Part shown: in pieces, positions 1 to 64,000 of the stretch
How the letters are laid out: every line of letters begins with the position of its first letter
Numbering within the stretch: the stretch's first letter is position 1
Origin: Candidatus Doudnabacteria bacterium
GTDB taxonomy: Bacteria; Patescibacteriota; Doudnabacteria; UBA920
Direction of reading: 5' to 3'
NCBI GenBank assembly: GCA_038230955.1
Contig: JBBRMG010000001.1
Location: forward strand, 18,312 to 82,311
Length of the DNA: 64,000 nucleotides
Translations under genes and position numbers: made by a program
Notes under the pieces: model-generated
The model's database searches: none
What the model was told of the DNA's origin: nothing
The model's input: only the letters and a program-made list of their open reading frames with translations

Positions 1-10212: not shown

Positions 10213-10854
10213 TTATTTTAAATACGTCTTCTCAATTACTGGCAAGCTTTCTTTCAATACCAACATAGTATCGGCTTTCAGCACATCAGTAATATTAAGA
10301 CTTGTAGCAAAAGCGGAATTAATCGCCTGGAGGTTACGGGAAGCACGGACTAATGATTCGTCTTTCTTCGGCAACAAGAACATCTGTTTCTTACCAAGGC
10401 CTTTCAAAGCTTTGTCAAAGCCAGCAATAATCTTGATAAATTCTTTAGTCTTTGGGGTCTCTAATTTAATCCCATCTATAATAATCAACTTACCATCTTT
10501 AGCCTTATCAGATAAAGACATAAACAAAGCTTTAGTCTTCGCTTTCTTGTTGATCTTTAGTTCCCAGTTACGATCGGATGTTGGACCAAAAGTCACACCG
10601 CCGCCACGCCACAGTGGGCTACGGATAGAACCAGCACGAGCTCGGCCAGTCCCCTTTTGCTTGTGAGGCTTTTTACCACCACCAGATACTTCACCACGGT
10701 TCTTTGTATTGGCCAAACCTTTACGAGCATTGGAAGCTTGTACGCGAACAGACTCAGCCATTAAATGAATGGACGGCTTTACTTCAAAAATCCTCGAGTT
10801 CAGTTCGATCTCGCCAATTGTTTCAGCTTTCTGATTGTAGACAGGAACTTTCAT
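10213..10854 (-). CDS. rplD: 50S ribosomal protein L4
   Basis: 213 aa, Gly/Arg-rich region (KGTGRARxGSxRSPxWRGGG) and operon position. Confidence 0.92.
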   Translation of the reverse strand: MKVPVYNQKAETIGEIELNSRIFEVKPSIHLMAESVRVQASNARKGLANTKNRGEVSGGGKKPHKQKGTGRARAGSIRSPLWRGGGVTFGPTSDRNWELKINKKAKTKALFMSLSDKAKDGKLIIIDGIKLETPKTKEFIKIIAGFDKALKGLGKKQMFLLPKKDESLVRASRNLQAINSAFATSLNITDVLKADTMLVLKESLPVIEKTYLK

Positions 10855-10860
10855 AGGAGA

Positions 10861-11556
10861 TTATTTCTTCTTTTTATCGTCTACTATTGGAGCAACAAAT
10901 AATGGTTTGATAATACCAGTGGACATAATCTTAATCATACCGCCACGAGTACCAGGAATAGCACCACGGACAGCTAATAGATGACGGGCTTCATCGATCT
11001 CTACAATCTGGAGATTCTTTACAGTAACGGCTTGAGTGCCCATGTGACCGGCCATGCGCATGCCCTTACGGACGTGCTGAGGGAAACGTTGTCCAATGGA
11101 ACCAACGCTACGAGGTTTGTCGTGACCATGGCTGGCAGGAAAACCGTGAAAACCATGGCGCTTCATAGCCCCGGCAAAGCCGCGGCCTTTCATGATACCA
11201 ACGCAATTGACTACTTCACCGACTTGGAAGATTGAGGCATCAATCTTTTTACCCAGTTCATAGTCCGCTACATCGGAAACACGAAATTCTGTTGTGGCAC
11301 CAATACCGCTACCCTTAGCAGTAGCTGATTCATTGGACTTCTTCAAATGGCCAACCATTGGCTTGTTATGAGAGCGCTTCCCAGAAACGGATGCGGACAC
11401 CCCGACCTGAACAGCAGTATAGCCATCTTTGCCGTCGGCAGTCTTAATCTGAGTAATAAACATTGGAGGCACTTTGACCATAGTAACTGGAATAACTTCA
11501 CCTAATTCAGTGAAGTGGGTAGACATATTCATTTTGGTGCCGACAATAAAGTTCAT
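10861..11556 (-). CDS. rplC: 50S ribosomal protein L3
   Basis: GxKxxMT N-terminal region, FxxGxxVDVxGxxKGKGFxGxMKRHxF motif, and operon position. Confidence 0.93.
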   Translation of the reverse strand: MNFIVGTKMNMSTHFTELGEVIPVTMVKVPPMFITQIKTADGKDGYTAVQVGVSASVSGKRSHNKPMVGHLKKSNESATAKGSGIGATTEFRVSDVADYELGKKIDASIFQVGEVVNCVGIMKGRGFAGAMKRHGFHGFPASHGHDKPRSVGSIGQRFPQHVRKGMRMAGHMGTQAVTVKNLQIVEIDEARHLLAVRGAIPGTRGGMIKIMSTGIIKPLFVAPIVDDKKKK

Positions 11557-11757
11557 CTAGATTATTTTGGGTTATTCTTGCGTTATTTTGTTACGTTTGG
11601 TTGTGTTTGGAGTATTAAAAAAAGTGGAACCTGTCCACTTACCCATAATAAAAGCTTTTTAAGCTTTACTTCGGATAAATGGTTATCTGGTGGGATTAGC
11701 TGGTTAGGCTGGCATCCGTTAAGAACTCACTTATACTTTAAATTGTGTTTAACTCAA

Positions 11758-12081
11758 TTAGCTCATCTTAATTTCCACGTCCACACCAGCCGGTAAATTG
11801 AGGTTGGTCAGTGAATCTACGGTTTTCGGAGTAGCGTCGAAGATGTCGATCATCCGTTTGTGTACCCGCATTTCAAACTGTTCTCGGCTATCCTTGAACT
11901 TGAAGGTCGCTTTGAGTACGGTGTACTTGGTCTTCTCCGTCGGCAAAGGGACTGGACCAGAAATGGTGGCTCCAGTGCGCTTGGCCGTTTCTACGATCTG
12001 TTTGGCGCTCTGGTCAATCAGTTTATGGTCGTAGGCACGGATTTTGATGCGGATTTTCGGCTTTGCAGCTTCCTTTTCCAT
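11758..12081 (-). CDS. rpsJ: 30S ribosomal protein S10
   Basis: S10 core KIRIKxxAYDHKxxDQS. The ORF also extends to a TTG at 12123, which would add 14 aa, so the start is uncertain and ATG 12081 is preferred. Confidence 0.88.
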
Positions 12082-12206
12082 GAGATTCGTTAGACTGGAA
12101 TTATAAATTTGTTCCCTGAGCAACGCTCAGAAAATACGACTAATACAAATGTATATAGCCATTAGCGGTATTTTAAATCATTATGAATTAAATGTCAACT
12201 ATTTAT

Positions 12207-12248
12207 GAAAAAGAGGGGTGGTTTTTGCTTGAGAGCAATAACCACCCC
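12207..12248 (-). terminator. rho-independent terminator on the minus strand, downstream of gene 12285-12914 and upstream of the S10 operon
   Basis: Stem ggggtggtt (12215-12223) / aaccacccc (12240-12248), with a T-run on the minus strand (aaaaa 12208-12212 on the plus strand). Confidence 0.7.
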
Positions 12249-12284
12249 ATAGAACTTCACGCATCTTCACGATTCAACGAGGAT

Positions 12285-12914
12285 TTAGAACGCCAGACTG
12301 TTTTCAAGTCCATGGTCTGGAACGGTCCAGTCCTCAGGCGTCCAATTCTTCGGCATATTCATTTTGACCTTTGTACGACGGTAAACCAAAATCCATCGTC
12401 CGTCGCCAAACGCATTAGACTTTAGAAATACCAACGTTTCAGGCGCCGCGTCCCCTTCTGGGTCCGCCAACCATTCAGCCGTAAATCCTTTGGCTTGTAA
12501 TATTGACGCATCGTTTTGCGCATCATCCAGAGGATTTGATGTAACGATTTGATAACCGGCAACAGGGTTACCCAACCTTGTCGATAGTTCGAGACGAGTA
12601 AAGTTCACAATGGTATCGTTCCGTAAAAATGCACGGTCCACTTGAGAACTGTTATCTTTCATGACCGGCACATTGCCGCCGCCATGATTATTTAAAACAG
12701 TCAGTACAGCAAGCTGCGCTTCCTTAGTCGAAGTTGCTAATATGGCACCGCCGCCATTATCCGGAAACGGTAAGAAATTGCCACCTCGGAAAAAAGTAAC
12801 GGTAGAATACACTCCTACCAACGTGAAAAGAAGAATGAACGTTTTTGGCGCAAAACTCTTAACGAGATTACTTTTGAAAGTGCTAAAGAATATGATCGCG
12901 GACTCCGACCGCAT
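12285..12914 (-). CDS. hypothetical membrane-anchored protein, possibly with LytR_C-like domains
   Basis: N-terminal TM helix and weak resemblance to the LytR C-terminal domain (VLNNHGGGNV). No firm assignment. Confidence 0.55.
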   Translation of the reverse strand: MRSESAIIFFSTFKSNLVKSFAPKTFILLFTLVGVYSTVTFFRGGNFLPFPDNGGGAILATSTKEAQLAVLTVLNNHGGGNVPVMKDNSSQVDRAFLRNDTIVNFTRLELSTRLGNPVAGYQIVTSNPLDDAQNDASILQAKGFTAEWLADPEGDAAPETLVFLKSNAFGDGRWILVYRRTKVKMNMPKNWTPEDWTVPDHGLENSLAF

Positions 12915-13446
12915 AACCGACCGAGACTACAACCAAATGGACTACCACGCCACCCACGATAACAATTGCCCAATCACCTATTGAAAACGTTATATAAAAA
13001 GCCACTGCAATTAATGCACCTAGCGTCGAGTCCAGTTGGTCGTAAGGAAACCAAGTCTGTCCCGATGGAATATCTATAGCCCGCTTAAAAAAACTTTTAA
13101 TTGCATCCCCAGCTAAGGCGCCAAAGCCGAGCAGAAACCCTAATATTAAAGGGTTGGCAGATTTATAAAACTGCGGTAATTTGTCGGCTAATGCCGGCCA
13201 CCCGGTAACCAAAGAAAATTGCAACACAGTAATAATAACCCCGACAATCACTCCAGCTATAAGCCCGCGAATGGTTTTATGATCACCTAATACACGGCGG
13301 CCACGAATTTTCGCATGAAAATCTAGTGGGTGCGACCATCTGGACAACACAGGCATTTTCGCTACTAATACCGGCGCCATATTAGCAACAATGGCTGGCA
13401 AAAATAACCAGCATAGAAATGCAAATTCTTTTAGAAAATTATTCAT
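12883..13446 (-). CDS. carS: CDP-archaeol synthase (CarS)-like CTP:lipid cytidylyltransferase
   Basis: Strong match to CarS family (DUF46) landmarks: LPAxxANxxPVL, PLDFxxxxRGRRxLGDxKTIxG, GALxGDxxxSFxKRxxxIxxG and DQLD. Confidence 0.8.
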   Translation of the reverse strand: MNNFLKEFAFLCWLFLPAIVANMAPVLVAKMPVLSRWSHPLDFHAKIRGRRVLGDHKTIRGLIAGVIVGVIITVLQFSLVTGWPALADKLPQFYKSANPLILGFLLGFGALAGDAIKSFFKRAIDIPSGQTWFPYDQLDSTLGALIAVAFYITFSIGDWAIVIVGGVVVHLVVVSVGYAVGVRDHIL

Positions 13447-14101
13447 ATGAGATTAAACCCAATCTTTTTTTCCATCTATTAATAGTAGGGTACAAATAAG
13501 CAGACAAGGGTGAATACTCCATCACTAAGTGGGCCTGCGCCAACTGCCCTAACAAATTAGTTCGAGTCGGCGGCTCCGCCAACTCTGTATACGCAGTACC
13601 CAAACCACTTTGCCCATGAGCATCACTCGAACTGGCAACAACAATATTGTACACTCGTGCAAACTCCACTGCCATATTATATTTGCCTCGACCCCACCCA
13701 CGACTATTAAACGCTTCGACAATATCTATGCCGGAGTGATGCTGTTCCAAGTCAGCCTTGTTTAAGCTGTGCCGCCCCAGCTCAAATGGATGGGGAATGT
13801 ACACCAACCCATCTTGTTCTTTAATAGAGCTAATTGTCTCCCCCACCGACAAACCCGCGGGAATTCGTTCCGATAAGTAGAGTCCAATAATTTCTCCACC
13901 TAAACTCAAAATTTCTTCACCAATAATAATCTGATCCCCAATTTTATTGCGTAGGCTCACAGCATTACGAATCTCCTCATGATCTGTAATAGCAATGTAA
14001 TTCAACTGGCCAGCCGCCAATATACTGGAATACTCAAAAGCTTGCACTCCCCCATCCTGTGATACAATTGAGTGGGTATGAAAATCTACTTTAAATGACA
14101 T
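13439..14101 (-). CDS. PHP-domain phosphoesterase
   Basis: PHP motifs VDFHTHS, TDHEE and DAHG. The ORF extends to 14185; MSFKVDFHTHS at 14101 is the expected PHP N-terminus. Confidence 0.75.
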   Translation of the reverse strand: MSFKVDFHTHSIVSQDGGVQAFEYSSILAAGQLNYIAITDHEEIRNAVSLRNKIGDQIIIGEEILSLGGEIIGLYLSERIPAGLSVGETISSIKEQDGLVYIPHPFELGRHSLNKADLEQHHSGIDIVEAFNSRGWGRGKYNMAVEFARVYNIVVASSSDAHGQSGLGTAYTELAEPPTRTNLLGQLAQAHLVMEYSPLSAYLYPTINRWKKRLGLISYE

Positions 14102-14696
14102 GTTAAAATATTTAAAACCATATACCGAATCTGCTTTGCAGAAATTGTTAAGGCATGCGCCTCGCATCAATCCGAATATTATCACGATAGCGGGCTTATT
14201 ACCACCTATCTTTTTTATGTACTTTTTAATTCAGGGTCGATACGGCTGGGCCATACTGTTTTTCTTTGGCGCTTTGCTCGATTTAATAGATGGGGCTTAT
14301 GCTCGCATGACCCATCAGGACACAAAATTTGGAGCAGTATTGGACGCCAGTCTCGACCGAATATCTGATGCAATTATTATCACTGCTTTTGGGTTTGCTG
14401 GGTTAGTTAGTTGGTGGTTATGCGTGGCATTGCTTACAGCGTCCGTCACTATTAGCTACATCAAAGCGCGGGGCGAAGTTTACGCGCCGAGAGCCAAAGC
14501 ATTATCCGTCGGACCCATTGAACGGGCCGAACGGTTGGCATTACTTGCTCTGGGCTTAATTTTATTGGCACTATTCACCAACCGAGAAGCAGGCCACACA
14601 ATTTTATACTATGATTTTGTCATTCTCATTGTACTTTCGAGCATAACAGTTATCCGACGCTTACTAGCAGCACATAAAATTCTGGCTGGGAAATAA
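14100..14696 (+). CDS. CDP-alcohol phosphatidyltransferase family protein
   Basis: Catalytic motif DxxDGxxARxx(8)GxxxDxxxD present as DLIDGAYARMTHQDTKFGAVLDASLDRISD. Multi-TM protein. Confidence 0.85.
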   Translation: MLKYLKPYTESALQKLLRHAPRINPNIITIAGLLPPIFFMYFLIQGRYGWAILFFFGALLDLIDGAYARMTHQDTKFGAVLDASLDRISDAIIITAFGFAGLVSWWLCVALLTASVTISYIKARGEVYAPRAKALSVGPIERAERLALLALGLILLALFTNREAGHTILYYDFVILIVLSSITVIRRLLAAHKILAGK

Positions 14697-14755
14697 AAAA
14701 ATGGGGCAAACAAAATTGTTCACCCCACAAAACTGCAAAAATTTTTGATTACCTG

Positions 14756-15351
14756 CTAGTTAAATCGCATTGTTGCTACGGGACTATTGTTAAAATCAAT
14801 AGCTTTACGGATCTGATACGACAACGCATTCGTTGTCAGGTCAATGACGTCATTGCCCGCCCAAACATTAATGCCTGAATTCTCTTGTGCAAGTGGCCTC
14901 CACATCATGCGCAACAAATTATTGTAAGGCCTCAATTCATCGCACAGGTCAAACACTGCTTTTTATCCGTTTTATAAAGCAGCGATACGGAATGCACTCG
15001 ATTGATAGTACGCGGCATTGAAGATTTAAGCATGTTTAGATTTCTGGCTAATGCCTCGCCCATATATGGACCCACGTCACCAGAAATTGCCACGATGCCG
15101 CCTATGTGAGCCTGAGCGATATTGCTAAAAATATTGGCCACTCTACCAGTTTCATAAATCATGACATTACAGGTCCGAAGATTGTTTTTGTATTTGACTC
15201 CCTCTTGCTCGAGCAATTTAATCATCTCTTTAGGGGCTGTTTCATTACCCAAACATGCAACCACATTTAAGTTTAAAACCAACAGCTTTCTAACTAATAG
15301 ATACAAGAACATGTCAGCCTCGTATCCAAAGATTACAACTGGATTGTTCAT
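14756..15351 (-). pseudogene. frameshifted paralog of gene 15407-16012: ORFs 14932-15351 and 14756-14956 align to consecutive parts of the intact copy
   Basis: The 139-aa ORF matches residues 10-150 of the 201-aa paralog (PVVIFGYEA...GGIVAISGDVG versus PIIIFASEA...GGIIGVVGRGG). The 66-aa ORF in another frame matches the paralog C-terminus (LAQENSGINVWAGNDVIDLTT versus LAKNSPGIAYIGSADSVDSIA). The overlap is near a T5 run at about 14961. Confidence 0.6.
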
Positions 15352-15406
15352 TGATGCACCTCCACAGAATTGTCATCCAAATTTAGAACTTAATACAGAT
15401 CCAAGA

Positions 15407-16012
15407 TTATACAGCACCGACCGTTTCGGCGTTTTTTCTTGTTATTGCCACATCGACCAAACTTGCAATGCTATCAACCGAGTCAGCGCTACCAATGTAA
15501 GCAATGCCGGGAGAGTTCTTGGCAAGACCATGCCATATGGCTTTCATTTTTGGGTTCAAAAATTGCTGGTGCGCCCTTATCTCGCCAATAATTTTTTCGC
15601 CCATCAAAGCAATAACACAGACAACAGCAATTTCGGACACGGTTTTAGGAAGCATGCCTCTGTTAAAATTGACATTATCCACCAAAGCCAATTCCGAATA
15701 GCCACCCCGACCAACCACACCTATTATGCCGCCCAGCGAAACCGGATTACCCATGTAACGGAACAACTCCTTGATTCTTTCTCTGTCAATAATGTGGGCA
15801 AATTGGATATCCAGATTACCCCCATAGGACTCCTTGTTTTCGTAGAACAAGCCGTCCAACTGAGTCTTGGCAAGCTCACTGGCCATACAAACAACGACTT
15901 GGCGATTATAGCTCAACAGCTTAACCACCAAGCAAAATAACAAATTTGTCGCCTCGCTGGCGAAAATTATAATTGGATCTTTCATCTTTTCCTCCCGAAA
16001 ATTTTTTACCAA
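15407..16012 (-). CDS. hypothetical protein, the intact member of a tandem paralog pair
   Basis: 201 aa, possibly Rossmann-like (hhhhFxSEA...GGIIGVVGRGG). No confident family. Confidence 0.6.
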   Translation of the reverse strand: MVKNFREEKMKDPIIIFASEATNLLFCLVVKLLSYNRQVVVCMASELAKTQLDGLFYENKESYGGNLDIQFAHIIDRERIKELFRYMGNPVSLGGIIGVVGRGGYSELALVDNVNFNRGMLPKTVSEIAVVCVIALMGEKIIGEIRAHQQFLNPKMKAIWHGLAKNSPGIAYIGSADSVDSIASLVDVAITRKNAETVGAV

Positions 16013-16131
16013 AATTTAAACCACCAGTCATCCTACCTCAAAACCCGAAATTAATCAAGCCTAGCAATAAAAAAAGACCCCCTTACGGAGGCCTTTTAAA
16101 TATAAGATTTACCTAGTAACTGCGAAAAGAA

Positions 16132-17319
16132 TTACTTAGTAATTTTGACTACCACGCCGGCACCAACTGTGCGGCCACCTTCGCGAATAGCAAACTTACC
16201 TTTTTCTTCCAAAGCGATCGGAGTGATCAACTTGACGGTAACAGTAACTGTATCGCCAGGCATAACCATTTCCTGACCATCAGGAAGGATGACTTCACCA
16301 GTCACGTCGGTTGTACGAACGTAGAACTGAGGTTTGTAACCTTTGAAGAATGGAGTGTGACGTCCACCTTCTTCTTTGGTCAAAACATAAATTTCAGCAT
16401 CGAATTCAGTATGAGGAGTAATAGAACCTGGCTTGGCCAAAACCTGACCACGTTCTACTTCTTCTTTCTTGATACCACGGAGCAACAAACCAGCGTTGTC
16501 ACCGGCCATACCGGAATCCAACTGCTTGTTAAACATTTCAATACCAGTCACAACAGTCTTAGTAGTTGGGCGAATACCGACGATTTCAACATCATTGTTG
16601 ATGTTAATTTCACCACGTTCAATACGACCAGTAACTACAGTACCACGACCTTCAATAGTGAAGATGTCTTCGATAGGCATGAGGAAAGGAAGATCTGTAG
16701 CACGAACTGGATCTGGAATAAATGTGTCCAAAGCATCCATTAACTTATGAATAGATGGTTCGCCCAAGTCAGATGTGTCGCCTTCCAAAGCTTTCAAAGC
16801 GGAACCACGGATAACCGGAGTATCCTTACCTGGGAATTCATACTTGGTCAAAAGATCACGAATTTCTTCTTCAACTAAATCAAGAAGTTCTGCGTCTTGC
16901 ACCATATCACACTTGTTCATGTAAACAACGATGTGAGGCACACCAACTTGCTTAGCAAGCAAGATGTGTTCACGGGTCTGAGGCATAGGACCATCAGTAG
17001 CGGAGACTACGAGGATAGCGCCATCCATTTGAGCCGCACCGGTAATCATATTCTTAATGTAGTCGGCGTGACCAGGACAGTCAACGTGAGCGTAGTGACG
17101 CTTGGCTGTTTCGTATTCTGCGTGTGAGGTATTAATCGTAATACCACGGGCCTTTTCTTCAGGGGCGTTGTCAATGCTCGAGTAATCGCGAGCTTTGGCG
17201 CCACCGGTCTTGGCCAATACCGTTGTGATAGCCGCAGTCAAAGTGGTCTTACCGTGGTCAACGTGACCAATGGTACCGACGTTAACGTGCGTCTTGGAAC
17301 GGTCAAACTTTTCTGCCAT
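16132..17319 (-). CDS. tuf: elongation factor Tu
   Basis: [18 protein letters not shown] and NKCD GTPase motifs. 395 aa. Confidence 0.97.
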
Positions 17320-17577
17320 GTGTTCGTACCTTTCTTGCTGACTACAAAGTAGCGCAGCGATTCACCCGAGATGTCCCTCTCTCCATCCCCTCTGCCGGCC
17401 ACCTTAACACATTATAGTGTCGAGTGGCATCGAGGAGGTAAAGAGAGGGTATCTCTTTTTTTCCTGCTGGAATCCAGAGTGAATAATTAATTATTGATAG
17501 ACAAAAATATGACGGCAAAATACATTGCCAGTCAAGAGTTATTATAATGAGATACCCACCAGCCGTCAAGTTTTAGG

Positions 17578-18096
17578 ATGATTCGCCCAATCCCCCGCGC
17601 CATGGTAAATTACCATAGTATGAATAATGAACCAACGACCAAAATTCTTATCGCCTACAGCACTCTAACCAATAATACGGCCGATGCCGCCACGGCTCTT
17701 CATGAGTCCTTGCGAACAGACTTTCCGGCGCGAATTTTTGAGCTACTTAATATAATCGATATAACTATTGCCCAATTCGCCAATTACGACTTGGTTATTT
17801 TTGGTTCGCCCACCTGGGACGATGGTCCGACTGGCGACACCGAAGCTCTACTCCAAAACCTCGAGGCAACAAAGCCAGATTTGTCCGGTCAAAAATTTGC
17901 CCTATTTGGCTTGGGTGATAAATCTTACGAACCATTCTTCTGCGCCTCTATCTATGAAGTGAAGAAACAATTTGAGAAATATGGCGCACATGTTTTTGCC
18001 GATGTCCATACAATTGACGGCTACCCAATTGATACATTACTAGCCGAACTCGCTCAGTGGGGCAAAACTGTTATTGCAAATATAAATAAGATATAA
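17578..18096 (+). CDS. flavodoxin
   Basis: KILIAYSTLTNNT phosphate-binding loop and the FGSPTWDDG...FGLGDKSY FMN-binding pattern. The true start may be ATG 17620. Confidence 0.8.
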   Translation: MIRPIPRAMVNYHSMNNEPTTKILIAYSTLTNNTADAATALHESLRTDFPARIFELLNIIDITIAQFANYDLVIFGSPTWDDGPTGDTEALLQNLEATKPDLSGQKFALFGLGDKSYEPFFCASIYEVKKQFEKYGAHVFADVHTIDGYPIDTLLAELAQWGKTVIANINKI

Positions 18097-18309
18097 ACTA
18101 AACTTTACTTTTTATTTAGGGGAATTTGATAGGCGTTTGTGTACCATAAATTTGCGTGGGCCAGTCGTCTAACTAGTTAGGACAGGTCCTTGTCAAAGAT
18201 CAAACCCGGGTGCAAGACCCGGCTGGTCCACCATTGACTTGACATGGTAGCAAGTCGTGCTAGAATAATAGTACTTTGACAAGGATCATGGGTATAGAAA
18301 CTTGCACCC

Positions 18310-18345
18310 AAAAAAAACAGCTCTCAGAAATGAGAGCTGTTTTTG
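18310..18345. terminator. bidirectional rho-independent terminator between the convergent flavodoxin and 18363-18698 genes
   Basis: A8 run, then stem cagctctca / tgagagctg, then a T5 run. Confidence 0.75.
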
Positions 18346-18362
18346 TATCCCTTATTATCTTT

Positions 18363-18698
18363 CTAGATATCTTCAAACTCAGTTTGAATGGCTTCGTCAT
18401 CACCGCTACCGTAATCAAAATTAGGATCCATGACTTCGGCGCGCAAATCTACCCTCTGTGGTTTTGGGCTACTAGTGTATGTGTTGGGCATGATCGGCGC
18501 TTCAGCCAACTGAGCTTCAGTAATTTGCCGATTTATACTCTCAATGTCTTCTATCTGATGTTTTAATTTACCCAACAATAAACGCTCATACTCATCAACA
18601 CCCAAAATGACTAACTTAATATCGCCAGACTCGTCCATAATGAATGTTTTGCCAGTGTCGTTCTGAACTAGTTTTATAATATCTTGTAGAGAGGTCAT
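18363..18698 (-). CDS. hypothetical protein with a Phd/YefM-like antitoxin-fold N-terminus and an acidic C-terminal tail
   Basis: The N-terminal 45 aa resemble Phd/YefM (TFIMDESGDIKLVILGVDEYERL). No adjacent toxin. Confidence 0.55.
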   Translation of the reverse strand: MTSLQDIIKLVQNDTGKTFIMDESGDIKLVILGVDEYERLLLGKLKHQIEDIESINRQITEAQLAEAPIMPNTYTSSPKPQRVDLRAEVMDPNFDYGSGDDEAIQTEFEDI

Positions 18699-18781
18699 AT
18701 ATTGACAAATGAATTAGTGTCCCCTATTATATCCTATAACCTCAGAAGGTTCAATGCAGAAAAAACGAAGGAGATATCGCA

Positions 18782-19003
18782 ATGGCAACATATTTTGTTA
18801 GTGGACAACACGTTAAATCAATTCCTGGATTTGGCAACACACCAAACCCTTCTCACTTCGAGATAATCATTGAAGGACCAATAATAAGATCCCAATCGGA
18901 CTACCAGACTCATATTCGAGACCAGGTTGTCGATAAGCTTGACCTCGATACAAGCAAGGATCTTCTGTGGATTAAAACCTGCAATGTCCTCTTTAAGACA
19001 TAG
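18782..19003 (+). CDS. hypothetical small protein
   Basis: 73-aa ORF in an intergenic gap. No motifs. Confidence 0.35.
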   Translation: MATYFVSGQHVKSIPGFGNTPNPSHFEIIIEGPIIRSQSDYQTHIRDQVVDKLDLDTSKDLLWIKTCNVLFKT

Positions 19004-19182
19004 CTATTTGCTTGTTGATTACCAAAAACGCCGCCCGGACCAAAATCCGAGCGGCATCTTTTTTTATAATATCTTGGTGAAGGTTGTAATTTTATCTATA
19101 TATCTCTCAGTATTACTTAAGAAAACCATTGGAGCAACGCGACTGGTTTTCGTAGTAATACTGAAAGATACTAATGTTAATA

Positions 19183-21309
19183 TTACTGTCCCTTACGGAC
19201 ATTAATACCAGCACGAGATTCAACGATCTTTTCAGTCACGTTGCGAGGGACTTCACCATAGTGGTCAAATTCCATAATGGAAGAGGCTTGGCCTTGGGTC
19301 ATAGACCGCAAAGTTGTGGCGTAACCAAACATTTCAGCCAACGGCACTTCAGCAGTAATAATTTTGCGATTAGTAATGTCTTCCATTTCATTAATCCGAG
19401 CACGCTTGGAATTAAGATCACCAATAACATCGCCCATGTTTGCTTCAGGGGTAGTGACAACCACTTTCATGATTGGTTCAAGCAAGATTGGTTCACCCTT
19501 CTTCACTGCTTCTTGGAAAGCCTTCGAACCGGCAATCTTGAACGCCATTTCAGAGGAATCAACTTCATGATATGAACCATCGTACAAAGTGACTTTAAAG
19601 TCGACTACGGGATAACCGGCGATAACACCGTTAGCGGCAGATTCCTGAACACCTTTGTCTACCGGCTTGATGTATTCTTTTGGAATAGCACCACCGACGA
19701 TTTCGTCGACGAACTCATAACCGGCACCGCGCTCAAGTGGGGTAACGCGCAAATATACGTGGCCATATTGACCCCGACCACCAGTTTGGCGGATGTATTT
19801 CGTTTCAGCCTGAGCTTCCTTTTTGAAAGACTCCTTGAAAGCTACTTCAGGCTTACCAACATTGGCTTCTACTTTAAATTCACGCTTCATGCGATCTACC
19901 AAAATTTCCAAATGCAATTCGCCCATACCAGCAATAATAGTTTGCTGAGTTTCTTCGTCGGAAGTAACTTTGAAAGTCGGATCTTCTTCCGCCAATTTCT
20001 GCATAGCAATACCCATTTTTTCTTGGTCAGCCTTTGTCTTCGGCTCAATCGACATAGAAATAACTGGGTCAGCAAATTTAATCTTTTCTAATTCAATGGG
20101 GTCAGATTCCGCGCAAAGGGTGTCGGCAGTAATAGTGTCTTTCGGACCTACTAAAGCACAAATATCACCGGCGTAGACTTCTTTCACTTCATCGCGCTGA
20201 TCAGCGCGCATGCGCACCATACGGCCAACGCGTTCACGGTTGCCACTGCGAGCATTTAGTACATACGAACCAGCTTCCAATTTTCCGGAATACACGCGGA
20301 AGAACACCAGACGACCAACGAATGGGTCGGTAGCGATTTTGAAAGCCAAAGCAGTAAACGGTTCGTCGTCACTTGGGTTACGAATTAGCTCTTCCCCATT
20401 GCGCGGGTTATGCCCCTTTACCGGACCCTTGTCTAACGGGCTTGGCAAGAAGTTAGTAACACCATCAAGCAATGTTCGAACAATGATACCGCGACCATCG
20501 CCGCCGAATACTGGGTAGAACTCACCGGAACGAGTCGCTTTGCGGATAGCAATCATTAATTCTTCTTCAGTCAATTCAGTACCACCAAGATACTTTTCCA
20601 TTAACTGGTCATCGAACTCGACGACCTTCTCTATTAATTCATGTCGATACTTTTCCGCCTTCTCTTTCATGTCAGCCGGTACTTCACCCACGACGAATTC
20701 TTTATCAGTAAAATCAGTGTACGTGTAGGTTTTCATCTGCACCAAATCAATTACACCATTGATTTCTTTTTCGAAACCTAACGGCAATTGGACCGGAAAA
20801 GCGTTCTTGGTTAAACGAGTGTGAATAGATTCAAGCGACTTGTAGAAGTCACCGCCAGTTTGGTTTATTTTGTTGATGAAACACATGCGAGGCACACCAT
20901 ATTTGTCAGCTTGGCGCCACACAGTTTCGCTTTGCGGCTCAACACCCATCTTCCCGTCGAATACGGTAATGGCCCCATCGAGCACACGCAAAGACCGTTC
21001 CACTTCAACGGTAAAGTCTACGTGGCCTGGGGTATCGATAATGTTAATCTTGTACTTCTTGTCTTTTCCATCAATGCTGATGTATTGCGGATTCCAGTAA
21101 CAGGTAACCGCAGCGGAGGTAATGGTAATACCGCGCTCGCGTTCCTGCTCCATCCAGTCAGTCACGGTTTCACCTTCGTGCACCGCACCAATTTTGTGGA
21201 TCATCCCCGTGTGAAAGAGAATACCCTCAGTCGTCGTGGTTTTACCCGCGTCGATGTGAGCGATAATCCCGATATTGCGGGTGTCTTCAATTGCGTAATC
21301 TCGAGGCAT
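19183..21309 (-). CDS. fusA: elongation factor G
   Basis: 708 aa with [17 protein letters not shown] and NKxD motifs. Confidence 0.97.
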
Positions 21310-21357
21310 AGTTTAATGGTTATTTATTGGGGGTTTTATAGGTTTTATTGTCATTAC

Positions 21358-21386
21358 TTGACAAATCTATTTTTTTATGCTATAGT
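21358..21386 (+). promoter_or_regulatory. consensus sigma70-type promoter (TTGACA, 17 nt, TATAGT) driving the small ORF 21409-21567
   Basis: ttgaca at 21358-21363, a 17-nt spacer, tatagt at 21381-21386, then a GGAGGA Shine-Dalgarno 9 nt before the ATG. Confidence 0.65.
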
Positions 21387-21408
21387 GCAGTTGGAGGATA
21401 TAGATTTT

Positions 21409-21567
21409 ATGAGAAACAAGACAGCGAGGGATTATGTATTCCCGATCATTTTATCTGCAATATTCGGTTTTGCTTTTGGCCTCTACAATAGAGGAACTGT
21501 GCAAGCCGGATTAGGATACGCTCTTGTCGGCGCAATCATCAGTTTTGGTATCAGACTAATGATGTAG
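21409..21567 (+). CDS. small hydrophobic protein (52 aa, two predicted TM segments)
   Basis: Near-consensus promoter, strong RBS, and a rho-independent terminator immediately downstream. Lies between fusA and rpsG on the opposite strand. Confidence 0.6.
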   Translation: MRNKTARDYVFPIILSAIFGFAFGLYNRGTVQAGLGYALVGAIISFGIRLMM

Positions 21568-21587
21568 AATTCGATGGGTTGCATGTT

Positions 21588-21623
21588 GACGGTTTGCTTT
21601 CACGAGTGAACCGTCTTTTTTTA
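21588..21623 (+). terminator. rho-independent terminator
   Basis: Stem gacggtt (21588-21594) / aaccgtc (21609-21615), then a T8 run. Confidence 0.75.
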
Positions 21624-21630
21624 TTCCCTA

Positions 21631-22143
21631 CTATTTCCGCTTGTTACCGAACCTTGCAAAGTGAGCAAACGCTTTGTTTGCTTCAGCCATACGGTGAGTA
21701 TCTTCGCGCTTCTTGAAAGCAGTTCCCTGCTTCTGAAAACCATCTAAGATTTCACCGGCCAGCTTCTGAGCCATTGGGGCGCCTTTTTTGCTGCGAGCAG
21801 CATTGATCATCCATTTCATACCTAATGCGGTACGACGAGGTTCTGGTACTTCCATCGGCACCTGGTAGTTTGAGCCACCAATACGGCGACCCTTAATTTC
21901 CATAATTGGGCTGATGTTTTTCAAAGCAGTTTCAAATATTTCGCGATTGTCTTTGTCAGCAGCGTCCGGAATATTCTTGGACTTTTCAGCAACAATATCT
22001 AAAGCTGTGTAAAAGATTTTCTGAGATACGGTCTTCTTGCCGCGTTCCATCATATAGTTGATGAACTTGGCGTACTTCACACTGCTGAACTTTGGATCCG
22101 GCAGTGGAGTGTGTTTATCGTAACTTCTTGCTCTGCGTGGCAT
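21631..22143 (-). CDS. rpsG: 30S ribosomal protein S7
   Basis: 170 aa with S7 motifs and str-operon position. Confidence 0.93.
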   Translation of the reverse strand: MPRRARSYDKHTPLPDPKFSSVKYAKFINYMMERGKKTVSQKIFYTALDIVAEKSKNIPDAADKDNREIFETALKNISPIMEIKGRRIGGSNYQVPMEVPEPRRTALGMKWMINAARSKKGAPMAQKLAGEILDGFQKQGTAFKKREDTHRMAEANKAFAHFARFGNKRK

Positions 22144-22274
22144 GTCGTCGTAAATTTAGTTCCCGGTTTCGTAGTCGAATAAATTCAACTTCTCAACCTT
22201 TCACTAAATTTCTCCTCTAAGAATTTTGCTTAACTCCCTATAGGGAGCCCAAGTAAAATTCTTTGTAATTACTG

Positions 22275-22700
22275 TTAAGCAGCCGGGGCTGGGCGCTTAG
22301 CGCCATATTTGCTGCGAGAGCGTCGACGACCTTCAACGCCTAGAGTATCTAACTTACCGCGGACAATGTGATAGCGCACACCTGGCAAATCTTTCACACG
22401 ACCACCGCGAATCATAACCACACTGTGTTCCTGCAAGTTGTGGCCAACTCCCGGGATATATGCGAGTACTTCCATACCGTTGGTCAATTTGACCTTAGCA
22501 ACCTTACGCAAAGCCGAGTTCGGCTTCTTTGGGGTGGTGGTATAAACCTTTAGACAAACGCCGCGAATAAACGGAGCGCCAGTTGGCAGGTTGATAACCT
22601 TGTTCTTGATAAGGTTCACGCGACGTTGCAGGGCCGGAGATTTGCTCTTCGACTTCAACGGATGGCGTCCCTTTCTCACAATCTGGTTGATTGTAGGCAT
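22275..22700 (-). CDS. rpsL: 30S ribosomal protein S12
   Basis: PTINQxxRKGR N-terminus and PKKPNSAxRKV. Confidence 0.96.
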
Positions 22701-22973
22701 ATCTTACTAAACCTTTCTTTACTTATGCATATAAAAAACTGACAATATAGCGTCAGCTCTATCGTTTCGCACATATGGTACTCTCGTGAAGCCATACGAG
22801 TTAATTCCCATTAAGCGAGTGTATGCAGTAATTACCTAATTAAGGTGGCTTCTTCTAAGTTGTAAACAGATTATACCAGATTGATGCAGGGTTGGTCAAA
22901 TTCAGGGTTTTTCCACGAATTTGACAATTATTAATTATTATTATATCATTAGTATAAATTAATAGTATTCTAT

Positions 22974-23216
22974 ATGTCTACCTCAATTACCAAGCAAAAA
23001 AATGAAGCTCTAAGTATTTCCCTGCCTGCCCAATTAAAGCGGGATTTATTGAAACGGGCTCAAAATGACAACGTTGCCGTTAGTCAAGTAGTAGCTGAGG
23101 CTCTCAAAAAACATTTAATTCTCAAGGAATGGCGGGATTTGCAAGACATTTTTGGACCGGCACTGTTAAAACTTGGTATTGATTCAGATGAAGCAGTTGA
23201 GGAATACTTCGGATAA
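22974..23216 (+). CDS. ribbon-helix-helix (CopG-like) antitoxin
   Basis: 80 aa. The RHH pattern is SISLPAQLKRDLLKRAQNDNVAVSQVVAEAL. Its stop lies 2 nt before the PIN gene start. Confidence 0.7.
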   Translation: MSTSITKQKNEALSISLPAQLKRDLLKRAQNDNVAVSQVVAEALKKHLILKEWRDLQDIFGPALLKLGIDSDEAVEEYFG

Positions 23217-23218
23217 TA

Positions 23219-23641
23219 ATGCGATTTGTATGTGATACAAACATATATCTGGCAGCACTTCGTCGAGGTGGTTTTTGTAATACTGTACTGGAATTGATAT
23301 TAAGCACTGACAATACTCATGAATTGTGGGTTTCTGAATTTATCATTCAAGAAACCAAGAAAAAAGCTGCAGTGTTTGCTCTAAAAAAGCTCGCGTCTCA
23401 ATATGATATTGACAGAATTCTGCAAACAATTGAATCGAGCGCTCATATTTCATTTCCTTCCCGTGAACGAATCACTAATGTCTCACGTGATCCCGACGAC
23501 AATAGAATTCTGGAATGCGCTGTGTCGGCTCAAGCCGATGTTATCGTCACTATGGATAAAGATTTATTGGTGCTAAAACAATTTCGCGGCATTGCCATAG
23601 TCCATCCCAAAACTTTCATTTACATGCAGCCCAAGGACTAA
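23219..23641 (+). CDS. PIN-domain toxin (VapC-like)
   Basis: Acidic PIN residues are present (CDTN near the N-terminus, then DPDDNRILECA and VTMDKD). Confidence 0.75.
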   Translation: MRFVCDTNIYLAALRRGGFCNTVLELILSTDNTHELWVSEFIIQETKKKAAVFALKKLASQYDIDRILQTIESSAHISFPSRERITNVSRDPDDNRILECAVSAQADVIVTMDKDLLVLKQFRGIAIVHPKTFIYMQPKD

Positions 23642-24642
23642 GCATCCTCTCTTGTTAACATTTCCTCTAGCACACTTTCTTTAATACCATAGGTATTGCC
23701 ATGATTCATCAAGCCCAAATATGACTGCAAAGTCTCGTCCATGGGACTATTGCGTAATTGCTTCATCATTCTGCGCTTGGTAGTAGTGCGTATAACAGTG
23801 TGATCAGGAAAATGCACCCAGCCAAGAAAATCTACTCCCGAAACAAAAGTTTTCAGATACAGCTTATCCGGGTGCAATGTCAAATTTAGCCTACTTTTCA
23901 AGAATTCTGAAATTTGGGCAATTTGAGAAATTAACGCTTCTCTATCGTCGGACAAAAATACAAAATCATCAGCGTATCTTATGTAGTATTTTGCGTGCAA
24001 TTTGTGTTTCACAAACTGATCAAACTCATTCATATAAATATTACAGAACAGCTGTGATGTTAAATTACCTAATGGTAACCCAACTCCCGGCAAGGTAGAA
24101 AAACTATCAATAATTTGCTCCAGTAATTGCATTAGAGGTAAGTCCGAAATATATTGAGACAGTATACCTATGAGTACTCCATGATTAATGCTGGCAAAAA
24201 ACTTTTTTATATCACACTTTAAGACCCAACATGTCCGTCTATGGTTTCTACTCACTTTATAGGCAAACGCACGGAACCTCTTTATCGCCTTGTACGTTCC
24301 CTTATCAATCCGGCATGAATAGGAATTAGCAATAAAAGTCCTATCAAAAAACGGATACAATGTCCGGTACAAAGCGTGATGCAAAATCCTGTCTCGCACA
24401 GAAGCCTTGTGAATCTGTCGCGGTTTGGGATCAGTAATGCTAAATGCGCTATAATATGAGTGCTGGTATGTGCCGCTGGCCAAATCCCTATGCAACTCAA
24501 TGAGATTGCCCATTAAATTATGTTCAAATTCTTGCACATCTTTACGCTGTCTTTTGCCCCGAACAAACTCAGTCCATGCTTCCAGTAAATTTTCTAGTGA
24601 AATAATATCTTTATAATCATGTCTGAATTGAACCTTGCTCAT
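23638..24642 (-). CDS. DGR reverse transcriptase
   Basis: YADDFVF catalytic motif. The DGR-specific motif LGNLTSQ carries SQ where other RTs have QGxxxSP. About 335 aa with no maturase or endonuclease domain. A TR/VR pair lies adjacent. The ORF continues 8 codons upstream to a TTG at 24666. Confidence 0.88.
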   Translation of the reverse strand: MSKVQFRHDYKDIISLENLLEAWTEFVRGKRQRKDVQEFEHNLMGNLIELHRDLASGTYQHSYYSAFSITDPKPRQIHKASVRDRILHHALYRTLYPFFDRTFIANSYSCRIDKGTYKAIKRFRAFAYKVSRNHRRTCWVLKCDIKKFFASINHGVLIGILSQYISDLPLMQLLEQIIDSFSTLPGVGLPLGNLTSQLFCNIYMNEFDQFVKHKLHAKYYIRYADDFVFLSDDREALISQIAQISEFLKSRLNLTLHPDKLYLKTFVSGVDFLGWVHFPDHTVIRTTTKRRMMKQLRNSPMDETLQSYLGLMNHGNTYGIKESVLEEMLTREDA

Positions 24643-25023
24643 AGTAATAATAGTACCCCCCCCCAACGGATTTTACCAGTATTGCAAAAAGTAAAAATTG
24701 CCTATTTGCTATGGTTTGATTATTACCAAATTCTGCCCAAGTTACATAGGCATTCATTAGGCCATAAAGTCGATAATTTGTTTGTCGAACTCATAGAAGC
24801 GATAGTTTCTGCCAGTTTCTTGTCCCCGCACGAAAAACTACCTTATATTAGGCTAGCCATTAAGAAAAACGACACAGTCAAAATCCTGTTGATGATGCTA
24901 TGGGAAACCCACTCCCTGGATGGCAAACAATATATTGCGCTGTCTGTAAAAATCGACGAAATCGGAAGAATGCTCGGTGGTTGGAATGGTCAAATCACAA
25001 AACAAAACTCTCCTCGAAAATAG
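24619..25023 (+). CDS. avd: DGR accessory variability determinant (Avd-like)
   Basis: The C-terminus EIGRMLGGWNGQITKQ closely resembles Bordetella phage bAvd (EVGRILGSWIARVNRK), and upstream helices align. Lies next to the TR. It is on the strand opposite to the RT. Confidence 0.7.
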   Translation: MSELNLAHSNNSTPPQRILPVLQKVKIAYLLWFDYYQILPKLHRHSLGHKVDNLFVELIEAIVSASFLSPHEKLPYIRLAIKKNDTVKILLMMLWETHSLDGKQYIALSVKIDEIGRMLGGWNGQITKQNSPRK

Positions 25024-25043
25024 GAGGAGAGAAATGAAAGAGA

Positions 25044-25175
25044 ATTGCGGACGCGAAACACAAACTCGTTGTTGCCATTCCAATGATTGTCTAGCTTGCC
25101 ATTGTTGTTGTTCAACCACGGTTCGTCGTCGTTCCGATTGACGTTGAACAGATTCGGATTGCCGTTCGGGTCAGT
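25044..25175 (-). repeat. DGR template repeat (TR)
   Basis: About 132 nt and about 80% identical to the 3' end of the target gene. Nearly all mismatches place TR adenines on the coding strand against non-A bases in the VR. AAC-rich codons (NNNNG, NGNN). Non-coding. Confidence 0.88.
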
Positions 25176-25493
25176 TTTGTATAATATGCCGTCTGCTACA
25201 CCATCCTTTGAGTGCTCTGTTAGCATTCTGGGGATTGAATCGTATTCGGCATTTAAATATGCCCTAGCATACTACACCAAGTTTCTTCATTTTTTTGAAG
25301 TGTCTGCATGCACCACTCTATTTTTAACCGTAATCAAAAATATTCCCGAGGCATGGATACTGGATTCGGTAGCAAACAACCATAATCGTTTGCGTATGCA
25401 CCTATTACCAATGGTATTATAGCAAAAATTTAGGCTGCAAAGGACAAAGATACAAAGTGCCAAGACTAGAGCAAGCTAGTCAAGCACCAAGGA

Positions 25494-27587
25494 CTATTTG
25501 CGGACGCGAAACACAAACCCGTCGCTGCCATCCCAACGATCGCCTAGCTTGCCACTGCTGCTGAGCAACCACGGCCCGTCGTCGTGCCGATAGACGTCGA
25601 ACAGACGCGGACCGCCACCCGAGCCAGTTATGGGGTCCATGGCTATTCTTAAGTATTCACCATTCGGCTGGTCAGCATATGCCAATCTCAATTCTGGCCC
25701 TGTTTGCGGCGGACACAGTTCTAAATTTAATTCTTTAACCCTGTTGAAAATAGCTTCTAGGTTAGCACCGTTAGGAAATCCTAATTGCTCGACCGTAAAT
25801 TTAACCAAATCAACGCGTTCAGACTCGGACAATGCCCGTATTTTTACCAACATGCTTTTAGCGTAGTCAGATATTCTATTTCCTGTTTTCACTAGCTCCT
25901 GCTCGTATTGCATAGGAGTTTTAGTAGACAGCTCAATAGTTTTTCTGAATATCTTTTTCTCTGGGAAAGACTCATATAAATGCTGAATATGTTCAGGCAT
26001 TGTTCGCATTATGTCCGGAGACCACTGGCCAATATATAACTTTGTAGATTCCTTTATTTCCTGCTGCCCCAGAGCGATTTCTTCAGGCTTGCAGTCTATA
26101 TTGGCCACAATGCGAATAATCTTAGCGACGTCGGTCCTAGTCATATCAGGCGTAATTTCCATCTCACCCATTTTGAGGACAAAGACATTGTCATCCGGGT
26201 TAAAATCGTGAAAATCAACTTCACCATGCTCGGTTAAAATATGGTAGTCTTTGACTTTAATATTTCCCAGTTCGCTGTCAGAAATTTTCCTAAAGTCCCG
26301 CAGTTGGCCGGTGTCCGTTTGGGTAGTGCGAAGCTGTTTCAAAGCATCGATTACATCTGCAAAGTAAGGATCCTCCGGACTTAGGTATTCATCGTCCTGC
26401 TTCTTCATTTGCTCAATAGTTTTGGTTTTAAGATTATATTCCATTGTAATAATGGGCGTATCTCGATATACCTTTTGGCTACCGTTATCAAACTTAGGAG
26501 TTACCCTGAATGACAAAATTTCAATTTCACCACGCTTCATCTGGTTGATATACGAATCGCTTGTGCCAACGCAGTGTCTCATGTATTCTGATTCTTCCTC
26601 TAAGTGCGGCATGTTCAGCATGCGAGCGACATAATATTTACCTGACTCAGTTTGAACTAGATTTTCCCACGGATTCACCGCTGCGCTGTCTCCCATTTCC
26701 GCCCGCTTTTTGCGCATCTCTGCAATTTTTTGCAAAGTTTTTTCTTGGTGAACTTCCAGTAGCCGGTGCAAGCTACCTTTATCCGTATCGATAAATTTAG
26801 GGCTTTCGATAATAGCGTCAAATAAGTCATTCAAATCTATACTTTCATTGGCCGTGAAATGACGCGCCAATTTGAGTCTCAGCACGCTCTGCTGGCGCTG
26901 ATCAAAAGCAAAGTCTTGCTGACCGGAAAGCCTGCCACTTAAAGTTTGGTACGCACCATTGATGGCACTTTCTTTTTGCGGCTTGTTGTCAGGAGAAAAT
27001 GAACCCAAGGTTTGTTGGTATCGTTGGTTGAGTTCAGTTAAATACTTGGCTTCAAAAGCTTTTTTACGTTCTTCATCAACTTGCTCTGGCGATTTATCTT
27101 CTGTCAGTGGTTTCTCGTAATAATCGACTGCGTATCCTGCCATATTGTCTGTACGAATGCGTTCAAAGCCGAATCGTTCTAGGACATGATTCAACCTATC
27201 ATTCCAGCCATGAAAATTGAGCCGCATATAACCTTGTTGTTTTGCGTATTCTATGAAAGCTGGTATCTCCCGTAAAGCGCTGCGACCAGTCTGACGGGTA
27301 GTGCCGAAATACTTTATGTAAGCTTCATGCGGAATAAATTCTTCGCAGGCAATATAGCCAGTTATTTCACCTTTATCGCCAGTAATCAATTTGTTGAGAG
27401 GATGGCCATTTTCAAGTGTGCGGATGACATCCTCTACTGCCATAGACCGAATAGCCTCATCCACTTCAGTAATGCCTTGTGTGATAGCGCGGACGCTATC
27501 TTTTTGCTCCTCATTCATAACCAAGCCCGGCTTTTCTTCCAAGCGTTCCGGTATATATACGGTTTCTGGTGTATGACCTGTTTCCAT
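25494..27587 (-). CDS. DGR target protein carrying the C-terminal VR
   Basis: 698 aa from ATG 27587. The ORF is open to 27650 but that would overlap the upstream gene. The C-terminal 44 aa are encoded by the VR (…DPITGSGGGPRLFDVYRHDDGPWLLSSSGKLGDRWDGSDGFVFRVRK). Confidence 0.8.
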   Translation of the reverse strand: METGHTPETVYIPERLEEKPGLVMNEEQKDSVRAITQGITEVDEAIRSMAVEDVIRTLENGHPLNKLITGDKGEITGYIACEEFIPHEAYIKYFGTTRQTGRSALREIPAFIEYAKQQGYMRLNFHGWNDRLNHVLERFGFERIRTDNMAGYAVDYYEKPLTEDKSPEQVDEERKKAFEAKYLTELNQRYQQTLGSFSPDNKPQKESAINGAYQTLSGRLSGQQDFAFDQRQQSVLRLKLARHFTANESIDLNDLFDAIIESPKFIDTDKGSLHRLLEVHQEKTLQKIAEMRKKRAEMGDSAAVNPWENLVQTESGKYYVARMLNMPHLEEESEYMRHCVGTSDSYINQMKRGEIEILSFRVTPKFDNGSQKVYRDTPIITMEYNLKTKTIEQMKKQDDEYLSPEDPYFADVIDALKQLRTTQTDTGQLRDFRKISDSELGNIKVKDYHILTEHGEVDFHDFNPDDNVFVLKMGEMEITPDMTRTDVAKIIRIVANIDCKPEEIALGQQEIKESTKLYIGQWSPDIMRTMPEHIQHLYESFPEKKIFRKTIELSTKTPMQYEQELVKTGNRISDYAKSMLVKIRALSESERVDLVKFTVEQLGFPNGANLEAIFNRVKELNLELCPPQTGPELRLAYADQPNGEYLRIAMDPITGSGGGPRLFDVYRHDDGPWLLSSSGKLGDRWDGSDGFVFRVRK
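25497..25628 (-). repeat. DGR variable repeat (VR) at the 3' end of the target gene
   Basis: Aligns to the TR with about 25 adenine-specific substitutions. Followed 6 nt after the stop codon by the hairpin 25457-25487. Confidence 0.88.
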
Positions 27588-27630
27588 AACTATATTATTA
27601 CAAATATTATAACTCGAGTAAATCGTGGAC

Positions 27631-28239
27631 CTATAACAACTGTACCCCAATAACCCTTGAGAACACCGATACCACCGGCAACAAAATACGTTCTAGTAAC
27701 CCCAAATACAACATTATAAACACCAGAATAAATCCGAACCGTTCCCACTCTAAAATTTTGTAAGTTAGTGCATCGGGCAGGAATGAGGCTACCACTTTGC
27801 TACCATCGAGCGGTGGGATTGGGATAAGATTGAAAGTGCCCAAAACAATGTTAAGTAGTACTATCTGAGTCAAAATTGGTAAGGAAATATAGTTAGTCAA
27901 ACCCAGCTTAATTGGAATAGCGAAGATAATAGCCAAAGCAAAATTGCTCAAGGGTCCAGCGAGGCTAACCAAAGCCATACCGAGTTTACGGGGCTGAAGT
28001 CGATTAAAATTAACGGGCACCGGCTTGGCCGCACCGAAGATTATAGGACTGCCCAGCAATAATAAAGCGGCTGGCAAAAGAATCGAGCCGAATGGGTCAA
28101 TGTGAGAAATTGGGTTTAAAGTAATGCGGCCCTGTTCTCGGGCGGTATCATCACCCAGTCGTTCGGCCATTAATCCATGACAAACTTCGTGGATAATCGC
28201 AGAAAATAAAAGGATTGCTAAAGTGATTATTATGTTCAT
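27631..28239 (-). CDS. site-2 protease family (peptidase M50) membrane metalloprotease
   Basis: HEVCHG HExxH motif in a TM segment. Polytopic. Confidence 0.8.
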   Translation of the reverse strand: MNIIITLAILLFSAIIHEVCHGLMAERLGDDTAREQGRITLNPISHIDPFGSILLPAALLLLGSPIIFGAAKPVPVNFNRLQPRKLGMALVSLAGPLSNFALAIIFAIPIKLGLTNYISLPILTQIVLLNIVLGTFNLIPIPPLDGSKVVASFLPDALTYKILEWERFGFILVFIMLYLGLLERILLPVVSVFSRVIGVQLL

Positions 28240-28285
28240 ACTTGCTAATTATAGCAGATTATGTTAAAGTTACGCAGTATTTAAC

Positions 28286-28492
28286 TTGCCAAAAACTATG
28301 CCCCGAATGTGCACGATCTGCGGAAAAACTTACTCTCGAACTATTAAGCGCTCTCATAGTATGCGCTCTTCAATTCGCCGCCTTCTACCGAACCTCCAGT
28401 GGACTATGGTTGGCAACCAGCGCGTTAAAGCTTGCACCCAGTGCATGAAGACCCAGACCAAGACTGCTCGCATGGCTAAGGCCAGCGCTTAG
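28286..28492 (+). CDS. rpmB: 50S ribosomal protein L28
   Basis: CxICGK...RSHS...RRxLPNLQ...VKACTQCMK. The start could be ATG 28307. A terminator follows. Confidence 0.85.
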   Translation: MPKTMPRMCTICGKTYSRTIKRSHSMRSSIRRLLPNLQWTMVGNQRVKACTQCMKTQTKTARMAKASA

Positions 28493-28523
28493 AACTCGCC
28501 TCTGCTTCCGCAAAATCAATCAA

Positions 28524-28562
28524 AAGTCACCTACGGCACAAAGTAATAGGTGACTTTTTTTC
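28524..28562 (+). terminator. rho-independent terminator after rpmB
   Basis: Stem agtcacct / aggtgact, then a T9 run. Confidence 0.8.
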
Positions 28563-28858
28563 CCTTTAAAAACCGAAAGACACCCATAACGAGTGTCTTT
28601 CTAATAGGAACGTGGTGTGTTCCCAATGTTGCCTAAGGCAATTTTGTTTCTACTATTCATTTTTTGGTCCGTAGTACTGAATTATCACTAAGCGTCATCA
28701 AAATTTTCTTTCTCTAATTCTTGAATTTTCTGTGCGGTGTAATCATTCACACGCATTTTTTTCTCCTTTCCCTCACTTTAACTTCTACTTATCCCTACTT
28801 GAGTTCCGGACTCACTACTAAATTACCATCTCAGTATGATATCTCCGTGAAAAAGTTA

Positions 28859-29236
28859 TTATAAAAGTTCAACGTGCTCGCCTGGCAATGGCGGATCCAT
28901 TTGATCTGGGACTTGATATCCCGCAAATAAGACAAAAATTGATGCGACACCCGTAAAGATTACGTTGCCAACATAAATATCGGACGCCCCATAAAACCAC
29001 GAGCCTACGCTAGCCAAAAATAACAAAACTAATATTATGCCAAAAGCAAAATCAAACCACCGACGCGTTCGAGGCCCTAACTCTCCGGCCATAAAAGCTA
29101 ATATCCCCATAGATAAAAGGAATCCATTGTAACCAGCGCTAGGGATGAACAGCCCAAACAAAGAGCCTTTGGCAAAACTAACCAAAGCGATAACTATGCA
29201 CAACCCACCAATAATTCTAACCATTAATTTACGCAT
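28859..29236 (-). CDS. hypothetical membrane protein (four predicted TM segments)
   Basis: 125-aa hydrophobic ORF. Confidence 0.6.
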   Translation of the reverse strand: MRKLMVRIIGGLCIVIALVSFAKGSLFGLFIPSAGYNGFLLSMGILAFMAGELGPRTRRWFDFAFGIILVLLFLASVGSWFYGASDIYVGNVIFTGVASIFVLFAGYQVPDQMDPPLPGEHVELL

Positions 29237-29339
29237 ACTTTAAGTTTAAATCTGTACAATGAGGGATAAATGAAAAGATTTTAGGTAAATTTTATCTTTT
29301 CTTTAAGGAAATTTTATCTATCCTTCTGTATAATGTATA

Positions 29340-29580
29340 CATGGCGGAGAGTTGTCTGGAGTGACAAGGACTGACAAAACCGTTATACTGTTTTTACCAT
29401 TCAGCCTAAACTCATGGTTTCAAACCCGTGGGCATGGCACAAAAACCTTTCAGAACATGCGGCTCTCCGTCCAGAGCTCTGAAAGGTCATGGCTCGAAAG
29501 GGTCATGGGTAGGTTTCCTACTTCTGGCGGGGGGCTTTATGTTTGCCCGCCCAAAGTACGAACCTCCATAGGGAGGTTTT
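29340..29580 (+). promoter_or_regulatory. candidate structured 5' leader or ncRNA of about 240 nt, ending in an RBS-sequestering hairpin before the small ORF 29581-29769
   Basis: A TATAAT-like -10 box lies at about 29326. Several stable hairpins are present (cctttcagaa...ctctgaaagg; ggcggg...cccgcc; cctccatagggagg). The last hairpin pairs the AGGGAGG Shine-Dalgarno sequence. Confidence 0.4.
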
Positions 29581-29769
29581 ATGTTTTCAGATTACGCAAA
29601 GGATCGAATTATTGAACTGGTCGCGGTCATAGAACTATCGCTTATCCTGGTAGGGGTTATGTTCTATTATCTTTTCCTTCTCCCTCAACAGCAGGAAAAA
29701 TGTCAGCGAGGCAATTCACGTGGGACCAGTGGAATCTCGCAGGAAGCAAAAATAAAAACCCAAAAATAA
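29581..29769 (+). CDS. small single-pass membrane protein (62 aa)
   Basis: AGGGAGG RBS 5 nt upstream, a TM helix, and a terminator-like palindrome downstream. Confidence 0.5.
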   Translation: MFSDYAKDRIIELVAVIELSLILVGVMFYYLFLLPQQQEKCQRGNSRGTSGISQEAKIKTQK

Positions 29770-29779
29770 ATGTACAAAA

Positions 29780-29806
29780 AACTCTCGGGATTCCCGGGAG
29801 TTTTTC
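29780..29806. terminator. bidirectional terminator-like palindrome flanked by A and T runs
   Basis: actctcgggattcccgggagt palindrome with A6 upstream and T5 downstream. Confidence 0.55.
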
Positions 29807-29810
29807 TATT

Positions 29811-30446
29811 TTAAAAGCTTCGCGATTCACCGTACGGCAACGCCGCAAACTCCACGTTGAACTTCTTACACCACATCTCGGACATATAGTAATATGGCCC
29901 GCCGTCAGTTAAAAATCCATCATGAATCGGCAGGCACACTTGTGGTTTAACAGCTGCAATATAATCCAATGTCTCAGATATCTTCTCCCATGGTGCTACT
30001 ACTGGTAACGCCAAAATTTCCACTTGCTTCGGTGGTATTGTTAGACTATCGCCCGGATGGAATAATCGGTCAGCAATGAAATAACAGGTGTTCTGAGCCA
30101 GTGGAATATCGGGGTGAATCATTGCATGGTCATTGCCAAACGCTTCTACTGTAATCCCTCTGACTTCAATTTGAGCCCCCTGTTCCAACAACTGAAAAGG
30201 GATTCCATTGTCTAACAAAAGCTGGCCTACTTCGGTGTTCGTATAGACTAATGCTTTCGAATTGTGTTTTAAAAGATTCTGCAAGTTTTCCGGAACAATG
30301 TGATCCGGATGACTATGAGTAATTAGGACTGCGTCAATGTCAGCCAAACCTTCCGGTAGTTTAGAGTAACTCCCTGGGTCAAACAAAATCCTCGCTTCTC
30401 CCTCCTCCACCAAAATACATGAATGTCCGTATTTAGTAATGTTCAT
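29811..30446 (-). CDS. MBL-fold metallo-hydrolase
   Basis: HSHPDH motif. Confidence 0.8.
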   Translation of the reverse strand: MNITKYGHSCILVEEGEARILFDPGSYSKLPEGLADIDAVLITHSHPDHIVPENLQNLLKHNSKALVYTNTEVGQLLLDNGIPFQLLEQGAQIEVRGITVEAFGNDHAMIHPDIPLAQNTCYFIADRLFHPGDSLTIPPKQVEILALPVVAPWEKISETLDYIAAVKPQVCLPIHDGFLTDGGPYYYMSEMWCKKFNVEFAALPYGESRSF

Positions 30447-31326
30447 TCAACTCGTCTTGGTTAATTTTTTCATTTGCCTGAATCGCTTCCTGATTCAGTT
30501 TCCACGCATCTTCATGGTTGCCAGATTTTAATTGAACGCGCGCCTGATCTAATAACTTACGGGCTTGATCAATATCCCCACGTTTTTTTGACTTGTTATC
30601 TTTATCGTTTAAATGAAGCAATACTTGGGATGATAGAATCGCATTATCTGTAGCATTAATCTGGCTGTTTACAGTAGTCTCGTCATTTTGGTCAGAGTGG
30701 TGTTTATCTTTATCTTTGTCACTATCTTTACCATTAGTGGACAGGTTGAGTAAGTGTTTTTGTTGGGCGGATATAGTAGAGCGGAACTTTTCACGCAAAC
30801 TCGCGGCATCCTCTTTTCGATTATCCGCTTCCAGGCTATCTACTCTTGCTTGAATGTGAGTAGCATGTTTTTGAAAATTAGTTTGTACTTCCGCTTGGGC
30901 AATGGCATCTAGCTGATTGGCTCTAGCCAATTCCTGAGCCTCGTTTAAGCTCCGAGCTGCTAGCGTCATCTCAAATTCGGCTTTCTGGTTTTGATCATGA
31001 ATTAAAGCTAACTGCACAGGTTCATTGACGTTTACTTTCCAGCCGTACAATCGTTGACCCGGTAACGATTTTTCTGCCGCCAATGCAGTGCCCGCTCCCC
31101 CAACTATAACCAAAGCAATAGCAGCTAAGACGACCGGCATAGGGCGCAAAGCAAAAGTACTGAACGCATAACGCAAGCTACCCATGAAATTATCTTTGGC
31201 AGGTAGCGCTACGGTTGGGTGTTGCTCCATGTAGCTCACCAATTGGTCACGCACAAAAGCTTTTCGAGAATAACCGAATTGCACGGATGCTTTAGCTTTA
31301 TTAAGATGTTCTGGTAAATTGTTCAT
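30433..31326 (-). CDS. putative anti-sigma factor (membrane-anchored, coiled-coil/Asp-Lys-rich)
   Basis: Immediately downstream of the ECF sigma factor. One TM segment after a roughly 60-aa cytoplasmic N-terminus. Confidence 0.5.
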   Translation of the reverse strand: MNNLPEHLNKAKASVQFGYSRKAFVRDQLVSYMEQHPTVALPAKDNFMGSLRYAFSTFALRPMPVVLAAIALVIVGGAGTALAAEKSLPGQRLYGWKVNVNEPVQLALIHDQNQKAEFEMTLAARSLNEAQELARANQLDAIAQAEVQTNFQKHATHIQARVDSLEADNRKEDAASLREKFRSTISAQQKHLLNLSTNGKDSDKDKDKHHSDQNDETTVNSQINATDNAILSSQVLLHLNDKDNKSKKRGDIDQARKLLDQARVQLKSGNHEDAWKLNQEAIQANEKINQDELNEHY

Positions 31327-31331
31327 TGCAA

Positions 31332-31835
31332 TTAGTCTTTATTCAATTCTTTTAGCGCAACTACAGCGCGTGTCAATTTAACGGATACGTGGTTAGGAGT
31401 AATCTCTAAAATTATTGCGATCTCTCGCGGTTCCAAGTCATCTACAAAGCGGTAAATTAATAACTGCTTAATATCATCGTCTAGCTGGTCCATAGATTTC
31501 AGTATTTCCTCGGCCATAATCCGATTCTCTACTTCTGTGCCATCATCGCCCATTGGTTCAGCTTGGGGGTTGTTCTCTAAAATCTGCTCTAGGCTCTCTT
31601 CGGTTTTCTTGCGCGAGTTATCAATAACCAAATTGTTAGCCACTCGGTACAGGAATGCCCGAATGTTATCTATCTGTTTGCCCTGGCGTAAGTAGTCCCA
31701 AGTCTTAGTGTATGTCTCTTGGACTAGGTCCTCAGCCTTAGCAGCAGAATAAACGCGAAAAAAGCAGTGCCGATATATTGCCTCTGAATACTGGTCATAA
31801 GCGTCTAAAAATTGCTTTTCCGCTGATGCTTTCAT
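31332..31835 (-). CDS. RNA polymerase ECF-type sigma factor
   Basis: Sigma70 region 2 (DLVQETYTKTWDYLRQ) and region 4 HTH (EPREIAIILEITPNHVSVKLTRA). The ORF extends to 31895, overlapping the upstream gene. Confidence 0.8.
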   Translation of the reverse strand: MKASAEKQFLDAYDQYSEAIYRHCFFRVYSAAKAEDLVQETYTKTWDYLRQGKQIDNIRAFLYRVANNLVIDNSRKKTEESLEQILENNPQAEPMGDDGTEVENRIMAEEILKSMDQLDDDIKQLLIYRFVDDLEPREIAIILEITPNHVSVKLTRAVVALKELNKD

Positions 31836-31873
31836 AATATATGACGGATAATAGAGGGGAGGATTACAAAAGT

Positions 31874-33652
31874 CTAACGCAGTACTCCGCCCCACTCAAC
31901 TACCACAAAACCGCGTCTTTCAGGGGTATGAATGTTATATCCTTGCACTGCAATGGGATGTTGCAAGGGCTGGAAATCCATCAATACCCGAATAATAGTA
32001 TCAGGTCTTGGAGTTACGGCCATTGGTGCGATTTGATCCATCGTCCGATTACCCATAAACGTTACAAAGTAATACGGGGCGCCTTGCATTTTTGGGGTCC
32101 AAAATTCCTTAAAATCAGCTGTCTCTTTTTCATTCAACCCTAGCAATGCCAGTTTCTTATCGAAAAAACCAGCAATTTCTGACTTTGCCACGGCGAATCC
32201 CGTTTTAGGAGTTTCGTAAATACCGCCTCGGCCTTCCCAAAACAAATACGGGTATTGTCGGTTTGTCCCAACTTCGGTCAAATTACCACTAGGATCGGCA
32301 ATAACATTCCAGCCATTATTATATGTTGGTTCAGTGTAAGTAAATCCACCTTGCGGAGCCAACTGAACATTAACTTGTTCCTTTGTTTGTGGGTATAAGT
32401 AGATTACTGGTTTGCCGCACTCTGCTTGCGGAATAAACTGATTGCTTTGAAATTCAACTGTCCGACCAAATGGGTCAATCCAGAAAAAATAAGGACGAGC
32501 TTTCACAAAATCACTGTATGCTAATTTCTGTTGGCCATCCGGCACATAATAGTTGTTGTCATATAAATCTTTTAGTAACGGATTATTGGGATCTTTCAAG
32601 AGGTAGACGATATCACCTTGTGAAGTTTTACCGGAAGCTAATAAATCGGCCATGGATAATTTGGTTGCAGGAACCGTAGCGGTGAGATTAGAGGCACCAC
32701 AACCCCCTACTGTTTTGTAAGTGTACTCTTGCGTATTTTTGCCGCCGCTAGTCCAAGCAATTGCTGGCACATTATCGACTCCGACGAAATTAACACTAAT
32801 AGCATAGGTGAATATACTACCATCGACCCCTTTTATGTAGAATCCGTTGCGGACCATGTACGCGTCATCCAACTTGGTATTGGGCTCGGCCACATTGGTA
32901 TAGACTTGCCCGAGTTTGGGATCCATAAATGCTGGTATGACATTTGCATCCAAAATAAATGGGTCATACGACGGATAGGTCAATTGCAATAATAGTTTTT
33001 GATTGGGCTGGGGGCCACTGAACATCAAGGGAAATTCCAAGTCTGTCAATCGATAGTCCTTATCTATTGCAAACTTAGCGTTAGGCCAAATCGGTTGGTC
33101 AGGATTAGTGTAAGCCGGATCTGAATATTTTCCTAAGACGGTATAGACATTTCCCAACTTGGCTACTCGAGCCATGTTCGATGTATCACCAGGACAATCA
33201 CATCCTGGCATTATAACGAGAAAGTCGGCACCCTTGTATTTACCCCCGATGAAAGTACCTACTTTATAAGCAGTGCTGAATTTCTTATCAGCGGCAGTAG
33301 CATCTGGAGCATCAAAAATTTTCACTGCCCCAATCTTCGCTGGAGTTTGAGCTTTTACGTCTCCCGAAATCTTATAATCAGCGATAGTTGGCACTGTGGG
33401 CAAAGAAGGAGTTACAGGTTGAGGGGTATTTTCTGCTGGCGGTGCAGTCTGGTCAATTGATACTGGCTTAGTATTGGCATTCAAAGGAATAGTGGGATTG
33501 AGTGTCCCATTCTGTTTCTGAGCCCAGTAATATCCTCCGGCGGCGGCTGCAATAACGATGATTAGGGCAATAATGCCACCGGCAATCCATCGAGCCCGAT
33601 TAGACTGAGGCTCGGGCATTAAACGCTGCGGATTATTTTCATCATTTTCCAT
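31874..33652 (-). CDS. hypothetical large membrane-anchored extracytoplasmic protein
   Basis: 592 aa with an N-terminal TM and no recognised domain. Confidence 0.65.
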   Translation of the reverse strand: MENDENNPQRLMPEPQSNRARWIAGGIIALIIVIAAAAGGYYWAQKQNGTLNPTIPLNANTKPVSIDQTAPPAENTPQPVTPSLPTVPTIADYKISGDVKAQTPAKIGAVKIFDAPDATAADKKFSTAYKVGTFIGGKYKGADFLVIMPGCDCPGDTSNMARVAKLGNVYTVLGKYSDPAYTNPDQPIWPNAKFAIDKDYRLTDLEFPLMFSGPQPNQKLLLQLTYPSYDPFILDANVIPAFMDPKLGQVYTNVAEPNTKLDDAYMVRNGFYIKGVDGSIFTYAISVNFVGVDNVPAIAWTSGGKNTQEYTYKTVGGCGASNLTATVPATKLSMADLLASGKTSQGDIVYLLKDPNNPLLKDLYDNNYYVPDGQQKLAYSDFVKARPYFFWIDPFGRTVEFQSNQFIPQAECGKPVIYLYPQTKEQVNVQLAPQGGFTYTEPTYNNGWNVIADPSGNLTEVGTNRQYPYLFWEGRGGIYETPKTGFAVAKSEIAGFFDKKLALLGLNEKETADFKEFWTPKMQGAPYYFVTFMGNRTMDQIAPMAVTPRPDTIIRVLMDFQPLQHPIAVQGYNIHTPERRGFVVVEWGGVLR

Positions 33653-33663
33653 GGAAATAAGGG

Positions 33664-35298
33664 TTAATTACTTGTTTCAATATGTAGCTCTTGAAAGTTT
33701 AGCTTCGCTTTTACTATATCACTGTCTGCTAATTTTAGAAATGATACAGATTGAGCATGGTATCGCATAGGAAATAAGTCATACGTAATCATTGCAGGAG
33801 TAACACTAATTCCCAAAGCCACTGAAATTTGCTCTTGCCCTAGTTGAGCGGGAATCATTTGCCCCAACCCATAGGCAATTAGTCGGTTATTGTATTTTTC
33901 TAGAGGCTGAATCTCTTGAGAACGTCCAACAACTGCTATCGCTCCAGCATCGATGAGAGCGTGGGCAATTCGTTTTTTTTCATTCGCTGCTACAGTTTGC
34001 CAATCCATGGAAATAATTAACGAGCCTGGCCTCAATGCTTTTATTTGCTCTATCATACCCGGTAATGAATCGTGGATGGCTTGCATTTTAACAATATTAA
34101 AATCTTGATTATGCTCACCTGGGACGACAGTAATAGTGGTGGAGTTAGTTCTCTCTATATCAGTCACACCGTTACGCAGAAGATCATCAATTACTTCCTG
34201 GTCCACCACAGTTCCTAATACTCTTGTCAAAGTTTGAGTACTGCCTCGAAACATTCGCAAACTGGAACCAAAAATATAATTTTGCTTAGAGTGATCTAAT
34301 AAGAGAAGGAGCTTCTTGGAACTGCGAATGTCGCCCGGGATAAATAAACTGCGGCGATTATCCATTACTCTATCCCCGGGCCCGTAATATCCTGTGATAT
34401 AACTAGTACCTCTGGTTTGTTGGAGATCGCCGGAAACAATTGAGGAGTTAGAATGATTAGAAATAGTAAATTTTTCTGTATGTCGTGACTTTACATAATT
34501 TAGTAACAAACGAATTGCAGGCTGCGAATCGACTTCTAACCGTGGGATCGCAGTATCATCTAAACTATTGAGCACTTGCTTGCTCAATAAGTCATGAAAA
34601 TCTGCCACCGCCCCGGGCAGATAATGGGAAAAGTCGACTGAAGACACCATAATGACTCTGCCAGAAGTGAAAACACCGATAGCATTATTTAAATCATCAA
34701 TCTCTGCTTTAGTTGTCTTATCTTTTAAGATTATCGGGATCACAGATGCATTAGGCATGACCTTCTTTATGAAAGCCACTATACCAGAAATGCCGTGTTC
34801 AGTTTCAAAAGGTTTTTCCTCTACACTAACATGTTCAGCCTGCAAGTGTTTGATTACGGATTGGTTCGCTGGCAGTACCCCATATGGTGTTTGCCAATCA
34901 TATAAAGACGAAATAAGATTTGCCGAGCCAGCGTTGAAATGATTGGGACTAACCAAAATAACAGTAGTCGGCTGTTCTGATGCCACCACACCTAAGGTTT
35001 CCGCTATAAAAGCTGGGGCCAATAAATGATGGTTGACTACCACCGCAGACACATCTCCTGTTGGCGCGATAGGAGTAGCAGAGGCATCGACAAATGCTTT
35101 ATCAAAAAATTGGCTTTGTGAAAAAATAGAATAATGCAGTCCATGGCGCGGTCCGGTCCCAGGAATATTATTTGTCAGCAAAGGCGCGTGCACCTGTGTG
35201 GCATGCGGCTTATGTCCGGTGCCAAAAAAATAGCCGCTCGCAACGGCGAGTGATGACAGCAGTCCAACGATTATAATAAATTTTTTATTACGCTTCAT
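33664..35298 (-). CDS. fusion protein: N-terminal MEMO1/AmmeMemoRadiSam-B-like domain and C-terminal CapA (PGA-capsule metallophosphatase)-like domain
   Basis: N-terminal VVNHHLLAP...VILVSPNHF...VDFSHY (MEMO1 family). C-terminal DWQTV...ALIDAGAIAVVGRSQEIQPLEKYNNRLIAYGLGQ (CapA-like). Signal/TM at the N-terminus. Confidence 0.6.
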   Translation of the reverse strand: MKRNKKFIIIVGLLSSLAVASGYFFGTGHKPHATQVHAPLLTNNIPGTGPRHGLHYSIFSQSQFFDKAFVDASATPIAPTGDVSAVVVNHHLLAPAFIAETLGVVASEQPTTVILVSPNHFNAGSANLISSLYDWQTPYGVLPANQSVIKHLQAEHVSVEEKPFETEHGISGIVAFIKKVMPNASVIPIILKDKTTKAEIDDLNNAIGVFTSGRVIMVSSVDFSHYLPGAVADFHDLLSKQVLNSLDDTAIPRLEVDSQPAIRLLLNYVKSRHTEKFTISNHSNSSIVSGDLQQTRGTSYITGYYGPGDRVMDNRRSLFIPGDIRSSKKLLLLLDHSKQNYIFGSSLRMFRGSTQTLTRVLGTVVDQEVIDDLLRNGVTDIERTNSTTITVVPGEHNQDFNIVKMQAIHDSLPGMIEQIKALRPGSLIISMDWQTVAANEKKRIAHALIDAGAIAVVGRSQEIQPLEKYNNRLIAYGLGQMIPAQLGQEQISVALGISVTPAMITYDLFPMRYHAQSVSFLKLADSDIVKAKLNFQELHIETSN

Positions 35299-35300
35299 AC

Positions 35301-36518
35301 CTACTTAGCCATTGCTTCGCTTTGACGACTTGGAAATGTTTTTACCCGAAAGAATAATAGAACTACAACTCCCAGCAAGAAAGCAAAGCCATACGGATAG
35401 ATGACATTATATTTTAAAATTATCGCAGCGGTAAAAATGAGTGGGATATCCAGTATGCTTTTTAGTAAGTTCGTCAACGACAGCGTAGTCGCCCTATTGT
35501 AAGACAAGCTTCTCTTATTAAATAATTCTGAATATAGTGGCCAGCGCGTCATTTCAGCCAAGACCAGTAAGCCATAAATTAACAACAGTACGTAAGGGCT
35601 TGGCAACCAAAACCAAGCAACTATAAACAGGCCAACAAAGCCCGTATATAATCCATTCAGCACGTTAATTCGAACCGATACTGATTTTTCAGGAAGGAAC
35701 CACTGGATATTGCGAATAAGCAGAAAGCTAGCCGTATTATACACTGCCCAAAACAACCCTAACTTCACAATAGAAATACCCATGTTAATGAATGATACCT
35801 GGTGATATCGCCACAGGATTAAGGCCGAAGTAAATATCACTGTCCGACTCAAAATTGCATAAATAATTCGTCGCTCTGACCGAATAAGATGCCATGCATC
35901 ATGTAATGCTCCCCGCTCTTGTTGTTCCACATCCATGTAGTGATGCGGTTCAATAATACGTAGGCAGATTATTATGGCAGCTATTACTGCCACCGAATCC
36001 AAGCTCAGCAACAACACGAACTGTGACTCAGACAAACTGTGGGCAATCAGGGCACCAATCAAAGGGGTGGCAATTTTAAACAGACGATCTGCCGCATAGT
36101 AACGTGATAACTCTCGTAAAGTCGTTTTTTCTTCGCCTAATTCCTTGGCTGTATCATAAACTAACGCATCATCCGTACCAGTGAAGCAGGCATAGGACGC
36201 AGCAATGCAGATAAACCCGACGATTATGGGCCAAAACCCATGTCCGATAATCCAAACGACCAATCCGGCCAGATAAATCAGCAACCCCAACACGAGAGTC
36301 GGCTTGCGCCCCCAGCGGTCTGCAAGATAACTTGACGGTACTTCCAAAACCAAGTTGACCACAGCAAATACAATACCGGTATATAAAACTTGGGACAAAG
36401 TTAACCCGCGTCGCAAATAAAACAAAGTACTTACGACGTTAATCAGCTTAACATTAAGCAACGCCTGCACCCAAAACATGTGGCTAAAATTTTTACGCAA
36501 CCCGGCAATACGATCCAT
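35301..36518 (-). CDS. MFS transporter
   Basis: 405 aa, about 12 TM segments, with the MFS motif DRWGRKP. Confidence 0.8.
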   Translation of the reverse strand: MDRIAGLRKNFSHMFWVQALLNVKLINVVSTLFYLRRGLTLSQVLYTGIVFAVVNLVLEVPSSYLADRWGRKPTLVLGLLIYLAGLVVWIIGHGFWPIIVGFICIAASYACFTGTDDALVYDTAKELGEEKTTLRELSRYYAADRLFKIATPLIGALIAHSLSESQFVLLLSLDSVAVIAAIIICLRIIEPHHYMDVEQQERGALHDAWHLIRSERRIIYAILSRTVIFTSALILWRYHQVSFINMGISIVKLGLFWAVYNTASFLLIRNIQWFLPEKSVSVRINVLNGLYTGFVGLFIVAWFWLPSPYVLLLIYGLLVLAEMTRWPLYSELFNKRSLSYNRATTLSLTNLLKSILDIPLIFTAAIILKYNVIYPYGFAFLLGVVVLLFFRVKTFPSRQSEAMAK

Positions 36519-36564
36519 ATGATTAAAACCCCTGCGGGGTTCGGTAATAATAAATAAATTTTTG

Positions 36565-36638
36565 TGGTCGGGCTGCCGGGAATCGAACCCGGACTACATC
36601 CACCCCATGGACGCGTACTACCACTATACTACAGCCCG
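36565..36638 (-). tRNA. tRNA-Pro (anticodon GGG)
   Basis: 74-nt cloverleaf folded by hand: acceptor CGGGCTG/CAGCCCG, anticodon loop AUGGGGU, T-loop TTCGATT, CCA encoded. Confidence 0.85.
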
Positions 36639-36650
36639 GCATCGCATTAC

Positions 36651-37748
36651 CTAGACGACGAAGAAGTCAGATTTACCCGAACCGGCTTCTTCAGCCATTT
36701 TGTGCACTAGTTCGTCCAGCTCTTCATCACTGAAAAAATCTATTGTAATGCGCCCGCCTCGGCCTTGGCGCTGAATTTTCACTTGTGTCCCCAATTTACT
36801 GCGCAATTCGGTTTCCAAAGCCATCAGTTTTGGGTCGGGAGCGGCGGCATCCATTGTGCGCTTAGCTGACAATTCGCGAACCCTTGCTTCCACCTGACGG
36901 ACATTTAAGCCTTGGTCTTGTACCAATTGATACATTGCTAACTGTTTTTCTATATCGGCCAGTCCCAGAATTGCTCTCGCATGCCCTTCGCTAATCTTTC
37001 CTTCAATAACACCTCGTTGAATTTCAGCAGGCAAATTTAATAACCGCAAAGTGTTGGTCACAGTCGGTCGACTCTTGCCCACTTTCTGAGCCACTTGTTC
37101 CTGAGTCAAATGAAATGCTTTGATTAACCTGTCATAGGCTTGAGCTTCCTCAATAGCATTTAACTCTTGGCGCTGAATATTTTCAATTAAGGCGACCTCT
37201 AATTTAGTTTGGTCTTCCATCGTCTTTTTGACAATGGCTGGCACGGTTAGCATTCCTGCTAACTGCGATGCCCGAAAACGACGTTCTCCCACCACCAACT
37301 CATAGCCGTTTGCGGTTTCAGTAACGACTAGCGGCTGGATAACTCCGTGCTCCCGAATAGAATTAGCTAACTCTTGTAATGCTTCTTGATTAAAAATTTT
37401 GCGGGGCTGGTACGGATTGGGCACAACACGGCCGAGTTCTATTTCTTGGATTTGGGCATCAGTATAAGACAGTCGTGATGATTCTGCTGGCGGAGTCTGT
37501 AATGTTTGTGCCGACGGTTGCGGGGGCAGTTGCGCTGCTGGTTGTGCCGACGGTTGCGGGGGCAGTTGCGCAGGTACGGGAGCAGATGCCTGCGGTGCAT
37601 CAGCCACAATCAAAGAAGCCTCAGGCTGATATTGTTCTACCGACTGCTCAGGCATCTTTTCAGGCTGTATAGGCACAGGAGACGGAGTCGAATTTGAACC
37701 CGGTGCGGGTTCGTGACTAATATTTATTTGTGGAGCTAACTGGTCCAA
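36651..37748 (-). CDS. parB: ParB/Spo0J partition protein with a Pro/Gln-rich repetitive N-terminus
   Basis: ParB box GERRxRA (VGERRFRAS) and HTH. The N-terminus contains the tandem repeat AQLPPQPSAQ. Confidence 0.85.
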   Translation of the reverse strand: MDQLAPQINISHEPAPGSNSTPSPVPIQPEKMPEQSVEQYQPEASLIVADAPQASAPVPAQLPPQPSAQPAAQLPPQPSAQTLQTPPAESSRLSYTDAQIQEIELGRVVPNPYQPRKIFNQEALQELANSIREHGVIQPLVVTETANGYELVVGERRFRASQLAGMLTVPAIVKKTMEDQTKLEVALIENIQRQELNAIEEAQAYDRLIKAFHLTQEQVAQKVGKSRPTVTNTLRLLNLPAEIQRGVIEGKISEGHARAILGLADIEKQLAMYQLVQDQGLNVRQVEARVRELSAKRTMDAAAPDPKLMALETELRSKLGTQVKIQRQGRGGRITIDFFSDEELDELVHKMAEEAGSGKSDFFVV

Positions 37749-37769
37749 GAAAATTTTTTAAATTTGAAA

Positions 37770-37855
37770 TGGTGCCGGTGGTGGGAGTCGAACCCACATG
37801 CCCTTACGGACAATGGTTTTTGAAACCATCACGTATGCCATTCCGTCACACCGGC
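37770..37855 (-). tRNA. tRNA-Leu (anticodon CAA)
   Basis: 86 nt with a long variable arm, anticodon loop UUCAAAA, T-loop TTCGACT, CCA encoded. Confidence 0.85.
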
Positions 37856-37891
37856 ATGAATCTGTCAACAAACTGTACCTATTTTATCAGT

Positions 37892-38422
37892 TTATCGACC
37901 CACCGTAAAGAGAAGTGAATACCCAAAATAGTAGATAAATATCGCTCCAATAATACCAATGGCTACCCCAGCGGCCACATCAGTGGCATAGTGATACCCT
38001 ACCACCACTCGAGCCCAACCAGCCATTACACTGACTCCTAAAATAACAGCTCCCGATATTGGATGAAAGAACATAAGCATTACACCAATGCTCGTTAGGC
38101 TCGCCACGTGCTTTGACGGAAATGAGTTGAGCTTCTCAGTGCGCCGGCTAAACCATCTGCTAGTTCTGGGTTCAAAATTATACCGCTGATAAGGTCGTTG
38201 ACGATGATATAGTTGAGCAACAATATTACAGAGTATGCCGCGGCTAAATCCAAATGCGGCCACACATAACAACAACTCGGCCCGTCCGTTGCGGGTGTAA
38301 AGTAGTAATGCCATTGGCATTAAAAGAAAAATAGAATAAATCGACCAAAACAGCCAAAACTGTCGAAACAGGCCAGACTGGGCTAGCTTCTGTTGTTGAT
38401 GACGATAGTACTGTTCTTTCAT
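37892..38422 (-). CDS. PAP2-family phosphatase (BcrC/PgpB-like)
   Basis: PAP2 motifs PSKH and SRxxxGYHYxTD. Confidence 0.8.
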   Translation of the reverse strand: MKEQYYRHQQQKLAQSGLFRQFWLFWSIYSIFLLMPMALLLYTRNGRAELLLCVAAFGFSRGILCNIVAQLYHRQRPYQRYNFEPRTSRWFSRRTEKLNSFPSKHVASLTSIGVMLMFFHPISGAVILGVSVMAGWARVVVGYHYATDVAAGVAIGIIGAIFIYYFGYSLLFTVGR

Positions 38423-38429
38423 GCTTTAT

Positions 38430-39677
38430 TTATTCAATGCCCGGAACAGGGAAACGCAACGCTAAAGAAATAACTTCATCCTTAATTTTAGCCAACGCTT
38501 GTATATTTTCCCGCTCGGTAATAGTGCGCACAAACAAATCAGCCAAAGTCCCCATGTCAGTTTCTGTCATGCCGCGAGTTGTAACTGCGGGTGTGCCTAA
38601 ACGAATACCCGACGGATCCATTGGTTTCCGAGGGTCATAGGGAATCATGTTTTTGTTGACCGATATCCCGACGCTTTCCAAAGCATGCTCGGCTTCTTTC
38701 CCCGTCGCACCCATGCTGCCAAATACATCGACTAACATTAAGTGGTTATCGGTACCTCCAGACACAATACGCAGACCTTTATCTTGCAATGCCGTTGCCA
38801 AAGCTCGAGCATTAGCAATAACTTGGGCGCTATAGGTTTGGAATTCCGGCCGCAGGGCTTCCAGGAAAGATACCGCCTTAGCTGCGTTAATATGATCGTG
38901 TGGTCCGCCTTGAAGACCCGGAAACACCGCCTTGTCTATGGCTGCGGCGAACTCTTGTTTACACATGATAATCGCTCCGCGTGGACCACGTAAAGTTTTA
39001 TGAGTGGTGGTGGTAACAACATCACAGTATGGAATTGGATTTTCTAACTGCTTGCCCGCAATCAAGCCGGCAATATGAGCAATATCTGCAAACAAATATG
39101 CACCGCACTTATCGGCGATTTCTCGAAACCGTTTCCAATCTAAATTACGGCTGTAAGCGCTGAACCCAGCAATAATCATTTTTGGTTTTTCACGCATAGC
39201 AATCTCTTCCACTTCATCCATGTCAATAATTTCTGTGTCCTTCTTAGTAAAGTACGGAATAATAGTGTAGAGCTTACCGGAAAAATTTAAAGGGTGCCCA
39301 TGGGATAAATGCCCGCCTTGATCTAAAGAAAAACCTAGCACTTTGTCCCCTGGCTGTAGCAAGCCCATGTATACGGCCATGTTAGCTGGGCTACCAGACA
39401 GCGGCTGGACATTAACGTGCTCGGCTCCAAATAATTGTTTCGCTCGATTGATAGCCAGTGTTTCCATATCATCCACCACCTCGTTGCCGCCATAATACCG
39501 TTTGCCGCTATAACCTTCTGAATATTTATTAGTAAAAACGCTACCCATGGCCTCCATAACCGCGGGGGTAACGTAATTCTCGGAAGCGATTAACTCAATC
39601 CCCTCTTTCTGGCGTTTTTCTTCCCGCTTTAACAGGTCGTAAACTTCTTGATCTTCGGGTAAATATTGGTAGTTCAT
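38430..39677 (-). CDS. glyA: serine hydroxymethyltransferase
   Basis: 415 aa with the PLP-lysine region TTTTHKTLRGPRG. Confidence 0.95.
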   Translation of the reverse strand: MNYQYLPEDQEVYDLLKREEKRQKEGIELIASENYVTPAVMEAMGSVFTNKYSEGYSGKRYYGGNEVVDDMETLAINRAKQLFGAEHVNVQPLSGSPANMAVYMGLLQPGDKVLGFSLDQGGHLSHGHPLNFSGKLYTIIPYFTKKDTEIIDMDEVEEIAMREKPKMIIAGFSAYSRNLDWKRFREIADKCGAYLFADIAHIAGLIAGKQLENPIPYCDVVTTTTHKTLRGPRGAIIMCKQEFAAAIDKAVFPGLQGGPHDHINAAKAVSFLEALRPEFQTYSAQVIANARALATALQDKGLRIVSGGTDNHLMLVDVFGSMGATGKEAEHALESVGISVNKNMIPYDPRKPMDPSGIRLGTPAVTTRGMTETDMGTLADLFVRTITERENIQALAKIKDEVISLALRFPVPGIE

Positions 39678-39711
39678 GGATTAATTCTATCGCATTATGC
39701 GACTTCGGACA

Positions 39712-39758
39712 AATAAAAAAGAGACAGGCTAGGTATGTGCGTACCTTAATCCTGTCTA
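39712..39758 (-). terminator. rho-independent terminator on the minus strand between the small ORF 39849-40013 and glyA
   Basis: Stem gagacagg / cctgtct with a T7 run on the minus strand. Confidence 0.65.
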
Positions 39759-39848
39759 TTCTCCTGAGGGAAACGTTACGTCTATAGATGTTCACCGCCA
39801 CAAATGAGCGGCCTCTACTGTAGTTTTGAATTAAGCTCTTCCAGCAGG

Positions 39849-40013
39849 TCAATGAGAAACCTCTCTAAAGCTTCTAGTCTGGCGGGAGATACCTTTTTCC
39901 CCCCTTCTGATATCATCCAAAGTTCGTTTAGTCTTCTTTACCTTTGCTTCATCCTTCACGGCAGCGATCCCTCTTAGGATGGAGTCATTACGACCTGATC
40001 GTTTATTATGCAT
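39849..40013 (-). CDS. small basic protein (54 aa)
   Basis: GGGAGG RBS 10 nt upstream of ATG 40013 and its own terminator. Lys/Arg-rich. Confidence 0.45.
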   Translation of the reverse strand: MHNKRSGRNDSILRGIAAVKDEAKVKKTKRTLDDIRRGEKGISRQTRSFREVSH

Positions 40014-40121
40014 CTTTGCAATTCCTCCCAATTTGTTTTTATACTGTCCGACTTCACTATGAAATGACTGTACAATAAAAAAGGTGTATTGTCAAGAGGA
40101 CGGGAATAAACGCTGCCTTAT

Positions 40122-40712
40122 TTATAAAGAGTATTGCTTTAGAGTATCCTTAAACCTCTCAAAAGTGGTATATATTTCGGCATTCATGCCAAATTGTTCG
40201 GCACTGTAGACATTCTCTTCTGAGTCATCAAAGAACAAGGCCTCGGTTTTTTCAATGCCCAGATCTTCAATTACTTTGGTATAAAATTCTGCGTTTGGTT
40301 TTTTATAGCCGATATGGGCAGATGCATATAATTTATCAAAACTTTTAGCAAAGTTCATTTTTTCTAACATATATTCAGCTCGATGCTTTTCCTGATTCGT
40401 TGCCACTACGCAAATAATCCCTTTAGCTCTTAACTCCTGAACAAACTGAATAAGTTTTTCGTCTATAATATGCTCTGACTTAAACCAATAATCTAAAAAC
40501 GCGTCCACTCCCTTATCCCAACCCCATTCGATTAGGTACGGTTGAATGACTTCTTTCAAATCTGCGTTACCGAGGCGACATTCCTTAAATGGCCCATCAA
40601 AAAAGCGATTTGTTTGCTCTTTCGAAATGCCATGCTCTACTGCTAATCTATCACTAAACATCACGGAATGAATGAGCACACCAACTGCATCAAATAGAAT
40701 TGCCTTTATCAT
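40122..40712 (-). CDS. HAD-family hydrolase
   Basis: DxD motif ILFDAVGVL and HAD motifs. Confidence 0.8.
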   Translation of the reverse strand: MIKAILFDAVGVLIHSVMFSDRLAVEHGISKEQTNRFFDGPFKECRLGNADLKEVIQPYLIEWGWDKGVDAFLDYWFKSEHIIDEKLIQFVQELRAKGIICVVATNQEKHRAEYMLEKMNFAKSFDKLYASAHIGYKKPNAEFYTKVIEDLGIEKTEALFFDDSEENVYSAEQFGMNAEIYTTFERFKDTLKQYSL

Positions 40713-40722
40713 AGACGCAAAT

Positions 40723-41868
40723 TTAAATTAACATATACAACAACGAGAACACTCCCGCTGTAATAAATAAGGCGGCAAAACTACCGGTCATAGTGAATAC
40801 GATAATCCCAATTACACACGCCATAAATTTACCAAACGCTAACGCCTGCTCAAACCCCACTACATATGACAAAATGTCTGTGCTTTCCGCCCGTTCATAG
40901 GTTACGGTCGCTAGTGGAATAAATATTAAATCTTTGCTGGTGCGCGAAAGTGCATCGACAATAAAGGCGCCATAAGAGGTGCTCACGACTAATCGAGCCA
41001 ACCAAACCAAGGCATAAATAAATGAGCCTGACCGCAACAACGCTATTTTGTTATTCCTGTCGGTAATCTTGCCAATATATAACGCTAAAGCAGTGGAGAC
41101 TAAGGTCGCTACCGTTACCACAACACCAGTACCCGCGTAGTTACTCACTACTAAATAAATAAATATCGGCCAAATAGTTAGTACTAATAGTTCTTCGCCA
41201 AATCCAAAGTAGCCTAAAAATTTCATCGGGTATTGTTTATACAACTCCCATGTATCATGAAAATGATAATCCTTAGTTGTAAAAGAACTGTGACTCCACA
41301 ACAAAGGAATAAAGGAACAGAAGTAAATGGCGGCGGCGACTGTAAACGCTACATTAAAACCATACCGCTGAACTAATAAACCACCGGCCAATGGCCCAGC
41401 GATATGCACTAAATTGATTATCGCATAAAGGGCCGAAAACTCTCGTCCGGTTTGACCAGGCCTGGCAAAGCGGGCGACGATTGAATGAAATGACGGCCAA
41501 TACAAAGATTTCTCTATAGCATAGGCCAATGGCGCAAAATAAATAAACCAGCGCACATCAGCCGAACCAAACAACAAAAACCAATACGCAATCATAAACG
41601 GAATACTAAAAAATATTCCCCGATCATATCCATACCGACTGACAATTTTGGCCCCAAACGGTAAAATTAAAATATAAAGCCCATAGACACTGGCAAAAAA
41701 CAACAATACTTCTGGGACGCTATAACGAATAACGGTGTACAAAAAAATTGGTTCGTACAGCAAAATAATGGCAATGCCGAGGTCGGCTATGCCAGTGGAA
41801 AGAAATAGCTCTCCCATCTGTTTTTGAATAGCATTGCTGAAATAGTGAGGTAAATGAGATTTTGACAT
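40723..41868 (-). CDS. MFS-type membrane transporter
   Basis: 381 aa, polytopic. Confidence 0.65.
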   Translation of the reverse strand: MSKSHLPHYFSNAIQKQMGELFLSTGIADLGIAIILLYEPIFLYTVIRYSVPEVLLFFASVYGLYILILPFGAKIVSRYGYDRGIFFSIPFMIAYWFLLFGSADVRWFIYFAPLAYAIEKSLYWPSFHSIVARFARPGQTGREFSALYAIINLVHIAGPLAGGLLVQRYGFNVAFTVAAAIYFCSFIPLLWSHSSFTTKDYHFHDTWELYKQYPMKFLGYFGFGEELLVLTIWPIFIYLVVSNYAGTGVVVTVATLVSTALALYIGKITDRNNKIALLRSGSFIYALVWLARLVVSTSYGAFIVDALSRTSKDLIFIPLATVTYERAESTDILSYVVGFEQALAFGKFMACVIGIIVFTMTGSFAALFITAGVFSLLYMLI

Positions 41869-41890
41869 TATGCAGTTATTATACCATCTA

Positions 41891-44299
41891 TCAAATTACT
41901 ATATTGACTAATCTTCCCGGAACAACAATAACACGCTTGGGTTCGACTCCTTGCAAGGCCGCCTGCACTTTATCTAGACTGAGTGCTATAGTTTTAATAT
42001 CATCTTCTGTCGCATCGAGCGGTGCTTGTAGTTTGTCTTTAGTCTTGCCATTAATCTGCACAACAATATCGGCCTGACTTTCTGATGCTAACTCAGCATT
42101 ATACTGCGGCCAATCCGAATGTTGCACTGATTGAACGCCACCTAATATTTCATTCAGTTCTTCAGTAATATGGGGAGCGAAAGGGTAAAGTAAGATTATA
42201 AAAGTTTGCAGGGTCTGCTTGCTAACAGATTCCCCTTTAACATTGTTATAAAATTTCATAAACGCTGATATGGCTGTGTTGAAATTAAACGACTGGATGT
42301 CATTGGTAATCTTTTTTGTGAGCTTATGCAATTCTCGGCTAACAAGTTCAGAGTCAACCGCAGTGCTCTGTTTATTATCATTTACCCAGACCCAAACTCG
42401 CTCCAAAAACCGCTTCAGGCCAATTAAACCATTGGTGTTCCACGGTTTGGAATCCTCTAACGGACCCATAAACATTTCGTACATGCGCAAAGAGTCTGCC
42501 CCGAACTCTTTTATAATATCATCAGGATTAATGACATTCCCTCTACTCTTGCTCATTTTTTCGCCATCGGGCCCTAAAATTAATCCTTGGTTGCGCAATT
42601 TTACAAAAGGCTCTTCAAAATCAATCAGCTTCAAGTCAAACAATACTTTGGTAAAAAAACGAGAATACAGCAAATGCAGCACTGCATGCTCCGCACCACC
42701 GACATATGTATCTACCGGTAACCAAGTGTTAATTTTATCTTTACCTGCAAACTCCTTGTCATTGTTTGAGTCAGTATAGCGGAAATAATACCAAGATGAA
42801 TCTACAAACGTATCCATAGTGTCGGAGTCGCGGCGAGCTGGGCCAGCGCACTTTGGACAATTGACTTCATGAAATGTTTTGGAGCGAGTTAACGGCGACT
42901 CCCCCGTTGGCACAAAATCTACATCAGTCGGCAAATTCACTGGGAGATCAGGTTCTGCCACAGGTTGCATACCGCAAGCGTCGCAATAAATTATTGGGAT
43001 AGGCGCACCCCAATACCGCTGACGGGAGATCAACCAATCACGCAACTTATAAGTAACATGCCGTTTAGCAAACCCTTCCTGCTCCATCCAATCGAGCATT
43101 TCTTCGATTAAAGCTTTGTCTATATTACGCCCAGTGAACGAGCCGGAGTCTTTTAGTACGCCGCTATTATCGTGGGCATTAACCGGCTCTGATTCATTGG
43201 TTCGATCAACCACTTCATGCAATTCAATGCCGTACTTCTGGGCAAACTCAAAGTCACGAGGATCATGAGCACTACAGCGGATAATACCCGTACCAAAATC
43301 CATCAATGCAAAGTTGGCAACCCAGATTGGCATTTCTAACCCAGAAAAAGGATCAATCGCGTAGCGTCCAGTGAATACGCCTTTCTTCTCAAACTTATCT
43401 TGGTTTCGTTCGTCAGCCGTAATTAATTTGGTCTCTTCAATAAACGCTTGAACTGCTGGTTCATTACCAGTGCCCTCTACTAATTGTGTGACTAAAGGAT
43501 GTTCAGGTGCAATGACAATAAAAGTATCAGCGAATAACCAAGCCGGGAAGGCACTAAATGTTTCCAGTTTGAGACCTAAATCTTTTACCCTGTGTTCAAT
43601 GATCACACCCTCTTTGCGGCCAATCCAATTTCGTTGCATAGCTTTAATTGGGTTTGGCCAATCTAAAGCGTCTAAGTCATTCAGCAACCTTTCTGTGTAA
43701 TCAGTAATTTTTAAAAACCATTGCGATAATAATTTTTGTTCGACTTGGGTGCCGCATCGTTCACAATGCCCATTTACTACTTGTTCGTTGGCTAAAACAG
43801 TATTGTCTTTGGGGCACCAGTTTACTTTAGCTTCTTTTTTGTAAGCCAGCCCGTTTTTGTACATCAGTAAAAACAACCAGTGCGTCCATTTATAATAGTT
43901 GGGGTCAGATGTGTTGACCTCGCGACTCCAATCATACGACAAACCAATGGCTTTAATTTGCTCGCGGAATCGCGTAATATTCTTGGCCGTAGTCTCGTCT
44001 GGTGGCACGCCCATTTTAATCGCATAATTTTCAGCCGGCAAACCAAATGCATCCCAACCCATGGGGTGCAAAACGCTATAGCCATTCATTCGCAGAAAGC
44101 GAGTTAAAATATCGGTAGCTGTATAACCTTCTGGGTGGCCAACATGCAGACCAGCTCCGGATGGATACGGGAACATATCTAAAATGTATTGCTTCTTGGT
44201 CGGTTTCTCAGACGTCTTGAAAGTACCGTGCTCTTCCCAGTAAGCTTGCCACTTCTTTTCAATTTTTGCCGGATTATACTTTTGCATATTAATTCCCAA
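41891..44299 (-). CDS. leuS: leucyl-tRNA synthetase
   Basis: HVGH (HIGH) and KMSKS motifs. 802 aa. Confidence 0.95.
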   Translation of the reverse strand: MGINMQKYNPAKIEKKWQAYWEEHGTFKTSEKPTKKQYILDMFPYPSGAGLHVGHPEGYTATDILTRFLRMNGYSVLHPMGWDAFGLPAENYAIKMGVPPDETTAKNITRFREQIKAIGLSYDWSREVNTSDPNYYKWTHWLFLLMYKNGLAYKKEAKVNWCPKDNTVLANEQVVNGHCERCGTQVEQKLLSQWFLKITDYTERLLNDLDALDWPNPIKAMQRNWIGRKEGVIIEHRVKDLGLKLETFSAFPAWLFADTFIVIAPEHPLVTQLVEGTGNEPAVQAFIEETKLITADERNQDKFEKKGVFTGRYAIDPFSGLEMPIWVANFALMDFGTGIIRCSAHDPRDFEFAQKYGIELHEVVDRTNESEPVNAHDNSGVLKDSGSFTGRNIDKALIEEMLDWMEQEGFAKRHVTYKLRDWLISRQRYWGAPIPIIYCDACGMQPVAEPDLPVNLPTDVDFVPTGESPLTRSKTFHEVNCPKCAGPARRDSDTMDTFVDSSWYYFRYTDSNNDKEFAGKDKINTWLPVDTYVGGAEHAVLHLLYSRFFTKVLFDLKLIDFEEPFVKLRNQGLILGPDGEKMSKSRGNVINPDDIIKEFGADSLRMYEMFMGPLEDSKPWNTNGLIGLKRFLERVWVWVNDNKQSTAVDSELVSRELHKLTKKITNDIQSFNFNTAISAFMKFYNNVKGESVSKQTLQTFIILLYPFAPHITEELNEILGGVQSVQHSDWPQYNAELASESQADIVVQINGKTKDKLQAPLDATEDDIKTIALSLDKVQAALQGVEPKRVIVVPGRLVNIVI

Positions 44300-44846
44300 A
44301 TAATTCCTGCTCTTTACTACGAATCAAAATGACCAAGTCATCGAAATAACTTTCAACTTCTGGCGATGTTTTCACCTTCGAAGTTTTTTGATCAATCAAC
44401 ATTTGCAAGGTAACCCCTTCCTTCTGCCACGTTCTGCCATTATCCAAAGCGTATACAAATTTACTCTCTCCGTCCAATCGCTGTTCATAATTGTGAATGA
44501 GCCTATGGAGCTCTGGGAATTCTTCAAATTCTCTTTGCAATTGCGTTGCTGTTTTGGCTTCCCTATCCCCTTTACTGTTCAAAAACGATTTGTCCTTCTC
44601 ATAAATATAAGTATCGCCAGCGTATACTTCCACTAAATCGTGGAGCAATGCATATTTTGCGGCCAAAGTACTATCTAACTCCAGTTTCTGTGAGTCGATA
44701 AGATACCACGACAACAATGCGAGCTGATAACTATGCTCAACATCATTTTCATACCGGTCTTCATTCCTCACTAAAACCCGCCGGGCCACCGCCTGAAAAT
44801 CATTAGTCAGCTTAACAAACTTTAAAATAGAACCCAGAGTATCCAT
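44289..44846 (-). CDS. HD-domain phosphohydrolase (YfbR-like)
   Basis: H...HDxxE (LLHDLVEVYAGD). Confidence 0.75.
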   Translation of the reverse strand: MDTLGSILKFVKLTNDFQAVARRVLVRNEDRYENDVEHSYQLALLSWYLIDSQKLELDSTLAAKYALLHDLVEVYAGDTYIYEKDKSFLNSKGDREAKTATQLQREFEEFPELHRLIHNYEQRLDGESKFVYALDNGRTWQKEGVTLQMLIDQKTSKVKTSPEVESYFDDLVILIRSKEQELFGN

Positions 44847-44847
44847 A

Positions 44848-45438
44848 TTAACTTTTTTTAAAAATGTTAATGCCGAATTTTTTCAATCCCTGCGCCAACT
44901 CAGCTATAGGTAACCCAATGGCGCCAGAGTAATTGCCTTCTACTTTGGAAATCAGTATCCCGCCCAGTTCATGAATTGCATAGGCACCGGCTTTATCCAT
45001 AGGCTCACCCGTAGCAATGTAGCCATTAATGTCGGCAAGTGAAAGCTTTTTGAAATAAACCAGCGTTTCTGAGAGTGCCAAAAATTGCTTACGGCCGCCG
45101 CTTTGAATTATCGCCAGTCCAGTCAAAATGGAATGCTTGGTTCCACTGAGTTTGCGTAACATGGTCGCGCCCTGTTGTTTACTTTTCGGTTTGCCCATAA
45201 CTTCCTTACCTAACACAACGATTGTATCAGCAGAAATAATTATCGCGCCTGGATGTTGCTTAGCAATTGACTGTGCTTTACCCATGGCTAAAGTCATCAC
45301 CAATTTTTTTGGTGACATTTTCATAGTCATATCCTCTTCGTAGTCAGGTGATAAAGCTTTAAACTTTAAGCCTGTTTTAGCCATTAGCTCTCTCCGCCGT
45401 GGCGAAGTTGATGCTAAAATTATTTTTTTGAGTTTCAT
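44848..45438 (-). CDS. maf: Maf-like nucleoside triphosphate pyrophosphatase
   Basis: ILASTSPRRRELM N-terminus. Confidence 0.85.
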   Translation of the reverse strand: MKLKKIILASTSPRRRELMAKTGLKFKALSPDYEEDMTMKMSPKKLVMTLAMGKAQSIAKQHPGAIIISADTIVVLGKEVMGKPKSKQQGATMLRKLSGTKHSILTGLAIIQSGGRKQFLALSETLVYFKKLSLADINGYIATGEPMDKAGAYAIHELGGILISKVEGNYSGAIGLPIAELAQGLKKFGINIFKKS

Positions 45439-46292
45439 ATATTAAATAATTTCTTTGCGTTAGCTGTGGTGACAGTCTCTACCTCTTCTAATGGTACTTG
45501 TTTCCGTTCAGCAATCTTCTCGGCCACCAGCCCAACATACGCCGGTTCATTGCGCTTACCACGATGTGGGGTTGGGGTTAAATATGGCGCGTCAGTTTCT
45601 AAGACAATGCTACTCAGGGGAACACCTTTTACTACTTCCTCACTACGCCCAGTTTTATCAAAAGTAATAATCCCATTCATACCTATAAACGCGCCAATAT
45701 CCACAAACTTTAAAGCCGTCACTAAATCGCCAGTATAACAATGAATTTCAAATCGCAAATTCGGTGTTAGCTGTTTGGCCTCTTTTAAAATTCCCAAAAT
45801 ATCTTCATAGGCATCCATAGTGCCCACGCTGGGCCGGCAATGAATACATAACGCTTTATCCAATTCTTGGGCCAACTTTAATTGCTTCAAAAATGCGGTG
45901 CGTTGAAGTTGTTTGATTTCATTATGATCTCGAGTTTCAGGCAAGCGATAATAATCTAACCCGCACTCCCCAATTCCCACCACTCTAGGTCTGTCCGCTA
46001 ATTCTTTGTAAATCTCGTAATCAAATCCCTCCTCGCGAGTTTTAAATTTTACTTCCTCGTCGTCGTAATAATCGTGCATAAATGTATGCACCGGGTGCAA
46101 ACCGACCACAGCGAAAACGTGTTCTGGAAATTGATCAAGCAAAGCGACCGCCTGGCGACTGGTGTCTATTTGCGTGCCGACATTAACCACAGCTACACCG
46201 GCTTGATGCGCTCGCTTAATAGTGTCTGCGCCATCCTCGCTAAACGCCCGCAAATTAATATGGCAATGGGTGTCTATTAATTTCATAATCAT
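45435..46292 (-). CDS. tatD: TatD-family hydrolase
   Basis: DTHCHI N-terminus and TIM-barrel metal ligands. Confidence 0.85.
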   Translation of the reverse strand: MIMKLIDTHCHINLRAFSEDGADTIKRAHQAGVAVVNVGTQIDTSRQAVALLDQFPEHVFAVVGLHPVHTFMHDYYDDEEVKFKTREEGFDYEIYKELADRPRVVGIGECGLDYYRLPETRDHNEIKQLQRTAFLKQLKLAQELDKALCIHCRPSVGTMDAYEDILGILKEAKQLTPNLRFEIHCYTGDLVTALKFVDIGAFIGMNGIITFDKTGRSEEVVKGVPLSSIVLETDAPYLTPTPHRGKRNEPAYVGLVAEKIAERKQVPLEEVETVTTANAKKLFNI

Positions 46293-47758
46293 TCAATCCG
46301 CGGGAATAAATGCGGAATATTTCCAGATGATAAATTTTCCAAAGCTTTCAATATTTCATCGCTTGTATGGGTCATAAAAGGATTAAGCAGTAGCCCAATA
46401 TGATGCAGTTCACCCAACAAATGCTGAATTTGTTTTTCAGCTGCTTCGTGATCCACTTTAATTAATTTAAATGGTTCGTGTTTCTGAATATAAGAATCGC
46501 AATCAGAAATAATTTCCCAAATTACATCACTGGCTTGATGTAATTTATATCCTGCCATTAAAGTCTTATACGATTCATCTCCGTTGTCATCATTCCATTT
46601 TAATGGTACAACATTATTACTAGTCGCCATCTTCAAAATCCGGCTAGTTAGATTCCCAATACCGTTGGCTAAATTAGCATTGTAACTGTCCTTAAACCGC
46701 TCCCAAGTAAAATCACTGTCTTCGAAAGTAGAAATTTCACGCGCCAAATAGTAGCGTAACGAATCAGTGGCCTGTTCTGGCGTCAGACCGAGCTCTTGCA
46801 ACCTCGCTAGCAATTCATACGGATCCACCACATTGCCCAAAGATTTGCTCATCTTTTGACCACCACTATTTATGAATCCATGGATCATGATTTGCTTGGA
46901 ATTGGGCAGACCGGCGGACATAAGCATTGCTTGCCACATCGCACTTTGTTGACGCAAATTATCTTTCCCAGCAACTTGAATTGCGTTGCGTTTGTCGTCA
47001 GTACCCCAAAAATCAACAAAAGTTTTTTCGTCCTCCGGCCACCCTAGCGTTGACACGTAATTAACCAGAGCATCAAACCAAACATACATAACTTGGTTAT
47101 CGTCATTAGGTACAGGAACCCCCCAAGGCATTTTCGTTTTCAGTCGCGAAACACTAAAATCTTGCAGCCCATCTTTCACGAATTGTTTAATTTCATTAAA
47201 ACGGAAGTCAGGCACTACGAAATCTGGATTTGCTGCGTAAAAGTCTAACAACGGTTGTTGGTACTTAGACCAACGGAAAAAATAATTCTCTTCATCTATC
47301 AATTCTATTACTAAATTGGGGTGCAAAATGCAATGACCGTTTTCTAACTCCGAATCTGTTTTCTCTAACTCACAACCGACACAATATTTCACCTGATATG
47401 TTTTTTTGTAAATATCGCCGGCAGCTAAACATTTTTCCCAAAACGCTTGAGCTGCTAACTTATGATGCGCGTCTGTTGTGCGAACAAACCTGTTGTAACT
47501 CAAATTGAGCGCTAACTTGAGCTGGTCAAATTTGGCGGCGTACTCATCCACATAAGCCTGCGTAGTCTTTCCAGCCGTTTCAGCAGAGCGATGAATTTTC
47601 AAACCATGCTCATCCGTTCCGGTGTTAAATATTACTTCTTTCCCTAACAGCCCCTCATAGCGACAAATAATATCGGCTTGGACCATTTCCAAAGCAAACC
47701 CAATATGTGGGCTTGCGTTTACGTAAGGCAAGGTTGTAGTTAAATAAAATTTTTCCAT
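46289..47758 (-). CDS. metG: methionyl-tRNA synthetase
   Basis: PYVNASPHIGF (HIGH) and KMSKS. Confidence 0.93.
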   Translation of the reverse strand: MEKFYLTTTLPYVNASPHIGFALEMVQADIICRYEGLLGKEVIFNTGTDEHGLKIHRSAETAGKTTQAYVDEYAAKFDQLKLALNLSYNRFVRTTDAHHKLAAQAFWEKCLAAGDIYKKTYQVKYCVGCELEKTDSELENGHCILHPNLVIELIDEENYFFRWSKYQQPLLDFYAANPDFVVPDFRFNEIKQFVKDGLQDFSVSRLKTKMPWGVPVPNDDNQVMYVWFDALVNYVSTLGWPEDEKTFVDFWGTDDKRNAIQVAGKDNLRQQSAMWQAMLMSAGLPNSKQIMIHGFINSGGQKMSKSLGNVVDPYELLARLQELGLTPEQATDSLRYYLAREISTFEDSDFTWERFKDSYNANLANGIGNLTSRILKMATSNNVVPLKWNDDNGDESYKTLMAGYKLHQASDVIWEIISDCDSYIQKHEPFKLIKVDHEAAEKQIQHLLGELHHIGLLLNPFMTHTSDEILKALENLSSGNIPHLFPRIE

Positions 47759-47760
47759 AG

Positions 47761-48801
47761 CTACATAATGGACTCAGTCTGAGTATCTAATGATTTTTGC
47801 ATGGCCTGATTAGCTGTTAATTCAGTAACGACAAGAGTGATGGCACCAACCAATGGCACGGCCAAGAGCAACCCAAATATCCCTGCTAGCTTAAACCCAA
47901 CCAGCAAAGCCAATAACACCAATAAAGGGGAGGTGCCGACAGTCTTCTGCATAATCTTTGGAACCAAGAAATATCCTTCTGTCTTTTGCACTAACACATA
48001 AAGCACAGCAACGGCCACGGCTAATGCGGGACTCTGAATTAAGGCAAAGAAAATTGCCGGAATAGCAGAAACAAAAGGCCCAATATACGGTACCACCTCT
48101 AGCAGTCCGGCTAGCAACGCCAAAAATAAAGCGTACTTAACGCCTAACAATGTTAATCCAATGTATGACATAGCAAAAATGGTCAGGCTAAGAATGAGCT
48201 GCCCTATGACCCATAATCCCATTCGTCGCTGAATTTTGCGCACCAAGCTCATAGTGAACGCTTGTTGCTTTGGCGGCACTACGGAATTAATGAAGTCTAT
48301 CATTGCTTGCTGCTGAGCTACTAAATAGAAGGACACTACTAACACCGTAATCAGAGCAAACAACCCATTGAAAATACCAATCGTTCTGGTAATCAACGCG
48401 TGGCCACCAGTGGCTTCATTAAATACGCTATTAAAAGTATCACCCAAATTCGCATTTCCTAATACTAGATGCAAATTCGGGAATCGATCAAATAACTGCT
48501 GTGTGTAAAATGGCAGGTTTTGAGCCAGTACAGTAAATTGGCTGGCCACAATTGGCACAATCAGGGATATGACCAATCCAGCTAATCCTAATAAAATTAT
48601 ATAGACAGCTAAAACAGTCACTACTCTGGGGACTTTGCGAATATTTAAATACCCTACCAATGGCTCCATGGCCGACGCCAGGATAATTGCCAATAGCAAA
48701 ATCATGATAATGTCGCGGATCAACCACAAAAACACTAACGCCAAAACGATTAGCACTACCTTAAATATGGTTTTTGTAGATGGTTCAATATACCAGGGCA
48801 T
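47761..48801 (-). CDS. AI-2E family (PerM-like) transporter
   Basis: 346 aa, about 8 TM segments, typical AI-2E topology. Confidence 0.7.
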   Translation of the reverse strand: MPWYIEPSTKTIFKVVLIVLALVFLWLIRDIIMILLLAIILASAMEPLVGYLNIRKVPRVVTVLAVYIILLGLAGLVISLIVPIVASQFTVLAQNLPFYTQQLFDRFPNLHLVLGNANLGDTFNSVFNEATGGHALITRTIGIFNGLFALITVLVVSFYLVAQQQAMIDFINSVVPPKQQAFTMSLVRKIQRRMGLWVIGQLILSLTIFAMSYIGLTLLGVKYALFLALLAGLLEVVPYIGPFVSAIPAIFFALIQSPALAVAVAVLYVLVQKTEGYFLVPKIMQKTVGTSPLLVLLALLVGFKLAGIFGLLLAVPLVGAITLVVTELTANQAMQKSLDTQTESIM

Positions 48802-48820
48802 ATGCGTTTATTATAGCGGA

Positions 48821-48853
48821 AAACAAAAAATCCGGCGACTTAGCCGGATTTTT
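48821..48853 (-). terminator. rho-independent terminator
   Basis: Stem atccggc / gccggat flanked by A6 and T4 runs. Confidence 0.7.
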
Positions 48854-48869
48854 AATCGATCGTAATAAT

Positions 48870-49073
48870 TTACGAATTCTCTAATGTTTGCTGCGCTCGC
48901 GCAATCTGATCATCAGCAATTTTTATACCTTCAAGACAGTAAGCCCTGATTTGTTCTCGCAGGAAATCGGTAAGACCTTCTGCTTGCAAATCGCGAATCA
49001 GGATGTCTTTAATGGTCTGGTCGAGTTCAGATTTTTGAATTAAATGGATAATATCTTGAATTTGATCTGTCAT
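48870..49073 (-). CDS. hypothetical small protein
   Basis: 67-aa ORF with a terminator downstream. Confidence 0.45.
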   Translation of the reverse strand: MTDQIQDIIHLIQKSELDQTIKDILIRDLQAEGLTDFLREQIRAYCLEGIKIADDQIARAQQTLENS

Positions 49074-49250
49074 AAACTATATTAATTTGCTGCGGAAAGT
49101 TTTTGTTCCAATTCCTGAAACGTCGCTTTACCCTCTTCAGGGTCAATAAAATGGTCGCCGCCTACAAGCTTCATCTCTGGAAAACGGTTCATTTCTTGCT
49201 CCTGCGGGTTAAACCCAGTTTCTACTCCCATTGGCGTATGTAAATTAATT

Positions 49251-50144
49251 TTATTTCCAAGCTTTATTTCGCAAAGCCTTAAGCTTTTTGATGTCTGCCA
49301 CTACTTTATCATGCTCAGTTTCCAAAATCAAGGGGATGTCAAGACTGCGAGACTTGAGGAATCCGAGAATAGCCTCAAACCCTTTAACTCCAATTTCTCC
49401 GTCACCAATATGCTCATGGCGATCTCGGTGCGAACCTAGTTCAACTTTAGAATCATTGGCGTGCATCATGCAAAGCTTATCGAGTCCGACAACTTTTTCA
49501 AACTGAGCGAAAGTATCGGCAGCTGCTTTCGACGTGCGCAGGTCATAACCAGAACCGAACGCATGTTGAGTGTCAAAACAAATTCCACCAAACCCTTTGT
49601 GCTTTTTTATCTTGCTCATTATGAAGGCAATTTCTTCGAATGTGTCTCCTACTACACTACCTGCACCAGCGGAGATTTCAATTAACAACTTTGTTGTCCC
49701 TTTATAGCCATCGAGCACTTCTGCTAATCCGTCTCGTACTTGCTTCAGTCCATTCTGCTCGTTGTCTTTCAGGCTACCAGGGTGGAACATGAGGTACTTG
49801 GCCCCCAGCATAGTTCCTCGCTCCAGCTCTGTGCGAATAATAGACACGGAACCATTATAAGTTTTAGGATTAATGGACCCAAAGTTGATGATGTACGGCG
49901 CGTGAATAACAAAGTCGGTAAACCCATGCTCATCCATGGCGGCTCGGAATTTTTCGATAGTCTCTTCGGTAATTGGCGCAACTGGGCCACCATGGGGACT
50001 GCGCGAAAATATCTGGAACGTTTCGCATCCTAAATCTGCCGCGTTTTGCGGCGCGTTCCAAAGCCCGCCAGCAATAGATACGTGACATCCAATTTTGGCC
50101 ATGCTTTTTGGGGTTGTTTTTACATTAAGTTTTTTCGGCATCAT
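49251..50144 (-). CDS. nfo: endonuclease IV (AP endonuclease family 2)
   Basis: HxSIAGG N-terminus, a TIM-barrel zinc enzyme. Confidence 0.85.
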   Translation of the reverse strand: MMPKKLNVKTTPKSMAKIGCHVSIAGGLWNAPQNAADLGCETFQIFSRSPHGGPVAPITEETIEKFRAAMDEHGFTDFVIHAPYIINFGSINPKTYNGSVSIIRTELERGTMLGAKYLMFHPGSLKDNEQNGLKQVRDGLAEVLDGYKGTTKLLIEISAGAGSVVGDTFEEIAFIMSKIKKHKGFGGICFDTQHAFGSGYDLRTSKAAADTFAQFEKVVGLDKLCMMHANDSKVELGSHRDRHEHIGDGEIGVKGFEAILGFLKSRSLDIPLILETEHDKVVADIKKLKALRNKAWK

Positions 50145-51412
50145 TAAATCTTTAATAGCTTTTTAAATTTCTTGTCCTGTTTGTACGGCCCAATAATTGC
50201 TAGGTTCATTTTATTTGAGCTAAATAAAAACTTAGCCAGCTTCATCACGTCAGCGGCCGTGACCTTATCTATTTCAGCAAACAACTGAGCAGGTTGTTGA
50301 ATTTTATCATGAAACGCTTCTTGCTCTAAAAACCAATCAAGCCTTGTCTGACTGTCTTCTAGTGCCAAAGTTGTACGGCCTTTTAAATAAGCTTTCGCTT
50401 TTTTTAACTCCCGTGGCTCCAGCGGTATAGTTTTTATTTTTTGCAATTCTTCTAATATAACTTTAATGGCTTCTTCCGCTTTATCGATTTGCACCCCAGC
50501 ATTAACGTGAAAAGCTCCGGTATCTTGATAATTACTAGAGCTGCTATATATATAGTAAGCCAAACCCCGTCGCTCCCGAATTTCATAAAACAACCGCGAA
50601 CTCATTCCTCCACCTAAAACAGCGCTTAACACCGAACCGGCGGCATTACGCTTATCATTCACATGCAGACCTCGAAAGGCCAAAGACATATGGGCTTGCT
50701 CTGTGACTTTATACCTAACAGCTAAGCCCGGGCGTTTTTGCGTGCTTGTCGCCCGCTTCCACTTTGACATTGGTTGTTTTTCCAGAGGTGCCCAATACCG
50801 TTTAATCATTTTGTCTACATCAGTTTGTTTAAACTTACCAGAAATTCCAATAATAATATTGGTGGTTTTATAATGCTTTTTCAAATAATCCAAAAACATT
50901 TTTTGCGTCAAACCCATAATAGTCTGCTTGGTGCCAATGATATCACGGCCTAAAGGTTGGTCTGGCCACATCAATTGTTCCACCACGTTATCAATTTCAT
51001 ATCGCGGCGAATCCTTATACATATTTAGCTCTTCAATGATCACGCCCTTTTCTCGTTCTAGCTCGTCTTTGTCTAGGAGCGGTTGTTGCAACATATCTGT
51101 TAACACTTCAAATATCATTGGCAAGTGATCATTGTGGGCTTTAATGTAATACTGCGTGTGCTCACGACCAGTGTTAGCGTTCATCTCTCCGCCAATGGAA
51201 TCTATCATTTCAGTAATCATCAACGACGAAGGATATTTTTTTGTCCCTTTAAATAAAAAGTGTTCCAAGAAATGAGAGATGCCACTTTCCTGAGCCACTT
51301 CGGAGCGTGATCCGGTTTTTACAAATAGATCTACCACAACGCTCTGCGCGTCGGCGCTAGGAACAGTAATAATAGTTAATCCGTTGGGCAATACTGTGCG
51401 CTTGTATTTCAT
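50144..51412 (-). CDS. M16-family zinc peptidase (insulinase-like)
   Basis: Inverted zinc motif HFLEH. Confidence 0.85.
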   Translation of the reverse strand: MKYKRTVLPNGLTIITVPSADAQSVVVDLFVKTGSRSEVAQESGISHFLEHFLFKGTKKYPSSLMITEMIDSIGGEMNANTGREHTQYYIKAHNDHLPMIFEVLTDMLQQPLLDKDELEREKGVIIEELNMYKDSPRYEIDNVVEQLMWPDQPLGRDIIGTKQTIMGLTQKMFLDYLKKHYKTTNIIIGISGKFKQTDVDKMIKRYWAPLEKQPMSKWKRATSTQKRPGLAVRYKVTEQAHMSLAFRGLHVNDKRNAAGSVLSAVLGGGMSSRLFYEIRERRGLAYYIYSSSSNYQDTGAFHVNAGVQIDKAEEAIKVILEELQKIKTIPLEPRELKKAKAYLKGRTTLALEDSQTRLDWFLEQEAFHDKIQQPAQLFAEIDKVTAADVMKLAKFLFSSNKMNLAIIGPYKQDKKFKKLLKI

Positions 51413-52449
51413 AAAATAATATTACTTTTTAAGGCTGTGTCTACCATGGCCAATCTATGCGCTCTACCATTATCTAAATACACTAAATCCTCAATGCGCA
51501 CGCCGCCCGTTTTTGGTTGATAGACACCAGGTTCAATGCTAAATACCATTCCGTCAGATAATACATTGTCTGCTTGAGGGCCAACAAAAGGCAATTCATG
51601 TACTTCCAACCCCGTACCATGTCCAAGCGAGTGAATGAAATATTTTTCCAATTTAACGTGCTTTAAGTAAGCGCGAGCAATTGCATCTAGCTCTCCCCCG
51701 GTCATGCCACTTTGAGCAGTCTGGAGTGATTCCAAATAGGCCGCTTCCACATGATTATAAACTTGCCTCATTTTTGAAGACGCAGATTTTAAAAACACTG
51801 TTCGCGTAAAATCACTGCAATATCCATTTAACTTAAACCCGAAGTCTAATACAATCGGTTCACCCGATTTTATTATTTGCTCTGTTGGATGATGATGCGG
51901 CACTGCCGAATTTTTTCCTGTCGCGACAATTGGATCAAAGCTGACATCGTCGGCGCCCAGTTCTAATCCCCAAACACGAATATAGCGGGCCAACCCAATT
52001 TCCGTCCATCGCTGAGATTTCAATTTGCGTTTCATAATATCAAAAACGGCGGCAGTCAGTTGCGCTACCTCTTGTAGATTAGCAATTTCTTCAGCTGACT
52101 TAATTTCTCGCATCATGCTTACTGGGCTTATAACTGCTTTACAGGTAACCCCTTTCAACATTTTCTTGATGTGTTCAAACTCTTTTACGGAAGTGAACGA
52201 CTCTATCCCTAACGATTTAAACGGCTTAACGTACTTAGCCATTTCGTGGAATGCACCAAACTTTAAACCTCTTGGCGATTCCAAAGCAAAACCCAAAAAT
52301 ATTGGTGGTTTTCTACTAGACTTTGGGTAAACTAAAAGACTGCCATCAATAAAGCTGTGGCCGGTTAAATATATTAAATGCTCCTTTTTGGTTACCAATA
52401 GAGGGGCTGTTAGCATTGTGGCTAACAGGTCAATCCGATGTTGCAACAT
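51409..52449 (-). CDS. M24-family Xaa-Pro aminopeptidase
   Basis: HSLGHGTGLEVHE metal ligands. Confidence 0.85.
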   Translation of the reverse strand: MLQHRIDLLATMLTAPLLVTKKEHLIYLTGHSFIDGSLLVYPKSSRKPPIFLGFALESPRGLKFGAFHEMAKYVKPFKSLGIESFTSVKEFEHIKKMLKGVTCKAVISPVSMMREIKSAEEIANLQEVAQLTAAVFDIMKRKLKSQRWTEIGLARYIRVWGLELGADDVSFDPIVATGKNSAVPHHHPTEQIIKSGEPIVLDFGFKLNGYCSDFTRTVFLKSASSKMRQVYNHVEAAYLESLQTAQSGMTGGELDAIARAYLKHVKLEKYFIHSLGHGTGLEVHELPFVGPQADNVLSDGMVFSIEPGVYQPKTGGVRIEDLVYLDNGRAHRLAMVDTALKSNIIL

Positions 52450-52451
52450 AA

Positions 52452-53849
52452 TTAAAGTTTCTCTGCTATATATTTCTCAACATCAGCAATACTAATTCGC
52501 TCCTGATCAGTAGTGTCCCGGTTCCGAATCGTTACTGTATCATCTTCTAGCGATTGAAAATCAACGGTCACACAAAACGGTGTTCCAATTTCATCCTGAC
52601 TGTAATAGCGTTTCCCTACGTTACCCCGTTCATCCCAGGCCGTAGTGAATTTCATTTTCAATGCGTCAAAAATGCCGCGTGCTTTTTCTACCAGCTCCGG
52701 CTTGTTCGCCAGTAACGGAAATACTGCCACTTTATAAGGAGCGAGGGCTGGCGGCAACTGCAAATAAATCCGCTTGTTGTCATTCTCTCCTTCTTCCCGA
52801 TAAGAATTCAAAAGCACCATGGCCATTAGTCGATTAATGCCCACGGCCGGCTCTATCACATGTGGGACAAATTTTCGATTGGTATGTGGATCGGCGTATT
52901 GCAAATCAACACCCGAGTGCTTCATGTGTTGCTGCAAATCATAGTCAGTTCGGTAGGCCAAGCCCCACAGCTCTTTGAAACCGAACGGAAAGTTGTATTC
53001 CATATCTTCTGTTCGCTTGCTGTAAAAACTACGCTCCTGATCATCATGCTCACGCCAACGCAAATCTTCTGGGGTAATATTCAAAATTTCAGTAACAAAT
53101 TGCCACATGTCTTTTTTCCATTGTTCAAATAATTCTTCCCACTTAGCTGCTTCTGGGTCAAAGAAGTATTCAATCTCAGCTAGTTCAAATTCTAGAGTGC
53201 GGAAAATAAAATTGCCTTTAGTGATTTCGTTGCGGAAACTCTTACCGACTTGGCCGACCCCGAATGGCAAGCGCACCCGTGTTGAGTCCAATATATTTTT
53301 AAACGATACAAAAATCCCTTGTGCAGTTTCACCGCGCAAATAGGCTTTAGATTGGGCTTCCGGTACAATCCCAATATTGGTTTCAAACAGTAAATTAAAC
53401 CGACGAACGGGGGTCCAATCAAACTTTTTGCAACTAGGGCAAGCAATTTTATTTTCCTGAATAACTGCATCGAGCTCAGAGTCGGTCTTGCCTTCCACTA
53501 AGATACTTTCCCCTTTCGCTGTAAAAAAATCTTCAATCAAATGATCTGCGCGGGTGCGGTGTTGGCAATTTTTGCAATCAATCAACGCGTCAGCAAAACC
53601 GGCCACGTGACCACTGGCTTCCCAGACTTTGGGATGCAATATGATAGATGAGTCCAGTCCCACCATGTCGGGCCTGGAACGAACAAAAAACTGCCACCAT
53701 GCATCTATAATATTCTTTTTTAATTCCACACCGGTTGGCCCATACTCATAGCTATTTGCTAGGCCGCCATAGATTTCACTACCAGGAAAAACAAAACCAC
53801 GTCGCTTGCACAGCGCTACAATTTTATCCATCATATCTGGGTTTTTCAT
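52452..53849 (-). CDS. glyQS: glycyl-tRNA synthetase (dimeric class II type)
   Basis: 465 aa with class II aaRS motifs, GlyRS-like. Confidence 0.85.
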   Translation of the reverse strand: MKNPDMMDKIVALCKRRGFVFPGSEIYGGLANSYEYGPTGVELKKNIIDAWWQFFVRSRPDMVGLDSSIILHPKVWEASGHVAGFADALIDCKNCQHRTRADHLIEDFFTAKGESILVEGKTDSELDAVIQENKIACPSCKKFDWTPVRRFNLLFETNIGIVPEAQSKAYLRGETAQGIFVSFKNILDSTRVRLPFGVGQVGKSFRNEITKGNFIFRTLEFELAEIEYFFDPEAAKWEELFEQWKKDMWQFVTEILNITPEDLRWREHDDQERSFYSKRTEDMEYNFPFGFKELWGLAYRTDYDLQQHMKHSGVDLQYADPHTNRKFVPHVIEPAVGINRLMAMVLLNSYREEGENDNKRIYLQLPPALAPYKVAVFPLLANKPELVEKARGIFDALKMKFTTAWDERGNVGKRYYSQDEIGTPFCVTVDFQSLEDDTVTIRNRDTTDQERISIADVEKYIAEKL

Positions 53850-53894
53850 GCCCTAAGTATAGCAAAAGCCAGCCTGAGCGACAACGAGCCTATT

Positions 53895-54392
53895 TCATTC
53901 GCTCAACATCAAAGCGCCCTTTATTTTCCCCATATCCTTCTCTAGTTTGACGATGCGCACGGCTGCATTACCGCCCGCCTCCAACTTTCCAATTCGACCA
54001 TTCATGGAGTCCAATCGAATGCCAATCTCTTGGAAACGTACATCCACTTGTTGGAACCGAATTTCAATTTTATCAAATCGCTTATCAATTTGAATAAACC
54101 TAGCGTCAATCTGCTCGAAACGCTTATCTATTTGAATGAAACGTTCGTCAATCTGTTCGAAACGTTCATCCATCTTATCGAAACGCTCGTCAATCTGCTC
54201 AAATTTGAGATCCATTTTCTGGAAGCGCTCTTCCATGGGATTGGCAATTGTTTCGGCAATAATGCTTGCTAGCTCGTCAATGGCGTTCTGAACATCCTGC
54301 TTAGTTGCCATATTTGCCAAGTCATATTTAACGGCAAAGTTGTCTAGTGTTTTATCAAGATGCTGTTCGAAGTATTCTTTTGTTAGTTCCAT
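53895..54392 (-). CDS. hypothetical protein with about nine tandem 7-aa repeats RFxQIDx
   Basis: ERFEQIDERFIQIDKRFEQIDARFIQIDKRFDKIEIRFQQVDVRFQEIGIRL. The DNA is 21-bp periodic across 54000-54250. Confidence 0.65.
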   Translation of the reverse strand: MELTKEYFEQHLDKTLDNFAVKYDLANMATKQDVQNAIDELASIIAETIANPMEERFQKMDLKFEQIDERFDKMDERFEQIDERFIQIDKRFEQIDARFIQIDKRFDKIEIRFQQVDVRFQEIGIRLDSMNGRIGKLEAGGNAAVRIVKLEKDMGKIKGALMLSE

Positions 54393-54497
54393 AGTGCTTT
54401 GATTTTAATCGTATTTGCACTATAACAGAGCAGTGTTCAAGATAAGTTAAAGAAATTCTAAAGTCTTGCTAAAATAAACACACTACTGACTTTTAAT

Positions 54498-55706
54498 CTA
54501 AGGTGTGTTTGATGTTTGATGTCGCAAATATCGGGAAGCAGAACGAGGATTATCAGAAATCTCTCGATAATTAAACAAAATTTCATCAAAATAGTCATAT
54601 TGAATGGCGGTGCGAATTTTTTCCATCAAATTTAAGTAAAATCGCAAATTGTGCATAGTGGCTAACCGCGTGCCCAATATTTCTCCACTAGCCAATAAGT
54701 GCCGCAAGTAAGCGCGGGTATGGTTTAAGCATAAATAACAGTTACAGCTCGTATCGACTGGCGTAAAATCTTCTTTGTACTTTTCTAGTCGTACATCCAT
54801 GGTTTCGTAGCCCTCTTTACCCTCATCATCACGGGCCGCAATATATAGGCGCCCATGGCGAGCTTCGCGAGTTGGAATTACACAATCAAAAGTATCACAG
54901 CCCCGAGACACGCCTTGGACTATGTCATAAGGAGTACCAACGCCAAGTAAATGCTTCGGCGCATTCTCCGGTAAATATGGAATTGAATACTCAACAGCGC
55001 GCATCATTTCTTCATGTGGCTCACCCACCGCTACACCACCAATGGCGAACCCAGGAAAACCAAGCTTAGCCATTCCTTTAGCGCTTTGCTCACGCAAATC
55101 TGAGAAGCTTGCACCTTGCACAATCCCCCACAGCTTTTGTCCTGGGTTAATAGGGTCAGCAGATGCCATAATTCTATCGTACTCACGAATAGCTCGTTCA
55201 GCCCATCGCTCAGTTAATTCAATAGATTCTTTACTGCGAGCATGTTCAAATGGATAGCCAGGAAAATCATCCAAAATTAAGGCTACATCACTGCCCAGAT
55301 TAGCCTGAATATCTACAGATTTTTCTGGTGATAAAATTTCTTGCTTACCGTCTAAATCAAACTGAAACAGCACGCCGGCTTCCATAACTTTACGGAACTT
55401 GGCCAATGAAAAAACTTGGAACCCACCCGAGTCAGTGAAAATCGGCCCTTTCCAGTTCATGAACTTGTGCAGTCCCCCAGCTTTATAAATTAACCCATCG
55501 CCGGGTCGCTGCCACAAATGATAGGTATTAGCCAAGACCATGGTCGCACCCCAAAATTTAATTTCCTCACTGGTCACTGTTTTAACAGTACCTTTGGTAC
55601 CTATAGGCAAAAACTGCGGTGTTAAAACATCGCCATGTTCAGTATGAATTATGCCGTTGCGGGCCAACGACTTACCATCTTTTTTCAGTATTTCGAAGTA
55701 GTCCAT
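54498..55706 (-). CDS. tgt: queuine tRNA-ribosyltransferase
   Basis: TIM-barrel TGT motifs and the zinc site CxCxxC...H (CNCYLCLNHTRAYLRH). Confidence 0.9.
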   Translation of the reverse strand: MDYFEILKKDGKSLARNGIIHTEHGDVLTPQFLPIGTKGTVKTVTSEEIKFWGATMVLANTYHLWQRPGDGLIYKAGGLHKFMNWKGPIFTDSGGFQVFSLAKFRKVMEAGVLFQFDLDGKQEILSPEKSVDIQANLGSDVALILDDFPGYPFEHARSKESIELTERWAERAIREYDRIMASADPINPGQKLWGIVQGASFSDLREQSAKGMAKLGFPGFAIGGVAVGEPHEEMMRAVEYSIPYLPENAPKHLLGVGTPYDIVQGVSRGCDTFDCVIPTREARHGRLYIAARDDEGKEGYETMDVRLEKYKEDFTPVDTSCNCYLCLNHTRAYLRHLLASGEILGTRLATMHNLRFYLNLMEKIRTAIQYDYFDEILFNYREISDNPRSASRYLRHQTSNTP

Positions 55707-55719
55707 ATGTATATATTAA

Positions 55720-55825
55720 ATACTGGGGGTTACCGTATCGAAACTAGGTTGCCTAGGAGCTGCGCTCACTAAGTGAGCTAGCTCCTGACGGCGCCAATAG
55801 TTTCTCTAACGGCAACTCCCAGTAT
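55720..55825. repeat. nested palindromic intergenic repeat, copy 4, in inverted orientation, between pnp and tgt
   Basis: Outer inverted repeat atactgggggttaccgt / acggcaactcccagtat. Core 55740-55804 is gaaactaggttgcctagg...gcgccaatagtttc. Confidence 0.8.
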
Positions 55826-55846
55826 CAAAGTATTGCAATAGTAATT

Positions 55847-58099
55847 TTAACGTGAAGACCGACCGCGGTCATTCCCACCGCTGCGACGGAACCCGCCGCC
55901 GCCACTGCCGCCAGAAGATGGTCGCCGCTCAAAACTCCCTGCACTTGCAGCACTTGCGGCTAACTGTTCTGGGGTGGCTTCCGGCGCAAATGGTTTGTGA
56001 GTTAAGTTAATCCGGCCTTGGTCATCAATTTCTTGAACTTTTACTTTCAAGATATCACCAACCTTCACCACGTCCTCAACTTTAGTCACCCGGTAATTTG
56101 CTAATTGAGAAATATGAACCATTCCGTCTTTGCCAGGAAGAATTTCAACGAATGCACCGAAGTCCATAAGTTTTACAACTTTGCCGTCGAACACTTCACC
56201 CGGTTCAACTTCACGCACAATATCTTTTATCATTTGCAAAGCTTTATCAGAAGCGGCGGCATCGACAGAGGTCACCATGACTAAACCACTGTCTTCAATA
56301 TCAATTTTTACGCCTGGGCATTCAGCAATAATTCCGTTGATAACTTTACCACCAGCCCCAATAACTTCGCGAATCTTTTCTGGATCAATCATGAAAGAGG
56401 TAATGCGTGGAGCATACTTGGAAAGATCGGCACGAGGTGCATCCAACGCTTCTTTCATCTTACTAATAATATGCATGCGAGCAGGCTTTGCTTGTTCCAA
56501 GGCTTGAGCCAAAATTTCTGCGGTTAGCCCCTTTACCTTAATGTCCAACTGAAGTGCACTAACACCTTTTTCGCTACCAGTAACTTTAAAGTCCATGTGA
56601 CCGTTAAAATCTTCAATCCCGGCAATGTCAGTTAAAACTTTGAAATGGTTTGTATTCGATTCATCCATAACCAGGCCCATAGCTACGCCACCAATAATAT
56701 CTGTAATCGGTACACCAGCATCCATTAGTGCTAAAGTTGAACCACAAGTACTGGCCATAGAAGTAGAGCCGTTAGAGGACATGGTTTCAGAAACAAGGCG
56801 CATAGTGTATGGAAAATCTTCTTGCTTTGGTAAAACAATTTCAACAGCCCGTTCTGCTAATGCCCCATGGCCAATTTCTCGACGACCAGCACCGCGTAAA
56901 GGCTGGACTTCACCGACACTGTATCCAGGGAAGTTATAATGATGAATATAGCGCTTGGAACGCCCTTCGGTTGGATCCTGCATGCCGTCGAGCAACTGTT
57001 CATCGCCTTTGCTCCCTAATGTCACAATGGTTAAAACCTGAGTTTCACCACGAGTAAACAAAGCCGAACCATGAGTGCGCGGTAAAATACCAACTTCTGC
57101 TGAAATTTTCCGAGTTTCAGTTAAAGCACGGCCATCAACCCGTCGATCTTTTTCAAGAATCTGATGTTGCTGGTACTTTTTAAGCACCTTATCAATGGCA
57201 TCATTAGCGTCCTGAGAAACTTTCACTCCTTCAATTTCACCCAGAGCGGACTGAGTCCCTTCAATAACTTCTAAAATTAAAGCGTTCATATTTATTTCTC
57301 GCTGGGCTTTATCTGACACATAAACGGCCGCTTCTATCTTCGCGTCAGTCAATAAAGCTTTAACTTGCTCGACTACCTGCGGGTTTAATTCATGAATTGA
57401 TGGTGTCACTTTGTCATGACCGACTTCAGTTTGGAACTTAACCTGTGTTTCAGCCAACGCTTTCAAGTGAATCTGGGCGAATTTAATGCCCTCTACTATT
57501 TCTTCTTCCGATACCAAGCTAGCCCCAGCTTCTACCATAATAATATGTTCGGCAGTACCACAAACAATTAAATCTAACGGGCTTTGATCGCGCTGTTCAT
57601 GAGTAGGATTAACAACATACTGACCGTCTACCTTACCCACGCGCACGCCACCAACAGGACCGTCAAATGGAATGTTGGAAATATGTAAAGCCATGGCAGC
57701 AGCATTCACTGCTAACATATCAGGATCATTTTCGCCATCGAAAGACAATACAGTGACAACCACTTGCACGTCATTGCGCATTCCATAAGGGAACATTGGG
57801 CGCAGAGTACGATCAATAACACGGCCGGTTAAAATAGCATCATCCGTAGCGCGACCTTCACGCTTGACCCAACGACTACCCTTAATTTTACCCGCAGCGT
57901 ACAAACGTTCTTCGTAATCTACTAGCAGTGGGAAATAATCGATATTATCTCGCGGTGTTTTCTTCAACACAACAGTGGCCAGAACGACTGTGTCGCCTAA
58001 CCGAGCTACCACTGCGCCATTAGCTTGCTGAGCCAGTTTACCTGTCTCAAAGCTAATGTTCCCGTCACCAATCGGTACGGAGATCTTTTTTTCTTCCAT
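55847..58099 (-). CDS. pnp: polynucleotide phosphorylase
   Basis: Two RNase PH domains, a KH domain, an S1 domain and a Gly/Arg-rich tail. The ORF extends to 58168; MEEKKISVPIGDG at 58099 has an RBS. Confidence 0.93.
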   Translation of the reverse strand: MEEKKISVPIGDGNISFETGKLAQQANGAVVARLGDTVVLATVVLKKTPRDNIDYFPLLVDYEERLYAAGKIKGSRWVKREGRATDDAILTGRVIDRTLRPMFPYGMRNDVQVVVTVLSFDGENDPDMLAVNAAAMALHISNIPFDGPVGGVRVGKVDGQYVVNPTHEQRDQSPLDLIVCGTAEHIIMVEAGASLVSEEEIVEGIKFAQIHLKALAETQVKFQTEVGHDKVTPSIHELNPQVVEQVKALLTDAKIEAAVYVSDKAQREINMNALILEVIEGTQSALGEIEGVKVSQDANDAIDKVLKKYQQHQILEKDRRVDGRALTETRKISAEVGILPRTHGSALFTRGETQVLTIVTLGSKGDEQLLDGMQDPTEGRSKRYIHHYNFPGYSVGEVQPLRGAGRREIGHGALAERAVEIVLPKQEDFPYTMRLVSETMSSNGSTSMASTCGSTLALMDAGVPITDIIGGVAMGLVMDESNTNHFKVLTDIAGIEDFNGHMDFKVTGSEKGVSALQLDIKVKGLTAEILAQALEQAKPARMHIISKMKEALDAPRADLSKYAPRITSFMIDPEKIREVIGAGGKVINGIIAECPGVKIDIEDSGLVMVTSVDAAASDKALQMIKDIVREVEPGEVFDGKVVKLMDFGAFVEILPGKDGMVHISQLANYRVTKVEDVVKVGDILKVKVQEIDDQGRINLTHKPFAPEATPEQLAASAASAGSFERRPSSGGSGGGGFRRSGGNDRGRSSR

Positions 58100-58220
58100 A
58101 GTCTTATTCCTTCCGGTGTATCTATGCAGGAGCGGAAAGAAATTCCAAACATCAGAGTTTAATACCAATGTTTAAGCTATAATGCTTGGAATCTGCCTCT
58201 ACAATTTACACCAAATTAAT

Positions 58221-58601
58221 TTAACTGTCGTTCAGATCGAAATCTCTTAAAAACAATTCCGGATCTGGGGTACTGCCATAAAGAAAATGGCTAACATTTT
58301 CTTCAAACAAGTTCGCTGGCTTTGCTCGCAAGCGACCACGCTGCTCTTGCCACACTTCCCACCTCTTCATAAACTCTCTATAAGAGTCTGTTCCCGGGGC
58401 ACCGTATCGGGCTTCAATTAGCTCCGACTTAATCTTATCTGCGATTACAATAAACTGGCTTTTCTCATCCCAGCCGACTCCGCCCACAGTGCGCACGGCA
58501 ACTTTAATCTCTTGAATTTTCGGGTCAGCAAAAATTCGATTAACCACTTCCTCGGCTAATCCTATCCACTCACGCTCAAACTGATCAAGATCAACATTCA
58601 T
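58221..58601 (-). CDS. hypothetical protein
   Basis: 126-aa ORF downstream of rpsO. Confidence 0.55.
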   Translation of the reverse strand: MNVDLDQFEREWIGLAEEVVNRIFADPKIQEIKVAVRTVGGVGWDEKSQFIVIADKIKSELIEARYGAPGTDSYREFMKRWEVWQEQRGRLRAKPANLFEENVSHFLYGSTPDPELFLRDFDLNDS

Positions 58602-58879
58602 TAGCTACTAGTATCTTTTTTCAATTTCAACTTGTCAGCAATTTTTTCGTAGCGCTTTTGGTCCTCACCTTTGAGGTATCGAAGCAAACGGCGGCGATTG
58701 CCTACCATCTTCAACAAACCGCGGCGGGAATGATTATCCTTGCGATGAATTTTCAAATGCTCGCTAACCTGATCAATCTCTTTGGTTAGAATAGCAATTT
58801 GCACTTCCGGGCTACCGGTATCGTCTTTATGCGTCTGAAATTTCTTTATCAGAGCATCTTTCTCTTTTTTACTTAACAT
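58601..58879 (-). CDS. rpsO: 30S ribosomal protein S15
   Basis: [16 protein letters not shown]...HxKDxHSRRGLLxMVxxRRxLLxYL. The ORF extends to 58903; MLSKKEK at 58879 matches the canonical length. Confidence 0.9.
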
Positions 58880-58987
58880 AAGGTCTCTGCCTTTCGTCTG
58901 CACGTGGCAGGCAGTAAAAGAAATCCTGCCCGTGGTAACTAATTAATAACTGTCCACATTATAAAGAAAAAACTGTTTTTTGGCAAA

Positions 58988-59764
58988 CTAGAGCTTTTTT
59001 TCGAATCGACAGCGTAGTAAACCGGGTAAATTTTTCATTTGATTGAACGAGCTAATCACTATCCCTATTCCACCACCTGGCATTTTTTTAATCAACGGGT
59101 TTACATCCATATTATTTAAAGCCGACTTCTTGATAACATAATGGTCATTAATCGTACCGGGCTGATCAGCGTTCACCATACTAACTTCAGAATACTGACC
59201 AGGGTGTAACTGATAATGTTTATATTCCTCTCGTGATCGCTCAGTCGCAAAATCAAAACCGTTCTTAAGTAGCCACTCAGATACTGGTGGCTGGGAACTA
59301 GCCGCTATTATAGCGTCCTCATTCACTAGACCCAACTGATGAATTAATTGTAGATATTGTTCAGTTTTTTCCCAAAACTCTGTCCCCGTAATACCTAACC
59401 CCTTAGTGTTAATTAATCGATGCTCCATATCCCATCGATGTAAATATGAATTTAAGTGACGGGCTACAATAATCTCCCCCATCTTGGGATCCCCGTCTTT
59501 AGCCTGTAGGCTAAAACTAACAAATTCATCTCCGGAAGACCGAATATCACGATCTATATAATATGCATAATCACCCCACTGTTTCTTGTAAGCCCGTTTT
59601 ATCAGCGATTTATCATCTTGTTTAATAGTAAACCTGGAAGCGGTCCAATTATCTTCCACTTCTTTAGGGTCAAACGGCTCTAAAAAGGCCGCCTTAACGT
59701 CGAGCTTATTCTCGCCCGCATGCATATTATCCAAAAATTCAGGGTTTTGTTGTTCTGGGTTCAT
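58988..59764 (-). CDS. hypothetical protein
   Basis: 258-aa ORF with no recognised motifs. Confidence 0.55.
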   Translation of the reverse strand: MNPEQQNPEFLDNMHAGENKLDVKAAFLEPFDPKEVEDNWTASRFTIKQDDKSLIKRAYKKQWGDYAYYIDRDIRSSGDEFVSFSLQAKDGDPKMGEIIVARHLNSYLHRWDMEHRLINTKGLGITGTEFWEKTEQYLQLIHQLGLVNEDAIIAASSQPPVSEWLLKNGFDFATERSREEYKHYQLHPGQYSEVSMVNADQPGTINDHYVIKKSALNNMDVNPLIKKMPGGGIGIVISSFNQMKNLPGLLRCRFEKKL

Positions 59765-59812
59765 ATATATCTATTATACTAAATTCCACTAGAAGCGGTA
59801 TAATGAATTTAT

Positions 59813-60805
59813 ATGATCCAATCAGAAACCAAAACCAAAGTCCGAGCTAACTCCCCTTTAAATGACTACATCACCGATTTCTTAGAATACTGTGAAATTG
59901 AGCGGAACCGGAGCCAGCTAACTATTCAAGCTTATGACCATTACTTACGACGGTTTGCAGAGTTTGCCCGCGAGCAAGGAATTAATACCCCAGAAAATAT
60001 TACGCTCGATACTATTCGGGCCTTTCGGCTGTATTTAAATCGTCTCCCCGCCAGAGATGGACGAAATTTGAAATTAGTCACTCAGCAATACCACATTATT
60101 GCGATCCGGGCATTTCTGAAATATTTAATTAAGCGTGACGTAAAAACTTTTGCTCCAGAAAAAATTGAGTTAGCTAAAAACCCGTCGCGTGAAGTCAGTG
60201 TGCTGACCAACGACGAGATTAAACGATTGCTCCAAGCAATTGCACAGGAGCCCTCAGAAATGCTCCAACTACGAGACCGGGCTATTCTGATAACTTTGTT
60301 TTCCAGCGGTCTGCGTATTTCTGAATTAGTCAGCTTAAAAAAGGATGGGCTGAACTTAAAGCTCGGTGAATTTACTGTTCGCGGTAAAGGTGACAAATTG
60401 CGCTTGTCTTTTTTGTCTCCCGATGCCATAGTCGCCATCAATGCGTATTTAAAAAAACGGGTTGATAATCATCCGTCATTATTCATAAGCCATAGTAAAG
60501 TTGGCGAATCTGTCACTAAACAAATGGAGGCGCAGGGCTCTAAGGGTAAAGTGATCGGGCTAACACCGCGGAGCATTCAGAGACTCGTAAAAAAATACTG
60601 TAAGATAGCGGGTATTATGCACCAAGTTAGCCCTCATACTTTCAGGCATTCCTTCGCCACAGACTTACTCCAAAATGGCGCCGACATTCGCAGCGTGCAA
60701 TCCCTACTCGGCCACGCCTCTATTACCACTACGCAGATATACACTCACATAACTAATCAGGGTCTCAGGGATATACATAAAAAATTCCATAGCGCTGCGG
60801 AGTAG
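59813..60805 (+). CDS. tyrosine site-specific recombinase, XerC/XerD family
   Basis: N-terminal SAM-like domain and the catalytic region R...HTFRHSFAT...LLGHASITTTQIYTH with the nucleophilic Tyr. Confidence 0.85.
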   Translation: MIQSETKTKVRANSPLNDYITDFLEYCEIERNRSQLTIQAYDHYLRRFAEFAREQGINTPENITLDTIRAFRLYLNRLPARDGRNLKLVTQQYHIIAIRAFLKYLIKRDVKTFAPEKIELAKNPSREVSVLTNDEIKRLLQAIAQEPSEMLQLRDRAILITLFSSGLRISELVSLKKDGLNLKLGEFTVRGKGDKLRLSFLSPDAIVAINAYLKKRVDNHPSLFISHSKVGESVTKQMEAQGSKGKVIGLTPRSIQRLVKKYCKIAGIMHQVSPHTFRHSFATDLLQNGADIRSVQSLLGHASITTTQIYTHITNQGLRDIHKKFHSAAE

Positions 60806-60817
60806 CATCAAAGAAAA

Positions 60818-60920
60818 TAAGCCTCTCATTGCAACGAAACTAGGTCGCCTAGGAGCTGCACTCACTTCCGTGAGTTGGCTCCTAACGGCTCCAATAGTTT
60901 CTCCTGCAACGAGAGGCTTA
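60818..60920. repeat. nested palindromic intergenic repeat, copy 5, in inverted orientation, between the recombinase gene and tRNA-Arg
   Basis: Outer inverted repeat taagcctctcattgcaacg / tgcaacgagaggctta. Core 60836-60901 is gaaactaggtcgcctagg...ggctccaatagtttc. Confidence 0.8.
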
Positions 60921-61017
60921 CTAATTTGCGTTACTCGCAGCTCTGTGACAATAGATTTTACCTTGCTTAAAGTCCAGTCATGTGGTATAGTTTGTGAGTT
61001 ATTTCTGAAATACATAT

Positions 61018-61094
61018 GGCCCCGTAGCTCAGATGGATAGAGCGTCAGCTTGCGGAGCTGAAGGTCGCACGTTCGAATCGTGCCGGGGTCACCA
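61018..61094 (+). tRNA. tRNA-Arg (anticodon GCG)
   Basis: 77-nt cloverleaf: acceptor GGCCCCG/CGGGGTC, D-arm GCTCAGATGGATAGAGC, anticodon loop UUGCGGA, CCA encoded. Confidence 0.8.
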
Positions 61095-61202
61095 TCAAAA
61101 AAATTATTATGTTCACTATAAAACTTTACAACTCAATTTTACCCGTACCCACCCCGACTCAATGAGACGTGGTTAATTAAAGTTGTGCGCAAACAAATTT
61201 AC

Positions 61203-61228
61203 CCGTCTCATATGAGGCGGTTTTTTGT
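61203..61228 (+). terminator. rho-independent terminator after tRNA-Arg
   Basis: Stem ccgtctca / tgaggcgg (one G.U pair), then a T6 run. Confidence 0.6.
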
Positions 61229-61318
61229 TTGTCTTCGCCCTATTAGATTCTCACGAAAATAACAGGGCGGTAGTAAATAAGGCCGGACCTTATATCTAAA
61301 TCAGAATCGGAGGATATT

Positions 61319-62128
61319 ATGAAAGAACAAAGAATTGTGATTATTGGTAGTGGTGGAAACATGGGAGAAATATTTGTTAACCGCCTTTTGGCAAGCGGAT
61401 ACCCCTCGGAACAAATCATTGGCTCAACCCGAACCAAACCAACCCAAAATCGCATGAAAGCCAACTATGGAATAGAGGTATTCCGTGACAATATAAAAGC
61501 TGTTTCCCAAGGAAACATCGTTATTCTGGCAATTAAGCCTGACGTTGTGCCAGTGGTATTGCCTACGCTACGTGATCATATTAGAAAAGACGCAATGATC
61601 ATATCAATTGCCGCAGGGAAAACTCTCGAAACCATAACCGAACTAAGTGGTTGTCCCAATGTAGTCCGCGCTATGCCCACTATTTTGGGTATAATAGGAG
61701 CCAGTCTCACGTATTGGACCAACTCAAGGGATTTACCCTCAATGCAAAAAGCTGACGCGGTAAAAATCCTGAAGACGTTGGGTAAAACGATTAACACCGT
61801 CAATGAGCAGGACATTACCAAGGCTACTATTTCTATTGCCAGCGGCATTAGTACTGTCCTCTACATTTTGGAAGCTTACGAGGATGCTTGTGTGCGTCTC
61901 GGACATCCGAGAAATGAAGCCAAAATAATCACGGAGGAAACTTTCTTGGCTACTATTTTATTTGCCAAGAAAAATACTGGTTCTCATTTGGCAGCTCTAA
62001 GGAACAGGGTGACTTCGGCTGGGGGCACTTCGGCCGAAATCCTTAGCGTGCTGGATAAAGCAGGAACTCGTGGAATTATCGGCGATGCATTAATGGCAGG
62101 TTATAATCGCGCATTAAAGCTGGGCTGA
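61319..62128 (+). CDS. proC: pyrroline-5-carboxylate reductase
   Basis: N-terminal Rossmann IVIIGSGGNMG and a C-terminal P5CR dimerisation domain. Confidence 0.85.
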   Translation: MKEQRIVIIGSGGNMGEIFVNRLLASGYPSEQIIGSTRTKPTQNRMKANYGIEVFRDNIKAVSQGNIVILAIKPDVVPVVLPTLRDHIRKDAMIISIAAGKTLETITELSGCPNVVRAMPTILGIIGASLTYWTNSRDLPSMQKADAVKILKTLGKTINTVNEQDITKATISIASGISTVLYILEAYEDACVRLGHPRNEAKIITEETFLATILFAKKNTGSHLAALRNRVTSAGGTSAEILSVLDKAGTRGIIGDALMAGYNRALKLG

Positions 62129-62139
62129 TAAATAAAAAT

Positions 62140-62189
62140 GCCGCTAATAGAAAATGTAACTATACATACTATTAGCGGCTATTATTTTA
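62140..62189. terminator. bidirectional terminator between the convergent proC and purF
   Basis: Stem gccgctaatag / ctattagcggc with an A-rich upstream flank and a T-rich downstream flank. Confidence 0.65.
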
Positions 62190-62202
62190 GACCAACTGCG
62201 GG

Positions 62203-63612
62203 TTAAGCCCTTACCGATTCTGCCCGTTCATGTAGGTCAATTGGATAGACCCCTGTAAAACAGGAGGTGGAGAACATACCCTCCGGCAAACCTGTAGCCT
62301 CCATCAATCCGTTCAGGGATAGATAGTGCAACGAGGTCGTCCCAATGTAATTCCTCACCTGTTCCACCGACATGTTAGCGGCAATCAAGTGCTCCTTGTT
62401 GGGAGTATCAATACCGTAATAGTCCGGGTACATTATGGGAGGCGAGCAAACCAACATGTGGATCTCTCGTGCTCCCGCATTACGCACCAACTGAACCAAT
62501 TCCTTGGAAGTGGTACCCCTGACAATGGAGTCATCAATTAAGACCACTCGTTTGTCATTTACGATGTGCGGCAACGCCACTAGCTTCCGCTTGACCCCTA
62601 ACCTGCGAGCATTCTGATCCGGTTGAATAAATGTTCGATGAACATACCGATTCTTTATAAACCCCTCTCGCGTAGGAATACGCAGTGTCCAACCATAAGC
62701 GGCGGCGGCGTGAGTGGCGGTTAAAGGAACAGGCACGACTACATCAGCTTCAACCGGACATTCTTGCGCTAAGATACGACCGCAATTATAGCGGACATCT
62801 TCCACAACCTTCCCGTACATAACACTATCCGGTCGGGCGAAATAGACGAACTCGAAAATATCGAGCTTGGGATTACTAGGCATCACCTGAAAAGATCGAA
62901 CACCTTTCGCGTCTACAGTGACCAGTTCGCCCGGGTTAATTTCCCGCACGAATTTGGCACCGATGACATTCAAAGCACAAGTCTCAGAAGCAAATACTGT
63001 AGCACCATTAAGCGATCCCATAACTAGCGGCCGAATGCCGCATTGATCACGAAAAGCAAACAACTGGGTCTTGGTCATCGCTACCACTGAGAATGCTCCA
63101 GTAAACAATGGGTATGCATTAATAATGGCTTGTTCATAAGACATGCCAAAGTCCTTGTACCATTGTATGGCATAGGCCATCAGTTCAGAGTCTGACTGAC
63201 CGATAATATCTTGGCCTTTTTGGCGAAGAAAATCTTCCAGAGCCACCACTGACGGCAAATTACCGTTATGAGCCAACGCAAACTCCCCTTTCACCAAAAC
63301 AGGCTGGGCATGATGTAGTCCCCCTCCCTTGGAGGTAGAATAACGGTTATGACCAACAGCAATGTCACCCCTCATGCCGCGAATTACCCACTCGTTATAG
63401 ACACTCAAAACCAAACCTTCTCCTGTGAAATGGGAAATTGCTTCCCCGTCCGAAACAGCCATGCCGCTGGCCTCTTGACCGCGGTGCTGCAAACCGAGCA
63501 AACCATCGTACGTCACCTGACTTACGTTTGACCCGGGGCCATAGACACCAAATACTCCGCATTTCTCTCGTAGTTCATCCATGAATTTGTCCTCCGTCAA
63601 TCTGACTACCAA
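62203..63612 (-). CDS. purF: amidophosphoribosyltransferase
   Basis: Ntn-hydrolase CGVFGV after a short propeptide, and a PRTase motif. Confidence 0.9.
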   Translation of the reverse strand: MVVRLTEDKFMDELREKCGVFGVYGPGSNVSQVTYDGLLGLQHRGQEASGMAVSDGEAISHFTGEGLVLSVYNEWVIRGMRGDIAVGHNRYSTSKGGGLHHAQPVLVKGEFALAHNGNLPSVVALEDFLRQKGQDIIGQSDSELMAYAIQWYKDFGMSYEQAIINAYPLFTGAFSVVAMTKTQLFAFRDQCGIRPLVMGSLNGATVFASETCALNVIGAKFVREINPGELVTVDAKGVRSFQVMPSNPKLDIFEFVYFARPDSVMYGKVVEDVRYNCGRILAQECPVEADVVVPVPLTATHAAAAYGWTLRIPTREGFIKNRYVHRTFIQPDQNARRLGVKRKLVALPHIVNDKRVVLIDDSIVRGTTSKELVQLVRNAGAREIHMLVCSPPIMYPDYYGIDTPNKEHLIAANMSVEQVRNYIGTTSLHYLSLNGLMEATGLPEGMFSTSCFTGVYPIDLHERAESVRA

Positions 63613-63776
63613 CTTACTACCAAAATAACAGTTCTGGATGAGAAAAGCGAATACTCTAAATTTTTGTTAATTATAAAAGGGTCAAACGACCCATAAAGAA
63701 AATTTTTCTATTGTAATAAAACATTTTCAATTTCTATCCTGTGCAAGTAATCCTGAATCAATTAAAGCAATCTTAG

Positions 63777-63851
63777 TGGTGCCCCCGCGAGGAATCGAAC
63801 CTCGAACAGCGGATTAGAAGCCCGCGGTTATATCCATTTAACTACAGGGGC
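63777..63851 (-). tRNA. tRNA-Arg (anticodon TCT)
   Basis: 75-nt cloverleaf: acceptor GCCCCTG/CGGGGGC, anticodon loop CUUCUAA, T-loop TTCGATT, CCA encoded. Confidence 0.85.
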
Positions 63852-64000
63852 TTGCTTCTACCCCAATATTTTAACTGAATATAGGTTCTCCGTCTATGGC
63901 AATTTGCGCATCTCACATCACATTTTTTTATTTCACTCTTAATAGTTTTCCATGAATAATGTCCAGAAAGTAGTTTGCCCACTTCTTTAAATTTATTTCC

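Follow-up and report, generated by a model that had tools for sequence, protein, structure and literature searches.

The question raised by this locus is what a long, strongly folded leader does in front of a gene for a 62-aa membrane protein. The window, by which we mean the whole stretch of 64,000 nucleotides that was analysed, comes from a Candidatus Doudnabacteria genome, and all coordinates refer to it and to its plus strand unless noted otherwise. An initial annotation proposed that the leader is a riboswitch or an RNA thermometer whose OFF state hides the Shine-Dalgarno (SD) sequence in a hairpin, and recognised no known RNA family in it. Patescibacteria are a very large and poorly understood group in which gene regulation is almost unknown.

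The leader does belong to a known family. An Rfam scan returned LOOT (RF03000), as a match over 29403-29522 that scores 73.3 bits in cmscan against a cut-off of 46.4 (E = 7e-12) and is untruncated, covering model positions 1-121 of 121; no other family matched the leader. The same copy scores 95.5 bits with an extended covariance model that we built in the present work. To our knowledge, LOOT has been an Rfam family since release 14, known from metagenomes only and without an assigned organism, role or mechanism. The motif comes from the collection of 224 candidate structured RNAs of Weinberg et al. 2017 (PMC5737381), whose main text does not discuss it, and it is listed among the metagenome-based families in PMC7779021. 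Rfam types this orphan RNA as "Gene; sRNA". In our literature search LOOT came up in the CaCoFold paper and in Rfam papers alone, and none of the papers found links it to Patescibacteria.

Every part of the LOOT core is present in the window: all 121 model positions, six helices, the invariant segments and the GAAA loop. P1 (29403-29411 with 29432-29439) carries the CCUAAAC/GCAUGG internal loop and is followed inward by P1a (29411-29432); after an A-rich junction (29440-29445) come the outer part of P2 (29446-29454 with 29478-29486), its inner part or apex (29462-29477), P3 with its GAAA loop (29488-29507) and P4 (29508-29522). All six helices form in the minimum free energy (MFE) structure of 29396-29598. 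The inner part of P2 is shorter than in the Rfam model, with five model pairs non-canonical or deleted and a GCUCU/AGAGC pairing in their place. CCUAAAC, GCAUGG, AAAAACC and the P3 GAAA loop, all found here, are invariant or at least 90% conserved among 63-67 representatives, and the family as a whole has two GNRA-type tetraloops and an invariant receptor-like internal loop. The several stable hairpins noted earlier in the leader are borne out, and 29340-29600 folds better than 200/200 shuffles (z = -3.99). What had been read as a direct repeat, ggtcatggctcgaaagggtcatgg, is instead the two arms of one 8-bp GAAA-loop hairpin, P3, and the arms look repeated because each holds the palindrome CATG. 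The window feature is a copy of a known family with no trait that sets it apart; only two neighbouring elements, an SD hairpin and an upstream segment that we call E0', are local.

The gene behind the leader (29581..29769) encodes a single-pass membrane protein with a hydrophobic segment and no Pfam match. It has two homologs, at the orthologous loci L199 and L200, with 69% and 66% protein identity, and the differences fall 17/8/38 and 15/8/30 by codon position. Judged by its sequence, the ORF is a real gene. Both homologs have LOOT upstream, which is the conservation that the initial annotation had named as a test of its proposal, and the LOOT copies are 95-100% identical while the coding sequences are 63-69% identical. 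We also considered whether the leader itself encodes protein and rejected it: the mechanically called ORFs of 87 aa (29352-29615) and 47 aa (29428-29571) have no Pfam match and are broken in L200 by 19- and 15-nt indels. The bidirectional terminator said to close the unit is there as well. It lies at 29777..29805, has a 13-bp stem followed by a T run and folding energies of -17.7 (plus strand) and -14.9 kcal/mol (minus strand), z ~ -4, and is shared with a convergent MBL-fold gene on the minus strand (29811-30446).

The best sigma-70-type promoter is GTGACA (29361-29366) and TATACT (29384-29389) at a spacing of 17 nt, with 10/12 matches and both hexamers kept in L200. It predicts a transcription start at about 29396, which fits the layout across the family, where 47/64 representatives have -10-like and -35-like signals at constant spacing from a conserved 5' motif, ACAAYUNAAU, that follows them. 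This motif itself reaches at least 8/9 matches in 47/64 representatives, 9-20 nt before P1; the short 5' leader of the window, ACCAUUC (29396..29402), is its degenerate counterpart with 7/9 matches. The TATAAT-like box from which the leader was earlier thought to start does exist (29329..29334), but it has no good -35, reads TATACT in L200 and was not called by the promoter scan, and it is probably not the main LOOT promoter. With a start at the better promoter the untranslated region would span about 185 nt instead of about 240.

The Rfam model ends at P4 (29522 in the window) and includes neither the 5' motif nor three elements that we find beyond the core: a long-range helix E1:E2, a U-rich tract and a decoy segment, E3. 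E1 (29453..29475), GAACAUGCGGCUCUCCGUCCAGA, is the 5' strand of the P2 apex and can pair either within P2 or with E2; it contains the segment GCUCUCCGUC (29462-29471). E2 is the tail after P4, UCUGGCGGGGGGC, with the segment GGCGGGGGGC at 29527-29536, and is followed by the U-rich tract UUUAUGUUU, tail and tract together occupying 29523..29544. In the window E1 29453-29475 pairs with E2 29523-29535, and this helix shares a strand with the inner hairpin of P2 and the top of the outer part. In a covariance-model alignment in which these columns were left unconstrained, 17 pairs of E1:E2 are 88-94.5% paired with many double changes, and a MAFFT alignment gives 94.8% paired with double changes in 9/9 pairs. 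Swapping partners between loci weakens the helix from -23.5 to -14.7 kcal/mol, a difference reached in 0/5000 permutations. The P2 inner hairpin, which uses the same GCUC strand, also covaries, and six other LOOT helices show strong covariation.

Directly after E1:E2 the family has a U-rich tract with the consensus UUUNUGUUU, averaging 6.5 U in 9 nt against 24% U overall and beginning with UUU in 55/63 representatives; in the window a tail complementary to the P2 apex and then UUUNUGUUU lie at 29523-29544, and the column pairs of this copy agree with the family helix. E3, GCCCGCC (29545..29551), pairs with E2 in the predicted folds, with the U tract in the loop between them. Its own partner gives -9.84 kcal/mol against -8.37 for swapped ones (0/5000 permutations, with covarying examples), and only about half of the LOOT loci have a clear E3. 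The GGCGGG...CCCGCC hairpin described earlier at 29527-29551 exists as a pairing, but it is the E2:E3 tail-decoy pairing of a conserved switch. As a candidate intrinsic terminator, E1:E2 has a GC-rich helix with a core of 9-12 bp and an immediate U tract, but it encloses about 45-50 nt, comprising the 3' strand of P2, P3 and P4. This is unusual for intrinsic terminators, and our terminator scan, which allows loops of 3-8 nt, does not call it.

Nearest-neighbour energy predictions, which leave out pseudoknots and tertiary contacts, change sides according to where the RNA ends. For 29396-29545 the MFE structure of the window contains E1:E2, at -59.3 kcal/mol against -53.2 with P2 enforced, while for 29396-29598 the native LOOT fold is preferred, at -75.2 against -68.4 for the alternative. 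In the family, the MFE structure has E1:E2 in 38/67 RNAs ending at the U tract and P2 in 55/67 once 30 nt are added. The alternative pairings covary and are predicted to be bistable, a putative expression platform acting on termination or initiation. A short E1:E2 pseudoknot could also form beside P2.

Given these observations, we estimate at roughly 60% the probability that the window carries a LOOT-family 5' leader of the membrane-protein mRNA that works in cis, most likely as a two-state switch. To this extent the initial annotation was right that a long structured leader most likely controls the small membrane-protein gene by alternative RNA structures. Transcription would start at about 29396, and P1 to P4 would fold while being made. 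The emerging tail could then invade the P2 apex to form E1:E2 followed by U's, and we infer that transcription would stop there (OFF). If instead a ligand, a protein or the kinetics of folding kept LOOT in its native fold, the polymerase would read through, and E3 would capture the tail, locking the native fold so that the downstream mRNA is made (ON). A wider claim, which we put forward as tentative, makes LOOT a Patescibacteria-specific, riboswitch-like attenuator that answers a ligand or protein factor, with the native fold ON and E1:E2 plus U tract OFF, and that serves scattered and partly mobile envelope, secreted and defence-type genes, many of them beside large serine recombinases on integrative elements. 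If this attenuator reading is true, LOOT would be the first class of regulatory RNA to be assigned to this phylum, whose members are ultrasmall episymbionts.

The family context was drawn from about 125 unique LOOT loci, mostly in Patescibacteria/CPR genomes assembled from metagenomes. The loci were gathered by an exact-match pattern in the conserved core, so the sample is biased, and their ORFs were called mechanically. We screened them with our own covariance model; a crude filter on the P3 hairpin misses true LOOTs, for example L012 and L025. Eight LOOT-bearing MAGs are recorded under the label "uncultured Gammaproteobacteria". Among IMG/VR viral contigs there were 11 matches to a loose pattern, which we attribute to chance because none is LOOT by Rfam; the collection yielded no LOOT.

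The downstream ORF lies on the same strand as LOOT in 109/116 loci (3 opposite, 4 with none), while the upstream gene is on the same strand in 30, on the opposite strand in 58 and missing in 27. The median distance between the tail and the ATG is 34 nt across loci. Together with the promoter upstream, this gene context places a conserved structured domain in the 5' UTR of the genes that it would control, as in riboswitches. The genes themselves share no function. Their products match 37 Pfam families, each in at most 4/116 proteins, and most have no match; this heterogeneity points to no ligand. The sole common trend is an N-terminal hydrophobic segment, found in 68% against 21% of control ORFs. 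When eight LOOT segments were tested for pairing with the translation-initiation region, only the 3' strand of P2 stood out (z = -3.5), because a minority of loci carry an exact mimic of the P2 strand before the ATG: in 8/116 loci 8-13 nt of the P2 5' strand recur directly before it, with about 0.9 such loci expected by chance. These mimics are an independent sign of cis control. The window is not among the loci that carry one.

What is new here is the placement of LOOT mostly in Patescibacteria/CPR, its behaviour as a 5' leader, the covarying long-range helix, the U tract and the decoy. An orphan motif thereby gains a concrete two-state hypothesis that can be tested by mutation, and a leader shared by many surface and accessory genes offers a useful handle on the control of the envelope and of mobile-element cargo.

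The alternative that survives best, and that we still think rather unlikely, is that LOOT is a free-standing sRNA that ends at E1:E2 and the U tract and acts in trans or binds protein, the downstream genes owing their expression to leaky read-through and the alternative pairings being folding intermediates. This would agree with the Rfam type, with the defined 3' end at about 29545 that a helix and U tract would set, with GNRA-type tetraloops and an invariant receptor-like loop as in compact functional RNAs, and with the existence of tandem LOOT copies. The gene context that we find points instead to a 5' leader: with a same-strand bias of 94% and a median gap of 34 nt, there is no space for the downstream gene to have a promoter of its own. 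Covariation is also seen for E3, which switches the predicted fold only in read-through transcripts, and 8 loci have P2-strand mimics at the start codon. None of these features is needed by a trans-acting RNA, and together they argue against an sRNA.

We give still less credence to the SD hairpin, GAACCUCC-AUAG-GGAGGUUU (29560..29579), as the regulated element, be it in an RNA thermometer or in a translational riboswitch whose OFF state it would form, with the upstream structure as its sensor. The hairpin is real, as had been described: its 8 bp (-11.4 kcal/mol; z = -2.65 to -3.35 against shuffles) pair AGGGAGG (29570-29576), 5 nt before the ATG at 29581. It is not conserved, however. L199 has 5 bp at -5 kcal/mol and z = -0.4, L200 has no such hairpin, and the segment is 58-74% identical between the window and these loci against 95-100% for LOOT. 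We regard it as a local add-on because it is weak or absent in the homologous loci. Its anti-SD arm has no significant complementarity to LOOT segments in the window, and the LOOT family shows no general occlusion of the SD. Known RNA thermometers generally have mismatched stems. A thermometer is unsupported here: the hairpin resembles the ROSE and fourU types in pairing the SD just 5' of the start codon, but its stem is perfect, GC-rich, stable and lineage-specific, and Rfam finds no thermometer family signature in it. Comparison of the orthologs suggests that the hairpin is not part of the conserved mechanism, which would be the competition of P2 with E1:E2 and its U tract, together with the E3 decoy; in the lineage of the window it would mask the ribosome-binding site as a separate element, probably damping translation.

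It is equally doubtful that the duplex of about 20 bp formed by E1:E2 serves processing or stability, either as an RNase III site that splits LOOT off the mRNA or as a stabiliser of the 5' end. With its extension E1:E2 reaches 17-20 bp, near the length that double-strand-specific RNases need. An A-rich strand pairs with part of the U tract, which could therefore be helix instead of terminator. Yet the U's are conserved beyond the needs of pairing, being at least 90% fixed while their partners vary between A and G, and E3 and the predicted flip better fit a co-transcriptional decision. That LOOT acts mainly as DNA, as an attachment or recombination site of mobile elements whose dyad CTGGCGG...CCGCCAG is bound by serine recombinases, is highly improbable: 34/124 loci have a large serine recombinase gene nearby, upstream in 31, and the arrangement follows two fixed layouts, the downstream cargo varies and the E2-E3 dyad of about 30 bp marks a boundary of conserved and variable DNA, but G-U pairs, abundant in E1:E2 and present in E2:E3, and covariation in six other helices point to selection on RNA, the window and its orthologs keep a stable chromosomal synteny, and a motif scan of the 64-kb window found no recombinase.

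The cis two-state switch that we prefer has its nearest likeness in the general class of transcription-terminating riboswitches and attenuators, with which LOOT shares a domain in the 5' UTR, a strand shared with a U-followed helix and mutually exclusive folds close in predicted energy. It differs from them in that the shared strand is at the apex of an internal hairpin and not in the closing helix, in that the terminator-like helix encloses two further hairpins, in its non-standard decoy 3' of the U tract, and in downstream genes without a common function that would suggest a ligand. The c-di-GMP-I (GEMM) riboswitch has a GNRA tetraloop-receptor contact, precedes diverse genes, often with cell-envelope functions, and occurs in several copies per genome. 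LOOT may be analogous in genomic behaviour only: it too appears to use such a contact, stands before very diverse genes, including many envelope genes, and has several copies per genome; it has no sequence or structure similarity to GEMM, and Rfam gives LOOT alone. In type I toxin mRNAs of the hok and tisB type, a small hydrophobic peptide is encoded behind a long folded 5' UTR that occludes the ribosome-binding site, and the window resembles these in its small single-pass peptide and structured, RBS-occluding leader, but we identified no antisense RNA or antisense promoter in it. LOOT is not specific to toxin genes because proteins of 45 to >1800 aa from many families follow it.

Besides the SD hairpin, the other local element of the window is E0', AUGGCGGAGAGUUGUC (29341..29356), a tail-like segment complementary to the P2 apex of LOOT. 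Its duplex with the apex is predicted at -22.4 kcal/mol, and it is paired to the apex in the MFE structure of 29340-29600. As a family-wide upstream anti-terminator E0' was rejected, the swap test being marginal (own -10.6 against swapped -10.05 kcal/mol, 76/5000). The segment is kept in L200 and is a peculiarity of that locus and the window.

The leader had been described as showing no known riboswitch consensus by eye; an Rfam scan assigns positions 29403-29522 to LOOT (RF03000), which scores 73.3 bits over the full model (E = 7e-12; cut-off 46.4 bits). The whole window was scanned against Rfam at curated thresholds, and this is the single LOOT within the 64 kb, both by Rfam and by an extended covariance model (95.5 bits). 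The same scan found five tRNA genes, at 18158-18230 and 61018-61091 and, on the minus strand, at 36568-36638, 37773-37855 and 63780-63851. The family originates in the candidate structured RNAs of the Weinberg/Breaker set, and it is listed as metagenome-based and of type "sRNA" (PMC7779021). In the literature we searched, it is mentioned only in passing and we found no function proposed for it. The window element is a further copy of this already known family, and what is new at the family level is the taxonomic placement, the behavior as a 5' leader, an extra helix with a U tract and a decoy, a 5' motif, and large serine recombinases that are often nearby.

LOOT loci were gathered by exact matching to a pattern taken from the conserved core; one-genome-per-species contigs contained 67 matches, and metagenome contigs at least 120. 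Our own covariance model gave 57 solid matches in the former set and, for the metagenomes, supported about 88 of the first 100 loci. Removal of duplicates left 125 unique loci, with 67 representatives of less than about 80% mutual similarity by a crude string-match ratio. Going by taxon labels as deposited, 39 of the ~55 genome-derived loci are from Patescibacteria or CPR-named MAGs (Saccharibacteria, Levy-, Gottesman-, Uhr-, Doudna-, Roizman-, Nomura- and Moranbacteria, Paceibacterota, and others), and none of the ~55 is from an isolate genome. Eight loci with genuine LOOT were deposited as "uncultured Gammaproteobacteria" MAGs (L018, L023, L027, L030, L049, L050, L051, L070), and these labels may be wrong, because the 47 nt of LOOT compared in L018 are identical to the LOOT start in a Microgenomates MAG (L067). 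A pattern search of IMG/VR viral contigs returned only chance matches. Tandem copies were seen in L070 (4318-4465 and 4065-4203, minus strand, 115 nt apart) and in L071 (1612-1774 and 1988-2132, 214 nt apart, with a 57-aa ORF in between).

The Rfam model stops at helix P4 (29522 in the window), and in nearly all loci the ~20 nt that follow, which we call E2, are complementary to E1, the 5' strand of the P2 apex (29453-29475). When aligned with MAFFT, E1:E2 has nine core pairs that are 94.8% paired, each with two-sided changes, compared with 98.5% for the known P3 helix; in a covariance-model alignment built without the E1:E2 pairs, 17 pairs are 88-94.5% paired. One position shows GC 17, CG 14, UG 9, AU 8, and UA 2. 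Without any alignment, the apex pairs with its own tail at -23.5 kcal/mol and with swapped tails at -14.7 kcal/mol (0/5000 permutations). Immediately 3' of the helix is a U tract, UUUNUGUUU (29523-29544 together with E2), which starts with UUU in 55/63 and has a mean of 6.5 U per 9 nt versus 24% U overall. Just beyond it, roughly half of the loci carry a decoy, E3 (typically CCGCCAG; GCCCGCC in the window, 29545-29551), whose partner is the tail's 5' half, at -9.84 kcal/mol for own versus -8.37 kcal/mol for swapped partners (0/5000 permutations), with matching E3 and tail changes in, for example, L072, L073, L096, L142, and L150. The P2 inner hairpin of Rfam, which itself covaries, also uses E1, and the E1:E2 extension runs into the top of P2 outer. 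We infer from helix geometry that P2 cannot stay intact once the full 17-20 bp E1:E2 forms; a short E1:E2 pseudoknot could be compatible with P2.

By nearest-neighbor prediction without pseudoknots or tertiary contacts, the minimum free energy (MFE) structure of the window RNA from its likely start to the U tract (29396-29545) contains E1:E2 (-59.3 kcal/mol, versus -53.2 with P2 enforced), and that of the RNA to 29598 is the complete native LOOT with E2:E3 and a Shine-Dalgarno (SD) hairpin (-75.2 kcal/mol, versus -68.4 with E1:E2 enforced). E1:E2 is likewise the MFE in 38/67 representatives when the RNAs are shortened, and native P2 in 55/67 when 30 nt are added. The conserved CCUAAAC/GCAUGG internal loop and the invariant P3 GAAA loop presumably resemble a GAAA tetraloop and its 11-nt receptor. 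This analysis shows the structures and their covariation, the gene context, and the predicted energy balance, and the best-supported reading of sequence and fold models is that LOOT acts in cis as a two-state leader. E1:E2 and the U's are predicted to form a terminator-like OFF state, and native LOOT with E2:E3 would give read-through mRNA.

LOOT could instead be a free-standing sRNA, the type under which it is listed. With ORFs and hydrophobicity scored mechanically, 109/116 loci have their next gene on the same strand as LOOT, with no such bias for upstream genes. The median gap from tail to ATG is 34 nt, so transcription of most downstream genes must pass through LOOT. In 47/64 representatives a conserved motif, ACAAYTNAAT, is found 9-20 nt before P1, and since -10-like and -35-like signals precede it at fixed distances, the RNA 5' end is probably at this motif. 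The window counterpart is GTGACA-17-TATACT followed by ACCATTC (29396-29402), a degenerate motif. We identified no pairing partner for the motif; it may serve as a binding site or be the first stretch transcribed. The downstream proteins are very diverse (45 to >1800 aa), and the majority have no Pfam match; matches include DUF805, Ig-like domains, Ltp lipoprotein, DUF4352, zinc ribbons, Mrr-type nucleases, SNase, and signal peptidase. An N-terminal hydrophobic segment is found in 68% of them versus 21% of crude control ORFs taken from these loci. In 8/116 loci (L014, L074, L080, L081, L085, L110, L126, L177), versus 0.9 expected, the first ATG after LOOT is immediately preceded by 8-13 nt that exactly repeat the P2 5' strand of that locus, in many cases together with the AAAACC in front of it. 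These sequences imply an alternative pairing of the P2 3' strand with the ribosome-binding region, and point to a second, translational route from that strand to the gene.

Control by an SD-hairpin thermometer would place the switch in the window's own locus at 29560-29579. This hairpin was correctly described: it has 8 bp (-11.4 kcal/mol, z = -2.65 to -3.35) and pairs AGGGAGG, with the ATG 5 nt further downstream. Its proposed role as a regulatory OFF state did not hold up, as it is not conserved; we regard it as a local feature because in the homologous loci it is reduced to 5 bp and not significant (L199) or gone (L200). The spacer and hairpin have just 42-74% identity across these loci, and P2 through the tail of LOOT has 95-100% versus 63-69% for the coding sequence, with a compensatory change in P4 (U-A to C-G). 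Judged by its substitutions, the 62-aa ORF is a real gene: its two homologs have 69% and 66% identity, and differences by codon position are 17/8/38 and 15/8/30, with third positions dominating. LOOT precedes both homologs on their contigs. The initial annotation had correctly described a TATAAT box (29329-29334) and the ATG (29581), a bidirectional terminator (13 bp, 29777-29805, stable on either strand), and a structured leader (29340-29600, more stable than 200/200 dinucleotide shuffles, z = -3.99). Its "direct repeat" is the two arms of one hairpin with a GAAA loop. A protein-coding reading of the leader was rejected: the mechanical ORFs that overlap it have no family match and are broken by 19- and 15-nt indels in a related locus.

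A tail-like sequence, E0' (AUGGCGGAGAGUUGUC, 29341-29356), sits downstream of the distal TATAAT box and ahead of the better, proximal promoter, and is complementary to the P2 apex (~14 bp, -22.4 kcal/mol). It is kept in the ortholog L200 with differences that preserve pairing, and is not general across the LOOT family. Its transcription would need the distal box. If transcribed, it might serve this lineage as an anti-terminator; alternatively, it may be left over from another LOOT tail. The LOOT unit is separated by a convergent gene for an MBL-fold hydrolase (29811-30446) from what looks like a sigma/anti-sigma pair 0.6 kb away (30433-31895, minus strand), consisting of a 187-aa ECF-type sigma factor (Sigma70_r2 and r4) and then a 297-aa DUF5667 membrane protein.

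LOOT as a processing site is a further rival to the cis-acting leader. A recombination site acting at the DNA level is the last, and a recombinase catalytic motif was found in the DNA around 34/124 unique loci, upstream in 31 of the 34; a motif scan of the 64-kb window found no large serine recombinase. The recombinase genes directly upstream of LOOT encode Resolvase, Recombinase, and Zn_ribbon_recom domains (428-457 aa) and occur in two fixed layouts. In the tandem layout (L047, L112, L117, L151, L172, L183, L188, L198), the recombinase stop is ~38 nt before LOOT and its conserved C-terminal ...LEK* codons supply a -35-like TGGAAA. In the divergent layout (L028, L040, L055, L080, L102, L139, L149, L179), the recombinase start codon is ~125-165 nt upstream of LOOT. 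Among loci that have a recombinase-LOOT layout in common, the cargo 3' of LOOT varies.
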